Shown here: positions 1-64,000 of the stretch, one piece after another | Layout: each line of letters begins with the position of its first letter | Position numbering within the stretch: the first letter of the stretch is position 1 | Assembly (NCBI GenBank): GCA_000092065.1 | Contig: CP000588.1 | Source of the DNA: Ostreococcus lucimarinus | Taxonomy: Eukaryota | Length of the DNA stretch: 64,000 nucleotides | Reading direction: 5' to 3' (one strand) | The notes under the pieces: generated by a model | What the model saw: only the letters and a program-made list of their open reading frames with translations | Database searches by the model: none | Told to the model about the DNA's origin: nothing | Translations under genes and position numbers: made by a program

Positions 1-553
<553 letters not shown>

Positions 554-986
554 GCCCGCGGCGCCGTCGCACTGTCGCGCATGCACCGCTCGAGGCACTG
601 ACTCGCGGTGACGCGCCACCACTTTACGATGACTGCACGAACTTGTCATCACAATATGAACGTTTACTTTTCCCGCCCGATACGTCCGACCGTCGCGCCG
701 TCGCGTCGCCGGGGGCTCGGCGGGCGGCGCGCGAGCGGGTGATTGAACATCGTCGAGACGTATCGCGCCGCTCGCCCGCAACCCGTGTTACAGCATGATA
801 CGAAACACCGTCGGTTACGAAAAAGAAACGAGCACGACGGGCATGTACGCGATCCGCGCGCGTCGTTTTACGGTCCGGACACTATCATACGATCCTTTAC
901 ACACACTATCATACATTACAAGTGTTTTCGTCGCCCGCGGCGCGTTTTGTTCCCCGCGCGCCCGCGACGTGGACGCCGCCGCTCTG

Positions 987-2084
987 CTACAACTTTTCGC
1001 ACACGCGCAGCTTCGCGCTCCGACTTCGCACGTTGACGTCGATCTCGGCGCTCGTCGGCACTTTGGGCTTACGCGTGATCAATTTCACGATTTTCGGCGG
1101 CGCCTCGGGTTGAGGCATGTATCGATTCACCTCCTCGCTCGGCGGTTCCGCGCGTCCCGCGAAGTGGCGAAACCGCCTCTTCACGATGGAATCCTCCAAA
1201 CTGTGAAACGATATGATGGCTAAACGTCCGCCCGGTCGCAGCGCCTCGATCGCGGCCGGAATGACGTCTTCGACGGCGCCCAACTCATCGTTCACCGCGA
1301 TTCGTATGCCTTGAAACGTGCGCGTGGCGGGATGAATCGACCCCCACTTCCCCGGCACGTTGCCGATGGCGTCCACGAGCTCGCGCGTCGTCCTAATCTC
1401 CTTCTCCGCCCGTCTCTCGCATATCCGTCTCGCCAACAATCGCCAGTGTTTTTCCTCGCCGTATTCGCGCAAAATCCTACCGATCTCTTCCTCCGGCCAC
1501 GCGTTGACGATTTCCTCCGCCGTCGTCGTCGCGCTCTCCCCCATGCGCATGTCCAGCGGTCCATCGTTCATGAACGAAAACCCACGCTCGGCGCGATCGA
1601 GGTGCATCGAGCTCACCCCGAGATCTAACACGACGCTGTCCACCCCGTCGACGTCGAGCGCTCTGAGCGCCTCGCGCATCCGTCTAAAATTCGCCTCCAC
1701 CAGACTCAACCGCAGCGTCGTCGTCGCCTCGTCGCCTCGCGTCGCCGCCCTCGCCCGCTCCAGCCTCGGCCTCGCCAGCGCGTGCGCCGACGCGTCGACG
1801 TCGAACCCGACGAAGTGTTCCATCTCCTCGTGCGCCTCGATCATCGCTCGCGCGTGTCCACCCGCGCCCAGCGTCCCGTCCACGTGCGTTCGCGCGCGCA
1901 CGTCCCTGAACGCCTCCAGCACCTCGTCCATCATCACGCTCGCGTGCGGCGCCCCCTCGTCGCGCGTCGTCGTCGCGCGTCGTCGCGCCGTCGGTTTCGC
2001 CGCGCCGAAGCGGCGGCGCGCGAAATCATCGCGTCGCGCGGCGCGCGCCGACGCGCGCGCGACGCGCGCGCCGCGCGGAAGCAT
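987..2084 (-). CDS. RsmH/MraW-family 16S rRNA m4C methyltransferase, probably organelle-targeted
   Basis: The tail of the minus-strand ORF reads VDGTLGAGGHARAMIE..FVGFDVD..VLDLGVSSMHLD..RGFSFMNDGPLDMRM..LAIISFHSLEDSIVKRRF, which are RsmH signature blocks. An ATG at 2084-2082 gives an Arg/Ala-rich presequence of about 50 aa; an alternative ATG lies at 1934. The upstream ~700 codons of track ORF 987..4016 are Arg-rich antisense read-through of the WD40 gene and are not coding. Confidence 0.8.
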   Translation of the reverse strand: MLPRGARVARASARAARRDDFARRRFGAAKPTARRRATTTRDEGAPHASVMMDEVLEAFRDVRARTHVDGTLGAGGHARAMIEAHEEMEHFVGFDVDASAHALARPRLERARAATRGDEATTTLRLSLVEANFRRMREALRALDVDGVDSVVLDLGVSSMHLDRAERGFSFMNDGPLDMRMGESATTTAEEIVNAWPEEEIGRILREYGEEKHWRLLARRICERRAEKEIRTTRELVDAIGNVPGKWGSIHPATRTFQGIRIAVNDELGAVEDVIPAAIEALRPGGRLAIISFHSLEDSIVKRRFRHFAGRAEPPSEEVNRYMPQPEAPPKIVKLITRKPKVPTSAEIDVNVRSRSAKLRVCEKL

Positions 2085-2249
2085 CGAAATCGCGCGCGCG
2101 CGTCGTCCTCTCTCGACGCGTCCGCGACGCGTCGCCGCGATCGTCGCGTCGCGGTCGCGAGTGCGGCGTCGACGTCGACGGATGGCCGGCCGCCGCACTC
2201 CGCGTCGCCCGGCGACGCGCGACGATCGCGGCGACGCGTCGAACGAGCG

Positions 2250-3878
2250 ATGCCGAGACCGCGTCGCGACGCGGCGCGCGCGATCCTGCGCGACGTCGAC
2301 GCGAACGCGACGACGAGCGACGCGGCGAGGGACGATTCGAAAGCGCCGAGCGGCGACGCGATGAAGACCGAGGCGGTGACGCGCGACGACGACGACGCGC
2401 GCGCGAACGACGATGGATCGAACGATGGACTCACGGCGTTCGAACGCGCGCGAGAGGCGCACATCGCGCGGAATAAGGCGAGGATGGAGGCGTTGAACAT
2501 CAACGCGCTGAGCGCGGGCGTCGGCGCGGCGTCTCGCGGGAGCGCGGCGTCGTCGCGAGGGATCACGGGGAAGCGAAATCGGGATAAAGCGAGCGCGCCG
2601 AGCGTGCCGACGCGACGGTCGAGCCGGGCGAGGAAGATCGCGCCGGAGTTGGCGAGCGGGGTGGATCGAGAGCGGCGCGACGGGACGGTGGTGCTCGCGA
2701 ACGGGGCGACGTATCATCCGAGCGGCGAACTCACGGCGGCGCCGACGAGGACGCGACCGAGCGGTGAGGTGGCGATGCGGAGTGAAAACGGGAGCGAGAA
2801 GACGGACGCGGCGTTCATCGAGGAGTTGAAGACGAAGATGGGGGCGCACGTCGGCGAGACGAAGGAGGCGAAGGAGGCGACGGCGAGCGTGCGAGAGATG
2901 ATCAAGAATAAGCTCACGCTGCGCGACGTGGACGTCGCGAAGTGCGTGCCCAAGGGTGTGACGCACTTGGACTTTTCCCCCGACGAGTCCATGCTTCTCG
3001 TGGCGTCGGGAGATAAGGAGGGACACATCGGTTTGTGGCGCGTCGATAAGACGACGTCGGAGGAGGAGGACGAGGACGACGGGGTGTTGTACTATAAAGC
3101 CCACGGGTCGTACATCTCGCACTGCAAATGGGGCCGCGGCGCCTTGCGAGGGAAGCTCTTCACGTGCGCGTACGACGGCGCGGTTCGCGTCCTCGATCCG
3201 CAAACCGGTTCGTTTCAGGAAACCGTCTACTCCGAGGAGGACGAATTCTCGGCGTGCGACCAATTCGCCGACGGCAACACCGCATTGGTGTGCGATAACG
3301 TCGGTAACTTGCATCAACTGGATCTGCGCGTGGGTAAATTCACGTCCCCGAGCCTGTCGATTCACGAGAAGAAGATCAACACCGTGCACATCGATCCCGG
3401 CAACGAGCACCGATTCGCCACTTCCACGAATCAGCTCGTCAGCGTCTGGGACGCGCGAAAGTTGAAAAAGAACGCCAAGTCCACGCACGATCTGGTCCAT
3501 CGAAAATCGTCCCAAGCGGCGTATTGGTGTCCCGACGGCTCCGGCGCGCTCCTCACGACGTGTTACGACGACGCCCTCCGCGTCTGGCACCCCGACCGAT
3601 CCGCCGCCGCGCCCACCGCCACCATCAAGCACAACAATCAAACCGGTCGTTGGGTCCTTCCCTTCCGCGCCGTCTGGTCCGCCGCCGGCGACGGCGTCTT
3701 GTGCGGTTCCATGACGCGTCAAGTCGAAATTTTCAACCCCGCCACCGGCGCGTCGCTCGCGCGTTACGCCTCTCCCGACCACATGACCGCCATCGCCAGT
3801 CGTCTGGCGTGTCATCGCTCGCTCAATTACGTCGCCGCCGGCACCGCGAGCGGTCGCGTGCACGTGTACCGCGCGTGA
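2250..3878 (+). CDS. WD40-repeat protein (WDR76/CMR1-like candidate)
   Basis: The C-terminal 350 aa show WD-repeat signatures (VTHLDFSPDESMLLVASGDKEGHIGLWRV; CAYDGAVRVLD; QLVSVWDARK; DDALRVWHP; GRVHVYRA). An acidic/Arg-rich N-terminal region precedes them. In-frame ATG at 2250 (alternative 2361); stop at 3878. Confidence 0.65.
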   Translation: MPRPRRDAARAILRDVDANATTSDAARDDSKAPSGDAMKTEAVTRDDDDARANDDGSNDGLTAFERAREAHIARNKARMEALNINALSAGVGAASRGSAASSRGITGKRNRDKASAPSVPTRRSSRARKIAPELASGVDRERRDGTVVLANGATYHPSGELTAAPTRTRPSGEVAMRSENGSEKTDAAFIEELKTKMGAHVGETKEAKEATASVREMIKNKLTLRDVDVAKCVPKGVTHLDFSPDESMLLVASGDKEGHIGLWRVDKTTSEEEDEDDGVLYYKAHGSYISHCKWGRGALRGKLFTCAYDGAVRVLDPQTGSFQETVYSEEDEFSACDQFADGNTALVCDNVGNLHQLDLRVGKFTSPSLSIHEKKINTVHIDPGNEHRFATSTNQLVSVWDARKLKKNAKSTHDLVHRKSSQAAYWCPDGSGALLTTCYDDALRVWHPDRSAAAPTATIKHNNQTGRWVLPFRAVWSAAGDGVLCGSMTRQVEIFNPATGASLARYASPDHMTAIASRLACHRSLNYVAAGTASGRVHVYRA

Positions 3879-4027
3879 GCGACTCGACGCGCGCTTCGCG
3901 CCTTCATTTAATCCACCTTCGCACTGTTTGCCATAGAGGCCCCCGTCGCGCGCTTTTTTTCCATGCCAAACCTCCACGCCAAACCTCGCCGCGCCGCAGC
4001 GCGCGTCCCCGCACACGCGCGCGCGCG

Positions 4028-5188
4028 ATGCGCACCGCGCCGACGATCGCGTCCGCGTCCGCCGCCGTCGCGCCGACGCGCGCGGCGCGACGCGCGAGCG
4101 CGCGACGGGACGCGAACGCGCGCGCGACGGCGCGACGGCGCGACGCGACGAGTCGCGCGCGACGCGACGCGACGACGCGCGCGATGCCGCGCGCGCAGGG
4201 CCCGATGCGAGGGCAACACCCGGTCGCGCCGCACGGCCCGCGATTTCACGAGTACGGCGGGTTCGACATCGATCCCGAGCTGCAGCACAGTCGAGTGTCG
4301 TACCTGCGCGAACGCGTCGAGGCGGTGACGAAGGAGTTCCCGAACGCGATCGGCATGGACGATTTCCTGTTCCGAACGGAGGTGATGCTGCGACGATTCG
4401 GGTTCACGACGGATAATTCCATCGCGCTGACGAGCCTGTGTCGGGACGAGATCACGTTTCCGCTGAAGAACGCCATCGACGACATTTTCGGATATTCGAT
4501 GGATTTGGACGGGTTGGGAGGGATCATCTCCGCGGGGACCACGGGGTTGGGGGCGGGATTGAGTCACTCGCCCACCGATCACTTGACCGGGAAGGAGCGG
4601 TACGTGCTGTTCGCCATGCCGCACATCGCGATCGACGCGGAAGGGCGCGTGGGGAGCATCGTGCGCGCGGGGCGTCGGGGACAGTCGTGCGCGTGCGGGG
4701 CGCTCGTGAAGATGCAACCGATGTTCAAGCAGTACAAAGAGGGCACGCTGGAGATGGGTTTGGACGAGGGCGGACACGACCCGCTCGATCCGGAGTTCTC
4801 CATCCTCACCAGGCGCTTGATCACCGCGGTGAACAAGGATGAAATCCCTGACAAAGGCTTGCCCCTCTCCGACGTCACGCGTCTCGCCGACCGCGTCATC
4901 CGTCGCGATCTCGACAAGCTCATCGGCGAGACCGTGGACGTGACCAAATCTGATTACGCCGTCGTCACCGGGATCCAAATCCACAGCACCGCCGCGAACA
5001 ACCGCACGTGGCATCCAGCCTTAGAATTTATCTCGCCGACGTCGATGTACGTCGTCAAGGACGGCGTTCGTCACGACATGGACGTCCTCGCCATCGATCC
5101 ACCGACGCCGCGGCAGCTGTTCCACATCGCCGGCGGCGAAGAGATCGCGGAGCTTCCATCGCCGAGGCGCTCTTGGCCCGGGCTCTGA
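4028..5188 (+). CDS. LCIB/LCIC-like (beta-carbonic-anhydrase-fold) protein candidate with chloroplast-type presequence
   Basis: ATG at 4028 opens an Ala/Arg/Ser/Thr-rich presequence (MRTAPTIASASAAVAPTRAARR..). The mature part carries a Cys ..61 aa.. His ..22-24 aa.. Cys-x-Cys arrangement (SLCRDE ... FAMPHIAIDAEG ... GQSCACGAL). Its spacing resembles the Zn-ligand spacing reported for LCIB-family proteins. The family assignment is from memory only. Confidence 0.4.
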   Translation: MRTAPTIASASAAVAPTRAARRASARRDANARATARRRDATSRARRDATTRAMPRAQGPMRGQHPVAPHGPRFHEYGGFDIDPELQHSRVSYLRERVEAVTKEFPNAIGMDDFLFRTEVMLRRFGFTTDNSIALTSLCRDEITFPLKNAIDDIFGYSMDLDGLGGIISAGTTGLGAGLSHSPTDHLTGKERYVLFAMPHIAIDAEGRVGSIVRAGRRGQSCACGALVKMQPMFKQYKEGTLEMGLDEGGHDPLDPEFSILTRRLITAVNKDEIPDKGLPLSDVTRLADRVIRRDLDKLIGETVDVTKSDYAVVTGIQIHSTAANNRTWHPALEFISPTSMYVVKDGVRHDMDVLAIDPPTPRQLFHIAGGEEIAELPSPRRSWPGL

Positions 5189-5286
5189 CGCCGCGTTCGC
5201 CTTCGCGTCTCGCTCGTCCGCGTCGCGTCGTTTATCAATCCAATTCCTAACCGTAGCCTCTCCGCATCCGCACTCTCGCGCGCGCC

Positions 5287-5291
5287 ATGCG

Positions 5292-5325
<34 letters not shown>

Positions 5326-6630
5326 GCGTCGCCGTCGTCGTCGACGCCGACCGGCGCGAGCGCGCTGCACGAGCGCCACATCGGATCGACGCGAACGCTC
5401 GCGGCGAAGCGCTACGCCGGCATCGTCCCCGGCGGCGTCGCCACGCGCATCGGACGCGAGCGCGAGAGCGCGCGAGACCGCGCGCTGAACTCTCGCGCCG
5501 AGGCGCTGCGAAAAGCGCTGCGAAATCGGACGGAGACGGCGACCGAGGGCGGGGACGCGCGCGCGACGGCGCGGTTGTACGAATACGCGAGCGTGCTGCA
5601 GGAACAAGCCGAACGATGCGAGAACCGAGGCGACGACGGCGCGCTGCGCGAGGAATTAACGCTCCGGGCGTGCGAAGCGTACGGTAGGGCGGCGGAGATG
5701 GACGGAGAGCGACACGGGGTGCTGTATAACTGGGGCATCGCGTTGGGCGACCGCGCGGAGCGAGCGACGACGCGAGGCGACGGAGACGCGGCGAGGAAAC
5801 TGTGGGACGAGGCGATAGATAAGTACGAAAGAGCGTCGAGAACGACGGCGAGCGGGACGGTGTCGACGCAGCAGGCGACGCAAGGGTTGAATAATCTCGG
5901 TTTGGCGTATCAGAGTCGCGCGGCGTGCGTGGATTTCGAACGCGCGGCGAAGAGTTTGGAGGCGACGCAGAGGGCTCGAGAGGAGCGCGTGCGGTCGCTC
6001 AGCGCGGGTGTGCGCAAGTTTCGACGCGCGCTCAGACTCGATCCGAGTTTCGATCGCGCGGCGTATAATTTAGGCACCGCCGTGTACGCGCTGAGCGTCG
6101 AGTACGCGTCGATGGCGCGCTTGTACCCGCAAGACGCGTCGCTCGCACCGTTGTCCAAGGACTACGCCGTCGCCGCCGCCATTTACGTCGGCTTAGCGCT
6201 CGCCAACGAGCCGCACAACGACGTCTACGCCACCTCCCACGGCATCGTCAAGCACTTCGTCCCGTCGCCGCGCGTCTTCGACGAGCGCTTCCTCTTCGCC
6301 TCCGACGACGCCCCTCCCGACGACGTCCTCGACGTCCGTCTCGTCCTCGACGCCCACTCCCTCCGCGCGTATTCCGACGCCGATCCCTCCGTCCCCGTCC
6401 TGGACGTCCCCCTCGCCGCGATCGCGTCCTTCGAGCCCGTCGAGGACGCGTCGCTCGCGTCGGGCGTCGCCCGCGCCCTCCTCGGCGTCGTCGATCCCGA
6501 CGTCCCCCAGCGCCTCTTCGCGTGTCCCAATCCCCGCGTTCGCGACAGGGTCATCGACGCCGTCGTTCTCGCGCGAGATTTAGCGCGCCGCCGACGCGAG
6601 GCCGACGTTCGCGCCGCCTTCGCGTCGTGA
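5287..6630 (+). CDS. TPR-like repeat protein, function unknown
   Basis: ATG verified at 5287; starts with a (DA)n tract encoded by (gccgac)5. Repeated helical hairpin motifs YNWGIALGDRAE / LNNLGLAYQSRA / YNLGTAVYALS indicate TPR-like repeats. Confidence 0.5.
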
Positions 6631-6964
6631 GCCTTCGCGCGCCTGTCGGCGAGATCTTTCAATCGGTCAATCGTATGGCGTTTCAGTCTCGACTCGATTT
6701 TGTCGCAAAAAGTGCACTTTTTCGCCCATGCCATTCCGCGATCGTCGAGGACGCGTCCGTCGATCGTCGCGTCGTCACCGCGCGACGCGCGCTCGAGCGC
6801 GAGACGCGCGCGACCGAGCCCGCGCGCGCGCGACCGCGAGACCGCGAGGACGCGCGCGCGACGACGACGACGACGAGGGTCGGACGAGGGTCGCGCGGGG
6901 ACGCCGACGACGACGCGACGCGACGCGCGACGACGCACGCGACGCGACGGCGGACGCGCATACG

Positions 6965-7540
6965 ATGGTGTTTGGATTCGGGAAGCGCGCGAGCGCGCTG
7001 ACGGCGGCGATCGAGACGCGCGAGGCGAGCGCGAGCGCGAGGACGAGCGAGGACGGCGCGAGGGGGGGCGACGCGTCGGCGTCGGGACGCGCGAGGGACG
7101 CGTCGACGAGCGAGCGGTCCGGGAATTACGGAAGCTCGAGTCACGGCGGCCACGGACGGGAGATGATGTACGACGCCGACGAGGCGCGGACGTTCGGGCG
7201 ACAACACGGAAGCACGGAGGTTTTGAGCGCGCTGACGACGGAGGAGGCGCGGACGATTCCGGCGCGGGCGATCGCGGTGCACGCGGGGGAAAAGAGCGAG
7301 AGCTACGTGCGAGGCGAGGACGGGGAGCTTTACGAGATGATGGCGTGTGGGAGGACGCGGACGCGCGCGCACGCGCCGTCGTCGCCGAGAGCGGTGGTGA
7401 CGGTGCATAGCTCGGAGGTTAACGAAGACGCGGGGGCCATCGGCGCCGCGGGGCGGAGGTATCGAGGGTCGTTCAACTCTCTTCTCTTGCTCGAGGCGCA
7501 AGAGTTGAGCACCGGACGGGCATCCTCGGCGAGTGGGTGA
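6965..7540 (+). CDS. hypothetical protein (low-complexity N-terminus, more complex C-terminus)
   Basis: The most compositionally ordinary of five mutually overlapping ORFs in a GC-rich low-complexity stretch (6.2-7.5 kb). ATG verified at 6965 in the frame of track ORF 6728..7540. Confidence 0.25.
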   Translation: MVFGFGKRASALTAAIETREASASARTSEDGARGGDASASGRARDASTSERSGNYGSSSHGGHGREMMYDADEARTFGRQHGSTEVLSALTTEEARTIPARAIAVHAGEKSESYVRGEDGELYEMMACGRTRTRAHAPSSPRAVVTVHSSEVNEDAGAIGAAGRRYRGSFNSLLLLEAQELSTGRASSASG

Positions 7541-7766
7541 GCGGGTAATAACGCGTAATACATCGCGCGCGCGCGAGATCGGCGTCGACGCCGATTTCGC
7601 GCGGCGCGCACATTTTTGAACGAGTTGAGTATTCTTAGTATCCGCCTTTGGAATTTTTGTGATTCATGAAACGACGTGTATAACCATGACTAAAGGATCT
7701 TATGTGCGATCATTAACAACGTGTGCCAGCGCGATACGGGGGTGGCGTGCGATACGCGCGCGGCGC

Positions 7767-10700
7767 TCACTTGGCGACGAGCGCCTGCATTTGTTCGATG
7801 CGAGATCGAACGACGGCGAGTTGCTCTTGCAACTCGCTCAACTCCTTCTGCGCTTTTTCTACGACCGCCGCGGGGGCTTTGTCGACGAACGCGGGCGAGT
7901 TGACGCGATCAGCCAGCCCATCGATTTCCTTTTGCATCTTTGTCTCTTGCTTCGTGAGGCGGGCGATTTCTTTAACCGGATCCGCGAGACCCGCGAGCGG
8001 CAAGTACACCTCCAGGCTTTCGTTGACGATGATTTGAACGAAATTCTCCGGCGCGCTCGCGACTTCGGTGGGTGGCGCGCTCGCGACGGACGTTTGCTCG
8101 GCGTCTAAACGCGCGAGCGTGGCGATAAGATTCAACTCGGCGCTGTACGCCGCGTTCGCTTCGGCATCCGTCGCTACGATGACGGCGGGAATACGCTTCG
8201 CCGGCTCCACCGAGTACTCGGCGCGCGCGTTGCGAATACGCGTGACGATCGATTGTAAGTTTTCAAACGTCGACACTGCGGATTTGTCCACGTAAGCTTC
8301 AAGCGCGGGCCAGTCTTGGCCTATCAACGCCTCGCCGCGATGCGGAAGCGCTTGCCAAACTTCCTCCGTCACGTACGGCACGAATGGGTGGAGCAATCGA
8401 AGCGTTTGATCCAAAACGTACAGCGTCACCGCTTTGGTGACTCGCGCGGCGTCGGCATCGTCTCCGTACGTGCGACTTTTAGCGCCTTCAATGAACCAAT
8501 CGGCAAAGGAGTCGTAGAAGAACGTGTACGTCGATCTACCAGCCTCACCAAAGTCGTACTTGTCTTGCGCGGCGGTGACGTGATCCACCGTCGCGTTCAA
8601 TTTGCTCACGATCCAACGCTCGGCGAGCGGAAGCTCGGCAATTGACGCTTCATCGGCGCAAAGCGCAGCACCTTCGTCGACGAGCGCCATGCGCTCATCG
8701 TCTGTCATGTCCTCCATACTATACAGCACAAACTTACCGGCGTTCCAAATCTTGTTGGTGAAGTTTCTGTTCGACGCCAAACGTTCGAGGTTCAAGTTCA
8801 AGTCTTGACCGGGCGTGGTGCCGGTGGCGAGCGTGAATCGTAAAGCGTCGCAGCCTTGCTCAGCGATGACGCCTAACGGATCCACGACGTTACCAAGCGA
8901 TTTGCTCATTTTGCGACCTTGCGAATCGCGGACGAGGCCGTGGAGAAAGACAGTGTGGAAGGGTAATTTCCCCGTCATCCCGTACGACATCATGATCATA
9001 CGCGCCACCCAAAAGAATAAAATATCGTGCCCAGTCTCAAGCACGCTCGCCGGAAAGAAATTTTTCATGTCAGGAGCTTCTTCGTTGGGCCACCCACACG
9101 TGCTGAACGGCCACAGACCAGAAGAAAACCAAGTGTCGAGCACGTCTTCTTCACGGTACAACACGACGTTTTCGCCGTATTGCGCCTTCGCTTTTTCTGC
9201 GGCGTCGGCGTCATTTCGCGCCACTACGTATCGCTTATTCGTGCCTTTACCTTCCCCCTCTCTCGCACGCGCGAGATCTTCTTCAGAATCGTGCACGTAC
9301 CACACTGGGATTTGATGACCCCACCACAGCTGTCTCGAGATGCACCAATCTCGGATATCCGTCAACCAAGACTTGTAAATTTTCTCAAAACGCTGCGGGA
9401 TGATGGTGAGTTCGCCAGTCTCCACAGCCTTCAGCGAGGGCTCCGCCATGGTTTCCATCTTACAGAACCATTGCTCAGAAACAATTGGTTCGATGATTTC
9501 GCCACCCCGCTGCGAGCGAGGCACGCGGTTCGTATACGGCTCCGCCTTGATTGCTAAACCTTCCGCCTCCATATCCGCCCAGAGTTGCTTTCGGCAATCC
9601 GCGCGATCGATGCCGGCATACTTGCCGCAGTTAGAGTTCATGGAACCATCTTTGTTCATAATATTGATCAAATCCAAGCCCACACGCTTGCCGATTTCGT
9701 AATCATTCGGGTCGTGTCCCGGCGTGATCTTCAACGCCCCCGTGCCGAATTCCATGTCCACGTACGAGTCGCCGATGATGGGCACGGTGCGACCGTTGGT
9801 GAAGGGCACGACGCATCTCTTCCCGATCATGTGCTTGAAGCGATCGTCTTCTGGGTTGACCGCGACTGCAGTGTCACCAAGAATCGTTTCCGGACGCGTC
9901 GTTGCCACCGGAAGGTAGTCGTCCGCGCCGCCGCCCTCGACCGGGTACTTGAAAAAGTACAACGTCCCCGGCTCTTCGGTGTACTCGACCTCCAAGTCAC
10001 TCACCGCGGTTTGCAACTTCGGCGCCCAGTTCACCATGTAGGTTCCTTTATAAATGAGACCGCGATCGTGCAGCGTGATGAATGCCTCGAGCACGCTCTC
10101 AGATAACCCCTCGTCGAGCGTAAATCTCTCGCGAGACCAATCGCAAGACGCCCCCAACCTCTTAATCTGCTGCTGAATCCGTCCCCCATACTCGGCCTTC
10201 CACTCCCACACTCGCTCCACGAACTCATCGCGCGTCATATCCGTTCGTTTCACTCCCTCGCTCTCTAACTTTCTCTCCACGACCAATTGCGTGGCGATGC
10301 CCGCGTGGTCCGTCCCCGGCAGCCACAGCGTCTTGCGACCACGCATTCGCGCGCTTCGAGTCATCACGTCCTGCAGCGTCACGAACATCGCGTGTCCCAT
10401 GTGCAGCGCTCCCGTGACATTCGGTGGCGGCATCGGGATCACGAACGGCGGTCCCGTGGCCGTCTCATCGTTCGGGGCAAAGTATCCGCGCGACTCCCAC
10501 CACTCGTACAGGTTTTCCTCCACGTTTTGGTGCTCAAAGTTCTTCGGCAGGTCTCCGTGTCGTTTTCCGGGCTTGGGCATAGTTTTCATCGTCGCGCACG
10601 ACGGATACGACGTCGTCGCGCGCGTTCGCACCGCGATTCGCGCCCCGCACGTCCGCGCAGACGGTATCGTCGGCGCATTTCTGTCCGTCACTGGGGTGGC

Positions 10701-10817
10701 CAGTGCGAGCTTTCTATTCGACGCCGCGCTCGCGAGCACGCGTCCGTACGCGTGAGGACACGCGCGTGGGTGCCTTGCGAGCGTGACGCGCGCGAGCGTG
10801 CGAAGGCCGCTCGCCAT
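7767..10817 (-). CDS. valyl-tRNA synthetase, bacterial/organellar type with N-terminal presequence
   Basis: Class-I aaRS HIGH motif as HMGH (PNVTGALHMGHAMF), KMSKS motif (GRKMSKSLGNVVDP) and ValRS editing/anticodon blocks. C-terminal coiled coil (..LSELQEQLAVVRSRIEQMQALVAK) is typical of bacterial-type ValRS. ATG verified at 10817 gives a ~75-aa presequence (MASGLRTLARVTLARHPRA..); alternative start MKTMPKPGK at 10589. Confidence 0.9.
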   Translation of the reverse strand: MASGLRTLARVTLARHPRACPHAYGRVLASAASNRKLALATPVTDRNAPTIPSARTCGARIAVRTRATTSYPSCATMKTMPKPGKRHGDLPKNFEHQNVEENLYEWWESRGYFAPNDETATGPPFVIPMPPPNVTGALHMGHAMFVTLQDVMTRSARMRGRKTLWLPGTDHAGIATQLVVERKLESEGVKRTDMTRDEFVERVWEWKAEYGGRIQQQIKRLGASCDWSRERFTLDEGLSESVLEAFITLHDRGLIYKGTYMVNWAPKLQTAVSDLEVEYTEEPGTLYFFKYPVEGGGADDYLPVATTRPETILGDTAVAVNPEDDRFKHMIGKRCVVPFTNGRTVPIIGDSYVDMEFGTGALKITPGHDPNDYEIGKRVGLDLINIMNKDGSMNSNCGKYAGIDRADCRKQLWADMEAEGLAIKAEPYTNRVPRSQRGGEIIEPIVSEQWFCKMETMAEPSLKAVETGELTIIPQRFEKIYKSWLTDIRDWCISRQLWWGHQIPVWYVHDSEEDLARAREGEGKGTNKRYVVARNDADAAEKAKAQYGENVVLYREEDVLDTWFSSGLWPFSTCGWPNEEAPDMKNFFPASVLETGHDILFFWVARMIMMSYGMTGKLPFHTVFLHGLVRDSQGRKMSKSLGNVVDPLGVIAEQGCDALRFTLATGTTPGQDLNLNLERLASNRNFTNKIWNAGKFVLYSMEDMTDDERMALVDEGAALCADEASIAELPLAERWIVSKLNATVDHVTAAQDKYDFGEAGRSTYTFFYDSFADWFIEGAKSRTYGDDADAARVTKAVTLYVLDQTLRLLHPFVPYVTEEVWQALPHRGEALIGQDWPALEAYVDKSAVSTFENLQSIVTRIRNARAEYSVEPAKRIPAVIVATDAEANAAYSAELNLIATLARLDAEQTSVASAPPTEVASAPENFVQIIVNESLEVYLPLAGLADPVKEIARLTKQETKMQKEIDGLADRVNSPAFVDKAPAAVVEKAQKELSELQEQLAVVRSRIEQMQALVAK

Positions 10818-10952
10818 GACGACGAGGACGCGCGCCGGTGTGTGGGGGACGCCGACGCGGGCGGGACTGAGGTTTTCGGAGCGTTCGGCGAGCGTCTGAT
10901 GAAATGTCGGTGAATGAATCATCGCAAAGGGTAAAAGTACTCGGTGACTCTT

Positions 10953-11867
10953 TTAATCGTCGTCTTCGTATTCGTACGCCGCTTCGGTCCACGCCGACGG
11001 GACGGATTCGATGTCGACGGCGCCGACGGCGTCGACTGGGTCGTCGGAAGACTGAATCGAGGTCTTCTCTTCGGCGGTGAGCGGCGGTTGGCCGTATCGC
11101 TTGCGAAGCGCGTCCGTGGCCGAGATCAATGCTGATACCTGTTCGCCGTCGAACTCGTCGTCGCCGTCGAACGGGAGCAAGACGTGATCGATCGAGTGCA
11201 AAATGGCCCCGCACGCGCGAATATCCGCTTCGACGATTCGCGCGTCGGACCCGAGTCCTGAGATTACCACACCGTTCGCCTTCTGTTCGACCACGTACAG
11301 CGGCATGACGTTGTTGAGATAATCTTCGAGAAAGCGATCGTCGCCACGAAGTTGTTCGAGCTGTGACATCGTGTACGTGGCGTTTGGCACGGCGTGGTAC
11401 GCCAAAAGGTAGGCTCTCATCAATCGCGTGGAGCCAAACGCGTCCACGAGATCGCGCCGCGCAGCTTCCCAATCTTCCCAAGCTCGCAGCTTCTCGATCG
11501 CATCGTTCGTCGGACAGAACAAGGTGAAAACTCTCGTGGGGTCTTGCAGCTTGTCCTTGATTCTCGGCAGCGTGTCTATGACTTGTTTCAATTCCGACAG
11601 TTCAGGTCGACGCGCGATTTGATCGTACGCGACGACGCAGTGACCATCTTCACGCAACACGGGCGCAACCTCTGTCGCGTCGTTACTGTCGTAACTTTCG
11701 AGTAACTTTCGACCGATACCAACGCGATCGGCGGCGCGAGGTCCGATCCCACGTCCAGAGATTCGGCGTCCACCGACGGCGCGTCCTCGGTACCGCGCGT
11801 CGACGCGCAGCGCCAGGAGAGAAAACAAAGCGACGAGGAAGCCGCGCAGATGAGACGCGCGCGTCAT
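10953..11867 (-). CDS. secreted fasciclin (FAS1)-domain protein
   Basis: Signal-peptide-like N-terminus MTRASHLRGFLVALFSLLALRVDA from ATG 11867. FAS1 hallmarks TLFCPTNDAIEKL and NGVVISGLGSDARIVEADIRACGAILHSIDHVLLP; acidic C-terminal tail. Confidence 0.6.
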   Translation of the reverse strand: MTRASHLRGFLVALFSLLALRVDARYRGRAVGGRRISGRGIGPRAADRVGIGRKLLESYDSNDATEVAPVLREDGHCVVAYDQIARRPELSELKQVIDTLPRIKDKLQDPTRVFTLFCPTNDAIEKLRAWEDWEAARRDLVDAFGSTRLMRAYLLAYHAVPNATYTMSQLEQLRGDDRFLEDYLNNVMPLYVVEQKANGVVISGLGSDARIVEADIRACGAILHSIDHVLLPFDGDDEFDGEQVSALISATDALRKRYGQPPLTAEEKTSIQSSDDPVDAVGAVDIESVPSAWTEAAYEYEDDD

Positions 11868-11904
11868 GAGTGCGTGAGAGTGCGTGAGAGTGCGTGAGAG
11901 TGCG
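11868..11904. repeat. 10-bp tandem repeat (gagtgcgtga) x3.7 immediately upstream of the fasciclin gene ATG
   Basis: Direct reading of 11868-11904: gagtgcgtga gagtgcgtga gagtgcgtga gagtgcg. Confidence 0.8.
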
Positions 11905-12148
11905 AAAACGTCACTTTCGTGTGGTTCGATCGTTGTCACGAACGTCGTCGCGCGCGCGAGTGTGGTCCCCAGCGAGTTCCTCGTTCTCGTTCTCGTTCTC
12001 GGTCTCTGTCTCGGCGCGATGATGGTTGGTTGGCAGCGCAAAAGAATTTATTGAACAAAAGTGATCCTAAGAATCGCTTGATGACGTGTTGCGAAGAAGG
12101 AGAAGTCGTTAAATACTTGTATACAGCAGCAGCAGCGGCAGCTCATGA

Positions 12149-13225
12149 TCACGAGAACGAAGTGAACAACGTTCCGTCATCCGGACCGCCAAACTCGCTC
12201 GAATTCATCAACACGTAGTCGAGAGCATCCATATCGTCGCCGTTACCGGTGCTCATCGATCGATCAGACAACGTACTTGGGTACGTGCCTTCGTCGTAGT
12301 TTACCTGCGTCGCCGCTCGCAACGCGTTCGAGTCCACCACACACTCGAGCTGATTGAGATTTTTTGTGAAACTGTCCGTGTAGTTGAGTCGCAATCCAAG
12401 CGGGAGTTCCCGCATGTCAGGCATGCTCAACGCGCGATTCATAGTATTGCCGTGGAAGAACTGTAACTCGTCTGGTGACGTGCCCAGCATTTGGTCGAAA
12501 GCGCGTTGGTACGCGACCGCGGTCGCTCCCGTCTGCTTCTTCGCGGCCGCGGCGGGCGCGCGCTTGAGCTTTGCGCTCTTCGTTTTCAACTTTGACGCCG
12601 CGTTCATCGACGTTTCGCGCACCTTACGCGTCTCTGTCTCGGCTAGTAGCATCGCTTGACGTGCGTTCATCGCATCCAGACTCATCGGTGGCGTCGGCGA
12701 ACGCAACTGCGCCTCACCGTACGCCACGGCGTCGAGCACGTTCATGCCGCGGCAAAACGGCTTCGTAAAGTTGTGCACATTCGTCGCGCTCGACGATCGC
12801 TTCAGCGTCTCTAAAACCTCGGGGTCGTCCTTCTCCTTGATCATCTTCCGAACCGTATGCTGCCACAAATTGGCCGTATTCTGCTTCACGAGCGGATATC
12901 GAATCACGTCCACCACCCCCATCGAAATCGCCTGGACGATAAACTCCCGCTCCGCCGCGTCGCTATCATCCGTCTGCAACACAACGATCGCCACCTTCTT
13001 CGCCACGATCGGAAACATCCGCGCGCACCTCGAGTGCGGATTTTCCAGGCACGATCGCAGCATCTTCGCCTCCACCAGCATCACGTCTCGTCTCGGCGCC
13101 GGCTCTCGCGTCAGCGACTGCGCCGCCTCCTCCATCCCTCGCATCGTCGTCACCCTATACGACGCCCCCTCGAGCATCTTCACCGCCGCTTCCAGATGCG
13201 CGCCCGCTTCGCTCACCACCACCAC
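12149..13225 (-). CDS. pseudo-receiver (REC-like) domain protein; 5-prime exon probably missing
   Basis: N-terminal fold matches response-regulator receivers (VVVVSEAG..YRVTTMRGMEEA..DVMLVEAKM..VAIVVLQTDD..VIRYPL). The acidic pair is SE and the phospho-acceptor Asp is replaced by Glu (LVEAKM), as in clock pseudo-response regulators. There is no CCT motif. The ORF starts with GTG and has no in-frame ATG before the domain, so an upstream exon is likely. Confidence 0.45.
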   Translation of the reverse strand: MVVVSEAGAHLEAAVKMLEGASYRVTTMRGMEEAAQSLTREPAPRRDVMLVEAKMLRSCLENPHSRCARMFPIVAKKVAIVVLQTDDSDAAEREFIVQAISMGVVDVIRYPLVKQNTANLWQHTVRKMIKEKDDPEVLETLKRSSSATNVHNFTKPFCRGMNVLDAVAYGEAQLRSPTPPMSLDAMNARQAMLLAETETRKVRETSMNAASKLKTKSAKLKRAPAAAAKKQTGATAVAYQRAFDQMLGTSPDELQFFHGNTMNRALSMPDMRELPLGLRLNYTDSFTKNLNQLECVVDSNALRAATQVNYDEGTYPSTLSDRSMSTGNGDDMDALDYVLMNSSEFGGPDDGTLFTSFS

Positions 13226-13717
13226 CTGTTCGTTCGTTCGCGCGTCGTTCGCGCGTCGTCAGTCATCGCGGCTCGCGTTCGAATCGTTTCGATTCGATTA
13301 ATCTTTCGGATAGCGTCCGCGTCGTCGCGCGTCTCGCCTCGCGCGCGCGCGGCGTCGCACCTCGAGCCCGCTCGGGAACCCCGGGCGCGTGTGTCGAAGG
13401 TAATCCATCGCCGACGCCGAGTTTCCCCGGTTTCGAGCGCTCGCGGACGGCATCGCGCGCGTCGCGTCGCGCCGCGTCGCGCTCTCGCGCGCGTCGCGCC
13501 GCGCGCGCGCGCCGTCGCGGTTTTTTATCGTCTCCATCGCCGCATTCAGGGCGCTCGGTGCCCCATCGAGGACGATGCAAACATCGGACATACGGGTATG
13601 CGTTATGTGTGAGACGGAATCTTCGATCGAGACGTGCCGACAGACGTGCCGACAGACGGTTGCGGCGTTCGGCGACGCGTTCGGCGTCGACGCGACGCGG
13701 TCGACGCGGCGTCGCGC

Positions 13718-14917
13718 ATGGACCGCCGACGGGAGCGTCGATCGATCGACCGCGCGTCGTCGCGCGATCGCGAGGCGCTCGAACTGAAGCGCAAGCTCGA
13801 GGCGTCGGCGGCGAATTTGGCGCGACTCGTCCGACGCAAGGAGGCGCTCGCGCGCGCGGTCGCGACGCCGTCGACGCCGGACGCGGGCGGGGTCTCGAGC
13901 GCGTCGATGACGAATGACGAGACGCGCGAGGTGACGCCGGACGACGAGGACGTGGACGCGGTCGAGCGAGGGGAGGGATTTCTGTCCAAGACGATGCAAA
14001 AGTTTTTGCAGAGGCAGTGCGTGCCGGCGGCGAAGAAGATGGCGATTTCGCCGGCGAAGGCGGCGAAGGCGGCGAAGGCGGCGAAGGCGAAGGCTGGACG
14101 AGGACGATTGCCCGTCCGGGAGTACGCGCCGAAAGTGGCGACGATGGCGAAGAGACTCGGGGATGAGGTCGGGAAGAAGTCGGCGGCGAGGGAGAAGAAG
14201 CGCAAGCTGAACGACGAGCAACTCGCGGAGTGCTACACCGTCATGCACGCGGCGGTCGATGCGGGTGATCTCGAGCGATGCGAAGAGTTGCGCAAATACT
14301 TCGTGAGACACGAGGGAAAGTTCTCCAACCCGTACAAATGGGATCACGAGCTCGTCGCGTGCTGCTCGCGAGACGGACGCCGACCGATCGCAACGCTCGC
14401 GTGGGCCTTCAGCAAAGGCGCGCGACGCGACGCCAAAGCCGCATTTTTCGCGTGCGAACGCGTCGATCACGAGTTACGTCGAGATGAAGACGGCAACTAC
14501 ACCGATTCTTTGACCGTTTTACAGTTCTTACACGAGCACGGCGTGCGCATCGATTACGACACCATGTACTGCGCGTGCGAGTTCGGCAATCTCGCCTGCC
14601 TCGAGTGGATGCACCAAAACATTCGCGGGCTCAGATTCGCCGATTGGCCCACGTCCAAAAATCCTCAAGGTCAAGACAACGATTTGATGCTCATCGCCGC
14701 CAAAAACGGCCACTTACCCGTGCTCCAGTACCTCTACGACAACGACTGCGATTTCACCGACGCCGACGCGCGAGACGCGATCGAACAAGTCATGAACCGC
14801 GAACCGTCCTCGCCTTTGGGCTGGCACGCCGTCGTGCGATGGATACAGAACACCGACGAATACAAAGCGTACCGCTCGGTCGACGAAGACGACCCGCTCG
14901 CCGCGCGCGCGAACTAG
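13718..14917 (+). CDS. ankyrin-repeat-like protein with N-terminal coiled coil and (AAK)n tract
   Basis: The track ORF 13634 starts at GTG; first in-frame ATG at 13718 (MDRRRERR..). C-terminal half has ankyrin-like hairpins (LMLIAAKNGHLPVLQYLYDN; LQFLHEHGVRIDYDTMYCACEFGNLACLEWM). Confidence 0.45.
   Translation: MDRRRERRSIDRASSRDREALELKRKLEASAANLARLVRRKEALARAVATPSTPDAGGVSSASMTNDETREVTPDDEDVDAVERGEGFLSKTMQKFLQRQCVPAAKKMAISPAKAAKAAKAAKAKAGRGRLPVREYAPKVATMAKRLGDEVGKKSAAREKKRKLNDEQLAECYTVMHAAVDAGDLERCEELRKYFVRHEGKFSNPYKWDHELVACCSRDGRRPIATLAWAFSKGARRDAKAAFFACERVDHELRRDEDGNYTDSLTVLQFLHEHGVRIDYDTMYCACEFGNLACLEWMHQNIRGLRFADWPTSKNPQGQDNDLMLIAAKNGHLPVLQYLYDNDCDFTDADARDAIEQVMNREPSSPLGWHAVVRWIQNTDEYKAYRSVDEDDPLAARAN
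14051..14095 (+). repeat. 12-bp coding tandem repeat (gcggcgaaggcg)n encoding (AAK)n
   Basis: ggcgaaggcggcgaaggcggcgaaggcggcgaaggcgaaggc read directly; lies inside the ankyrin-like CDS. Confidence 0.7.
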
Positions 14918-15077
14918 CCGATTAGCCAAACTTCAACGCTCGACGCCTTCGTCGGTTCGCCGCCATATCCACCGTCGCCGCGAAAGATATCTTTGTCGCT
15001 CCCATCGCCTCGTCGTCACTCGTCGGCGCGCTCTCGCGCCCGCCCGCTCGCCGGCGCGCGCGCGACGGACGACGACG

Positions 15078-15953
15078 ATGCGCGCGACGGCGTCGACGAC
15101 GACGCGCGCGCACGGCGCGAGTCATCGTCCGCGTCGTCGCCGCGCGCTCGAGCGCGCGGCGACGACGCGAACGCTCCGAGCGCTCCGCGAGCCCGACGTG
15201 AACGACGCGGTGGACGAGATCGCGAGCGACGACGCGAACGACGACGCGAACGAGCGATTGGACGCGTTTCTGCGACGAAAGGGGCGACACGCGTCGTTCA
15301 GCGCGACGAAGATTGCGTCGCGGCGCGTGCATCAGGCGCCCGAGGCGCGAGCGGTTCGAGCGTACATGTCGCTGCCGGCGTCGCAGTACAGCACGCTGGA
15401 CGGAGAGTCGGTCGAACGCGTGAGCGATGATACGTTCAAGGTGGAACTGAGCGAGTTGGCGTTTTTGGGGTTGTCGTTACGGCCGAGATTGAAGGCGAAG
15501 GTGCGAGTGCGAGACGACGGGAGCGGGTGCGAGGTGCGCGTGGAGGATATGGAGTTGACGGGGAGCGGAGTAGTGGAATACGCGAGCGATGCGTTTGAGA
15601 TTGTGAGTGTGAACAACGTCACGTGGTGCGACGTCGAAAGCGAGGCGTTGAGCGCGGAGGAACGCGCGGTGGTGGAGTCGCGGGGCGGGGAGTATAAGGA
15701 GTTGACGAGCGAGACGAGCGTGCGGGTGTACATCATCGTACCGGGGTGGTTTCCGTTCACGATCAAGTCCACCGAGCGCACGGGGCGGTTCGTGGTGAAC
15801 CAGGTCGTCGCGCAGGTGGTGCCGAGATTTTTAAATCAGCTCGCGGAGGATTACGGGACGTGGTCGCGCGGCGACGATTCGCGAACGGCGAGCGCGAAAG
15901 GGATGTTTGATTGCGACGTCGACGACTCCGCGCAGGAGTGCGAGGCGGTGTAA
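15078..15953 (+). CDS. hypothetical protein with organelle-type presequence (conserved-looking C-terminal domain, family not recognised)
   Basis: ATG verified at 15078; Thr/Arg/Ala-rich N-terminus then a non-repetitive domain (..VRVYIIVPGWFPFTIKSTERTGRFVVNQVVAQVVPRFLNQLAEDYGTW..). Stop at 15953 followed by TGTAA at 15971. Confidence 0.45.
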   Translation: MRATASTTTRAHGASHRPRRRRALERAATTRTLRALREPDVNDAVDEIASDDANDDANERLDAFLRRKGRHASFSATKIASRRVHQAPEARAVRAYMSLPASQYSTLDGESVERVSDDTFKVELSELAFLGLSLRPRLKAKVRVRDDGSGCEVRVEDMELTGSGVVEYASDAFEIVSVNNVTWCDVESEALSAEERAVVESRGGEYKELTSETSVRVYIIVPGWFPFTIKSTERTGRFVVNQVVAQVVPRFLNQLAEDYGTWSRGDDSRTASAKGMFDCDVDDSAQECEAV

Positions 15954-15970
15954 GTAAAGGTTGGTGATGA

Positions 15971-15975
15971 TGTAA
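15971..15975 (+). promoter_or_regulatory. TGTAA poly(A)-signal-like motif 18 nt after the stop of the 15078..15953 gene
   Basis: gatgTGTAAtacg read directly; TGTAA is the usual chlorophyte poly(A) signal. Confidence 0.4.
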
Positions 15976-16006
15976 TACGACTAATATCGAGTGCGCGCGA
16001 TTGTGT

Positions 16007-16546
16007 CTAAACTTCCTCTTTTCTCATCGCCGCGTGGACGAGGATGTAGGATTCGGCAAGTCGCGTGAAGACTAGCGAGGCGACGTACGTGATGTACCCG
16101 AAGACTGCGATAACGGCGGTCGTTGCCCATCTCAAATGCGAGCACTCGAGCTCACCGAGCGCTTCAGTCGGCATCTTACACGCATCATATGTGGAGTACA
16201 TGATCGCAAAGCCCTTTGAGATTGTGAGCGACATGAACATCGCCATAGCGTTCCGCATATGAGAGGCGTAACCGAGCGAGCGGCCGCGCGGTAAGAAGCT
16301 CGCTTGCCTGCAGATGATGGTGGTTAAAATTGCTAAACCTGCACTTCCTACGAATTCGGCGTTGCCCTCGACGCACATGACGACTATGAAGTATATCGCC
16401 GCCGCCAACGGACCGAACGAGAGGCTGTACAAGCGCTTGAGCGCCAGCGCGCACTCAGGCGGGACCTGATTCTCCGCCAAGCAAAGAGCGAATCGATCAT
16501 CCTCCGGCCTGAAGTATGACTCGAACGCATCGAGAAAGTTTGTCAT
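16007..16546 (-). CDS. small multi-pass membrane protein, hypothetical
   Basis: ATG verified at 16546; 179 aa with four hydrophobic helices (PLAAAIYFIVVMCV, AGLAILTTIIC, AMAMFMSLTISKGFAIM, TTAVIAVFGYITYVASLVF). GC is somewhat lower than in neighbouring genes. Confidence 0.35.
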   Translation of the reverse strand: MTNFLDAFESYFRPEDDRFALCLAENQVPPECALALKRLYSLSFGPLAAAIYFIVVMCVEGNAEFVGSAGLAILTTIICRQASFLPRGRSLGYASHMRNAMAMFMSLTISKGFAIMYSTYDACKMPTEALGELECSHLRWATTAVIAVFGYITYVASLVFTRLAESYILVHAAMRKEEV

Positions 16547-16705
16547 CGCTGAACAACCGCGTGCGTCGACGAGTGAGCGTTTTTATTTTTGTTCGCCGTC
16601 GCATCGATATTGTCAAGCCATAGCCCGCGAAGTCTCGTCGTTGGATGGTGCACCATCTAAAATCTCATCTTTCATCATCGTATCGTGGCGTTCGTATCGG
16701 GTTGA

Positions 16706-17698
16706 CTAAACAAAGTATCCGTAAGTTCCTGCGTCGTGCCAGCACCGCGCGAGATCGATTTCGACGGATCGAGCGGCGCGTTCGGCCCGATCGTTTCTCG
16801 CCATCAACGCGGAGAAGCATTTACGCGCGACGATAAACGCGATTCCGGACGCGGTGACGACGACGATGACGTCTGTGAGCGATGATGCTTCTTTTTGTAG
16901 ATCGAATTTGCGCCGCGCCATCCGTCTCGTGCAGCGCACAAAGCGATCCCACAAATCTCGACTCAACGGTGCGATGGCTTCGGCGCCTTCTCGCGCGACT
17001 CGATAGATTCGCTTCTCGAGCTCACGGTACGCTTCGATCGCTTTCAAACGCAATCGATCGAATGCGTTATCTCGTATGTCGACATCTGATTTCGAGATCA
17101 CCTCGACCGCGTCGTCGTCCTCCGCGTCGTCGTCCTCCGCGTCGCTCTCCTCGCCGAATTCCGTTTGGGACGACGAATCCTCGGATTCGTCGTCGTCGTC
17201 GTCGTCGTCGTCGTTCGCCGACACCGCCTCGTCCTCCCGCACCGCCGCGCGCCGCGCTAGCCGTGCCCGATCAAGCTCCATTCTGACTTGAAACTGCGCG
17301 TAATATTCCGCGACCAGGGCAGCGTCCTCCCCCGGGAGCGGCGGAATCGTTCTCGCCGTCTCGGCGTCCGCCGTCTCGGCCATCGCATCCATCGCATCCA
17401 TCTCCCTCTTCCCGCGCGCGTCCGCGCCCTCGTCCTCATCCATCGTCTCGACGTTGACATCGCCGTCGCCGTCGCCGTCGCCGTCTTCCGCCTCGTCGTC
17501 CGCGACCTCGCTCGAGACCTCTCCGTCGTCGTCGTCGCGCCGCGCCGGCGCGCGCACCACGACCCAATCATCATCGTCGTCGTCCTCGCCCTCGACGCCC
17601 GCGTCGCGCGTTCGCGCGGCGCCCGAGAGAGACACCTCCGTCGCGACGGCGCGCGCGTCGAGACGCGTCCATCGCGCGCCCGCGCCGCGCGTTTCCAT
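16706..17698 (-). CDS. acidic coiled-coil protein with C-terminal transmembrane anchor (tail-anchored type), hypothetical
   Basis: ATG verified at 17698; long poly-D/E tracts, a helical region (..LRLKAIEAYRELEKRIYRVAREGAEAIAPLSRDLWDRF..) and a C-terminal hydrophobic segment DVIVVVTASGIAFIVARK. Confidence 0.4.
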   Translation of the reverse strand: METRGAGARWTRLDARAVATEVSLSGAARTRDAGVEGEDDDDDDWVVVRAPARRDDDDGEVSSEVADDEAEDGDGDGDGDVNVETMDEDEGADARGKREMDAMDAMAETADAETARTIPPLPGEDAALVAEYYAQFQVRMELDRARLARRAAVREDEAVSANDDDDDDDDESEDSSSQTEFGEESDAEDDDAEDDDAVEVISKSDVDIRDNAFDRLRLKAIEAYRELEKRIYRVAREGAEAIAPLSRDLWDRFVRCTRRMARRKFDLQKEASSLTDVIVVVTASGIAFIVARKCFSALMARNDRAERAARSVEIDLARCWHDAGTYGYFV

Positions 17699-17775
17699 TC
17701 GTTTCCGCGCGCGTCGCAGTGGCGCGAGGGAAGCCGAATCGTCATTCCGCGCCGCGCGCGCCGACGATCGTCGCC

Positions 17776-18585
17776 ATGCCCGCGCGCGCGATCCTCCGCG
17801 TCGCGCGCGACGCGCTGCGAGCCTCGACGGCGCCGCGCGTCGACGCGCGCGTCGTCGCGCGCGCGACGTACGCCCGGGCGTCGCTCAAGGGCGTGACGCC
17901 GCCCGCGCAGACGGCGTCGATGCGCGGCGGCGGCGTGCGCGTCGCGCAGACGAGCTCGAACCTGATCGCCGAACCGTACGCCGGCCCGCCGCGACGACCG
18001 ACGCTCGCGGAGTGGGCGACGACGAGCAAGGGATGGCGGTACGCGTACGAGGCGGCGACGAGCCGAGCGAAGGACGCGTACGCGCTGTCGAAATGCGCGA
18101 AAGAAGTGCGTGGATTCACGCTCGAGGGATTCAAACAGGAGGCGAAACAAATGTATAAGATGATAAACGCGTCGAGCGCGAACGTGGGGCACGGGAAGAC
18201 GCTGGAACACGAGACGCGACACGCGACGACGGATAAGACGCAGAGCGATTTGAAAAGGGAACGGAAAAGCCGCGAGCGGGGGGGGTGGGCGCGAGTGGAT
18301 TGGAATTTGGAATCGATCGATGAGTGTCAGGTGGTGCGAGGACGGTTGATCATGGCGAACGCGAACGATAGTAATGGACCGGGGTTCGCGCAGTTGACGA
18401 CGCGGTTTCGAGGGAAGCAAAGATTCGCGGCGTACGACGCGCGGGGACGATTAGTGGCGGGTGATCCCGATGAGATTTTGGATGTGGAAGACTTCTGGGT
18501 GTTCGAACACGGGCTGAAAATTCCCAACGCGCGGTGGCGACTCGCTGGTCGGTTGCACATGCCGACGCCGCGTGCGCCGGTTTGA
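17776..18585 (+). CDS. Tim44-like domain protein (mitochondrial ribosomal protein mL45/Mba1-like candidate)
   Basis: The track ORF starts at GTG 17719; first ATG at 17776 (MPARAILRVARDALRAST.. mito-type presequence). C-terminal block ..RGRLVAGDPDEILDVEDFWVFEHGLKIPNARWRLAGRL resembles the Tim44-like fold of mL45. Confidence 0.45.
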   Translation: MPARAILRVARDALRASTAPRVDARVVARATYARASLKGVTPPAQTASMRGGGVRVAQTSSNLIAEPYAGPPRRPTLAEWATTSKGWRYAYEAATSRAKDAYALSKCAKEVRGFTLEGFKQEAKQMYKMINASSANVGHGKTLEHETRHATTDKTQSDLKRERKSRERGGWARVDWNLESIDECQVVRGRLIMANANDSNGPGFAQLTTRFRGKQRFAAYDARGRLVAGDPDEILDVEDFWVFEHGLKIPNARWRLAGRLHMPTPRAPV

Positions 18586-18624
18586 CTTTTGACTTTGACT
18601 TTGTGATGCGACTACACGCGTTGA

Positions 18625-19560
18625 CTACTCTAGATTTAATCGATAGCGAGATAATAAGTGCGGGATGCTCGCGATTTCCGCGCCGTACTTTCCCGGGTTC
18701 CCGTACAGCTCGAACAACGGCACCGCGAGGAGCTTTAAGTTCTTCGGCACGGCGAAGTAGCACTTCTCCGGCAAGTGCGCGACGAACATTCTGTACTCCT
18801 CCTTCGGTTTCGTGATGTGCGCGGGCAAGTACGGATACATTTGCGGTTCATACGACGTGCGATACCACGTCGCGACCTGATCACCGATATCGAACTCGTA
18901 CTGCTCCAACCCGTCGTCGCGTTCGGGTTGCAGCTTGTTTCGCATCTTTCGCGCCAGCCCCTCGACGTCGCCCTCGCCCGCGCGCAACCGTCCCCCCGGC
19001 AGCTTAAAACTCGTCGGCGTGATCTGCAACAGCAACACGTGCGGCGTCCTGTGTTGGCTCACCATGCATATCGCCCCCACACTCCGCCGTTTCCCTTCCT
19101 TTTCGTATTGCGCGCGCATTCGCAACAGTCGCTCCGCCGCCGTCGCGTCCTTCTCTCCTCGCGCCCGTTTCGTCCCAAACGTATAATTCGACAGCGAGTA
19201 CACGTCCACCACCCCTCTCGACCCGACGCCGAGCGCATCCATCGCCTCGCCCTCGTCTTCCTCCCCGTCCGCCGCTTCCTCGTCCTTCGTCGCCGCCGCC
19301 GCCGCCGCCGCCTCGGCGCGCGCCTCCGCCGCCTCCTTCTCCTTCTCCTCCCGCTCCGCCTCCGCGCGCTCGTGCTCGGCGACGACGTCGATGTCCTCGC
19401 GAAGTTCGATCTCGATGTCGTCCGAGTCGCTCTCGTCGTCGCGCGACGCGTCGTCGTCGTCGTCGCCCGCCGACGTCGCCGACGGTGGATCGCTCGCGGG
19501 CGCATCTTCGCTCACCGGCGCCGTCGCCGGCGCCTTTCGCGCGCGTCGCGTCGCCGGCAT
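18625..19560 (-). CDS. cleavage and polyadenylation factor CFIm25 (CPSF5/NUDT21) homolog
   Basis: Strong match to CFIm25 blocks: YTFGTKRARGEKDATAAERLLRMRAQYEKEGKRRSVGAICMVSQHRTPHVLLLQI..FKLPGG..YPYLPAHITKPKEEYRMFVAHLPEKCYFAVPKNLKLLAVPLFELYGN. The track ORF 19674 starts at GTG; in-frame ATG at 19560 precedes an acidic low-complexity N-terminus. Confidence 0.8.
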   Translation of the reverse strand: MPATRRARKAPATAPVSEDAPASDPPSATSAGDDDDDASRDDESDSDDIEIELREDIDVVAEHERAEAEREEKEKEAAEARAEAAAAAAATKDEEAADGEEDEGEAMDALGVGSRGVVDVYSLSNYTFGTKRARGEKDATAAERLLRMRAQYEKEGKRRSVGAICMVSQHRTPHVLLLQITPTSFKLPGGRLRAGEGDVEGLARKMRNKLQPERDDGLEQYEFDIGDQVATWYRTSYEPQMYPYLPAHITKPKEEYRMFVAHLPEKCYFAVPKNLKLLAVPLFELYGNPGKYGAEIASIPHLLSRYRLNLE

Positions 19561-19685
19561 CGCGCGCGTTCGAACCGCCGTCGTTTCGCGCGCGCGCGCG
19601 GTCCCGCGCGCGCGCGCGGCGTCGACGTGTGACGATTTGAAGATTGAATCGTTCATTCGAATCGTAATCCGCACTCAGACGCGCG

Positions 19686-22298
19686 ATGGCGCGCGCGACG
19701 GCGCGCGCGACGCGCGCGACGGCGTCCCGCGATGTCGCGCCGAGCGCCGAGCGCGCGCGCGCGCGATCGCGGACGCGCGGACGCGCGCGAGGACGCGAAG
19801 AGGGAATCGAAGCGGTCGTTGAAATGCGCGGCACGCACGCTTCGCGACGCGTTCGCGGCGTCGCGCGACGCGCGATGCGGCGCGCGGACGACGCGGACGA
19901 CGCGGACGCGTTTCTCGCGCTCGACGCGCTCGCGTCGAGCGCTTCACGGGACGAGGATGAAGACGCGAAGGGAAAGAAGATGCGCGCGGCGACGGCGGCG
20001 AGCGCGTGGGCGTTCGAAGACGACGACGACGGCGCGTTGGATTTCGATGACGACGACGTCAGCGATGGAGAGATGTCCGTGATGTCTCTCACGGCGTGGT
20101 TGACGGTGGTTGAACGGTTGAGCACGCTCGGGGCGGTGTCGAGCGGGTTGGCGTCGGTGGCGCTGCGGGAGGCGGCGCTGGGCGCGCTCGCGGGGACGCT
20201 GCCGCTGGTGGGAGCGCTGGCGCGGAGAACGAGGGAGCGACGGGTGAGGAAACGGCGAGCGGCGCTGGCGCTGGTGAGGAGAGATGAGATGCTGGCGTTG
20301 CGAGCGAAGGCGAGCCGGAACGTGACGATACGGGAGGCGACGGCGCAGGCGGCGCCGCTGGCGGCGGCGGCGGTGCGAAGAGACGTGACGCCCGCGCTCG
20401 AGGCGCTCGCGAATCGATTATCGAGCGTGGAACGAGCGCAAGTTGAAGCGGCGAAGACGGCGGCGGCGACAGCGCGAGATAGTGGAGCGGTGGCGGGGAT
20501 GTTGGCGAGAGACTTGGCCGCCGCGCGCGTGGACGCTCGGGAGGGAATCGCGAGCGTTCGCGACGAGTTTAGATCCACGGCGCAGAGCGCCACGGGGGAG
20601 TTGAAGAAGGAGATGACGATGCTGTGGGAACTCGTGGAAAACGTGGAAAAGGACACCGCAGGATTACGCGAACCCATGGAATCGCTTGCTGGGGAGATAC
20701 GTGACGTCGTCGAGGGAGTCGTGCGAGATTCTGACGCGACGAGCGCGGCGACGGCGACGCTGTCGAGCGAACAACTCGCCGAGCTGCGCACCGCCGTCGC
20801 CGATAGCACAAGCGCCAAAGTGCGCGAAGCGGTGGAGCAGTTGTTGGGATCTATCAATGCTGTGACGGCAGAGGATACTATAGTGCAGAGTCTGGCGTCT
20901 AAGCTCGATGAAAGTCAGTGGGAGGCGATGATTGGTCGTTTAGACGCCATCGACGCGGGCGTGAACGCGTCCGACCGCGTCGTCGAGGACGACTTGGAAG
21001 ACTTGCGAGTCGAGATACGCCAAGAAATTTCGCGGGACATTCAGGGCATCGTGGACAGTGTCGCCGATCTGAAAATGGCGCTGGAGACGTCGCAGCGACG
21101 AGACGAATCGTCCTCTGGTCGAGGCGCGGGCGGCGCCGAAGCGGCGGCGGCGGTGAAGCAGTGGGCGGAGGACAAGTTGAAAGCTGCCGAGCCCTCGTCC
21201 GAGGTGGAGGAACAGATGCAATGGCAGGCGGCCATCGTGTCCGACGAGGCGGCAGAGGAAGAATTGGTGTGGGTCGGTGAAAAGTCGACGCCCACTCGAG
21301 ATTCACCCAAGAAAAAGGCGATGAATGCCAACGTATCGCGAGAGGAGGCGTTTGCCAACATGCAAGCCTTGTTGAACTCAAAACCACCGCCTCCACCGAG
21401 TGAAGACGGGGAAGTTTCTTCTTCTGCTACCATCGATCCCGACGAAGAGGTTTGGGATCCCTTCGTCGGTGCTGCAGACGCAGAAAACGTGGCCAAGTAC
21501 GAAGCAGAACTGAAGGAGAAGATAGAATCCTCGGATACGCCCAACGAAATCGCGGAGAATTCTGAAAAGGGATTGACGGCTTTGCGCGCGGGGAGAGACG
21601 TGGCGCGACGCGCTGGAAACGACGTGGATATGCTCGAAGAAGGCGATGAGCTGTTTGCGGAATCGATTCAATTTTTAGAGCTCGCAGTGAGTGGAGACTC
21701 GTCGTCGCGCGCCGTCGGGAATTTAGGAAATGCGCACCTCGCACGAGGGCGCGTCCAAGCCGTGCTCGCCGAGCTCGCTTTACGCGAAGCGGCAAGCGCG
21801 CGCGATGCGCGCGTGAATGTCGGTTTGGATGGCACGGCGGAAATGTACTTGGAACTTGCAGAGGAAAATTTGGTCCAAGCAGGTCGATATTTTCGGGCGG
21901 CAATAGTCTCAGCAGAGGCGGAATCCGAGGAGATGAAGGTTTCTCCAGACGGCGTCGCGAGCGATACGAGCGGAATCAAAGCTAAAGCCCTCACGGGATG
22001 GGGCACCGCGTTGTCGCTCAGGAGCGAGTTGGTGCTCAGTAGTGAAGGCGCGACAATGGATGCTGAATCTCTCGCCGTTGCCGCGGCGGAAAAGTTCAAA
22101 GCCGCGGCGGCGATCGATCGCGATTCGCCAAAGATTTACGTCTCTTGGGGAGACGCGTTACGCCTGAGCGCGTCTCTCGGTGAAGTGAACGATGAAGAGG
22201 AGCGTTTACAACAAGCGAAAGGGTGTTACGGTGAGGCGTTACGTTTATCGCCAGACTACGCCCTGGCGCTCGAAGCTCTGCGCGATTTCGACCTTTAG
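19686..22298 (+). CDS. large coiled-coil protein with C-terminal TPR-like repeats, function unknown
   Basis: ATG verified at 19686; 870 aa. Arg-rich N-terminus, long Ala/Glu-rich helical region, C-terminal hairpin motifs VGNLGNAHLARG / TGWGTALSLRSE / YVSWGDALRLSA similar to those in the 5287..6630 gene. Stop at 22296-22298. Confidence 0.55.
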   Translation: MARATARATRATASRDVAPSAERARARSRTRGRARGREEGIEAVVEMRGTHASRRVRGVARRAMRRADDADDADAFLALDALASSASRDEDEDAKGKKMRAATAASAWAFEDDDDGALDFDDDDVSDGEMSVMSLTAWLTVVERLSTLGAVSSGLASVALREAALGALAGTLPLVGALARRTRERRVRKRRAALALVRRDEMLALRAKASRNVTIREATAQAAPLAAAAVRRDVTPALEALANRLSSVERAQVEAAKTAAATARDSGAVAGMLARDLAAARVDAREGIASVRDEFRSTAQSATGELKKEMTMLWELVENVEKDTAGLREPMESLAGEIRDVVEGVVRDSDATSAATATLSSEQLAELRTAVADSTSAKVREAVEQLLGSINAVTAEDTIVQSLASKLDESQWEAMIGRLDAIDAGVNASDRVVEDDLEDLRVEIRQEISRDIQGIVDSVADLKMALETSQRRDESSSGRGAGGAEAAAAVKQWAEDKLKAAEPSSEVEEQMQWQAAIVSDEAAEEELVWVGEKSTPTRDSPKKKAMNANVSREEAFANMQALLNSKPPPPPSEDGEVSSSATIDPDEEVWDPFVGAADAENVAKYEAELKEKIESSDTPNEIAENSEKGLTALRAGRDVARRAGNDVDMLEEGDELFAESIQFLELAVSGDSSSRAVGNLGNAHLARGRVQAVLAELALREAASARDARVNVGLDGTAEMYLELAEENLVQAGRYFRAAIVSAEAESEEMKVSPDGVASDTSGIKAKALTGWGTALSLRSELVLSSEGATMDAESLAVAAAEKFKAAAAIDRDSPKIYVSWGDALRLSASLGEVNDEEERLQQAKGCYGEALRLSPDYALALEALRDFDL

Positions 22299-22302
22299 GG
22301 TC

Positions 22303-22307
22303 TGTAA
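22303..22307 (+). promoter_or_regulatory. TGTAA poly(A)-signal-like motif 5 nt after the stop of the 19686..22298 gene
   Basis: tagggtcTGTAAttaaaactctg read directly. Confidence 0.4.
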
Positions 22308-22332
22308 TTAAAACTCTGAAATTAAAGCGCTC

Positions 22333-25300
22333 TCAACCGACGATCGTCGGAACGCCCGAAAAGTGATCGGGTTTAATTACCGGCGCACCGACGAGTGGGA
22401 TGAGCATGTACGACACGAACACATCCGGCCCGTATGTGTCCCAAGCGCGAAGTTCCAAATCCGCAGCCATAAAGGTGATGGTGTTCGCGGTTCCGGCTTG
22501 ACATTCGACAGCGATGGAGCGAGTGGGGTCCTTGTCGGTGTCGATTCGAACCGTCGCAAGGCATTGATAGTCGAGCCTGTTCAAGTTGTGCTCGAGCGTC
22601 ACGTTTGAAAACGTCTTTTTGCCGATCGGGAGAGGCTTCGGAAGTTGAATCTCGCCGGCGGCGAGAATGTCATTCGTCAACGACGGGGCGTTTGGCTTGA
22701 ACGCCGCGTACACGACGCGAATGTCGTTATCGCCCCAACCATGACCGTGGCTATCCGCGCGTCCGACGCGCACTCTGAACGTCCCACCTTTCGTGCTGAG
22801 TTTGAACACGTTGCACACAAACGTATCCGGCCAGTTGTTGGGCGTGTAAGTGTTGATCAAAATGACGGGATGCGCTCCAGTCGCCAAGCCTTTTTTGCTG
22901 TACGACTGCGTCGCGGGCAGCGTCTTCATCGAACTGCCCGAGTACCATGGTAGACTATGGAGCCTGGTATTGTGGTCGCCCATACCCACTACGATTCCTT
23001 GGCCGACGAGCTCGCTCAAGGTGAAGAGATACGCAACGTTCGCGTTTTGTAGCCATGGTTGACTTTTGCTCCTGTCCCACTGAGAGTGGACGTTCAGGCT
23101 GCGAGATGCCGCCCTCCACGCGTACCACGACACTTGACGAACGTCTTGTTTGATTTCGGCGCCGTACGCCGTTGCGATGAGGGAAAACTCTCCAACTGGG
23201 GCGCCCGGGTCGCCGGGGATCGACATCGTCACCTTGCCACTCCCGGATTTCGAAAGCGGCGCGGTGTACGTGTCCTGCGCCGATTCCGGCGTCACTTTGG
23301 TGGCGGTGGCGGGAATAGGATCGCCGCACACAGTATCATCACCGCTCGCATCCGCACCACCGAGAGCTTCTCGGCCGGACGCACACGGCGTGCACACGTG
23401 CGAAGAGACGTACTCGTGTGCGCCACACAAAACGGCGTCGCACGTCGTGTCCTCGCCGGTGTAATAGTCGCCGGGGCGATTGGTGGTTCCCGGGGGGCAG
23501 GGGACGCACGCGCCGTCCACGACGTGCTGATTCGTTTGGCACGCCGCGTTCTTGTCGAGCTGACACGTCGTATCATCACCCGAGGCGTCGCCGCCCGGAG
23601 CGACGGTGAAGCCCGGATCGCACGATACGCACGCGTGATCTTGCACGCGCTGATTGGCGAGGCACTGAATAGCTTTGCACGTTGTCGGCGCGCCGCTGGC
23701 GTCGGCGCCGGAGGCGCTGGTCATCCCCGGGTCGCACGGTACACACGCGTGATTCTCGTCGACGCGTTCGTTTGTCGCGCAAAGCGTCGCCGCACACGTC
23801 GTGTCGTCGCCGTTCGCGAGAGAGCCCGGCGGCGCCGTCGTTCCCGCAGCGCACGACGCGCACGTATTTTCCGTCACGTATTGATTCGCGATGCACACGA
23901 CGGGGTCGCATGTGGTATCATCGCCGCTTGCATCGTCTTGAGCGTCGTTCGTCGTCCCAGCTTCGCACGATACGCATTCATTGCCTGAGACTTTTTGGTT
24001 GACGCCGCAAAGGATCGCTTCGCACGTGGTGTCCGCGCCGAGCATGTAGTCACCGGCTTCATTCGACTCACCCGGCTCGCACGGCACGCACGCACCGCCA
24101 GACACGCGATGGTTTTCTTCGCAGAGCACGATGTCACATGTCGTGTCTTTCCCGCTCGCGTCATCGCCCGCAGCGTTTTCCATGCCAGCGTCGCACGGCA
24201 CGCACGCGTTGTCTTGAACTCGCATGTGGACGGGACAAAGCACCGGATCGCACGTCGTATCACCACCGCTCACCGGATCGTTATTGGCGTTCACCGTCCC
24301 GGGTGGGCACGCCTCGCACGCACCACTGAGAACTTTCATGTTAACGTGGCAGTAGAGGTCATCGCACGAGGTATCGCCTCCGGTCGGGGAATCTCCAGCT
24401 TCGTGAGATGCGTCGTCGGGACACTTATGACACACGGCTGACTCCACGGCTTCATTCGTGCCGCACATTTGGACGTCGCAATCCGTGTTGCCTAAAGCGG
24501 CGTTATCGCCGGCTTCGTTCGCAGAGCCGTCAAGGCACGCGACGCACGCGTGAGATATGACGTGCTGATTCAACCCGCAAATGATGGGATCGCACTCGGT
24601 ATCGCTGCCCGAAGCGTCGTCGCCGGCGTCGTTCGTCGTTCCAAGCGGACAACCCACGCATTGGTTGCCTAAGACTCTTTGATTGACGCCGCAGAGGATT
24701 GCGGGGCAGGTTGTGTCGGCGCTCGTCGTGATATCGCCAGCGGTTCGATGCGTCCCCGGCGCACAGTCGGTGCAGACGTGATTTTTGATATGCTGATTTT
24801 CTTCGCATATACCGTAATCACACGTAGTGTCATCACCCGTTGCGTCATCACCCGCGGCGTTCTCCGAGCCAGCCGGGCAAGGCACGCACGCGTTACCAAC
24901 CACTCGCATGTGTTCGGTGCAGAGCGTCGGCGTGCACGCAGTGTTGCCACCGGCGGCGTTTGCGCCAGAGGGCGATGTTGAACCGGCCGGACACGCGACG
25001 CACAAGTGGTTCTGAACCCGTTCGTTACTTCCGCACATGATCGCTTCACAATAAGTGTTTTGCCCGGAGGCGTCGTCGCCCGCAGCGTTCTCCGTCCCAG
25101 CCGCGCAGGCGCGACAGACGTGGTACGAGACTCGTTCGTGTTCGCCACAATACGTCGGGATACACGTCGTGTCTTCCGCCGACGCGATGTCTCCCATCGG
25201 TCGAGTTGTTCCCGCTGGACAGTTTCGGCAGATGTTGTTTCTGACGTACTGGTTGGACCCACAAACGATGTCGGTGCACTCAGTGTCGTCGCCGAACGCG

Positions 25301-26463
25301 TCGTCGCCCGCGGCGTTTTCTTTGCCAGGTTCGCATGGGACGCACACGTGGTTGGAAACTTTTTGATGGATTCCACACAACGTGTGATCGCAGGAACTAT
25401 CGGCTTCCATACAGCTGTCGCCTTGATCGTTCGTCGTGCCGGGCGGGCACGCCGCGCACTCGTGATTTTTCACGAGTTCGTTCGGACCGCATCGAATGGG
25501 AGCGCACTGTGAGTCCGGGCCCGCGGGTTGCGCTCCAGCGTAGTGCGTCGAACCGGGCGGACACGGCGTACACCTGTGTCCTTGCACGAACTCGTTGATC
25601 GCGCACACCGGACATTGCGGCGGCTGGTAGTCGGCGCACGCGTTCCCGCACGACCCCCACACGAAAGTGGTCTGACGCCCGTCGTAAATACGATTGAAAA
25701 ACGTCTCGTGCCCAGGATCGGGTTCGTCGTAATACACATCGAATCGCCGCACGCAATTCCCATCGTTGGTACCGGTGCCCACCAACGCGAGAGGCGCGGG
25801 CGAGAACTTTGGACTGCAACGATCCCAGTTGGGATCGCCGCCGCCTCCTTTGCCTTCGTCGCGGCATCCCGAGTCGCTCTGCGCGAATTCAAACTGTTCA
25901 TCGTACACCAACGTTTCGTTCGCATCGTTCTTGATCGGATACAGCCAGAAGTTCATCTGCACACCCGCGCGCAATCGTACCGTACCGGTGTACGTCCCGC
26001 ACCTGAGCGGATCTTCGCGCAAGTGGTGCGCCATCCTAAACGCCATCTCGTTATCGTGATCCTTCGTCGTCACCTTCGCCCCGACTCTGTGATGCCACGT
26101 CCCTGGATTCATTCGAATCATATCGTGCGGCGAACACGCCGTCAAGAGCGTGATTTTCACATCGCGTCCCGGTCGCCCGGCGCCCTCGCGAGCCTCCGCG
26201 CTCGACGGCGCCGCGAAGCCCGCCAACCACGACGACAGCGACGTCGACGACCCGCTCGCGCCGTTGCGGGACGTCGTCAGGCCACCGATGAGCGCGCCGA
26301 CGGCGACGAGCGTCGCGCCTATCGCGAGCTTCGTCGTCCACGCCTTCGAGCGATGATTCGGCCGGATCATCGCGGGGTGTTGGGCGCCTCCTTCGACGTC
26401 GTCGGCGGCGGCGCGCGACGCGCCCGCGAGCAGTGGCGCGCGTTCGGCACCGCGCGATGCCAT
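22333..26463 (-). CDS. giant type-II membrane protein with ~19 tandem four-cysteine repeats (GCC2/GCC3 ephrin-receptor-like) and a distinct C-terminal domain
   Basis: Single 1376-codon ORF; ATG verified at 26463. Short cytosolic tail, then a TM helix (LAIGATLVAVGALIGGL) and a ~230-aa Cys-containing domain. About 19 regular 38-aa units follow, of type C-x4-C-x-N/H-x2-V-x4-C-x2-C-P-x-G-[ST]-x-N-x-A-G-D-D-A-x-G-x-D-T-T, ending in a ~370-aa C-terminal domain (..WGDNDIRVVYAAFKPN..). Confidence 0.7.
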   Translation of the reverse strand: MASRGAERAPLLAGASRAAADDVEGGAQHPAMIRPNHRSKAWTTKLAIGATLVAVGALIGGLTTSRNGASGSSTSLSSWLAGFAAPSSAEAREGAGRPGRDVKITLLTACSPHDMIRMNPGTWHHRVGAKVTTKDHDNEMAFRMAHHLREDPLRCGTYTGTVRLRAGVQMNFWLYPIKNDANETLVYDEQFEFAQSDSGCRDEGKGGGGDPNWDRCSPKFSPAPLALVGTGTNDGNCVRRFDVYYDEPDPGHETFFNRIYDGRQTTFVWGSCGNACADYQPPQCPVCAINEFVQGHRCTPCPPGSTHYAGAQPAGPDSQCAPIRCGPNELVKNHECAACPPGTTNDQGDSCMEADSSCDHTLCGIHQKVSNHVCVPCEPGKENAAGDDAFGDDTECTDIVCGSNQYVRNNICRNCPAGTTRPMGDIASAEDTTCIPTYCGEHERVSYHVCRACAAGTENAAGDDASGQNTYCEAIMCGSNERVQNHLCVACPAGSTSPSGANAAGGNTACTPTLCTEHMRVVGNACVPCPAGSENAAGDDATGDDTTCDYGICEENQHIKNHVCTDCAPGTHRTAGDITTSADTTCPAILCGVNQRVLGNQCVGCPLGTTNDAGDDASGSDTECDPIICGLNQHVISHACVACLDGSANEAGDNAALGNTDCDVQMCGTNEAVESAVCHKCPDDASHEAGDSPTGGDTSCDDLYCHVNMKVLSGACEACPPGTVNANNDPVSGGDTTCDPVLCPVHMRVQDNACVPCDAGMENAAGDDASGKDTTCDIVLCEENHRVSGGACVPCEPGESNEAGDYMLGADTTCEAILCGVNQKVSGNECVSCEAGTTNDAQDDASGDDTTCDPVVCIANQYVTENTCASCAAGTTAPPGSLANGDDTTCAATLCATNERVDENHACVPCDPGMTSASGADASGAPTTCKAIQCLANQRVQDHACVSCDPGFTVAPGGDASGDDTTCQLDKNAACQTNQHVVDGACVPCPPGTTNRPGDYYTGEDTTCDAVLCGAHEYVSSHVCTPCASGREALGGADASGDDTVCGDPIPATATKVTPESAQDTYTAPLSKSGSGKVTMSIPGDPGAPVGEFSLIATAYGAEIKQDVRQVSWYAWRAASRSLNVHSQWDRSKSQPWLQNANVAYLFTLSELVGQGIVVGMGDHNTRLHSLPWYSGSSMKTLPATQSYSKKGLATGAHPVILINTYTPNNWPDTFVCNVFKLSTKGGTFRVRVGRADSHGHGWGDNDIRVVYAAFKPNAPSLTNDILAAGEIQLPKPLPIGKKTFSNVTLEHNLNRLDYQCLATVRIDTDKDPTRSIAVECQAGTANTITFMAADLELRAWDTYGPDVFVSYMLIPLVGAPVIKPDHFSGVPTIVG
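23430..25600 (-). repeat. in-frame coding tandem repeat, unit ~114 bp (38 aa), ~19 diverged copies
   Basis: Repeat units read from the translation (CDHTLCGIHQKVSNHVCVPCEPGKENAAGDDAFGDDTE; CTPTLCTEHMRVVGNACVPCPAGSENAAGDDATGDDTT; CDPVLCPVHMRVQDNACVPCDAGMENAAGDDASGKDTT ...). Boundaries are approximate (+/-60 bp). Confidence 0.7.
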
Positions 26464-26644
26464 CCTTAACTTTCTGACTTTTTTTGACGACGAGCGCGGT
26501 GTCGTCGCGCGCGCTTCGTTGTGAGGAAGGAAATTCTTTAGTGTTACACCGACAGCCTAAACCCCGTCGCGCCCGGGTGACGCTGAATTGCGACGGCGGT
26601 GCTGGTGAGAAAACGCGACTCGTTTGTCGATTATAATTCATCGA

Positions 26645-29497
26645 TTATAAAAAGCCTAACACGATGCGGTCGACAGGATCCATGGCGCGGAGACGACGTT
26701 TCGGAGGTACGCCGCCTTTTTCCATGGCGACGTCTCGAAGGCGAGCGGCGGCGCGGAGCGCGAATTTGCCGGCGGATTTGCGGACGAAGGCGGCGGGCCA
26801 ACCCATGGGAGTGTCAACAGTGATCCACGACCCTCGGCCACCTTCGTCAGAGCCGATGAGGTCGGGCTGCACGGGCGCTCTTTGCGTCGTCCAGGCGTCG
26901 ACCCACACGTCGCCGGGCGGAAGATAAACGTGCACGTGCGTGGCGCCTTTGTCCAACACGGGGGCGACGAGAATGTCTCGTCCGAGGAGGAATTGCGTGG
27001 CGATATTGGCGGCGTTGGTGTCGTATGGGTAGTGAATGATCATCGAACGAGTCATGGGGAGCCCCACGGCTTGGGCCTCTCGCATGAGCTCGACTTTGTA
27101 CGGCTTGAGCGCGACGTGAATATCCACGCAAAACTTCAAATGTTCCACCAACTCTGGCGTGTTCCATGGCTGTGCGTTGTGATGCGGGCGATTACCTTGG
27201 TGTGTGCGAAAAATCGCGTCGGCGAATGCGTTCAGCTCCATCCATCGCATCAGGAGTTCTTCCGAACGATGCTTGAGCGGGTGGGCGGTGTACCCTCCGA
27301 CGTCGCTGTGCGTCAACGTAAGACCGGACAATCCGCCTGATAATCCGCCGAGCACGGCTGTTTTGATGCCGTCGTACGCGTCCCATGAGACCATTTGATC
27401 GCCAAGCCAGAAAAGCGCGGAATGTTTCGGGGACTTCGTACTCGCACTGCGGCTCCAGAAGAAACCTGTGCCCTCGAGACCGGCTCGCCGCATCGCTCGT
27501 CGATTCACCTCTGCCCAATCCTCAGGATAACGATTATGCACTTCGATGGGCAACTCCCCTGAGTGCAAAACCGCGTCGAAAGGGAGATATTCACCAAAGT
27601 CCGCCATCCAGCCCATCGCGCCCGTCGTTTCCAGCATGTCGACAATGATATCCTCTATCCACGCCACGCACTCGGGATTGGACAAGTCGAGTAAACCGAA
27701 TGTCACGCCCGGTTCCGAGCCGAGTCTATATACTTCACCCTTGACATCGCGTACCATGTAGTTTTTCTCCTTCGCCTCTCTATAAAGTAATCCTTTGTCG
27801 GAATTCGCATCCATCAAGAAGGTATTGACGTATGTCAGAAGGTGCGTGCCGTTTGGTTTGATTTCCTCTCGCAGCGCGTCCCAATCCGTGTAGTGCGTCT
27901 CGTCGAGACGCCAATTCCACCACACGCGTTCAATCCCGATAGACGTGTTGCGCACGCCACCCCAGTCTTGGAGCCACAATCCAGCCACTTTCACACCGCC
28001 TTCGCCCAATGTTTTGTACACTTGACGTACTTTCTGTGGACCACCCGTCATGCCGAGAATGACGCCGTTCATCGCCCATTCCGGAAGCGACGTCATGCGT
28101 CCGGCATAATCAGTGTACGCCCGTAAAACGTCAGGAATGCTAGACCCACCGATTATTTGTCCGGTGATCAATCCACTCGGAGCCGCGGCGCGAATAACGA
28201 CACTTTCTTCCTCGGTGAAATCAAACTCGCTGTAGGTGTAATTCGTCAGAAACACCGATCGCGCCTTGTGCGTGATGTAATGCGGAATCGCCGTGTATGT
28301 CGTGTGCCAGGACCCAGCCGACCCTGGAAAGACGGAATTAAACATGAATGATAAAGGTTGCACTCCGCGACCCATGCCTTGTTCGCCCGTAATCACGGGC
28401 ACTCGACGCCCGCGATGATTGTACGAAGAAAATTGCTCGCCCAGCCCGTACACGCGCTCGTCTGGGTCCATGGCGTAGACGAAATCAAGCTGATTCAACC
28501 CGACCGTTCTTCGACGGCGACCGGCGCGAACGACGCCGGGAACTTCGTCGTCCCAATCGATCGCGAACGCCAATCGATCCTCCCCATCGCACTCTAACGT
28601 AAACTCGTACGAAGCTACGAGTTTACTCTGCGCGACGTACGCCTGCCTCTTCACCGTGCGCTCGCGTAAATGTGCGCTCAAATCCCCCAATTTCGTCAAC
28701 CATCGATCGAGTCTCGCGTCTTCTTTCACGAGTTTTCCTCGCATCACCAGCTTATTCGCCTGTGCGTCGTGCTCAATCTCATCTATCGTCTGTATGCTCG
28801 TCTTCAGAATAGCCTTCATGGTAATCTTAAAGTGCCCCGAGATTAACTGATGCACGCGGATCGGTCCATTCGCCACGCGCACGAAAGGTTTCCCCGGCAC
28901 TGTGCTCCACGCATCCCACGTCTTCTGTCCTTCGCACCCTTCACCTCGTCCTATTCGCATCATGCACCACACCGAATTCCGTTCTCGTCTCTCCGCGCCC
29001 CCCGCGTACGACGCTCGCAACGCGCGCGCCTCTCGATCCCACGACACCTTAAACCGCGTCCCCATCTCCCACGTCTCGCTCGCGACATCACTCACGATCG
29101 TCCCTTCCGTTCGCACCATGTGATACGCCCTACCGAACGCTGGAACGAGCACCGCGTACGCGAGCAGCACGAACGCGCTGCTAAAAATTGGCAACTTTGG
29201 CGCGTACACCGCGACGAATCGCGGCAACGCGCGCTGCACGCGCTTCACGGCGCGTTTCAGCGGCGAGGGCGGAGGCGACCGCGATTTCAGCCCCCCGCGC
29301 GCGCGCGTTTCCGACGTCGGCGGCCTTCGCGCGGTCGTTTTCGGTGCCGGAGACACCAAATTACCGGTTAGTTGCGAACGGTCATCCTCCGAGCGTTCGC
29401 GCGCGTCACCGCGCGCGCGAGGCTCGGACGGCGACGGGCCCGGCGTCGCGACGCGCGTTCTCGCGCGTTCTCGCGCGCGACCGCGACTCGGCGGCAT
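26645..29497 (-). CDS. glycoside hydrolase family 31 (alpha-glucosidase / YihQ-like) with N-terminal signal-anchor
   Basis: GH31 catalytic-region blocks (GVKVAGLWLQDWGG.., WMADFGEYLPFDAVLHSG, FFWSRSASTKSPKHSALFWLGDQMVSWD, HSDVGGYT). The track ORF starts at GTG 29686; in-frame ATG verified at 29497. A basic Pro/Arg-rich tail then a hydrophobic segment (LPIFSSAFVLLAYAVLVPAF) suggests a type-II membrane topology. Confidence 0.8.
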   Translation of the reverse strand: MPPSRGRARERARTRVATPGPSPSEPRARGDARERSEDDRSQLTGNLVSPAPKTTARRPPTSETRARGGLKSRSPPPSPLKRAVKRVQRALPRFVAVYAPKLPIFSSAFVLLAYAVLVPAFGRAYHMVRTEGTIVSDVASETWEMGTRFKVSWDREARALRASYAGGAERRERNSVWCMMRIGRGEGCEGQKTWDAWSTVPGKPFVRVANGPIRVHQLISGHFKITMKAILKTSIQTIDEIEHDAQANKLVMRGKLVKEDARLDRWLTKLGDLSAHLRERTVKRQAYVAQSKLVASYEFTLECDGEDRLAFAIDWDDEVPGVVRAGRRRRTVGLNQLDFVYAMDPDERVYGLGEQFSSYNHRGRRVPVITGEQGMGRGVQPLSFMFNSVFPGSAGSWHTTYTAIPHYITHKARSVFLTNYTYSEFDFTEEESVVIRAAAPSGLITGQIIGGSSIPDVLRAYTDYAGRMTSLPEWAMNGVILGMTGGPQKVRQVYKTLGEGGVKVAGLWLQDWGGVRNTSIGIERVWWNWRLDETHYTDWDALREEIKPNGTHLLTYVNTFLMDANSDKGLLYREAKEKNYMVRDVKGEVYRLGSEPGVTFGLLDLSNPECVAWIEDIIVDMLETTGAMGWMADFGEYLPFDAVLHSGELPIEVHNRYPEDWAEVNRRAMRRAGLEGTGFFWSRSASTKSPKHSALFWLGDQMVSWDAYDGIKTAVLGGLSGGLSGLTLTHSDVGGYTAHPLKHRSEELLMRWMELNAFADAIFRTHQGNRPHHNAQPWNTPELVEHLKFCVDIHVALKPYKVELMREAQAVGLPMTRSMIIHYPYDTNAANIATQFLLGRDILVAPVLDKGATHVHVYLPPGDVWVDAWTTQRAPVQPDLIGSDEGGRGSWITVDTPMGWPAAFVRKSAGKFALRAAARLRDVAMEKGGVPPKRRLRAMDPVDRIVLGFL

Positions 29498-29698
29498 CGC
29501 GCGCGTTCGCGCGCGCGTGTGACGCGCGAGGGGTCGGTCGGGCGGGCGGGCGGGCGGGCGGCGACGGCGCGAGGCGCGGCGAACGCGAAGAACGCGCGAC
29601 GATGCGCGCGTGACGACGCGACGACGCGCGCGCGCGGCGAGCGCGAAGAATAGTCGTATGCTTCTACGCGCGAGTGAATGAATCACACGGATGTGGAC

Positions 29699-30757
29699 CT
29701 ACGACGCGACGCGTCTGGAGGCGCGGATGTTGCGCAAACGAGCCGAGCCGAATAAGGCGTCGACGCGAACGACGTCGAACGCGCCTTTGGACTTTAACAC
29801 TTCGACCGCGCGATCGAAATTTGAGTCGTGACACTCGAGATGCACGCGTTGGATTTTGCCCCAGTCGGTCTCGTCGACGCCGTTCAAGACGTCGAGCTCG
29901 GCGCGCTCGACGTCGATCTTTAACAAATCGACCGAATCGAGCCCGTGCGCTTCGATGAGATCAGAGACCGTGACGACGGGTCGTTTCACCACGCGCGCGC
30001 CTGACAGCATGTACGCCGCGACGCACCGCACGGCGACGCGCAAAACGAAGCTCGCGATGACGCTCGCGAGACGTCGAAGCGGCGTCGCGTCGTCGTCGTC
30101 GTCCGCGACGCGCGCTCTCAACCAACGTCCCGCGCCGACGACGACGTTACTCTCCAACCCATCGTCCCCACCACCGTCGCCCCTCAGCGCGTCCAAGACG
30201 TACGCGATCAAATTCTCCGTCGTCTCCGCGTCGTCTCTCGCGTTCTCGCGCGTCGCCCATCCCGCCGCGCGCGGAAACTCGACGAAATCCGCCGCGTCCC
30301 GCCTCTCCCCCCCCACGCCGACGTCGTGCGCGTACACCGTCGCCATCCCGCGCCCATCGCGCGCCGCGCCTTTTATCTCCACCCCTCGCACGCCGCACGT
30401 CGTCGCCGCGTCCCTCGTCGTCGTCTCGCCTCCCCTGTTTTCCCGCGCGCCGACGTTTTCCACCAACGCCGCGAACGTCCTCGGGATCGGTTCGCACGCG
30501 ATCACCGCGTCGCTCCTCGCCGCGAACCACAGCGCGCTCAATCCAACGTTCGCGCCGACGTCGATCACGACGCCCGTCCTTTTCGCCCCGTCCGCGATCG
30601 CGTCGAACCCGTAACACTCGCGCTCGAAGATTTCATCGTGCATGAATTTCACATCCGCGCGACTGACGTACCTGAGACGCACGCCGCGCCCCACGGCGAC
30701 GCGATTCCGCGCGTCGTGCGTCCACGCGCTCGCGGGCGTCGCGCGCGCGCGCGCCAT
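29699..30757 (-). CDS. FkbM-family SAM-dependent methyltransferase
   Basis: ATG verified at 30757. Motif I VVIDVGANVGLSALWFA and C-terminal VDLLKIDVERAELDVLNGV are FkbM-domain hallmarks; a Gly/Asp-rich insert lies between them. The stop at 29699 is 13 bp upstream of the GH31 track-ORF start 29686 (about 200 bp upstream of its ATG 29497), same strand. Confidence 0.65.
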   Translation of the reverse strand: MARARATPASAWTHDARNRVAVGRGVRLRYVSRADVKFMHDEIFERECYGFDAIADGAKRTGVVIDVGANVGLSALWFAARSDAVIACEPIPRTFAALVENVGARENRGGETTTRDAATTCGVRGVEIKGAARDGRGMATVYAHDVGVGGERRDAADFVEFPRAAGWATRENARDDAETTENLIAYVLDALRGDGGGDDGLESNVVVGAGRWLRARVADDDDDATPLRRLASVIASFVLRVAVRCVAAYMLSGARVVKRPVVTVSDLIEAHGLDSVDLLKIDVERAELDVLNGVDETDWGKIQRVHLECHDSNFDRAVEVLKSKGAFDVVRVDALFGSARLRNIRASRRVAS

Positions 30758-31026
30758 CGCGCGAGACGTCGACGTGTCGATCGGTCAACGATTCGATGCG
30801 CGCGCACAGCGCGACGCGACGTCGAATGCCGACGGCGACGCGCGCGCGCGAGCGCGACATCGTCGGCTGGGCGCGCGTCGCGCCGCGCGGCGCGCGATCG
30901 GCGCTCGCGCGCGCGGGAGGCGTCGCGTGGCACGACGCGCGCGAGAACGTCGTCGCGTGCGCGGGAGGGCGCGGCGCGCGCGACGCGGCGTCGGTGACGA
31001 TCGGTGCGACGACGCGCGACGACCCG

Positions 31027-31068
31027 CGAACGAACGCGCGAACGAACGAACGAACGCACGAACGAACG
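31027..31068 (+). repeat. (cgaa)-type microsatellite in the 5-prime region of the Kelch gene
   Basis: gaacgaacgcgcgaacgaacgaacgaacgcacgaacgaacg read directly; about 160 nt upstream of ATG 31229. Confidence 0.6.
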
Positions 31069-31228
31069 CGGATCGGGACTGACGCCGAGCGCGCGACGCG
31101 ACGGACCGATAGGGACGTGGGACGCGAGGACGCTGACGACGAGCGGCGACGCGCCGACGGCGAGCGAAGGCGCGGCGTACGCGCACGACGATGGAACGAC
31201 GGAACGAACGCTCGGGAGGAAAAGGGCG

Positions 31229-34039
31229 ATGACGTACGCGTTCGGTGGCGCGGATGACGGCGGGAGGATGCACGGGGAGACGCGGGCGATGGATCGAGAG
31301 ACGAGGAAATGGACGCGGTTGGCGACGAAGGGACGAGGACCGACGAAACGCGCGGGCGCGGCGGCGACGGTGACGGCGAGAGGGCGGTTGTTCGTGCACG
31401 GGGGGGTGGGAGAGGATGGGAAGTATCTCGCCGACGCGTACGAGTTGAATTTAGATTCGTTGATTTGGAGAGAGGTGAAGATGAACGGGTCGGCGCCGAC
31501 GGCGCGAGCGTTTCACACCGTGAGCGCGCTGAGTACGATGTTGGTGTGTTTCGGTGGCGATAATGGGACGGAGTTTTTGAGGGAGACGTACTACATGCCC
31601 TACGACGACGAGGTTTGGCGCGAACCCGACGCGGCGGCGTACGTCGGCGAAGACAGCGAAAACGTGTGTTGGCCGTGCGAGCGCGCGTGTCACACGGCGA
31701 CGCCGCTGAGCGACGGCGATACGATGATCGTGTTCGGTGGGTTAAGCAAGAATAGCGTGTCGTTGAGCGACACCTGGGCGTGGTCCGCCACGGAGCTGTG
31801 CTGGAGCCCGGTGGAGCCGCCATCGCAAGAGCCGGACGCGCGCTTCATGCACACCGCCACCGTCGTCGGCGACGGTTTAGTCGTCCTCGGAGGGATGACG
31901 CTGAACTTGAAAGGAGTGGACAGCGGCAAGTCGCACCGCGTGTTCGATCACATGTACATTTTAACGGGTTTGCAGCTCCTGACGCACCCGGCGAGAAAAG
32001 CGACGCAGGGCAAACCGAACGACTCGCCGCCGCAGCGCTCGACTCGAAAATCCTTTTCACAAGAACACCCAGAGGGGTTACCGCCAAAGAAGAAGCACTC
32101 AGCAGCGGTGAAAGAGATGCAGCGTAAGAGTTCGCGTCAGTCGATGGAGATCGTCGCGGCGGCGGTAGACGTCGCGGCGGCGGCGGAGCCCGAGGCGAGA
32201 CGGAAAGCAAAGGCGGCGGAACCGAAGCCTTCGGAGCCCGCACCGTCGGCGCAAAAGACTCTTTCAAAAGGACCATCGACGCCTAATTTCTTCTCGAAAG
32301 AAGCGACGGCGGAGTTCGAGCGCGGAGTCAGGACGCGCGGAACCGAGATGAGAGTCGTCGCCGCGCCTCTCGCGAAAAAGCCGAAGACGCGCGCGCCGAA
32401 TCCTAAGAAGAACGTCGCCAAGCCGGCTTCAAAGTCGAGTCCCCCGCCGAAGCGTGCAGTGAAAGGCCCAGTGCATGCGCACCAAACATCGTCTCCACCG
32501 GCGCCCGCAACGATAGACGTCGAAAAACGCTCATCGGTGCAAGTAGTTAAAGAGTCCGCGAACGTCGCGCCGCCGCGCGCGGATACGCGCGACATTCCCG
32601 TGCCAGGCGTGAAGCTCGCACCGCCGGACGACGTGGACGAAGACGAAATCGACTTGTTCTCAGGACCCGTAAACGTATCCGATCGTGTCAACGACGAGCA
32701 AACACGACAGGAGGCGGAAAATACACCCACGCCGGAGGCGCCGGCGCCTAAGAAAGTCGCCGCGACGGCTGCGTCGATTCCGGGGGTGAAGTTGGCACCG
32801 CCGGACGACGACGAGGAGGTAGGCGCCGTGGAAAAGTCGACGCCGAGCCCACAGCCAGTCGTTGCGTCGCCCACGAAGAAGTCAACGACGCGAGAGGTGG
32901 CGGTCGCGGCGAAAGAGTTCCCCATCCCAGGCGTTCGATTGGCCCCAGTAGACGACGACGAGTGGGAAGACATGGACCCGGAGGAGCGCATGCCGTCGTT
33001 CCAAACGAGTTCGGATCAAGAGGCGCCCACGATCGCTGGAAGTGATTCGCCCGAGAGTGTCGAGGTGCCGTACGAATGGATCGCGAGTGACGACCAAAAG
33101 TTTTCAATTTTGAAGGAAAAGGCGACGGGGAAGGAAATTAGAAGAATCCCCTTGCCGGAGAGTTTGCGAGACGAAGAGTATCGAGAACGACGAGAACGAA
33201 AACAACCGGCATCTAAAGTGCAGCTAGTACCGGCGCCAGTCGAAGCGAAGGAGCCACAGCCGTCCTCGACGAAAGTCGCCAAACCTCTGAGCGTAGACGT
33301 CGACGTTGCGTTCAAGGTTTACGCGACGTTCCAGTTGACCAAATCTGCAAAGCTTTACGAGGGCATGGGACACGACGAGTGCACAAAGGCGCTCCAAGCC
33401 GCTTGGCGTAATCTGACGAAGGAAGAGCACGATGAGTGGTTGGAGATGGCTCAAGGTCCACCTTCCGCACGCAAACGCAAAGATCGCGAGGGGGAACATC
33501 CTGACAAAGAAGACGCCAAACCGTCGACATCTTCCAAAGACAATCTCGAAGTGACGCGTCTTCGCCGTGTCGCCGCCGCGCATTTGAACATGCAATTTCG
33601 CGCCGATGTCGAGCACGCCGCGGGCGCTGGTGACTTTCGCGGTGGTGATCTCGCCATGCTCGGTGAATACGTCACCGGCGTCGTCACTGGCGGCTTCGAC
33701 GCCGGATACTTTGCCACCATGAGCGTGCAAACCGACGACGGTCCTCGCAACTACCGCGCCGTGTTATTCTCCCCCGTTCTGTGCTCGCAGCGCCTCCTTC
33801 CATCCGGCACCGATGACGGCGACAAACGTCCCACGCTCGTCTTACCCAGCTACTGCGTCCCCGGCACGTCCAACTCCGTCGCTCGCAACATCGTCTTCAC
33901 CCGCGAAGACGCGAGCGACGGCGCCATCCGCGCGGACGCCGTCTGGGGCCATCCCCTCCCCGACGTCCCATCCAAGCCGATCGTCGCCCTCGTCGACGAA
34001 GACGTCGATCGCAAACTCCCCGAAGATCGCGCGCTTTAG
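31229..34039 (+). CDS. Kelch-repeat protein with long Lys/Pro/Ala-rich disordered region and conserved C-terminal domain
   Basis: The track ORF starts at GTG 31004; first ATG at 31229 (MTYAFGGADDGG..). Five to six Kelch blades (YAFGG, LFVHGG, LVCFGG, MIVFGG, LVVLGG with WxxV motifs). The tripeptide-level motif IPGVKLAPPDD/IPGVRLAPVDD occurs three times. C-terminal region ..GEYVTGVVTGGFDAGYFATMSVQTDDGPRNYRAVLFSP.. is not assigned to a family. Confidence 0.6.
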   Translation: MTYAFGGADDGGRMHGETRAMDRETRKWTRLATKGRGPTKRAGAAATVTARGRLFVHGGVGEDGKYLADAYELNLDSLIWREVKMNGSAPTARAFHTVSALSTMLVCFGGDNGTEFLRETYYMPYDDEVWREPDAAAYVGEDSENVCWPCERACHTATPLSDGDTMIVFGGLSKNSVSLSDTWAWSATELCWSPVEPPSQEPDARFMHTATVVGDGLVVLGGMTLNLKGVDSGKSHRVFDHMYILTGLQLLTHPARKATQGKPNDSPPQRSTRKSFSQEHPEGLPPKKKHSAAVKEMQRKSSRQSMEIVAAAVDVAAAAEPEARRKAKAAEPKPSEPAPSAQKTLSKGPSTPNFFSKEATAEFERGVRTRGTEMRVVAAPLAKKPKTRAPNPKKNVAKPASKSSPPPKRAVKGPVHAHQTSSPPAPATIDVEKRSSVQVVKESANVAPPRADTRDIPVPGVKLAPPDDVDEDEIDLFSGPVNVSDRVNDEQTRQEAENTPTPEAPAPKKVAATAASIPGVKLAPPDDDEEVGAVEKSTPSPQPVVASPTKKSTTREVAVAAKEFPIPGVRLAPVDDDEWEDMDPEERMPSFQTSSDQEAPTIAGSDSPESVEVPYEWIASDDQKFSILKEKATGKEIRRIPLPESLRDEEYRERRERKQPASKVQLVPAPVEAKEPQPSSTKVAKPLSVDVDVAFKVYATFQLTKSAKLYEGMGHDECTKALQAAWRNLTKEEHDEWLEMAQGPPSARKRKDREGEHPDKEDAKPSTSSKDNLEVTRLRRVAAAHLNMQFRADVEHAAGAGDFRGGDLAMLGEYVTGVVTGGFDAGYFATMSVQTDDGPRNYRAVLFSPVLCSQRLLPSGTDDGDKRPTLVLPSYCVPGTSNSVARNIVFTREDASDGAIRADAVWGHPLPDVPSKPIVALVDEDVDRKLPEDRAL

Positions 34040-34184
34040 AGTTCGCCGCGGTGACAATCACAATTCACAGTTTACGATTCAACAAATCGCGCGTCTTCGT
34101 CGCGCCGCGCCGAGAGCCAAAAAAAGCCACCGAGGTCGGCGCGAGCTCGGCACCCCGACGCATTTCTTCGCGCCTCGTGCGACG

Positions 34185-34592
34185 ATGTGCCGACGCGTGC
34201 AGTGCTCGAAGTGCGATAAACCCACGTGGGCGGGTACGCGCGATGCGATCGACGCCTCGACGCGCGCGCGCGCGCGCGACGACGACGACGCCGCGCGCGA
34301 CGAATGCTCGACCGAACGACTGACCGCGGACGCGATTCGCTCAGGATGCGGCATGCACATCGAATCCGCGCTCGCGGGCGTCGCGGTGGAAGACAGGTGC
34401 GCGTGTGAGCGCGGGAGCGTGTTCGGGAGCTTGTTCGGGGGGAAGAAGACGTCGAACAAGGAGGAAGTAGACGCGCGGCTTTCGTCGCCCGCGAGCGAGC
34501 GTCGTAAGAAAGGCGAACGGATTATGATTACGATCACGGTTTACGCGACGAGTCGAGCGAGGATTCGAATTCGGCGGCGAGCTCGCGCTTGA
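34185..34592 (+). CDS. small Cys-rich ORF (MCRRVQCSKCDKPTWAG..), possible short protein; overlaps kinesin 3-prime end
   Basis: ATG verified at 34185; 135 aa with C-x2-C-x2-C-x4-W and later CG.H / C-x-C clusters. Its last ~58 nt overlap the convergent kinesin stop region, so the reality of the C-terminus is uncertain. Confidence 0.25.
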   Translation: MCRRVQCSKCDKPTWAGTRDAIDASTRARARDDDDAARDECSTERLTADAIRSGCGMHIESALAGVAVEDRCACERGSVFGSLFGGKKTSNKEEVDARLSSPASERRKKGERIMITITVYATSRARIRIRRRARA

Positions 34593-36420
34593 GGTTAGAG
34601 ATGGTGGTTTTGGCGTCTCGCGCGGAGTCGCGGAGACGCTCGAGGCGTCGGCGCGCCGAGGCGTGCTCGCGAAAACCGTCGTCGATGGAAACCTCGAGGT
34701 CGAGCTCGCGTGCGGATGGCGTGGCTGAAACGTCGATGATGCGGGCGATTTTGAGAGCGTCCAGGGCACCGCGATCGGTGTTGATTTTGGTTTTGAGCTC
34801 GTTCATGCGTCGCGCGAGAGTTCGCGCCTCGGCGGCGAGCGCCTTGGACTCATCCGTTTTACGTCGAAGCATCGGCGCCACGCGCGAGATGTCGCGACAA
34901 AATTTCGTAAATATCTCTTCGTTCGGGTCTTCATGAACGGCATCAGCGGCGTCGGCGGTGCCTTGATCTATCGCCGAAGGTTCCATTGGCGGTGACGCGG
35001 CGCCCGTCACCGCGCCGGCGCGTTCGGCGCTCCGACACATGTCGCGCAGTATTTGCTGCACGGCTCTAATTTTTGCCACGCTTGATCCACACTCGAGCAC
35101 GTAATCATCTTCATCCACGTACATACGCACGTTTGCTCGCAAAATCTCGAGCACGTCGGCGCTTAGCTCGAGCTCAAGCGCGTCGTTTTCGCTCGATTCC
35201 ACTCGCCGAAGCAATGCGAGTTCCACGCGTAGGCGTTTATTTTCTTCCTTCAAACGCGCGATGAGCATGTCCACGTCGAGTTCTTCATTCATGAAGACTT
35301 CGTTCGATATCTTACGCACGCGCTGGGCGAATCGACACGTGCTAACGCTCTCATCGAACGCGCCGTCGTCCGCGCTCGCTGTGGCAATCATAACGGTTTG
35401 ACAATTCCCACCGAGACTGTCTCGTAGCATCGTCGTCATCAAACTATTTCTGTACGGCACGTGAATGTTTTCGTTACCATCGGCGCGCTCCTGTAATGCC
35501 ACGATGACTTGCTCCAGGAAGTGCAACGAGACATTGATGTACTTGGCCTCTTGCAGCGTCGCGCCGTCGACGCGGCTTTTGTTCACCCGTTCGCTCCCTG
35601 CCAAATCCACTAGATTCAATTTCGCCCGACGCAACGTGTCCGCCCCGCGCGATCGCCGCGTGATGGTGATGGTAAATATGCAATGCGATCGACTGGACGC
35701 CATATTCAGCGGCGTCTCCGCCACCGCTCGGTTACTATCGCCAACGAAGAGCAAATCGAGCGCCTCGGCTTCGCTCGACACGACGCGCGTCGTCAGATCC
35801 ATCGTGTGCATGCACCCGTGTTCGTCCTCCATCAATCGAACCTTTGGTAATGGGATTTCTGACGCTCGCGCGTATCCTCGCGCCGCGCTCTGTCGCTCGT
35901 CCAACGTCGTCGCGAGTAAATCGTACCCTTGTTCCATGTAAATCTCCGCGTAACTCACCTCCACAGTGAACTTCGCATCCTCGTCCGCTCCGATCTTTGC
36001 GATGCGTTCGAAAATCAACGACAGCGCCCTGGGGACGATGCCTCGATCCTCGTACCGCGCCGGTCCTCCCGTCAGCGTGTACGTCTTCCCGCTCCCCGTC
36101 TGCCCGTACGCGAACAGCGTGGCGTTGTACCCGCCCAGCGCCGCCTCCACGACGTCGCGACCGACGGCATCGAACACCATCGCCTGACTCGCGTCTTCAT
36201 CGAACACATCATCGAACGCAAACACGTGTCTCGCATCCTTCGCTCCCGCGCGTCGTTCAGACGCCGCGCGCGCGCACTCAACCACCCGCGCGCGAGTCGA
36301 TTCGTCTTCCTCTTCGTCGCGCTCGAGCGCGCGTATCGACGCCTCCGCGCGCGCCGACCGCGACGCGCGACGCGGTCGCAGGCGTAAAAACGTCCGTATT
36401 CGCGTCGTCGACGCCGCCAT
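34534..36420 (-). CDS. kinesin motor protein (N-terminal motor domain, C-terminal coiled coil)
   Basis: ATG verified at 36420. P-loop FAYGQTGSGKTYT, switch I NMASSRSHCIF, switch II LVDLAGSER, plus neck and coiled coil (..ARLKEENKRLRVELALL..). Confidence 0.85.
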   Translation of the reverse strand: MAASTTRIRTFLRLRPRRASRSARAEASIRALERDEEEDESTRARVVECARAASERRAGAKDARHVFAFDDVFDEDASQAMVFDAVGRDVVEAALGGYNATLFAYGQTGSGKTYTLTGGPARYEDRGIVPRALSLIFERIAKIGADEDAKFTVEVSYAEIYMEQGYDLLATTLDERQSAARGYARASEIPLPKVRLMEDEHGCMHTMDLTTRVVSSEAEALDLLFVGDSNRAVAETPLNMASSRSHCIFTITITRRSRGADTLRRAKLNLVDLAGSERVNKSRVDGATLQEAKYINVSLHFLEQVIVALQERADGNENIHVPYRNSLMTTMLRDSLGGNCQTVMIATASADDGAFDESVSTCRFAQRVRKISNEVFMNEELDVDMLIARLKEENKRLRVELALLRRVESSENDALELELSADVLEILRANVRMYVDEDDYVLECGSSVAKIRAVQQILRDMCRSAERAGAVTGAASPPMEPSAIDQGTADAADAVHEDPNEEIFTKFCRDISRVAPMLRRKTDESKALAAEARTLARRMNELKTKINTDRGALDALKIARIIDVSATPSARELDLEVSIDDGFREHASARRRLERLRDSARDAKTTISNLKRELAAEFESSLDSSRKP

Positions 36421-36559
36421 CGCCCGCGGTCCGTCCAGGCGTCACCGGACGCGCGTCGTTGTACCGGTCGGGTTTGTACCGGTCAGTACCGGTCAACCGT
36501 CGCGCCGCGCGAACCGTCACACGAGCGCGCGTCGCGCGTCGCGCCGCGCCGCGTCGACG

Positions 36560-38566
36560 ATGCAGGCGCTGGCGACGTCGTCTGACGCGCCCGCACCGCG
36601 CGAGGCGCGCGACGCCGCGCGCGAGACGCCGGTCGGTCCCACGAGGTCGAGGTCAAACGCGACGCGCGACGACGTCGACAGCGCCGCGGAGGACGCCGGC
36701 GACGCCACGGCGTCGACGTCGTCGCGCGCGTGCGTCGTGCTGTCGCTCGGACGCGCGGTCGTCGGCGACGCGCGGTACGCGAACGGCGCGCGCGCGTTCT
36801 GCGACGGCTACCGCGCGCGCCGGGACGCGGCGGCGAACGGAAGCCTCGGAACGACGACGGCGAGCATCGAGGCGACGAGTTTCGGACCTTTGTTTCGAGT
36901 CGTGCTGCACGATTACGACGATGAAGCGTTCGTGGCGCATCATCCCGGGACGGCGACGCGAGAGGCGAAGCGTTTCGTCGACCGGGCCACGGGACGTCGT
37001 ACGACGTGTCCGTCGTACGACGACGTATTTGGGTTCAGCGATCCGAGCATAGAGCAAAGGTTGAGCGCGCTGCCGAACATGGATAAAGTCGTGGGATACG
37101 TGCGACCGACGGTGCGAAATAGGTATCGGATGAGCGAGGCTGAGGTGGTCGAACGGCGCCGGCGTGAGGCCATCGAAAACGCCGGCGCCGACGAGACGCC
37201 GAGCATCTTCAGGACGCCCAGCGTCGAAAAGTGCGATGTGTGTGATTCTGTTCGAGAGTTTGACCAAGATGTGCTCGTGCAGTGCGATGAGTGCATGATT
37301 TTGGTTCACATGGGTTGCTACGGCGTCACGACTGCGCCGACGGGCGGGCGTTGGCTGTGTCGAGCGTGCGAACTCGGCTTGCGCACGCCGCCGCGGTGCG
37401 CGCTGTGTCCGAACGTGGGTGGTGCGATGAAACCAACGTTGTGTGGGAGGTGGTGCCACGTCGTATGCGCGTTGTGGGCGGAATGCACGTTCGCGCATCC
37501 TGATGGCGTCGCGGAGCCCATCGAAGGCGTCAACATGGTTCCAGCGGAGAGTTTGAAAGCAACGTGCGCGGTGTGCGAGCAAAGTTACGGCGCGTGCGCG
37601 CAGTGCATGGGTACGAAAAAGTGTCAAAAAGCGTTTCACGTGTACTGCGCGAGAGACGCGGAGTGTGGATACATCGCGCACTCGCGCACGGTGGCGCAGC
37701 TGAAACAGGCGGGCATTCGCAAATTCATCGTGGGTTACGAACAGCCTCTGCGAAACACCGACACACTTTTGTTTCCGAGTTGTCCCGCGTGCGCAAACTG
37801 GCGAGGTCGCAAGCGCAAACGGCGCGCGTCGACACCGAAGAAGCGAACTCAGACACCGAAGACAAGGCCAACTGTGGATTCGCGCGAAGTCGAAGACAAA
37901 GACGAAGACGCGAAACCACTCCAGTGCGCCAAGTTTGACCCTTTAGGCGCGTACGCTCGCGCGTTGACGGTGTCGCCAAAGGATTCGATACCATATCTCG
38001 TCACGGGCGCGCGAACGAGTCGCTTGGAATCGTTCAGTCTTCGAGCCGTCGCACTTGCCGATCCGCCGCGAAATCTGAACGAGCGTTTCGAGCGCATGAA
38101 GGCGACGATTTCAGATCGCTTGACGCTGGGGAAATCGTATATTCACGGCTATGGTTTATTCGCAAAACGCGCGCACGCGCGAGGCGAGATGATCATCGAT
38201 TACGTCGGCGAAATCGTGCGTCCAGTCGTTGCCGATATTCGCGAGCGCGACGTGTACGACACCTGTTTCGGCAACGGGACGTACATCTTCGCGCTAGGCG
38301 GCGACGATCAACCCGTGCGCTTAGACGCCACGTGTGCAGGAAATCTCGCAAACTTGGCCAACCATTCGTGCGCACCGAACGCGCATTCGAGACAAGTGTA
38401 CGCCGCGAACGACAACCACATTTGCTTATTCGCGTCGCGAAACATCCAGCCCGGCGAGGAAATTTTGTACGAGTATAGACTCGGCGCCGATCAGACGTTA
38501 CGATGCAACTGCGGCGCCGCAAACTGTCGCGGCGTCGTCAACTTTACCGCCGAGCACCCGGCGTAG
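36560..38566 (+). CDS. PHD-finger + SET-domain histone-lysine N-methyltransferase (trithorax/ATX-like)
   Basis: ATG verified at 36560. PHD/extended-PHD Cys-His clusters (CDVCDS..CDECMILVHMGCYG..WLCRACE; CALCPNVGGAMKPT..WCHVVCALWA). SET domain GKSYIHGYGLFAKR..IDYVGEIVR..NHSCAPNAHSRQVY..EEILYEY and post-SET CNCGAANCRG. Confidence 0.8.
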   Translation: MQALATSSDAPAPREARDAARETPVGPTRSRSNATRDDVDSAAEDAGDATASTSSRACVVLSLGRAVVGDARYANGARAFCDGYRARRDAAANGSLGTTTASIEATSFGPLFRVVLHDYDDEAFVAHHPGTATREAKRFVDRATGRRTTCPSYDDVFGFSDPSIEQRLSALPNMDKVVGYVRPTVRNRYRMSEAEVVERRRREAIENAGADETPSIFRTPSVEKCDVCDSVREFDQDVLVQCDECMILVHMGCYGVTTAPTGGRWLCRACELGLRTPPRCALCPNVGGAMKPTLCGRWCHVVCALWAECTFAHPDGVAEPIEGVNMVPAESLKATCAVCEQSYGACAQCMGTKKCQKAFHVYCARDAECGYIAHSRTVAQLKQAGIRKFIVGYEQPLRNTDTLLFPSCPACANWRGRKRKRRASTPKKRTQTPKTRPTVDSREVEDKDEDAKPLQCAKFDPLGAYARALTVSPKDSIPYLVTGARTSRLESFSLRAVALADPPRNLNERFERMKATISDRLTLGKSYIHGYGLFAKRAHARGEMIIDYVGEIVRPVVADIRERDVYDTCFGNGTYIFALGGDDQPVRLDATCAGNLANLANHSCAPNAHSRQVYAANDNHICLFASRNIQPGEEILYEYRLGADQTLRCNCGAANCRGVVNFTAEHPA

Positions 38567-38672
38567 AAATTAGACGAGTTTTAGTAGTTGAGTCCAGCGT
38601 CGCCGTCGACGACGCGCCTTCTCTCACCCATTCCTCCCATATTATTACACTACGCGACACCCACGACGACGA

Positions 38673-39122
38673 TCAATCCTCCTTCGCCGCCTCCGCAAAA
38701 TACGGATTCTCCTTCGGCTCTTCGATGATTTCAATCTCGTGATCAAAATCCCACGGCTTCCACGCGCGCATCTTCGGGATCAGCGCCAACTCGTCCTTCG
38801 CCGCCTCGTACATCTCCTCGATTTGCCCCTCCCCGATCGCGTCCTCGATCTCCCTCACGCTCCCTCCCGCCCTCACCTTGGCCAACCGTTCGGCGTACAG
38901 CTTCGTCACCGCCTCGCGATACCCCGCATCGCTCGGGATCCCGACCTCGACCTCGCGCAAAACCTCCTCGCAGATCGCCTCGTACGTCGCCTTCGCGTCG
39001 TCGAGCACGTCGAGCCCGACGATGCCCGTGGTCTGTTTCTCCGATCGCGACGCGCTCGCGACGTACGCGCGCGACGCCGCGCGGCGCGTCAGAAGCGCGC
39101 GCGCGACGCGACGCAGGTGCAT
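38673..39122 (-). CDS. NADH dehydrogenase (ubiquinone) 1 alpha subcomplex subunit 5 (NDUFA5/B13)-like, mitochondrial
   Basis: TTGIVGLDVLDDAKATYEAICEEVLREVEVGIPSDAGYREAVTKLYAERL..LIPKMRAWKPWDF matches the B13 family pattern. ATG at 39122-39120 gives a basic presequence MHLRRVARALLTRRAASRAYV; the track ORF extends further upstream only through Arg-rich read-through. Confidence 0.7.
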   Translation of the reverse strand: MHLRRVARALLTRRAASRAYVASASRSEKQTTGIVGLDVLDDAKATYEAICEEVLREVEVGIPSDAGYREAVTKLYAERLAKVRAGGSVREIEDAIGEGQIEEMYEAAKDELALIPKMRAWKPWDFDHEIEIIEEPKENPYFAEAAKED

Positions 39123-39383
39123 CCTCCGTCGTCCGTCCGTCCGTCCGTCGCGACGACGTGTGCGGCGCCGGCGCGTCGATCGCGCGGCGCGCGCGTCGTA
39201 GGGTTTATCTCGCGCACCTTTTTCGACGCGCACCTTTTACTACATGGAGAACTTTTGCGCTCGAACGCGCGCTTTTTCGAATAAATCACGAGCCGTAGAG
39301 CGAGGGACGCGCGCCCCATCACCGCGCGCGCGACCGCGCAGGGTCGCCGCGGCGTCGCCGGGCCGACCGCGGACGACGACGCG

Positions 39384-39393
39384 ATGCGGTCGA

Positions 39394-39424
<31 letters not shown>

Positions 39425-39654
39425 AGAAGAAGACGAAGGAGACGAATCATACGAGGCGCGCGATGGCGACGACGACGACGACGACGTCGTCGTGACGCAA
39501 CGGGACGTGAAAGCGGCGAACATCGCGTCGCTCGTGAACGGGACGTTGGAGACGTGCGCGCGACCGTACGTGCGGGGACTGACGGTGGAGGACCCGGCGG
39601 TGACGCTGAAACGGGCGTTTAAATCGCCGTTTCCGAACGCGCCGAATCGGAGCG
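39384..39654 (+). CDS. RAD54: RAD54 exon 1 (acidic N-terminus and conserved FKSPFPN motif)
   Basis: ATG verified at 39384. Poly-D/E tract (gac)n, then ..VTLKRAFKSPFPNAPNRS in frame 0, matching the FKVPIPN motif of the RAD54 N-terminal domain. The rest of RAD54 is in frame 2, which requires a splice. Confidence 0.5.
39396..39421 (+). repeat. (gac)n trinucleotide repeat encoding poly-Asp in RAD54 exon 1
   Basis: gacgacgacgacgacgacgacgacga read directly. Confidence 0.7.
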
Positions 39655-39824
39655 GTGCGGGACGAGCGATGCGATGCGACGGCGATGCGAATGGGATGGA
39701 GGCGCGCGAGACGCGTTTGAATCTTCGCGTCGGCGAGGGAAACCGGGCACCCGAGGGAAGAAGGCGGCGCGCGAAGACTGACGATGAAACGCGCGCGTCG
39801 AACGATCGCGATTCGTGCGAACAG
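39655..39824 (+). other. RAD54: inferred spliceosomal intron of RAD54 (170 bp, GTGCGG...CAG)
   Basis: Donor AGCG|gtgcgg at 39655 (phase 1) and acceptor gaacag| at 39824 restore the frame. The joined peptide ..FKSPFPNAPNRS-A-ELERRLASRRVFVPWGSKASDVARALPKP.. is in register with the RAD54 N-terminus. Alternative acceptors were not excluded. Confidence 0.4.
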
Positions 39825-42505
39825 CGGAATTGGAGCGACGGTTGGCGAGTCGACGGGTGTTCGTGCCGTGGGGGTCGAAGGCGAGCGACGTCGCGAGGGC
39901 GTTGCCGAAGCCGACGCAGTGCGCGGCGACGGAGGAGGCGATCGTATTGCCGGAAGGGATCGAGGATTTAGTGCTTTGGGAGCCGGATCGCGAGGGTGAT
40001 GGTGGAGAGACGAGCGCGACGGCCGGTGGGGCGAGCGCGAAACCGATCGTGGTCGATCGCATGCTCACGAGATGGTTGCGACCGCACCAACGCGAGGGGG
40101 TCAAGTTTATGTTTGAGTGCGTCATGGGTTTGCGCGATTTCGAAGGCCAAGGGTGCATTCTCGCGGATGACATGGGTTTAGGTAAGACATTACAAGGGAT
40201 CACGCTGCTCTGGACGCTCTTGAAGCAAGGTATCGATGGTACGCCCGCGGTGAAGCGCGCGTTAATCGTCTGTCCGACGTCGCTGGTGTCCAACTGGGAC
40301 GACGAGTGCAACAAGTGGTTGAATGGGCGCGTGAAAACGTTGCCCATTTGCGACTCCACTCGCGCTGAAGTCGTGAGCTCGGTGAAGCAATTTCTCGCCC
40401 CGCGACATCTCGCGCAAGTCATGATTGTGAGCTACGAAACGTTTAGGATCCACTCGGACCGTTTCAACTTTGACGGCGCGGTGGATTTGATCATGTGCGA
40501 CGAAGCGCATCGCCTGAAAAACGGCGAGACGCTGACGAACAAGGCGTTGTGTTCGGTACCGTGCTTGCGAAGAGTGATGCTGAGCGGGACACCCATGCAA
40601 AATCACTTGGATGAGTTTTACTCGATGGTTGGCTTTTGCAATCCCGGCTTGCTCGGCACCCCTCCCGAGTTCGCGAAGAAGTTTGAGCGACCCATCTTGG
40701 CTGGACGCGAACCAGACGCGACGGAAAAGGAACTCGAACGCGCGCAAGAGGCGAATAGCGAGCTCTCTGATCTCGTCAACAAGTTTATCTTGCGTCGCAC
40801 GAACACGATTTTGAGTAAGCACCTTCCGCCGAAAGTCGTGGAAGTCGTGTGCTGTAAGCTTTCGCCGCTTCAGCAGGCGCTGTACGAGCACTTTCTCACG
40901 TCAAAGGCGGCGAATCAGGCGTTGACTGGAAAGGCGACGGCCGTGTTACCCGCAATCACGGCGTTAAAGAAGTTGTGCAATCACCCGAAATTGATTTACG
41001 ACATGATTAATGGCGCAAAGAACACTGGTCAAGCGGCGAGCGGATTCAGCACGTGCGCGGAATTTTTTACTCCCGGAATGTACGACGGCGGCGGGGGGCG
41101 GAGTGGTCGCGGTGGCGGTGGCATGATGCACGGCTGGGAAGAGCACAGTGGAAAGTTTGCTGTACTCGCGCGTCTTCTCGCTAATTTGCGCGCCGAGACT
41201 AAGGACCGTATCGTCATCATTTCCAATTACACGCAAACTCTCGACTTGGTGGGCAACATGTGCCGCGAGCGAAACTACCCGTTCGTGCGCCTCGACGGCT
41301 CGACGTCTATCGGAAAGCGTCAAAAGCTCGTCAAACAGTTCAATGATCCCACGAGTAATTCTTTTGTGTTTCTCTTGTCTTCCAAGGCTGGCGGATGCGG
41401 TATCAACCTCATCGGAGGTAATCGTCTCGTGTTATTCGATCCCGACTGGAATCCCGCCAACGACAAGCAAGCCGCCGCGCGGTGCTGGCGCGACGGTCAA
41501 AAGAAGAAGTGCTACTTGTATCGCTTTTTGGCCGCGGGCACGATCGAGGAGAAAGTTTTCCAGCGTCAACTGTCCAAGGAAAGCTTGCAAAACGTCGTCA
41601 ACGGTTCGGGGGAACTCGAACAATCCGTCATGTCCAAGGACGAGTTGCGAAAGTTGTTTTCGTTGGACTGCACGACGTACTCGGATACGCACGACACGTG
41701 CGGTTGCAAGCGATGCCCCGCGCGGAACGGTGACGACCTCGGGTGCGACCCGGACGCGGAATACAAGGAATGGGAGGAACAAATCGACGACGCAGACGAA
41801 CAAAAGCTCGACGAGTGGGCGCACCATCACCGCATGGACAAAGTTCCCGACGATATGATGAAAAAGTCGGCGGGCGAGGACGTATCCTTCGTGTTTTCGC
41901 TCAAAGTTGAGGGCGCGGCTATTGATGAATCGAAGAAAGCTCCAGCACCCGAAAAGAAGTCGGAGGAAGCGTCTGAGAAGAAGCCGACGCCGACGATGCC
42001 GTCGCACTCGACGCGCCCACCGACCAGATTCGTGCCGCCGGCGCGACGTCCGCTCGCGCCGCGAGTTGCGCCGCAGGCGACGGCGATGCCGGCGTATCAA
42101 CGACCGAGTACTCTGATCGCTGCGAAGCCATCGGAAGGTCGCGTGCCGCCCATGCGCGCAGCTGTGAAACCTGCCGCGAAAGCGCCCAAGAAGAAGAAGA
42201 AACTTGAGAGCGAATCCGAAGACGAAGACACCGAGGAAGAATCCGAACAGGAAGAATCTGAAGCCGAGGAAGAATCTGAAGAAGATGAGCCAGTCGCTGA
42301 TACGGAAGGGGACGACGATGATGAAGTACCAGATTCTGAAGATGAAGACGTCGCCGACACCTCTGCGCCGCGTCAAAAGCGATCATCACCGGACGCGGAT
42401 GAAAGCGCGACGCGATACAAGGCGGCGCGCCTGTCGTCCTTAACGTCAGATCGAGGCTTTGCGGTGCCGCCGCGCTCGCCCAGCGACGAATCCGACGGAT
42501 ACTAG
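39825..42505 (+). CDS. RAD54: RAD54 exon 2 (SNF2 ATPase/helicase core and acidic/Lys-rich C-terminus)
   Basis: LRPHQREGVKFMFECV, ILADDMGLGKTLQ, DEAHRLKN, LSGTPMQN (N lobe); LDGSTSIGKRQKLVKQFN, LLSSKAGGCGINLIGGNRLVLFDPDWNPANDKQAAARCWRDGQKK (C lobe); DTHDTCGCKRCP zinc-knuckle-like tail. Stop at 42505. Confidence 0.85.
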
Positions 42506-42630
42506 AAAGAAAAAGTTGTTGTTTCATTTTATTAAAAAGCTTCGATTGGCATCGCGTAATAGTGCGCTGCGTCCGCCTCCGCCCGCGCCTCTCTCCCCGG
42601 CCAACTGTCGATTCCCATCAAAACGGTTTA

Positions 42631-43193
42631 TTAGTACCCCATCTGCGCCTCGGCGGCTTCCGCGAGGATCGGGAATCGGATGTATTGACCGCTCATGCAA
42701 CCCACCGCGGCGAACGCGAAGGCGGCGAGAGTGACGACAAAGATGGCGTTGTGCATGATCATGGTCACGATTCCCGGTAAACCGATGCCCAAAATACCCG
42801 GTCCGAACAACGCCTCGAGGAGAGACGGGAAAATCAACGCGATGTCGAGCAAAATCGCTTGCATACCGTTGAAGCGGCAAAAGCGCGACAAGTTTTGATT
42901 CTTCGCGATCCCAAGATATATGGCGAAAAACATTATGAGATTCCCCATCGGCAACATCGCCACCCCGCGCAAAATCGGCATCAACGGCTTCAACAGCACC
43001 ACCGCGGCTGGAAACTGGCCGAAGAAGAAGCGCCCGTACCGCAACGCGCTCAACAACGGCAACAAGTACGGCACCAACGCCACGACGCGATCGGGCACGG
43101 GAACGATGTTAAATCCACCCCCGGCGTACCCTCGCGCGACGACCGTCGTCGTCCCTCGCGCGCGCGTCGCGCTTCTCTCCCTCGCCGCGACCG

Positions 43194-43225
<32 letters not shown>

Positions 43226-43353
43226 CCCGCGCGCGCCGTTCGCCGTCCCGTCGTCCGCGTCTCCCCCATCCCGACCGCGCGCGCCGCCACCCTTCGCCCC
43301 ATCGCCCGCGTCTGTCGCCTCGCCCGCGCCGTCGTCGTTCGCACCGCCGCCCG

Positions 43354-43384
<31 letters not shown>

Positions 43385-43389
43385 ATCAT
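42631..43389 (-). CDS. Tic20-family chloroplast inner-envelope translocon protein
   Basis: ATG ATG verified at 43389-43384. Thr/Ala/Arg-rich presequence with a (T)9 run, then four predicted TM helices and the Tic20-like block ..ALVPYLLPLLSALRYG..AIYLGIAKNQNLSRFCRFNGMQAILLDIALIFPSLLE. Confidence 0.6.
43196..43226 (-). repeat. (acg)n trinucleotide repeat encoding poly-Thr in the Tic20 presequence
   Basis: Plus strand reads gtcgtcgtcgtcgtcgtcgtcgtcgtcgtc at this position. Confidence 0.7.
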
Positions 43390-43709
43390 CCCTCGATTCG
43401 CGCTTTACCACGATTCACCGTCCACCGCCTCGCTTTCGCGCCGCGCCGCTCGCGTCGCGTCCGCGCGACGGGTTTTCCGCGCGTTTCGACGCGACGCGAC
43501 GTCGCGTCGCTCGATGCCGCGCGCCGTCGCCGTCGTCGTCGTCGTCGATTCGATGCGATCCCGCGCGGGTCGTTACGCGAACCCATAACATTAAAATCCC
43601 GTACGTAGACGCGCACTCGACCGATCGATCGACCGACCGCGTGACGTCGACGTCGACGAATGCGAGTGCATGATTGCGCGCGTCGCGACACACCGCGACG
43701 CCGACGACC

Positions 43710-44078
43710 ATGCGCGCCGTGAACCGAATCGCCGACGGACGCGCGATCGTCGCGCGCGCGCGACGCGTCGAACGACGACGCGCGACGCGCTCGACGCGGG
43801 CGGAAAAAGAGGGCGAACAGATGAATCAAGAGATGGCCGGCGGCGAGATCGGGCTCGGCGGACTGGAGGACATGATGGACAAGGCGGACGGTGGGGCGAC
43901 GCCGGATTTCGTGAAATCGCTCGGCGTGAAGGAGTTGGACGATGTGTTCGCGATCCTCGGGTCGCAGACGAAGGGCGCGGAGCTCGGGCAGTTGGTGCTG
44001 AGCGAAAAGTTTGGGGAGACGCTGTACCGCGAGAGCGGGTTCACGAGCTTGGCGGAGACGATCAACGGTCGATGCGCG
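43710..44078 (+). CDS. LHC-like three-helix protein (ELIP/LIL type) exon 1
   Basis: The track ORF 43674 starts at TTG; first ATG at 43710 (MRAVNRIADGRAIVARARRV.. presequence). Exon 1 ends ..ESGFTSLAETINGRCA, i.e. inside the first LHC motif E-x-x-N-G-R. Confidence 0.7.
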
Positions 44079-44311
44079 GTGCGTTGGCGAGTCGCGCGAG
44101 TCGCGTCGTTCGATGGGGATTATGCGTCGAGAATCGCGATGGGGGGACGCGGACGCGCGCGCGCGGTGGCGAGCGCGAGACGGGGCGCGAGACGGGACGC
44201 GAGACGCGCGCTCGAGACGCCAGCGCTGGAAATATCTCGTCGCGCGCGCGCGAACGCGCGCGACGCGGCTGACGCGAAGACTGACTGACGAATATGTTTA
44301 CGCCAACGCAG
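44079..44311 (+). other. spliceosomal intron (233 bp, GTGCGT...CAG) of the LHC-like gene
   Basis: Donor GCG|gtgcgt at 44079 and acceptor cgcag| at 44311 join frame 0 to frame 2. This creates the contiguous LHC helix-1 motif AETINGRCAMVGFVLAV (compare ETINGRLAMIGF of ELIPs); phase 0. Confidence 0.75.
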
Positions 44312-44602
44312 ATGGTTGGTTTCGTTCTCGCCGTCATGAACACCTTCAACGGTGACTTGCTCACGATGATGGCCAAGGTTCCCCTCGCCGTCGTCTTCGT
44401 CATCGCCACCATCAGCGCGGCGAGCGTCGTGCAAAAGGTGAACCCGACGGGCTACATCCCGGACAACGTCAACGGTGCCGCCATGAACGCGTACTCCGGC
44501 GCTAAGTTGGACGAAGTGTTCACTTACAAGGCGGAACTGGTGAACGGTCGCATGGCTATGCTCGCCATGCTCTTCTTCGTCGCCACCGCGTCGATCTTTT
44601 AA
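44312..44602 (+). CDS. LHC-like three-helix protein (ELIP/LIL type) exon 2
   Basis: Encodes the rest of helix 1, a central hydrophobic helix (KVPLAVVFVIATISAASVV) and the helix-3 LHC motif ELVNGRMAMLAMLFFV; stop at 44602. Confidence 0.75.
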   Translation: MVGFVLAVMNTFNGDLLTMMAKVPLAVVFVIATISAASVVQKVNPTGYIPDNVNGAAMNAYSGAKLDEVFTYKAELVNGRMAMLAMLFFVATASIF

Positions 44603-44836
44603 GCGCTCGATCGACGTCGATCGAAGCGGCGCGATTCGTCGCGACGTCATTTTTTGTTCAATTCGCGCGATCGCCGCGCGCTCGGTGTGATGAAGGACGA
44701 GAGTTGATTCAATATCACTTCCCGTCGTTACCGCACTCGCGCGTCGTCGCATGTTCGTTGTAACATCCGCTAAGCAACACTACTATTCGCATCCGTCTCG
44801 ACTCCGTCGTCGCGGCGCGTCCGCACTTCTCGCCGC

Positions 44837-45634
44837 ATGCGTCTCACCAAAGCTCAAAAAGAACGCGATGCGCTCCTACTCGCGCGATTTCGTGTCTACC
44901 GCGAGTGGTGTCTACCGCGCGAGGTGCGGCAATGCATAGAGATTCGAACTCGCACGGCCAATCAACAACTCTACGAGGACTGTAAACATCTCGCGCAGAC
45001 GTCGAGAGGGCGAAAGCGAGACCTCGGCCGCGCGCTCGAACGCGTCGGGTGCGCCGAACGACACGCGCACGCGCTCTGTCAATCGTTCATAAGAGGGTCC
45101 GCGCACGTATCGTGGACGGCACGCGGAGTTGCGCATGAAATGGCGCGGCAAAAGTACTTGCTCGAGCACTCCGGTGCGTTCAAACGCGAGATCGGCGCGA
45201 TGGCGGCGAAGATCAACAAACGCCTTCACGAGTTGGTGATGGCGCGCGGACGTGTCGAAAGCGTCAGAGATGACTCAATAGTGTATGAACGAATTCGTTC
45301 GGAGGCGACGCGGGATGTGACTGGAGCGGAGACCTTCGCGGCGGCGGCGGCGAGCGTCGCGAGACACTGGCGAGATTTCCCTGTGGGGGGTTGGCCGTGG
45401 CCTACGGCGCCGCCGCCCGCTCCACTCACGAAAGGAGAAAAAGCGGTGTTATTCTTGAAGAAACTGAAATGTCACGGAGCACGCGAGCACGACAAGTTCG
45501 TGAACATCATGAACATGCACAAATATAATTTTCTGAGCGTGCGAGACGTCGATCGAGAAGTCGCCGCGTTGCTGCCGCGTCATCCGCTGCTGCGCGAGTT
45601 CAGAGAGACGTTCTTGCGCCCCGCGAGCGCGTGA
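44837..45634 (+). CDS. hypothetical protein, paralog A of a tandem pair (family unknown)
   Basis: ATG verified at 44837; MRLTKAQKERDALLLARFRVYREW..IEIRTRTANQQL..KHLAQTSRGRKRDLGRALERVGCAERH..SFIRGS..WTARGVAHEMARQKYLLEHSGAFKREIG.. The conserved N-terminal ~110 aa are shared with paralog B. Confidence 0.5.
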   Translation: MRLTKAQKERDALLLARFRVYREWCLPREVRQCIEIRTRTANQQLYEDCKHLAQTSRGRKRDLGRALERVGCAERHAHALCQSFIRGSAHVSWTARGVAHEMARQKYLLEHSGAFKREIGAMAAKINKRLHELVMARGRVESVRDDSIVYERIRSEATRDVTGAETFAAAAASVARHWRDFPVGGWPWPTAPPPAPLTKGEKAVLFLKKLKCHGAREHDKFVNIMNMHKYNFLSVRDVDREVAALLPRHPLLREFRETFLRPASA

Positions 45635-45694
45635 GCGGTCGCATTGATGCGTGCTAACGCGACCATTATTCGACGATACTGTATGACATGATTG

Positions 45695-45699
45695 TGTAA
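45695..45699 (+). promoter_or_regulatory. TGTAA poly(A)-signal-like motif downstream of paralog A
   Basis: gattgTGTAAtatgactg read directly, about 60 nt after stop 45634. Confidence 0.3.
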
Positions 45700-45715
45700 T
45701 ATGACTGTATGACTT

Positions 45716-45780
45716 CCAGACGAGTGACGACGTCGCGACGCCGCCAGACGAGTGACGACGTCGCGACGTCGCGACGCCGC
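45716..45780. repeat. 28-bp tandem duplication (ccagacgagtgacgacgtcgcgacgccg x2 with an 8-bp insertion) between the two paralogs
   Basis: Read directly: ccagacgagtgacgacgtcgcgacgccg ccagacgagtgacgacgtcgcgacg tcgcgacg ccgcg. Confidence 0.75.
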
Positions 45781-45815
45781 GCGCGCGCTCCTTCACAACG
45801 CGCCTCTTCGACGCA

Positions 45816-46397
45816 ATGGTTCGACTGACCAAGATCGAGAAGAACCGAAGAAAGCTCATCAGCTGTAGATTGCTCGTCTATAAGCTCCACGCGCTACCTG
45901 TCGAATCGTGGCGAATCATCGAGCGTCATACGCGCGCGTTAAATCTGGAACTCTGGCACAAGACGAAACACTTGCAGCAAACTGCGAAGCAGCGCAGGGC
46001 TGATGTGAAGGCGGCTCTCCAGACTCATGGGTGCGAAGATCGCATCGACGAATACCCAATAAGCAAGCGATTTATCGCCGGGAAACTCAAAAGTTGGACG
46101 GCGATACGCGTCGCGGAGCACGTTGCAAAACTCAGATATCTCCTAGACGGACACTCTCGGGAGTTTGAACGAGAAATGGCTGAGCTCGAAGGCGCAATCG
46201 ATGATGAGGTTGAAGAAATCGCCGAGATCGCGGGCATGGAACGAGGCAGAGGGCCGATTTATTTCGGTGGTATTCGTCGTGAGGCGCTGCGCAACGTGCA
46301 CGGTGCTGAAAGCTACGACGAAGCCCGGATATGCATGGCCGAGAGCTTCACCGGTGACATGCCGCGGGTCTGGCCTTGGCTCGAGCGCCGGGTCTGA
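45816..46397 (+). CDS. hypothetical protein, paralog B of the tandem pair (family unknown)
   Basis: ATG verified at 45816; MVRLTKIEKNRRKLISCRLLVYKL..IERHTRALNLEL..KHLQQTAKQRRADVKAALQTHGCEDR..RFIAGK..WTAIRVAEHVAKLRYLLDGHSREFEREMA.. aligns position-for-position with paralog A (roughly 30% identity) and ends with a shared WPW motif. Confidence 0.5.
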   Translation: MVRLTKIEKNRRKLISCRLLVYKLHALPVESWRIIERHTRALNLELWHKTKHLQQTAKQRRADVKAALQTHGCEDRIDEYPISKRFIAGKLKSWTAIRVAEHVAKLRYLLDGHSREFEREMAELEGAIDDEVEEIAEIAGMERGRGPIYFGGIRREALRNVHGAESYDEARICMAESFTGDMPRVWPWLERRV

Positions 46398-46460
46398 GCG
46401 ACGATGTCAATAGTTATCGATGTGACTTACAATGCTCGATTGCATACAAAACGTACTCGT

Positions 46461-49400
46461 TCACACGACGAGATTTGCACGCTCGGCGCGCCCCTCTGGC
46501 GTGCGGCGCTCGCGACGCTCACGAGCGAAGTCGAGAATCGAGCGCGATTTAAACACCGCTAAGACGATGACGCACACGAAAGCGAATGGAGCCGCGAACG
46601 CGACGAACGAACCAAATGGACGCTCAAAATCGCGCACATCGCCGAGGGAAGCGTGTTTACCTTGTACGTCGTCGACGGCGTCACCACGCGCTTTTTCGTG
46701 GTGCTCATCTTTGACTCCGACATCTTTCACGCCGAGCTCTTTCACGCCGAGCGCGACGGTAGCCGCCGCTGCTCTTCGCACGAGCTCGTGAGCGGTGATT
46801 ACGTTTTTCTCTGCGGCGCCGAGTCCTGCATCATTCGCTTCAATCAGCCTATCTCGCAGATGCCCTTTACTTAAACCAATAGGAGCAACGATCTGGTCTT
46901 CTGGCACCGAACCAAGAATCGCAGAGCACTGTCCTGCACACGTTCCGAAGACGAAATTTTGCGACGCGAGATTCGGGGTGTGGTACTGCACTCGATTTCT
47001 CCACTTTCCCGCCTGCACGTCCGTACAGTCGGACGTGAACGCCGGAGACGCAGTCTCTCCGTAGTAGGCTTGCCACATTTCGTGACCGAAAATGTGTCCC
47101 GAATCGTAGACGTGATTGCCTTCGGCGTCCGCCAGCGCGAACCCGTAAGCGACGGAACCAGACCAACCACTTAGTGTGGCGCCGTAAGTGCATGTATGAT
47201 AGTAATCATTTCCATCGCGCCCGGTTATCGGAGTCATGGCGATACCTCTGCTGTACGGCCACCTCATGCGGTTACCAAGAGGTGGTCTCTGTGATACGAG
47301 CTTGACTTGCGTCAAATCATCGACTGCCAGCGGGACGTGAAGATAACGCTCGTCTACGCCTTCCTCGGCTTCTCGCGTAGACGTGTTGTTCAGTGTGTAC
47401 TCTATTACGCTTTGTGGAATGCACTCCGTACTGACGTAGTAGCACGGCGGAGGAACGACCATGCATGGATCAGCAGCCGGACAACTCGGATGTTTGTGAT
47501 CTGAAGCTGAGAGCGCCTCAAGAATGCCTTCCAACTCGCTCGTATCGTTGTCTTGAGGGCAAACCAAGTCATCGGAATCGCAGTTCCAGAGCGCGCCGAC
47601 AGGACCTTGAACGTCGAGTTGCGTTCGAGACCCGGCGCACGTAGCCTTGCAGTTTCTGCCGTATCTGAAATGCCATTGAGCTCCATAGGTGCTGAGACTA
47701 TTGCGATGATACTTCGACAGATACGCCGGCATCGTAATGTCGTCAGCCACATCATCAACAATACTCGCCAATGGAACTGGGAGAATGGGAATGTGTGTGT
47801 GATTGTTACGGTGCCCATACACCGGAACGACGTATGGGTTAGCGACAAACACGACGAAAGGTTCCATTTCGAACGATTCGTGCTCGTCGTATTCCGGAAC
47901 ACTCGCGAGCGGCACGAATGGCGCAAAGTGGGGCGGTGGTGGCGGGCTCGGAGGCGGGCTCGGAGGCGGGCTCGGAGGCGGGCTCGGAGGCGGGCTCGGA
48001 GGCGGGCTCGGAGGCGGGCTCGGAGGCGGGCTCGGAGGCGGGCTCGGAGGCGGGCTCGGAGGCGGGCTCGGAGGCGGGCTCGGAGGCGGGCTCGGCGGGC
48101 TCGGAGGAGGGCTCGGAGGAGGGCTCGGAGGAGGGCTCGGAGGAGGGCTCGGAGGAGGGCTCGGAGGAGGGCTCGGAGGCGGGCTCGGAGGCGGGCTCGG
48201 AGGCGGGCTCGGAGGCGGACTCGGTGTTGGCGTCGGCGTCGGCGTCGGCGTCGGTGCGGCAGCCAGGGCGGCGGCGGCATTAGGTGCCAGCACTGCGTTG
48301 TGATATTCGAGATACCTCTCTTCTGCTTCCAAGTTAAAAGTCGCCAAGTCGTCTTGCGCGAGCTGCGCATCCAAATCAGTCAAGAATGAATAACTATTCG
48401 TCGTTTTCCAGGCCTCGATTGTGTCTACAACGTGTTGTTGGTACACTTCATCGGCAGATATATTGACATTTTGGTTGAACGACCAAACATCTGCAGCCGC
48501 AGCTTCTGAATCTAGTGAAAGATCACAGAGGTACGTGTTTATTGTGCACTGCGAAGACTGCCATTCGTCCACCTTCGTCGTAATGTAGCGTTCTTTCACT
48601 GCAGCGTTCGTACTGGTCACGTCGTCGTTGGATTGCAATCTTGCTTCTGGAGTGGTCACGCTGTACGAGTGCGTAGACGCCCACGTCGAAACACGAGAAC
48701 TCTCCGTATTCCAGTAATGGGCGTCGTAGGCCGACTCGAGCGCTGCGTTGTATCCCTCCAGATCGTTGACCACGTCACGGATCGGCCAACCCGATGGCGC
48801 ATACCCAGTCGCGGCGTTTGAAAGCAAGAAATCGTCCAAGGCGGCTTGTTCGTCGATTTGGAGCTCGAGGTGCTTGTCACCGGAAAGTTGTTCAAATCGA
48901 TCCATCCATTTCTTCGTCGAAGCGCTGATCGACAAACCTTTGCGGTAAAACTTGCCTAATTTCGACACATCCCCCGCGCGATAGTAAAGACGGAAAAACT
49001 CGAATAGATAGTCTTTAGTATCACTGGCGATATCGGCATCGCTGATCGCATGTCTCGTCAGCCAAGCTTGCAAATCCCGTTGCACGCGCGCGTTTATCAT
49101 CAAAAACGCCGCGTAACGCATGTCCATCACGAACGTAGTCGTATCGCTCGGATCACCGTATCCGGAAGCCGGTCTCAGCACTGATTCAGTCATCCAAGGA
49201 CACGTGTAAGTGAGTCGAAGACTACCGAAGTAATCTGGGCTGTACGTTTTCCACACCTCGTTCCGATTGCCGTCGTCATCCGCGCCCGTGATGACGCACG
49301 CGTCATAATCGGCGTCTCCAGCGTAATGCTCGCTCACATACGCCGTGAGCGCACTCTGAAACTTGGGCAAGTTAAAAGGTTGCATTATTTGCGTGTCGTA

Positions 49401-49790
49401 GTTCGCGTATCGCGGGTTTTCGCGCATCATGATCCCGGGACATCTATCGAAGCGGTCCGTCACGCCGCGATGGCTGTACCTCATGCATCCCGGGTGCGGC
49501 ACTCTGGGGTCATCCACGTGCGTGTACGCCCCGAGCGTCCCCACCGCGGCGATCGACACCGTCACGCACGCGAGCGCGACGGCGAGCGCGCGCCCGATCG
49601 TCACCACCGCGCGCACATTTCGTCGAGTGTGCGGTCGGGTGTTCCGCGTCGTCGTCATCGTTCTCGGCCGTGGACGCACATTCGATAGGGTGTTACGCGT
49701 CGTCGTCATCGTTCTCGCCTTTCCCGTCTCGCCGGCGACGATCACGCCGGTGCGCGGGAGAGAAGCATCGCGACGCTGTTTCGATGGCAT
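46461..49790 (-). CDS. extensin-like hydroxyproline-rich-glycoprotein-type membrane protein with (SPPP)n module
   Basis: ATG verified at 49790; 1109 aa. N-terminal signal-anchor ([26 protein letters not shown]), a large Cys-containing globular region, then (TP)5 + (SPPP)~25 and a second Cys-rich globular region. C-terminal hydrophobic segment ([22 protein letters not shown]) and basic tail. GC is lower than in flanking genes. Confidence 0.6.
47941..48251 (-). repeat. near-perfect 12-bp coding microsatellite (ggaggcgggctc)n ~23 copies plus (ggcgtc)5, encoding (SPPP)n(TP)n
   Basis: Read directly on plus strand 47941-48221: ggcgggctcgga repeated, with five central ggagggctcgga variants, followed by ggcgtcggcgtcggcgtcggcgtc. 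Confidence 0.9.
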
Positions 49791-50047
49791 CCTTCGCGTC
49801 GACGCGCGCGGTGATGTCGGCGTGCGCAGAGGCGCGACGCGAAGTGTCCATCGCTGGTCGGATCTTGTTAAATATGTAACATCGTTTGGGTCCGCTTTAG
49901 TAGTGTTTGGATCCGTTATAGTGCTATCTTGGGTCCGCCCTCAGTATTTTTTCCGTCCAGAGCTAAGTAAGCCCTGGACCGCGTCTCTTGAAATTTCGTC
50001 TAAGAAACTTTCGATGTGACTACAAATGTGTGACTGTGTGTGTACGA

Positions 50048-50686
50048 CTAATCCAATCTCAGCGGCATCTCTTCCTTGCGCACGCCGTCGGCGTTCATGA
50101 TCCACAGCTCCACGCGGTCGCCCGTGTAAATGTCGCGCTCCGCCGCCGTCGCGAAGCAATCCTTGATCAGCTCGATCGCCGCCGCCTCGCTCAACGGCGT
50201 CGCGCTCGACACCGCGGGCAGCACCAAAGGCGAAACCGTCTTGAGCTGATTATCCAACACCGGCATGATCAACGCCTGTCCCGAACCTTGACAGGAATAA
50301 TTCGTCCGTTCGTACGAGCCCACGGCGTCGTACGTAAACACCGCCCCTTTCCCTTCCGCGTCCAACCCCGCGACGATGTTAAACGCGTAATACGGAAAAA
50401 ACCTTCGGTAGTACAGCGTATTACTCAGCATTTGAGCGAACGACACGCATCCGATAGGCTTCTTATTTTGAAACTCGTACTGCTTGCATCGCGCCTTGAG
50501 CGTCTTCTTCAGCGTCTGCGCGTCCGCCATGAACCCCGCGCTCGCCATGAGCGTCTTCGGGCTCATCTGATCCACCTTTTCGTAATTTCTCGTCAAGATG
50601 CTGTATCCCGTGCTCATCCGCGTGTCGCTCGCGCATATCACATAATTTTCGCCCGCCACCGCGAGCACCGTCCCGCCGTTGTTGTC
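50048..50686 (-). CDS. proteasome subunit beta type-6-like (PBF1/PSMB1 homolog) exon 2
   Basis: DNNGGTVLAVAGENYVICASDTRMSTGYSILTRNYEKV..SNTLYYRRFFPYYAFNIVAGLDAEGKGAVFTYDAVGSYER..TAAERDIYTGDRVELWIM closely matches plant PBF1. An in-frame TAG immediately 5-prime of the DNNGG codons shows the ORF begins at an acceptor. Confidence 0.85.
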   Translation of the reverse strand, partial: DNNGGTVLAVAGENYVICASDTRMSTGYSILTRNYEKVDQMSPKTLMASAGFMADAQTLKKTLKARCKQYEFQNKKPIGCVSFAQMLSNTLYYRRFFPYYAFNIVAGLDAEGKGAVFTYDAVGSYERTNYSCQGSGQALIMPVLDNQLKTVSPLVLPAVSSATPLSEAAAIELIKDCFATAAERDIYTGDRVELWIMNADGVRKEEMPLRLD

Positions 50687-50926
50687 CTATCGAGCGCGTC
50701 GTCGAGCGCGTCGTCAGTCATCGCGATCCTTCCTTCGTCGCCGTCGATGCGATCGGACGATCGCATCGACGTCATCGCGTCTTCGTTCATTCATCGCCTC
50801 GCGCGCGCGCGTCCCGTCGCGACGTAAACCGCATCGACGCGTCATCAACCGCGATTGCGTCCGCGCGCGTCGTCGCGTCTCACGCCTCGCGCGCGCGCGC
50901 GCGCGCGTCGCTCGCGTCGCGCACGC
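50687..50926 (-). other. spliceosomal intron (240 bp, GTGCGT...TAG) of the proteasome beta gene
   Basis: On the minus strand the exon-1 codon TAC is followed by gtgcgt (plus 50926-50921). The acceptor ..ctcgatag| precedes GACAACAAC at 50686; phase 0. Confidence 0.75.
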
Positions 50927-50971
50927 ACGTATGGCGACCAATTCGCGTGTTGTCTCGCGCCTTCGGGCGCC
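50927..50971 (-). CDS. proteasome beta subunit exon 1 (45-nt micro-exon MAPEGARQHANWSPY)
   Basis: Minus-strand ATG at 50971-50969; encodes MAPEGARQHANWSPY. The QHANWSPY block matches the N-terminus of Arabidopsis PBF1 (MTKQHANWSPYDNNGGT) and joins exon 2 to give ..NWSPYDNNGGT. Confidence 0.75.
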
Positions 50972-51093
50972 ATCGCGCTCGGATCGGCCGCGCGCGCGCG
51001 CGAAAGTGACGCGGGATCGACGCTCGGAGGGACTTTCAGCCGTTGACCTCAATTCGCGTCGCGCGATTCGCTCGCCCGTCGCGCGCGCGCGCG

Positions 51094-53793
51094 ATGGAGC
51101 TGTTTCGGAGCGAGCGAATGTCGCTCGCGCGCGTCATCGTGCCCGAGGAAGCCGCGCGGGACACGATCGAACGCGTGGGCGAGCTCGGGGTGATGCAGTT
51201 TCAAGATCTGAACTCGGACACGCCGGCGTTTAAGCGCGCGTACTCGACGCAGATACGACGCGCGGACGAACTGCTGCGACGGTTGCGGTACTTTCGAGAC
51301 GAAGCGCGACGAGCGACGATCGCGGTGGCGCGATCGAGACGGAGAAACGCGACGGGACGCGGGAGCGGGGCGACGACGACGACGACGGACGAACTGGACC
51401 ACGTCACGGAGGAGCTCGAACGCGATCTCGCGCAAGCGCTGAAGAATTACGAGAGGCTGATGAGGACGCACAGCGAGTTGATGGAGCTGCAGTTGGTGCT
51501 GGAGAAGGCGGGGGGGATATTTGAGGAGAGTCGAGCGGACGGAGGAGGGCGCGGCGGCGGCGACGTGGATTTTCGCGGGACGCGGTCGTACGACGACGTC
51601 GAGGGGGGGGGCGAAAGCTTGCTGCCTGTCGCGAGTGTCGGCATGGGCGCGGCGACGGAGCGGCGCGGTGAGATGGGATCGAGGTCGGGGTCGTATTTAG
51701 AGATGGCGGAATTGGACGCCGCGGGCTCGAGCGGGCGAAGCGGCGACGGCGCGTCCGCGTCGTCCAACAGCGCCGCGGGCGCGTCGGCGGTGCGACTCGG
51801 ATTCATCACTGGAGTTATCCTCACGAATAAGGTGATCTCGTTCGAGCGGATTTTGTTTCGCGCGACGCGAGGGAACATGTTTTTGAAGCAGTCGCAAATC
51901 CTGGGCACCGTCGTCGACCCCACGACGGGCGAAAAGTGCGAAAAGACCGTGTGCGTGGTGTTTTTCGCGGGTGAGCGAGCGAGAGAGAAAATCATCAAAA
52001 TCTGTGAGGCGTTCAACGTGAATCGGTATCCGTTCCCTGAGGATTACACACGTCAGCGACAAATGTACGCCGAGTGCACGGCGCGTCTCGTCGAGTTGCA
52101 GTCAACGCTCGACGCTTCCACGCAGCATCGCGACGATGTTTTGCGTAAAGTGGGCGACAGTCTGGAAGATTGGATTCAAATAGTTCTGCGCGAGAAGGCT
52201 ATTTATCACACGATGAGCATGTGCTCGGTCGACGTCACACGAAAGGTGCTCGTGGCTCAAGCTTGGATTCCTGACTACGCGCTGTCCTCCGTGCAGACCG
52301 CCTTGACGGATGCGAATCATTCCTCGCTCGCTTCCGTTGGGACGATTTTTCAGCAAATAGAAACCAAGGAATCCCCGCCGACGCACTTTCAGACGAACAA
52401 AGTCACCTCAGTCTTCCAAGGCATCGTCGACGCGTACGGCGTCGCGAGCTATCGCGAGGTGAATCCCACGGTGTTCACCATCGTGACTTTCCCATTCCTA
52501 TTCGCCGTCATGTTCGGTGATTTTGGCCATGGATTTCTCATGCTCTTCGCCGCGCTATATTTGGTGATGAACGAAAAGAAGCTCGCGGCGTCGGGACTGA
52601 ACGAAATCATCCAGATGGCGTTCGACGGTCGATACGCCATCCTACTCATGTCCATTTTTAGTATTTACACTGGTTTACTCTACAACGAATGTTTCTCTGT
52701 ACCAATGAATTGGTTCGGTGCGAGTAAGTATGTGTGCGATCCAAATGACCCGACGGCGTCTACGACGTGCGATTCGGCGTATAAGACCGGCCTGGTGAAT
52801 AACGGCGACGGCGCGTACGCCTTTGGCGTCGACCCCATCTGGCACGGTTCGCGTTCGGAATTGCCGTTTTTGAACTCGCTGAAGATGAAAATGTCTATTT
52901 TGATGGGTGTGACGCAGATGATGCTCGGAATCTTCATGTCATTCCTAAATCAGGTGTACACAAACGACAAGCTCTCGATGTATTGCGAGTTTTTCCCGCA
53001 AGTCATCTTCCTCGGCGCGCTCTTCGGATACCTGTCGTTGCTGATCCTCATCAAGTGGTGCACGCCTGGTTCGACTGCCGATTTGTATCACGTTATGATA
53101 TACATGTTCCTTTCCCCGGGCAACGTCGATTGCGCCGGCGAAGGCGAAAACGGCGGTCCCGGTTGCCCCGAAAACGTCTTGTTCCCAGGGCAAGCGGGCT
53201 TTCAAAATTTTTTGTTGTTTCTCGCCTTTGTGGCGGTGCCGGTGATGCTGTTTCCGAAACCGTACATTTTGAAGAAGCGACACGAAGCGTCCCGAGGCGG
53301 GGTTCGGCGAGGCGGCGTGCGATACGCGCGGCTTGATGCAGAAGATGACGACGACGAGGCGTTTTTGCAAGCGTCAGATGCGGAGAACAGCTCACCGTCG
53401 GCTGAAGAGGAAGAAGAATTTGATTTCGGCGAAATCATGGTGCATCAAGGGATCCATACCATTGAATTCGTTCTCGGCGCTGTGTCAAATACCGCGTCTT
53501 ATCTTCGTCTTTGGGCGCTGTCACTAGCGCATGCGCAACTCTCAGCCGTGTTTTGGGATCGCGTCTTCATGGGCGCCGTGGCGAGCGGAAACGTCGTCGC
53601 CATCGTGATGGGTTTCGCCGTGTGGGCGTTCGCCACGATTGGGGTGCTCATGCTCATGGAATCTCTGTCCGCGTTTTTACACGCGTTGCGCTTGCACTGG
53701 GTCGAGTTCAACAACAAGTTCTTCAAAGGAGCCGGCTATGCCTTCGTCCCGTTCACCTTCGTCGGTCTCAGCGACAAGTCCGACGACGCGTGA
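51094..53793 (+). CDS. V-type H+-ATPase V0 subunit a (VHA-a, 100-116 kDa subunit)
   Basis: ATG verified at 51094 (MELFRSERMSLARVIVPEEAARDTIERVGELGVMQFQDLN..). The family-typical C-terminal membrane region (..LSLAHAQLS..) is present. A Gly/Ser-rich insertion includes a G9 homopolymer at 51601-51609. Stop at 53793. Confidence 0.9.
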   Translation: MELFRSERMSLARVIVPEEAARDTIERVGELGVMQFQDLNSDTPAFKRAYSTQIRRADELLRRLRYFRDEARRATIAVARSRRRNATGRGSGATTTTTDELDHVTEELERDLAQALKNYERLMRTHSELMELQLVLEKAGGIFEESRADGGGRGGGDVDFRGTRSYDDVEGGGESLLPVASVGMGAATERRGEMGSRSGSYLEMAELDAAGSSGRSGDGASASSNSAAGASAVRLGFITGVILTNKVISFERILFRATRGNMFLKQSQILGTVVDPTTGEKCEKTVCVVFFAGERAREKIIKICEAFNVNRYPFPEDYTRQRQMYAECTARLVELQSTLDASTQHRDDVLRKVGDSLEDWIQIVLREKAIYHTMSMCSVDVTRKVLVAQAWIPDYALSSVQTALTDANHSSLASVGTIFQQIETKESPPTHFQTNKVTSVFQGIVDAYGVASYREVNPTVFTIVTFPFLFAVMFGDFGHGFLMLFAALYLVMNEKKLAASGLNEIIQMAFDGRYAILLMSIFSIYTGLLYNECFSVPMNWFGASKYVCDPNDPTASTTCDSAYKTGLVNNGDGAYAFGVDPIWHGSRSELPFLNSLKMKMSILMGVTQMMLGIFMSFLNQVYTNDKLSMYCEFFPQVIFLGALFGYLSLLILIKWCTPGSTADLYHVMIYMFLSPGNVDCAGEGENGGPGCPENVLFPGQAGFQNFLLFLAFVAVPVMLFPKPYILKKRHEASRGGVRRGGVRYARLDAEDDDDEAFLQASDAENSSPSAEEEEEFDFGEIMVHQGIHTIEFVLGAVSNTASYLRLWALSLAHAQLSAVFWDRVFMGAVASGNVVAIVMGFAVWAFATIGVLMLMESLSAFLHALRLHWVEFNNKFFKGAGYAFVPFTFVGLSDKSDDA

Positions 53794-53836
53794 ACAGAAC
53801 GGCAAATTAGCATCATGATATGATACGAATTGATTG

Positions 53837-53841
53837 TGTAA
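53837..53841 (+). promoter_or_regulatory. TGTAA poly(A)-signal-like motif 44 nt after the V-ATPase subunit a stop
   Basis: attgattgTGTAAtgataaacg read directly; AT-rich 3-prime UTR. Confidence 0.4.
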
Positions 53842-53884
53842 TGATAAACGTTACAACATTTAGCAAAATGATAGTGTATACAGT

Positions 53885-56080
53885 TCACGACGACGAGCGC
53901 GTTCGTCTGAGCCACGGTCTTGAGTCGCCCGTTTGCGTTTCGACGGTGTGCGTTCGGCGCGCGTCAAAAAGCGAGTCGCGATTTGTGAGGTCTATGAAGA
54001 CCTCCACAGCCTGAAGACCAATGAATGCAAGAGCGCCTCGTCTTGATGTTTCGCTTTGGTCGAGCGCTGATAATCCGACCGCGATGCCGACGACGGCGCA
54101 CAGGGAACTCCACGCGTGCTGTACACCGCGAATTTTTCGGCGGCGGCGATTGTCCGCGCAAAGCGCCGCGAGTAAGTTTTTGAAAGTATCCCAGTATAGA
54201 TATTGACACCTTGACACGCGTATTTGCCGCGCACCTTGTGATACGCGCGCGACGAAATGTGCCAGTCGCACGTGATCGTTTTCGCATTGGCGATTGAGAC
54301 GCGAGGCGAGGCGATTGAAATCAACGCTCCATGCGATGAAGACGGTAAAGGCGAAAGCCACCGCCGCGTCCGCCGCGCTCGTCATCGTGAAGCCCGCGGC
54401 AAGTGCGACGTAGATTACTCGCGCGAACGCGTGTGCGGTCCTCGAATACTGCAGCGAATGCGCGACAATGCGTTGCATCGCAATGGATGCCACAAACGTT
54501 CCGATGGCAGCGTATAAGAGCGCGTTGGAAGGATTCCACATTCGTCGCTTGCCGTCGAGCCATCTTTCAAAAGCGTGCAGTGATATAGCTGGAGTGATAC
54601 CGACGCATGCAAAGATACTGACGATCAACGAAACTGATTGAAAGTTCCAACCTTTCATGGACGCGGCAACGTTCTTCGTTGGGGCAGCGAGAAATTCTCG
54701 CGGCGACGGATGAATAACCCTTGACTTGTCAATCGGCGCAGTCTGTCGCCGCGACGACGACGACGACAGCGCTCGATGAATTGTGTGCGCGTCGCAACCC
54801 TCCAGCATAGAGCTCCATTTACCGATGAACACGACGCTGTTGCCTTCGGTGATGACGATACGATGGCACAAAGGAAGTACGGCGATATCAGTCGTGGTGA
54901 ACACGCAGGACCGACGCCGGTTTGTTAGGCGATTCATTGCTCGCAATCGCGCGCGTTCATCGTATATTTCATAGAATGGGTCTTGTGCCAGCATGATACG
55001 AGCGTGCGCGCACCTTGCACGCTCCAAACCGATTTCACACGCACCACCATCGCTCGTGCTACACGCGATGACGTCGTCCGCGGTTTCCTTTGGTCGCTTG
55101 CGAAGCGCACATTCCAGGTAGCGATCTGATGAGCATAACGCCGCTTCTAACGACTCTATCAGGCGCGATCGTTTCAGAGCATCTACGCGTGATGAAGCAG
55201 ATCCCAACACCAGCGCGTTGACACGCCTATCGACGGGTTCGGGCACGCGCCATTCCTTGCTCGGCGAAAGCAGTACGTCAACTTCGTCCGCATGTTCGAC
55301 GCCTCGAATAAGTCGATTAAATAAGTCGTATCGTCCATCGCCGACGATGGCGACGAGCTCTCCGCCGTTTTCAACGAGCGCCGATGTTGACACAGAGGGC
55401 CCTCTGTGAGAGCTCCGTTCGTTGTCGGTCACGAGAGCTACAAATTCGACGCGTCGTGCCGAGTCAATTTTCGCTCGCCGAGCGCTCACGAGCGCTCGAA
55501 CGCATGCTCGAGTCAAAATCAGCGCTGAAAATGCATCTGCTTCGTCGATGTATCGTACATACGCGGAATGTGCGAAGCAAGCGGTAATCAACACCGCGTA
55601 AGCGACCGCATCCACGTAGTTCTGTCTCGATCCAGAAACTGCCAAAGCAGCCTCGCTTTGCGCAAACAGTCGCCATTCATGCGCAATTCGTTCCGCGCAC
55701 AGTGAACGGTTTGATGCCAGCAATAAAGTATCATAAACTGCTCGCTCGTATTTCTCCGTCACGCGCAAACGCGTTAATCGCGAAACTGTGTCGACGACGC
55801 CGAGCGCGGCGAAAGATGGCAAAATCCAACCGAGCTCGCCGCGAGAGACCAATCGGCGAACGCCGAACGCACAAAACACCGTCGAGGTGAATATCAAGAT
55901 ATTGAGAAAACGACACGCAAAAATCAATCCATCGACGTGCGAGAATCTCGATGCGTTTTCGTGTTTCGTATCCCCAATGTGAAAGAGTTCCTCGCGGCTC
56001 CAACGCGCGAGAAGACCAAACCATCGCGACGTCGGTGCGGGCGCAAACGCGCTCGCGGCGTGACGCGCGCGTGAAAGCAT
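53885..56080 (-). CDS. multi-pass membrane protein with central soluble domain carrying degenerate ABC-NBD-like motifs; hypothetical
   Basis: Continuous 786-codon ORF to ATG 56245; that start overlaps the CCD stop by 35 bp, so internal ATG 56080-56078 (MLSRARH..) is preferred. Hydrophobic helices occur at both ends (LIFACRFLNILIFTSTVFCAF; SLIVSIFACVGITPAISL; VIYVALAAGFTMTSA; AWSSLCAVVGIAVGLSAL). The middle segment has Walker-A-like VAIVGDGRYDLFNRL and H-loop/D-loop-like TTTDIAVLPLCHRIVITEGNSVVFIG. Lower GC than the surroundings. Confidence 0.4.
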   Translation of the reverse strand: MLSRARHAASAFAPAPTSRWFGLLARWSREELFHIGDTKHENASRFSHVDGLIFACRFLNILIFTSTVFCAFGVRRLVSRGELGWILPSFAALGVVDTVSRLTRLRVTEKYERAVYDTLLLASNRSLCAERIAHEWRLFAQSEAALAVSGSRQNYVDAVAYAVLITACFAHSAYVRYIDEADAFSALILTRACVRALVSARRAKIDSARRVEFVALVTDNERSSHRGPSVSTSALVENGGELVAIVGDGRYDLFNRLIRGVEHADEVDVLLSPSKEWRVPEPVDRRVNALVLGSASSRVDALKRSRLIESLEAALCSSDRYLECALRKRPKETADDVIACSTSDGGACEIGLERARCAHARIMLAQDPFYEIYDERARLRAMNRLTNRRRSCVFTTTDIAVLPLCHRIVITEGNSVVFIGKWSSMLEGCDAHTIHRALSSSSSRRQTAPIDKSRVIHPSPREFLAAPTKNVAASMKGWNFQSVSLIVSIFACVGITPAISLHAFERWLDGKRRMWNPSNALLYAAIGTFVASIAMQRIVAHSLQYSRTAHAFARVIYVALAAGFTMTSAADAAVAFAFTVFIAWSVDFNRLASRLNRQCENDHVRLAHFVARVSQGARQIRVSRCQYLYWDTFKNLLAALCADNRRRRKIRGVQHAWSSLCAVVGIAVGLSALDQSETSRRGALAFIGLQAVEVFIDLTNRDSLFDARRTHTVETQTGDSRPWLRRTRSSS

Positions 56081-56210
56081 GTGTCTTATGCGGGTTTTTG
56101 GAACTACACGCGAAATCGAAGTCGTAGAATGTTGCGAGTTGCGTTCTGCAGCTGCAGCTGCCTCGGGACGCGCGAAACGACAACGAATACAACATGTTAC
56201 AAGATAGATA

Positions 56211-57920
56211 CTACAGCGGCCAGTCTGGAAGTGGTCCGGGTACATATTCGCAATGAAATCCGTACGGTACGCGCATTGGAATATGCACGACGCACTGCGT
56301 CGTGAGTTCGTCGCCCGAGGCGTCTAAAATTAATAACTCTGCTCGAGGCTCTTCACCGTCGACGTCGAGGTGTGTCAACACGAGCAAATAACCGTCGTCT
56401 TCGCGCGCGGCATCTTTCGAAGGAACGAAAATAATGTCACCACACGTGACACCTTCACCTAATTCGTATCGAGTCGTCACTCCTGACTGTAGGTCGTGCT
56501 TGAGTACGGCGTCGAACAGAGGAATGTCCATGCGCGACTTTGGTTCGGTGCCCAATTTGTACGCCACCGAGTACGCGAAGCGGTACTTTAAGCCAGTGTA
56601 CTTGCGGTTAATACACGGAAAGTCGGAAGTCTGTTCGCATAGGCGCTTGCTCGATATTATCGCGTTAGCGTCGGTGTCGATTTGCCATCTCCACAACGCC
56701 GCAACGTCGCGACCGGCGTTCACTGGATTCTTCGCCGGCGTTGAACGCGGCACGTTCGACTCTTGGCACATCCCCAACGCGTTCGTTTCGTCGGCTTTGC
56801 ACACATCCAACGTCAGAATATTTCCTTCTTCGTACGCGTTCACGACGTGATACGCAAAGCACGTCTCGCCAGTGTCAATCCAAAACGGCCCTTCCTCACC
56901 TCTTCGTGGGAGATATCCGATACGCAACGTGCATTCTCTTTCAAAGCTAAACGGCAGTCCGCCTTCGATGACGCGCGGCAAGTTGAAGATCAACGGCCCA
57001 TCGATCAGCACCGTCTTTGTCGGCGTGATGGCGACGTCGTGTTGCATCGAGGGTCGAGGCACTTTAAATTGCCGCCGGTGCGTGCGTTTCCCCGTCTCGC
57101 CGTCGATCACGCCAACCGTGATCGTCGTCTGCCCATCCTGCTCGCCGCTCAGCGCCACGAGATTGTACCCGATGTAAATTAACTCGTCCGTCATCGGGCA
57201 CGTCTTCGAATGCGCGGTGAAATTGTCCAGCCAATAATCCATCGTGCCAAACGTCTGATTGAAATCGCACAGCCCTTTCGTGCGCAGCGTCGGCTCTAAC
57301 GCGATCTCGTACGGCGAACCGCTCTCGTACGTCGCTAACAATCGCCCCGCATGATGCGTCAATCCGTTACTACTCGTATTCTTGGACTGAATGACGAAGA
57401 ACGCCGAATCCGGCTGCCGAACGTCCAAGGTCATCTTTTCCAACAACCTCGGCAGCAAGTACCGCCAAATCGGATTTATATCCCGGAGCCCCGTGTACAG
57501 CGCCGCGTTCGCCTTTTCTTCTCGCTCGAAACCGCGCGTGCGCACGTACCGCCTTGTATACTCCGCTCGTTCGCCCTCGCCGCGCAAACGAATCGCGTGC
57601 ACCATGCCGTCGCCGTCGAACCAGTGATACCGATTCGTCCCGAGCGCCGGTCGAAATCGCGCGTTCGGGCCGTTCCGCAGGTACAACCCGTCCAAATCGT
57701 CCGGCAACCGCCCGCGCGCGACGACGCACGCGACGGGCGTCTCGAGCTCGCCCTCCACCGGCGCGAAGTTCCCAGATAACGCCGGGTTCGTCGTCGCGTC
57801 GTCGTCGAGCCACCGCGGCGCGCGCGAGATCGCGCGCGCGCGCGTCCCGGACGCATCGCTCGACCGCTCGCGCCGCGCGTCGACGCCCGCGGCGGCGCGC
57901 GAGACGCACAGCGCGCGCAT
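56211..57920 (-). CDS. carotenoid cleavage dioxygenase (CCD/NCED/RPE65 family)
   Basis: Family blocks: PDDLDGLYLRNGPNARF..HWFDGDGMVHAIRL; HHAGRLLATYESGSPYEI; His ligands in ..TAHSKTCPMTDELIYIGY.. and FAYHVVNAYEEGNILTLDVC; C-terminal ..PYGFHCEYVPG. ATG 57920 gives a ~45-aa presequence. The track ORF continues to 58514 through a Ser/Ala-rich low-complexity stretch that is antisense to CWC15. Confidence 0.75.
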   Translation of the reverse strand: MRALCVSRAAAGVDARRERSSDASGTRARAISRAPRWLDDDATTNPALSGNFAPVEGELETPVACVVARGRLPDDLDGLYLRNGPNARFRPALGTNRYHWFDGDGMVHAIRLRGEGERAEYTRRYVRTRGFEREEKANAALYTGLRDINPIWRYLLPRLLEKMTLDVRQPDSAFFVIQSKNTSSNGLTHHAGRLLATYESGSPYEIALEPTLRTKGLCDFNQTFGTMDYWLDNFTAHSKTCPMTDELIYIGYNLVALSGEQDGQTTITVGVIDGETGKRTHRRQFKVPRPSMQHDVAITPTKTVLIDGPLIFNLPRVIEGGLPFSFERECTLRIGYLPRRGEEGPFWIDTGETCFAYHVVNAYEEGNILTLDVCKADETNALGMCQESNVPRSTPAKNPVNAGRDVAALWRWQIDTDANAIISSKRLCEQTSDFPCINRKYTGLKYRFAYSVAYKLGTEPKSRMDIPLFDAVLKHDLQSGVTTRYELGEGVTCGDIIFVPSKDAAREDDGYLLVLTHLDVDGEEPRAELLILDASGDELTTQCVVHIPMRVPYGFHCEYVPGPLPDWPL

Positions 57921-57969
57921 CGCGAACGCGAGGACGAATTCGACGCTCGACGCGTCACTCACTGACGCG
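57921..57969. promoter_or_regulatory. 49-bp divergent (head-to-head) intergenic region between CCD and CWC15 start codons
   Basis: CCD ATG at 57920 (minus) and CWC15 ATG at 57970 (plus), both verified in the sequence. A shared promoter region is an inference. Confidence 0.3.
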
Positions 57970-58354
57970 ATGACGACCGCGCACCGACCGACGTGGGCGC
58001 CGGCGAAGGGAAAGGAACACCAAGGCGGCGCGCGCCTGTTCGGACCGAGCGCCAAGCACAGCAAACTCGACGCGAATGGATTCATGACGCTGAAGACGAG
58101 ACACGAATCGCAATCGGGCGCGGACGCGCTGCTCGCGCGGGATTTGCGCGCTGAGCTCGAGGAAAAGGAACGACGGGCGAAAGGAAAGGGCGCGATCGCG
58201 GGCGCGGACGTGAAGGAGACGATCGCGGCGCTGGGGAGCGGGGCGAGCGATGATGGTGGACGGTTTCGAACGCGAGCGGAGGACGCGGACGACGACGCGA
58301 GCGCGAGCGGGAGCGACGACGAGAGCGATTCGGGGAGCGATGATGAGAGCGATG
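57970..58354 (+). CDS. CWC15: spliceosome-associated protein CWC15 (AD002) exon 1
   Basis: ATG verified at 57970; MTTAHRPTWAPAKGKEHQGG.. (compare metazoan MTTAARPTFEPARGG..), ..RDLRAELEEKERRA.., acidic Ser/Asp tract ending SDDESD-G. Confidence 0.8.
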
Positions 58355-58496
58355 GTGCGTGTGCGATGTTTTCGTCTCTCGCGAACGATGGCGCGGCGCG
58401 CGATGCGATGCGAGACGCGAGACGCGAGACGCGAGACGCGAGACCCGACGACGCGAGGCGACGGCTGACTAACCCTACCACGCTCTCGATTCGCAG
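58355..58496 (+). other. CWC15: spliceosomal intron (142 bp, GTGCGT...CAG) of CWC15
   Basis: Donor GATG|gtgcgt at 58355 (phase 1) and acceptor ttcgcag| at 58496. The joined peptide ..[21 protein letters not shown].. matches the conserved CWC15 block ..[18 protein letters not shown]. Confidence 0.8.
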
Positions 58497-58822
58497 ACGA
58501 CGACACGGCCGCACTCTTGGCCGAGCTCGAGCGCATCAAGAGCGAACGCGCGGAAGAAGCGCGTTTGAAAGCCGAGGCCGAGGCGTCGGAGGCTTTCGAG
58601 CGACAAAAAGACGAATTAGCGACGGGGAACCCGTTATTGGACCTCGCGACTGGCGGCGCCGGCGCGAGCGCGGGCGGCGACTTTAGGACGAAACGGCGCT
58701 GGGACGACGACGTCGTGTTCCGCAACCAAGCGCGCGACGAGCCCAAGGTTGGGAAGCGTTTCATCAACGACACCATTCGAAGCGATTTCCACAAGAGGTT
58801 TTTGAACAAGTACATCAAGTAG
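58497..58822 (+). CDS. CWC15: CWC15 exon 2
   Basis: ..[75 protein letters not shown] matches the CWC15 C-terminus almost motif for motif; stop at 58822. Confidence 0.85.
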
Positions 58823-58977
58823 CCCGCCGCGAAAAATGATTTTTATCTCACGACGACGATGACGACGATGACGTGAAGATGACGTGAAGGTCGACGCCGT
58901 GCGCGCCGCACTCCGCGACTCGCTCGCGCGGACGACGATCGACCGACCCACGCGCACGCGCACACGTCTTAAAAACC

Positions 58978-60045
58978 ATGCGAACCGCGATGATGCACGC
59001 CGTGCGCGCGTACGCCCGCCCCGCGTCCGCGAGCCGCCGACCAACCCTCGGTCGCCAATCCATCGCCGCGCCGCGTCGTGGTTTCACCGTCTCCGCGCGC
59101 GCTTCGGATAAGACGGTGGAGAAGGGCGATGCCGTCGCGATTCACTACGTCGGCACGCTCGAGGACGGCACGACGTTCGACAGCTCGAGAGAACGAAACG
59201 AACCGATTAAATTCACCGTCGGCAGCGGGATGATGATCCCTGGGTTCGACAAGGGCGTCCTCGGATTGGCTGTCGGTCAAAGCAAGACGATCAAATGCGC
59301 GCCCGCGGATGCGTACGGGGAGGTGCGACCGGAAAATATCCTCAGAGTGCCGAAGAAGGACGTCGTGGACGCGGTGGGTGAAGATTTCGTCAAAGTTGGC
59401 GAAAAGCTGATGGTCGGACAAGGCATGCCGGCGGAGATCATCGAGGTGACGGACAGTGAGGTGGCGCTGGACGCCAATCACCCGTTGGCCGGGAAGACGT
59501 TGAACTTTGATATCGAGCTCATGAGCTTGGACCGACTCGAGGTGAAGCACCGAGATAAGTTCAAGTGCTATTTTGACATCACCATCGGCGGCGAAGCCGC
59601 GGGGCGAGTCACTATGGAGATTCGCGGCGACGTCACGCCCAAGTGCGGGGAGAACTTCAGGCAGTTGTGCACCGGTGAGGCTGGATTCGGATACAAGGGT
59701 TCTCCGTTTCATCGCGTGATCCCGGGTTTCATGTGCCAAGGTGGGGATTTCACCAACCGCAACGGCACGGGCGGCAAGTCCATCTTCGGCAACAAGTTTG
59801 AAGACGAAAACTTCACCTTGAAGCACACGGGACCGGGGATTTTGTCCATGGCGAACGCCGGACCGAACACGAACGGCTCGCAGTTTTTCTTGTGCACGGC
59901 TGAAACCGCTTGGTTGGACGGTAAGCACACCGTCTTCGGCTCCGTCATCGACGGCATGGACGTCGTTAAGAAGGTTGAAGCCGTTGGCTCGCAATCCGGC
60001 GCCACGTCCGCGGAAGTTCTCATCGCCGATTGCGGCGAGCTTTAG
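58978..60045 (+). CDS. dual-family immunophilin: SlyD-type FKBP (with insert-in-flap domain) fused to cyclophilin-type PPIase, with N-terminal presequence
   Basis: ATG verified at 58978; presequence [21 protein letters not shown]... FKBP core [56 protein letters not shown], then an IF-like segment [60 protein letters not shown] full cyclophilin domain follows ([102 protein letters not shown]). Confidence 0.85.
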
Positions 60046-60060
60046 GTTTTCGAGACACAG

Positions 60061-60065
60061 TTACA
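60061..60065 (-). promoter_or_regulatory. TGTAA poly(A)-signal-like motif (minus strand) ~95 nt downstream of the NHX stop
   Basis: Plus strand reads ttaca at 60061-60065 within the AT-rich convergent 3-prime UTR region 60046-60159. Confidence 0.3.
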
Positions 60066-60159
60066 CATTTCGCCCCCATTATTCCAACCCTTAATACCGA
60101 TTATTGCATTAATTGGCCTTGGCACAGTTTTAAATTAAAATCCAACACAACTACAAGTT

Positions 60160-61920
60160 TTACGCGTCGTCGCTCGACGGCCCAGCCGCGCGCAAGTTTT
60201 CTAAATCTTTCTCGTCATCATCGCCGATGGGGGTCAACTCCACATCCCTATACTCTTCGCCGTTCGCTGGCGTCGTCTCGTGAGCATCCGCGCTCCCTCC
60301 GGCGTCGCTCGTGTTGACGGGCGACCACGCTCCGTGCGCAGGCGCGCCGCCGAACGTCGGTATCATAAAATTGTTCTCTAAATCGTCCCACCACTCGAAC
60401 AATCTTGCCTTGACGCGAAAAGCTATGGAAAGGTACCAAATCGGGTGACCATCTGCGAGTGCCCGCGCGCGCACGGCACGAGCGCGCGGCGATGGGTTGA
60501 TGAAACCCAAGCCATCGTGCGCGGTCGCGCTCATCGCCGAGCTCACCATGCCCTCTCTGTCGCTCGGGTCGTGCAAGCCGAGATGTTTCATCAACGGTAG
60601 CGTGGCGCCGCCGAGAACTAGGGTAGAAACTAAGCAAATCACCAACGTCCCGGTCTCGACCGCGCGCGATCCTTGCTCGCCTGGTCGCGTCGACGGCATG
60701 TTTACGGCCAAGGCGTATGCGACGGCGCCTCGCAAACCGCACGCCGCGTGCATGACTTGAACGTTCCGGGGAATAGGCGTCTCTCGCAGTGTGTTCGCCA
60801 AACGACTGAGTGGAAATATATTCACAGCTCGAGCCGCCATGGCGAGAGGGATGCCCGTGAGCAAAATCCCAAAATCCCACAAATGATCAAACGTCGCGAC
60901 TTGCATGCCGAGATAGGCAAACACAAAGGTTTCGGATAAAAACGCCGCCGCCTCGAACGATTTAAACACAGCAATTTGGGCCTCTTCGCCGACGTTATGG
61001 TACGAGTAATGCGCGTTGCCGATACCCGTGAAAAATATGCTCATAATTCCGCTCATGCCCACGTTTTCCGCCAAGACGTACGAAAAGTACCCCGAGATGA
61101 GCAACAGCGCAAACGTGTACGCCGTGCCGTTGTACGACGCCGCCACGTTCGGCGGCGCTTCCGCCAATCCCAAAGTCTTCAGCAACAGCGCCGTACCGAG
61201 CGCGATCGCGATCCCGATGAGCAACGATCCGATGGAAACGAGTATGAATTGCCCTATGACGGTCCAAAACGTCGAAACCGTAAACTCTTGCTCGTAAAAC
61301 TCCGCCAACGTGCGAAACAAGACCACGGCGACGGCGTCGTTCAAAACGCTTTCACCAAAAACTAAATTATACAACAAAGGCGGCGCCGAGACGTCCGCAA
61401 AAACGCTCAGCGTCGCCACGGGATCGGTGGACGAAATCAACGTCCCGTACAACAGACACTCCAACAACGGATTCGACCCGAGATGTTTCCTCGCAATCAC
61501 GCCAATCTCCACCAGCACGAACGTGCTCAGCCCGAACACGAAGCTCGAGATCACCGTCCCCACGAACGCGAACAGCGCGATGGTGAAAAAATCCGCGAAG
61601 AAATCCCGTCGCTTCAGGTTCAATCCCGCGCTGTAGATGATGATCGGCAACAACCCATAAAAGAACGCCTGCGGCGAAAATTGAAACGCCGCCACGTCCG
61701 CGCCTCGCGCCGTCTTCGCGCGCGCGACGGCGCCGAACGCGACGCCCACGATCAGCGCCGCCCCGCTCGGCTGCACCGCGCGCACGTTATACCGCTGTAT
61801 GACGTAGCTCACGACGACGCACACCATGAGCAACAGCGTCGGGACGAGCGCGCTGTACCGATCGAGCGCCTCCGCGTCGCCGTGGCTCGGCATCGGCGGC
61901 GCTCCGGGCGTCGTCGACAT
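60160..61920 (-). CDS. Na+/H+ exchanger (CPA1/NHX-type antiporter)
   Basis: ATG at 61920-61918 (MSTTPGAPPMPSHGD..). About 10-12 TM helices with NHX motifs FFYGLLPIIIYSAGLNL, LISSTDPVATLSVF, VFGESVLNDAVAVVLF, TETFVFAYLGM. Hydrophilic C-terminal tail; stop at 60160. The track ORF upstream extension to 62769 is Arg-rich read-through. Confidence 0.85.
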   Translation of the reverse strand: MSTTPGAPPMPSHGDAEALDRYSALVPTLLLMVCVVVSYVIQRYNVRAVQPSGAALIVGVAFGAVARAKTARGADVAAFQFSPQAFFYGLLPIIIYSAGLNLKRRDFFADFFTIALFAFVGTVISSFVFGLSTFVLVEIGVIARKHLGSNPLLECLLYGTLISSTDPVATLSVFADVSAPPLLYNLVFGESVLNDAVAVVLFRTLAEFYEQEFTVSTFWTVIGQFILVSIGSLLIGIAIALGTALLLKTLGLAEAPPNVAASYNGTAYTFALLLISGYFSYVLAENVGMSGIMSIFFTGIGNAHYSYHNVGEEAQIAVFKSFEAAAFLSETFVFAYLGMQVATFDHLWDFGILLTGIPLAMAARAVNIFPLSRLANTLRETPIPRNVQVMHAACGLRGAVAYALAVNMPSTRPGEQGSRAVETGTLVICLVSTLVLGGATLPLMKHLGLHDPSDREGMVSSAMSATAHDGLGFINPSPRARAVRARALADGHPIWYLSIAFRVKARLFEWWDDLENNFMIPTFGGAPAHGAWSPVNTSDAGGSADAHETTPANGEEYRDVELTPIGDDDEKDLENLRAAGPSSDDA

Positions 61921-62205
61921 CGACGGTCGACGAATCACGAATCCGTCTTCCCCGTCGGCGCGCGTCGCGTCGCGCGTCGCGCGATGTCGACTCGAAATCG
62001 ACGAATTCACGACGCTTCGACGGACGCGAGAAAGATTCAAACCGAACCGCAGTCTTGGGCGCGCGTCGACGCGACGCCGACGCCGATGACGACGACGGCG
62101 CGCGACGACGCGCGGTGCGACGACGACGCGCGACGCGCGCGCGCGTACGTCTCGCGATGGGCCGCGCGCGACGCCGCGAGCGCGCGAGGGACGACGCCGA
62201 AAGCG
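61921..62205. promoter_or_regulatory. 285-bp divergent intergenic region between NHX and POLD3-like start codons
   Basis: NHX ATG at 61920 (minus) and POLD3-like ATG at 62206 (plus). Confidence 0.3.
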
Positions 62206-63474
62206 ATGCGCATGGCGCTCGGCGCCGTCGACGACGCGGTGTCGCACCGCGCGTTCGTCGACGCGGTGAAGACGCTGGCGCGCGAAGACGCGAAAGAAGC
62301 AAAGGATGGAACTCGCGTGCGATTGGTGTGCGAACGGACGACGACGGAGGCGAACGGGATGGGGAGGAGGGTGACGCGGCGAGTCGCGCGCGAGGCGGAG
62401 GCGGACGAACGCGTCGCGGGCGCGGTGAAGACGACGGCGAGCGGGGGGGACGAAGCGTGCGCGATGGTGTACGAAGACGAACAGAGGATAAAACGCGAGA
62501 TGTATGACGCGCCGAACGAGGAGATGAACGCGTTTCGGGAGAATAAGTACGGGACGGTGACGTGCGAGACGGCGACGAGAAACGCCGAACGCGGACGACG
62601 AGGCGCGAGCGACGCGCGAGCGGCGAACGGGACGGCGGTGAAGACGAACGGGGCGTCCAAGGCGAGCGTCGCGGGGACGCCTGCGGTGGCGACGCCGAAG
62701 GAGGGTGGGGCGACCGCCGCGGGCAGGTCGGCGGCGAAGCAAAAGGACGCGGGCGCGAAGAAGAACCATTCGTTGATGTCGATGTTCGCCAACGCGCCGA
62801 AGCCCAAGGCGAAGGCGGCGACGACGAGCGAAGCGCCGAAGCGCGCCGCGGTGGCGGAGGTGAAGAAAGAAAAGGCGCCGACGCCGAAGAAGAAGGCGCC
62901 AGCGAGCGCGGAGGCGGCGATTTTAGCCGCCGAAGAGGATGAGAGCGACGACGACGATTCGGACGACGAAATCGGCGGCGCGAAGCGCAAGCCGCGTAAA
63001 AAGCGCGCGATTACGATCGAGTCCGAAGACGAGGAGGAAGACGAGGAGGAAGACATGGAAATTGTCGACGATGAACCCGAACCCGAACCGACGCCAAAAT
63101 CGACGCCCAAGAAGACGCCCAAGTCGACGCCCAAGAAGAAGACGCCCAAGTCGACGCCCAAGAAGACGCCGCCGTCTTCCAAGCGCAAGACGCCGTCGAC
63201 GCCGATCAACGACGAAAACGACGAGAACGCGTCAGATGTCGCTCCAAGCGAACCGAACTCGCGCCCGCAATCGGCGTCGAAGAAGCACAAGAAGGAAAAG
63301 CCGCTCTCGAAAAAGGCGTTACTGGCGCGACGAATCAAGAAAACCGTCGAGGAGATGGACGAAGAGACGGGCGAGGAAATCATGAGGACGTTTTTCGTCG
63401 ACGAGTTCGACAACGAGCTCAACGAAGACGGCACTTACAAAGATCCTGATAACGTGAAGACGGCCACGGCGTGA
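62206..63474 (+). CDS. DNA polymerase delta subunit 3 (POLD3/Cdc27/Pol32)-like protein
   Basis: ATG ..CGC ATG at 62206/62212. N-terminal globular part, then Lys/Ala/Pro-rich disordered region with blocks resembling POLD3: NHSLMSMFANAPK (compare IMGMFASKAAAK), RKKRAITIESEDEEEDEEED (compare GKRVALSDDE), C-terminal KKALLARRIKKTVEEMDEETGEEIMRTFFVDEFDNE (compare RKRVLKSKTYLDGEGCIVTEKVYESE). Confidence 0.5.
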   Translation: MRMALGAVDDAVSHRAFVDAVKTLAREDAKEAKDGTRVRLVCERTTTEANGMGRRVTRRVAREAEADERVAGAVKTTASGGDEACAMVYEDEQRIKREMYDAPNEEMNAFRENKYGTVTCETATRNAERGRRGASDARAANGTAVKTNGASKASVAGTPAVATPKEGGATAAGRSAAKQKDAGAKKNHSLMSMFANAPKPKAKAATTSEAPKRAAVAEVKKEKAPTPKKKAPASAEAAILAAEEDESDDDDSDDEIGGAKRKPRKKRAITIESEDEEEDEEEDMEIVDDEPEPEPTPKSTPKKTPKSTPKKKTPKSTPKKTPPSSKRKTPSTPINDENDENASDVAPSEPNSRPQSASKKHKKEKPLSKKALLARRIKKTVEEMDEETGEEIMRTFFVDEFDNELNEDGTYKDPDNVKTATA

Positions 63475-63626
63475 GCGCCGTCGACGCGAAGTAGACCGAT
63501 GAAAACACAGCGTTAAAGATTGATTCGTCTCTCGACCGTCGCGCGCACCGTTCGCGCCGAGACCGCGACCGAGCCGCGAACGGCGACATAAAGCGACGCC
63601 CGCGCGCGCGCGCGCGCGACGACGCG

Positions 63627-64000
63627 ATGGCGTCGTCGACACCGACGCCCGCGGCGCGCGCGGCGCCGCCGAAGAGCGCGTACTTTGAGAACGACGTCGA
63701 ATTCGCCGTCGACGACGCGCCCGAGACCCCGCGCGCGATGCTCGAACGACGTCCCGAGGGCGTGTACACGGTCGGGATCGCGCGTCGCGCGCGCTCGGAG
63801 CGCGACGATGGCGATGACGCTCGCGGTGCGCCCGACGTCGCCCGCGCGTTCGCGCTCGAGGACGAGGACGGGCATTACGCGCGGTTGGCGAGCGCGGCGG
63901 CGCGCGCGAGCGCGAGCGCGGCGTTGCGGCGCGTGGGGGGAGATCCACGGTGGATGGACGTGCAGACGTGCGTGGTGACGATTCTAGCGCATCGTGAACG
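63627..64000 (+). CDS. hypothetical protein, 5-prime part (runs off the window end)
   Basis: ATG verified at 63627 in frame 0 (not in the ORF track because no stop occurs before the window end). MASSTPTPAARAAPPKSAYFENDVEFAVDDAPETPRAMLERRPEGVYTVGIARRARSERDDG.. is non-repetitive; no family assigned. Confidence 0.3.
   Translation, partial: MASSTPTPAARAAPPKSAYFENDVEFAVDDAPETPRAMLERRPEGVYTVGIARRARSERDDGDDARGAPDVARAFALEDEDGHYARLASAAARASASAALRRVGGDPRWMDVQTCVVTILAHRE

What the first reader, a model, noticed from the sequence alone, without database searches (positions are those of the whole stretch)
58978..60045. SlyD-type FKBP fused to a cyclophilin (dual-family immunophilin) behind an organellar presequence
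The N-terminal half has an FKBP core plus a SlyD-like insert-in-flap chaperone segment (..[38 protein letters not shown]). It is followed directly, without a TPR linker, by a complete cyclophilin-A-like domain. Known dual-family immunophilins (apicomplexan FCBPs, a few bacterial ones) have different domain order or linkers. A SlyD-like IF domain in a eukaryotic nuclear gene points to bacterial/plastid ancestry. The Arg/Ala-rich N-terminus suggests chloroplast or mitochondrial targeting.
Basis: partly seen in the sequence, partly recalled or inferred. Interest (0 to 1): 0.65.

Follow-up and report, generated by a model that had tools for sequence, protein, structure and literature searches.

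The report
Green-algal FKBP–cyclophilin fusion folding enzyme
This is a real single gene in an Ostreococcus-type green alga that joins a bacterial-style FKBP prolyl isomerase, with its built-in chaperone insert, directly to a human-like cyclophilin behind an organelle-targeting leader; its O. tauri counterpart was already noted in 2009, so it is interesting but not new.

Summary
Window 58978-60045 (+) is one uninterrupted 355-codon ORF.

- **Residues 1-43:** an acid-free, Arg/Ala/Ser-rich leader.
- **Residues 44-185:** an FKBP domain with an insert-in-flap (IF) chaperone module. Its model (pLDDT 93) matches SlyD, SlpA, MjFKBP26 and MtFKBP17 at TM 0.7-0.84. Classical FKBPs match only the core.
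- **Residues 186-194:** a short conserved linker with no indels. There is no TPR.
- **Residues 195-355:** a CypA/CypD-like cyclophilin that keeps all 13 catalytic and cyclosporin-contact residues.

The fusion is conserved and vertically inherited in Ostreococcus, Micromonas, Bathycoccus, Pyramimonas, Pycnococcus and Tetraselmis. Complete single-ORF transcripts exist, and the O. tauri locus is syntenic with a single-exon gene call.

The FKBP half is prokaryote-like, at 44-55% identity to single-domain FKBPs of about 140 aa from many phyla. A cyanobacterial or plastid origin is not supported.

A conserved R-x-F motif at the end of the leader favours mitochondrial import, but the chloroplast stroma is not excluded.

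Krücken et al. 2009 already listed the O. tauri orthologue (OtCPR7) as a TPR-less FKBP-Cyp protein with a bacterial-type FKBP. I file this gene as a new member of a known, though neglected, kind.

The parts
58978..60045 (+). Complete single-exon coding sequence (355 codons plus TAG) of the IF-FKBP/cyclophilin fusion protein
   Evidence: The ORF is listed. Both Pfam domains lie in one frame. The syntenic O. tauri orthologue is called as one 355-aa gene of 1068 nt.
58978..59106 (+). N-terminal presequence, residues 1-43 ([36 protein letters not shown]|TVSARAS). It has no acidic residue, is 21% Arg, and carries R-G-F at 34-36.
   Evidence: This stretch is absent from the prokaryotic homologues, which start at the equivalent of residue ~44. 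It cannot be aligned across the family yet is always acid-poor. Its pLDDT is below 50. The R-x-[FYL] motif is enriched against shuffles.
59107..59322 (+). FKBP catalytic core, first part (residues 44-115). Y57, F67, D68, R73, I87, F90 and Y113 correspond to FKBP12 Y26, F36, D37, R42, I56, W59 and Y82.
   Evidence: Pfam FKBP_C, residue mapping and family-invariant columns.
59323..59475 (+). Insert-in-flap (IF) chaperone module (residues ~116-166): four strands plus one short helix, inserted where FKBP12 has its flap loop
   Evidence: Sequence alignment through the IF of SlyD and SlpA. The model has pLDDT 93. The top 22 Foldseek hits are all IF-containing FKBPs, at TMq 0.69-0.84 for the crystal structures and 0.55-0.69 for NMR models.
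59476..59532 (+). FKBP core, last strand (residues 167-185, [19 protein letters not shown])
   Evidence: N167, H168, P169, L170, A171, G172, L175 and F177 are invariant in the family, and the motif is shared with prokaryotic homologues.
59533..59559 (+). Short inter-domain linker (residues 186-194, RLEVKHRDK). R186 and K190 are invariant, H191 is near-invariant, and no family member has an indel here.
   Evidence: Alignment A1. The full-length model has block-mean pLDDT of 84-90 over residues 181-200.
59560..60042 (+). Cyclophilin A/D-like PPIase domain (residues 195-355) with R246, F251, M252, Q254, A292, N293, A294, Q302, F304, W312, L313 and H317
   Evidence: Pfam Pro_isomerase at 158 bits. 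Human CypD and CypA match at E ~1e-79. Foldseek TMt is 0.8. All 13 mapped CypA residues, including the 12 listed here, are identical.

Best explanation
A single nuclear gene of an Ostreococcus-type picoalga encodes an organelle-imported, three-module protein-folding catalyst.

**Proposed mechanism**
1. The leader directs import. I favour the mitochondrial matrix, with cleavage at or after R-G-F36. This step is inferred.
2. The mature protein has an FKBP prolyl isomerase whose flap carries an IF chaperone module. By analogy with SlyD and SlpA, the IF captures unfolded chain segments and feeds them to the active site.
3. A short, conserved, apparently ordered 9-residue linker then leads to a fully equipped CypA/CypD-type cyclophilin.
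4. The likely role is to speed up proline-limited refolding of proteins that enter the organelle unfolded. One chaperone module would raise local substrate concentration for two isomerases with complementary sequence preferences.

**Evolution.** The gene is a chimera: a prokaryote-type IF-FKBP joined once to a eukaryote-type cyclophilin in an early chlorophyte, then inherited vertically.

**Shown here:** the ORF, both domains, the IF fold, the catalytic residues, conservation of the fusion, and the prokaryotic affinity of the FKBP half.

**Inferred:** enzymatic and chaperone activity, cooperation between the modules, and the compartment.
For: - **Gene and domains:** one ORF with both domains.
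- **IF fold:** the model has pLDDT 93, and the top 22 PDB structural hits are all SlyD, SlpA, MjFKBP26 or MtFKBP17. Classical FKBPs reach only TMq ~0.57.
- **Active sites:** all CypA active-site and cyclosporin-contact residues are identical, and the key FKBP residues are kept.
- **Conservation of the fusion:** it occurs in Ostreococcus tauri, the O. lucimarinus clade, Micromonas polaris, Bathycoccus prasinos, Pyramimonas species, Pycnococcus/Pseudoscourfieldia and Tetraselmis striata. Several come from complete MMETSP transcripts, so there is one mRNA.
- **Junction:** no indels, with invariant R186, K190 and F195.
- **Single origin:** the FKBP halves form one clade (87% bootstrap), and its topology follows the species tree.
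- **Locus:** the O. tauri locus is syntenic with a single-exon call, and the Cwc15 neighbour is also kept in a Micromonas-like contig.
- **Fusion arose in the alga:** the prokaryotic relatives are single-domain, end within 27 residues or fewer of the FKBP domain, and have no cyclophilin within 1.5 kb.
- **Leader:** 42-83 aa with 0-2 acidic residues in every aligned member. R-x-[FYL] followed by a small residue occurs in 15 of 20 members, against 2.6±1.5 in shuffles. This matches the dominant '-3 Arg, Phe/Tyr/Leu at -1' class of plant mitochondrial presequences, whose mean length is 45 aa (PMC3566409). The Ostreococcus leaders begin M-R.
Against: - No activity, chaperone or localisation data exist for any family member.
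- The full-length model is only moderate (pLDDT 70, pTM 0.54, with poor cyclophilin loops from a 13-sequence alignment). The relative orientation and cooperation of the domains are therefore unverified.
- The Pyramimonas and Tetraselmis leaders are long (76-86 aa), Ser/Thr-rich, start MAS/MSL with a late first basic residue, and contain V-x-A-like sites. That looks chloroplast-like.
- Five of the 20 leaders lack the strict R-x-[FYL] motif. Three have R-x-x-F or R-x-x-x-F instead, and two Ostreococcus sequences, including O. tauri, have no Phe there.
- The 20 sequences are phylogenetically related, so the shuffle test overstates significance.
- Targeting predictors are known to be unreliable far from their training taxa (abstract of PMC11581415).
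Confidence: 0.7

Rival explanations
1. The protein and its mechanism are the same, but it works in the chloroplast stroma, or is dual-targeted, rather than in the mitochondrial matrix.
For: The leaders of Pyramimonas, Tetraselmis and Pycnococcus are 48-86 aa and Ser/Thr/Ala-rich. Several start MAS, MAF or MSL, with the first basic residue at position 5-15. V-x-A|A-like sites are present (VSA|RA, VCA|AS, VIA|SA). Green-algal chloroplast transit peptides are known to resemble mitochondrial presequences (general knowledge).
Against: A conserved R-x-F motif sits about 10-15 residues before the mature domain in most members. The Ostreococcus and Micromonas leaders are 43-54 aa, 11-21% Arg, and begin M-R or M-H. 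These features fit the plant mitochondrial class II presequence. A thylakoid-lumen route is unlikely because no hydrophobic H-region follows the RR pairs (sequence inspection).
Confidence: 0.35
2. The FKBP/IF half is a plastid (cyanobacterial) endosymbiotic gene transfer. The first reader suggested this, and Krücken et al. 2009 suggested it for OtCPR7.
For: The FKBP half is clearly prokaryote-like. Cyanobacteria do possess homologues: Pantanalinema at 46% and Elainellaceae at 44% identity by tblastn.
Against: Cyanobacterial sequences are among the least similar in the trimmed alignment (45-49%). They cluster with Zixiibacteriota, not with the algal clade. The nearest prokaryotes (Acidobacteria, Rhodobacteraceae, Phycisphaerae, Bacteroidota, DPANN archaea) are all at about 50-55%, and the sister relationship has only 44% support. 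No cyanobacterium appears among the named top 120 hits.
Confidence: 0.12
3. The fusion is an annotation or assembly artefact, and two adjacent genes (an FKBP and a cyclophilin) are read as one.
For: Some public models contain only one half. O. lucimarinus XP_001419236 is 174 aa (Cyp only), and O. tauri BE221DRAFT_73235 is a partial 185-aa FKBP-only model. Many metagenome calls are 271 or 143 aa.
Against: The frame is continuous, with only 9 conserved residues between the domains and no stop. The 271-aa and 143-aa forms are exactly the lengths expected if a prokaryote-style gene caller starts at internal Met85 or Met213. Full-length single ORFs occur in independent genomes and in complete transcripts of at least six genera.
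Confidence: 0.02

Closest known systems
OtCPR7 (CAL55134), the Ostreococcus tauri 'FCBP' noted by Krücken et al. 2009 (PMC2713222). Its current model is CEG01623.1 / XP_022841068.1 / A0A090M8Z0.
   Same: It is the orthologue: 79% identity, 355 aa, the same architecture and the same neighbouring genes. The 2009 paper already reported that it lacks TPR repeats, arose independently in Chlorophyta, and has an FKBP domain that groups with bacterial FKBPs.
   Different: The 2009 model was partial (>266 aa) with a truncated Cyp domain. In the passages and supplement I searched, that paper does not mention the IF chaperone insert, the intact cyclophilin, the presequence, the conserved short linker, or the spread across chlorophyte classes. 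The link between CAL55134 and the current model rests on species and architecture, not on a sequence comparison.
Apicomplexan and alveolate FCBPs (e.g. Toxoplasma gondii FCBP57): FKBP-3xTPR-cyclophilin dual-family immunophilins (Adams et al. 2005; Barik 2018, PMC6316441)
   Same: One polypeptide from a unicellular eukaryote, with the FKBP N-terminal and a CypA/ABH-type cyclophilin C-terminal.
   Different: Those proteins have a classical FKBP without an IF, a three-TPR linker and no organellar leader. This one has an IF-type FKBP of prokaryotic affinity, a 9-residue linker, no TPR and a leader. Barik's reviews state that all eukaryotic FCBPs contain 3TPR, and this family contradicts that.
Bacterial CFBPs (Flavobacteria, spirochaetes): cyclophilin, a ~50-aa disordered linker, then FKBP (PMC5852385, PMC6316441)
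   Same: Two unrelated PPIase families in one chain, with no TPR.
   Different: The domain order is reversed, the linker is long and intrinsically disordered, and the hosts are prokaryotes. I did not test whether their FKBP domains carry an IF insert.
SlyD, SlpA (FkpB) and archaeal short FKBPs (MtFKBP17, MjFKBP26): FKBP plus IF-domain PPIase-chaperones
   Same: The two-lobed fold is shared, at TM 0.7-0.84, as is the conserved DANHPLAGK motif. The closest sequence relatives are bacterial and archaeal members of about 142 aa, at about 50% identity.
   Different: Those proteins are single-domain prokaryotic proteins. SlyD also has a His/Cys-rich metal-binding tail that is absent here. The NCBIfam equivalog cut-offs for SlyD and FkpB are not reached. 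In this gene the FKBP-IF unit is extended by a cyclophilin.
Engineered FKBP12-IF chimeras (PDB 5i7p, 5i7q)
   Same: They are the best sequence match (E 9e-29) and the best structural match (TMq 0.84) to the N-terminal half. They show that an IF module can be combined with a eukaryote-like FKBP core.
   Different: They are artificial, contain no cyclophilin, and are not relatives by descent.

Membership tests
Cyclophilin-type PPIase (Pfam PF00160, CypA/ABH-like) | Profile match above the curated cut-off over the whole domain | tested here: met
   158.3 bits against a cut-off of 21.7, covering profile positions 1-158 of 159. Human CypD and CypA match at E ~1e-79.
Cyclophilin-type PPIase (Pfam PF00160, CypA/ABH-like) | Catalytic and cyclosporin-binding residues R55, F60, M61, Q63, A101, N102, A103, Q111, F113, W121, L122, H126 | tested here: met
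   All are identical (R246 through H317) and invariant in the 13-member alignment.
Cyclophilin-type PPIase (Pfam PF00160, CypA/ABH-like) | Measured PPIase activity and inhibition by cyclosporin A | not testable with these tools
   This needs recombinant protein.
IF-containing FKBP PPIase-chaperones (SlyD / SlpA-FkpB / archaeal short FKBP; COG1047) | FKBP_C core above the Pfam cut-off | tested here: met
   84.2 bits against a cut-off of 21.1. The match spans residues 45-181 for a 94-position profile, so it is interrupted by an insert.
IF-containing FKBP PPIase-chaperones (SlyD / SlpA-FkpB / archaeal short FKBP; COG1047) | An insert of about 50 residues in the flap that adopts the IF fold | tested here: met
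   The model has pLDDT 93. The top 22 Foldseek PDB hits are all IF-FKBPs, with crystal structures at TMq 0.69-0.84 across 144-152 aligned columns. Classical FKBPs reach about 0.57.
E. coli SlyD equivalog (NCBIfam PRK10737) | Score above the equivalog cut-off, and a C-terminal His/Cys-rich metal-binding tail | tested here: not met
   59.5 bits against a cut-off of 174. No such tail exists, because the FKBP domain is followed directly by the cyclophilin.
E. coli FkpB/SlpA equivalog (NCBIfam PRK15095) | Score above the equivalog cut-off | tested here: not met
   83.4 bits against a cut-off of 125, although coverage is 3-147 of 156 profile positions.
Dual-family immunophilin, FCBP class (FKBP-3TPR-Cyp) | FKBP N-terminal and cyclophilin C-terminal in one polypeptide of a unicellular eukaryote | tested here: met
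Dual-family immunophilin, FCBP class (FKBP-3TPR-Cyp) | A three-TPR linker between the domains (stated for 'all FCBPs' in PMC6316441) | tested here: not met
   There is no TPR hit at E<=0.1, and only 9 residues lie between the domains.
Dual-family immunophilin, CFBP class (Cyp-linker-FKBP) | Cyclophilin first, a ~50-aa disordered linker, a prokaryotic host | tested here: not met
   The order is FKBP then Cyp. The linker is 9 aa and is modelled with block-mean pLDDT of 84-90. The context is eukaryotic.
Nuclear-encoded organelle-imported protein | A cleavable N-terminal extension relative to prokaryotic homologues, basic, hydroxylated and acid-free | tested here: met
   The window protein has a 43-aa leader with 0 Asp/Glu and 9 Arg. 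All 13 aligned members have 42-83 aa leaders with 0-2 acidic residues. Prokaryotic homologues start at the FKBP core.
Nuclear-encoded organelle-imported protein | Which organelle: a mitochondrial -3 Arg cleavage motif versus a chloroplast transit peptide | tested here: inconclusive
   R-x-[FYL] occurs in 15 of 20 leaders, against 2.6 expected, and it fits the motif described in PMC3566409. Some leaders nonetheless look chloroplast-like. TargetP and PredAlgo were not available.

The most novel reading that the evidence does not exclude
This family is a third, unrecognised architectural class of dual-family immunophilin. An IF-chaperone FKBP of prokaryotic descent is hard-wired through a short, ordered, conserved linker to a CypA-type cyclophilin. 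It was created once in an early chlorophyte and kept as an organellar folding catalyst in prasinophyte-grade algae and Chlorodendrophyceae. In that catalyst, one chaperone module would serve two different prolyl isomerases. This would overturn the published rule that all eukaryotic FKBP-Cyp proteins use a 3xTPR linker. It would also be a natural counterpart of the engineered chaperone-domain/PPIase chimeras.
Probability: 0.45. Interest if true: 0.4.

Novelty: new member of a known kind. Interest (0 to 1): 0.3.

Why it matters
This gene shows that FKBP-cyclophilin fusions arose independently in green algae, in a form the standard classification does not cover: an IF chaperone insert, no TPR, a rigid-looking 9-residue linker and an organellar leader.

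If the three modules cooperate, the protein would be a compact natural example of the design principle that protein engineers used when they grafted the SlyD IF domain onto other isomerases. It may also be a main catalyst of proline-limited folding after protein import in the streamlined organelles of picoeukaryotes.

In practical terms, it flags truncated gene models in public records, such as O. lucimarinus XP_001419236. The biology is incremental, because both domains are textbook enzymes and the O. tauri orthologue was noted in 2009.

Tried and rejected
1. **Junction-centred homologue search.** It returned only fragments of the same family and then plain cyclophilins. No second fusion lineage appeared.
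2. **Exhaustive search of 50%-identity representatives.** Apart from the family's own representative (P0017), the two-stretch hits I inspected were Cyp-Cyp tandems, plus one classical FKBP joined to a Cyp through a hydrophobic segment (P0534). None shares the IF-FKBP then Cyp design.
3. **FKBP hits of 175-217 aa.** I suspected standalone eukaryotic targeted IF-FKBPs. They are bacterial lipoproteins or secreted forms.
4. **Cyclophilin next to the nearest prokaryotic FKBP genes.** I searched the 80 nearest loci for a flanking or fused cyclophilin as a possible precursor. None was found.
5. **Other window genes as organelle-targeting comparators.** None has a clean, known organellar location, so I dropped this route.
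6. **Foldseek with the full-length model.** It reported only cyclophilins, so a separate FKBP/IF model was needed. AFDB50 was unavailable.
7. **Thylakoid-lumen targeting.** Rejected because no hydrophobic H-region follows the Arg-Arg pairs.
8. **The 'Prorocentrum' member (P0088).** Rejected as evidence for dinoflagellates, because it falls in the same 90%-identity cluster as Pyramimonas obovata and is likely contamination.
9. **Huang et al. 2009 (PMC2705053).** This primary source for the cleavage motif was not held. I cited the authors' 2013 review instead.
Full report
**Observation.** Window 58978-60045 (+) is a single ORF of 355 codons from ATG to TAG, with no internal stop. The region has about 60% G+C. 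The 341-aa ORF on the opposite strand is the usual shadow ORF of GC-rich coding DNA.

Pfam places FKBP_C at residues 45-181 (84 bits, cut-off 21). A 94-position profile spread over 137 residues means the domain is interrupted by an insert. Pro_isomerase lies at 198-353 (158 bits, cut-off 22). No TPR is detected.

The neighbouring genes are a carotenoid-cleavage dioxygenase (RPE65 family), the spliceosome factor Cwc15 and an NHX-type Na+/H+ exchanger. Further out are ValRS, a kinesin, SNF2, SET/PHD and V-ATPase subunit a. This is a compact eukaryotic nuclear genome. The best protein matches identify an Ostreococcus species distinct from O. tauri (79% identity) and from the O. lucimarinus clade (85-87%).

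**The two halves.** The C-terminal half is a canonical CypA/CypD-type cyclophilin. It matches human CypD and CypA at E about 1e-79 and roughly 66-70% identity, with Foldseek TMt of 0.8. All 13 catalytic and cyclosporin-contact residues are identical, including the Trp121 equivalent, and all are invariant in the family.

The N-terminal half keeps FKBP12 residues Y26, F36, D37, R42, I56 and Y82. F46 is replaced by I, V55 by M and W59 by F, and the flap is replaced by an insert of about 50 residues.

Three lines of evidence show that the insert is a genuine insert-in-flap (IF) chaperone module:
- phmmer aligns it residue by residue with the IF segments of E. coli SlyD and SlpA (as present in the FKBP12-IF chimeras 5i7p and 5i7q), with SlpA 4dt4 and with MtFKBP17 1ix5.
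- The NCBIfam FkpB/SlpA model covers positions 3-147 of 156.
- An AlphaFold model of residues 44-188, built on 56 homologues, has pLDDT 93. Its top 22 PDB matches are all IF-containing FKBPs (SlyD, SlpA, MjFKBP26, MtFKBP17), with crystal structures at TMq 0.69-0.84 over the full length. Classical FKBPs match only the core, at TMq about 0.57.

The protein is not a SlyD or FkpB equivalog, however. Both NCBIfam cut-offs are missed (59.5 against 174 bits, 83.4 against 125 bits), and there is no metal-binding tail.

**One gene, conserved.** Full-length proteins with both domains occur in O. tauri (CEG01623.1), the O. lucimarinus clade, Micromonas polaris, Bathycoccus prasinos (CAL6350939.1), Pyramimonas parkeae, P. 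obovata and another Pyramimonas, Pycnococcus provasolii / Pseudoscourfieldia marina, and Tetraselmis striata. Several are 'complete' MMETSP transcripts, which means one mRNA spans both halves.

Across 13 aligned members, the junction (…[21 protein letters not shown]…) has no indel. R186, K190 and F195 are invariant, and H191 is nearly so. In the full-length model this stretch has block-mean pLDDT of 84-90. The model as a whole is only moderate (pLDDT 70, pTM 0.54), so domain packing is not established.

The O. tauri locus has the same gene order (RPE65, Cwc15, fusion gene, NHX) and one 1068-nt single-exon call. A Micromonas-like contig also keeps Cwc15 next to the fusion gene.

Shorter public models are truncated gene models or gene-caller artefacts. 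They include a 174-aa Cyp-only model in O. lucimarinus, a partial 185-aa FKBP-only model in an O. tauri strain, and 271-aa and 143-aa metagenome calls. The last two are exactly the lengths expected from internal starts at Met85 and Met213.

**Origin.** With the FKBP/IF half alone, the best hits outside the fusion family are single-domain FKBPs of about 142 aa (COG1047, 'FKBP-type PPIase 2') at 46-55% identity. They come from Acidobacteria, Rhodobacteraceae, Phycisphaerae, Bacteroidota, Acidimicrobiia and DPANN archaea. The longer hits are bacterial lipoproteins.

A scan of one genome per prokaryotic species gave the same picture: 44-51% identity across many phyla, with two cyanobacteria at 44-46%.

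In a neighbour-joining tree (38 sequences, 142 columns, 200 bootstraps), the algal FKBP halves form one clade with 87% support. The internal branching follows the species tree. The prokaryotic sister group is unresolved at 44%, and the cyanobacteria sit elsewhere.

None of the 80 nearest prokaryotic loci has a cyclophilin fused to the FKBP gene or within 1.5 kb of it. The cyclophilin half is of the ordinary eukaryotic CypA type.

The simplest reading is this. A prokaryote-type IF-FKBP gene, from an unknown donor, was joined once to a eukaryotic cyclophilin in an early chlorophyte and has been inherited vertically since. A bacterial-type origin is supported. A plastid origin is not supported, though a 140-residue domain cannot exclude it.

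An exhaustive HMMER pass over 1.84 billion representatives found only one 50%-identity cluster with this architecture. Within the reach of these searches the design therefore appears confined to chlorophytes. Its absence from Chlorophyceae, Trebouxiophyceae and streptophytes is suggested but not proven.

**Targeting.** Every aligned member has a 42-83-residue N-terminal extension that the prokaryotic homologues lack. The extensions contain 0-2 acidic residues and 8-21% Arg, are rich in Ala, Ser and Thr, and cannot be aligned with each other. These are the marks of an organellar presequence.

One element is conserved. About 10-15 residues before the mature domain, 15 of 20 leaders carry R-x-[F/Y/L] followed by a small residue (RGF|T in the window protein). 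Shuffled leaders give 2.6±1.5, and none of 2000 shuffles reaches 15. The sequences are related, so this overstates the significance.

The motif matches the dominant class of plant mitochondrial presequences: Arg at -3 and Phe/Tyr/Leu at -1, with a mean length of 45 aa (PMC3566409). The Ostreococcus leaders are 43 aa and start M-R. I therefore favour the mitochondrial matrix, at roughly 50-55%.

The long, Ser/Thr-rich leaders of Pyramimonas and Tetraselmis, which start MAS or MSL, look more like chloroplast transit peptides. Stromal or dual targeting therefore remains a live rival, at about 35-45%. A lumenal route is unlikely because no hydrophobic H-region follows the Arg-Arg pairs.

**Mechanism (inferred).** In SlyD and SlpA, the IF module binds unfolded segments and hands them to the FKBP site. 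Transplanting the IF onto FKBP12 yields the chimeras that are the best structural match here (established knowledge; PDB 5i7p and 5i7q). In this protein the same unit is tethered by nine conserved residues to a fully competent cyclophilin.

The most likely function is catalysis of proline-limited refolding of proteins that arrive unfolded in the organelle. One chaperone module would serve two isomerases with different sequence preferences. Nothing here tests activity or cooperation.

**Relation to what is known.** Barik's reviews recognise two classes of dual-family immunophilin: prokaryotic Cyp-linker-FKBP, and eukaryotic FKBP-3TPR-Cyp. They state that all FCBPs contain 3TPR, and they do not mention green algae. 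This family breaks that rule.

It is not undiscovered, though. Krücken et al. 2009 (PMC2713222) listed O. tauri 'OtCPR7' (CAL55134, a partial model) as a putative FCBP without TPR repeats. They argued for an independent origin in Chlorophyta and noted that its FKBP domain groups with bacterial FKBPs. No other paper in the library mentions the protein.

What this analysis adds is:
- the IF chaperone fold;
- the intact cyclophilin;
- the constrained linker;
- the organellar leader with an R-x-F motif;
- the distribution across at least four chlorophyte classes;
- the lack of support for a cyanobacterial origin.

**Verdict.** The finding is real and correctly described. It is modestly interesting to people who work on PPIases and chaperones. 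It is a new member (an orthologue) of a known but poorly characterised kind. Interest 0.3.

Noticed in passing
window 57970-58822 (+): The upstream Cwc15/Cwf15 spliceosome gene is split over two reading frames. Pfam profile positions 1-162 fall in the ORF starting at 57970, and positions 148-244 fall in ORF 58517-58822. This implies one short intron of about 100 nt near 58415-58520. The O. tauri orthologue is called as 235 aa over 819 nt, which is consistent with an intron.
   Followed up: partly
window 56211-62769; L081 (O. tauri CAID01000008.2, 678806-687873); L082: The gene order RPE65-type dioxygenase (-), Cwc15 (+), FKBP-Cyp (+), Na+/H+ exchanger (-) is identical in O. tauri. The Cwc15 / FKBP-Cyp adjacency is also kept in a Micromonas-like contig, with Cwc15 on the other side of the fusion gene and on the opposite strand.
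   Followed up: yes
P0090, P0095, P0101: Eukaryotic transcriptome and metagenome proteins of 520-540 aa have the architecture Cyp-Cyp-(low-complexity linker)-classical FKBP12-type domain. This looks like another dual-family layout, and a 'Cyp first' protein from apparent eukaryotes. It does not fit the published rule that CFBPs are prokaryotic only.
   Followed up: no
P0534: A 401-aa protein has an N-terminal signal-like segment, a classical FKBP without an IF, a hydrophobic stretch and then a CypA-type domain. This is a further TPR-less FKBP-Cyp design, unrelated to the IF-type family.
   Followed up: no
P0340 (Pycnococcus provasolii) and P0099 (MMETSP transcript): The Pycnococcus orthologue carries an extra 'divergent loop' (GEGSSGKDLHFKGS) in its cyclophilin domain that the other members lack. 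P0099 has a Micromonas-like FKBP half, but after about residue 230 it switches to a different cyclophilin subtype. It is probably a chimeric assembly.
   Followed up: no
Public records XP_001419236.1 (O. lucimarinus) and BE221DRAFT_73235 (O. tauri); Deposited gene models cover only one half of the gene: 174 aa Cyp-only and 185 aa FKBP-only (partial). These are probable annotation truncations.
   Followed up: partly
P0131, P0169: In these bacterial lipoprotein FKBPs, the '…[14 protein letters not shown]…' terminal strand comes before the FKBP core. They look like circularly permuted IF-FKBPs.
   Followed up: no
P0088 ('Prorocentrum minimum/cordatum' in EukProt): This fusion protein is labelled as dinoflagellate but falls in the same 90%-identity cluster as Pyramimonas obovata and another Pyramimonas. 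It is likely prey or culture contamination in the dinoflagellate dataset.
   Followed up: partly
window 58969-59994 (-): A 341-aa antisense ORF overlaps the gene. It was not searched separately and is read as a shadow ORF typical of GC-rich coding sequence.
   Followed up: no
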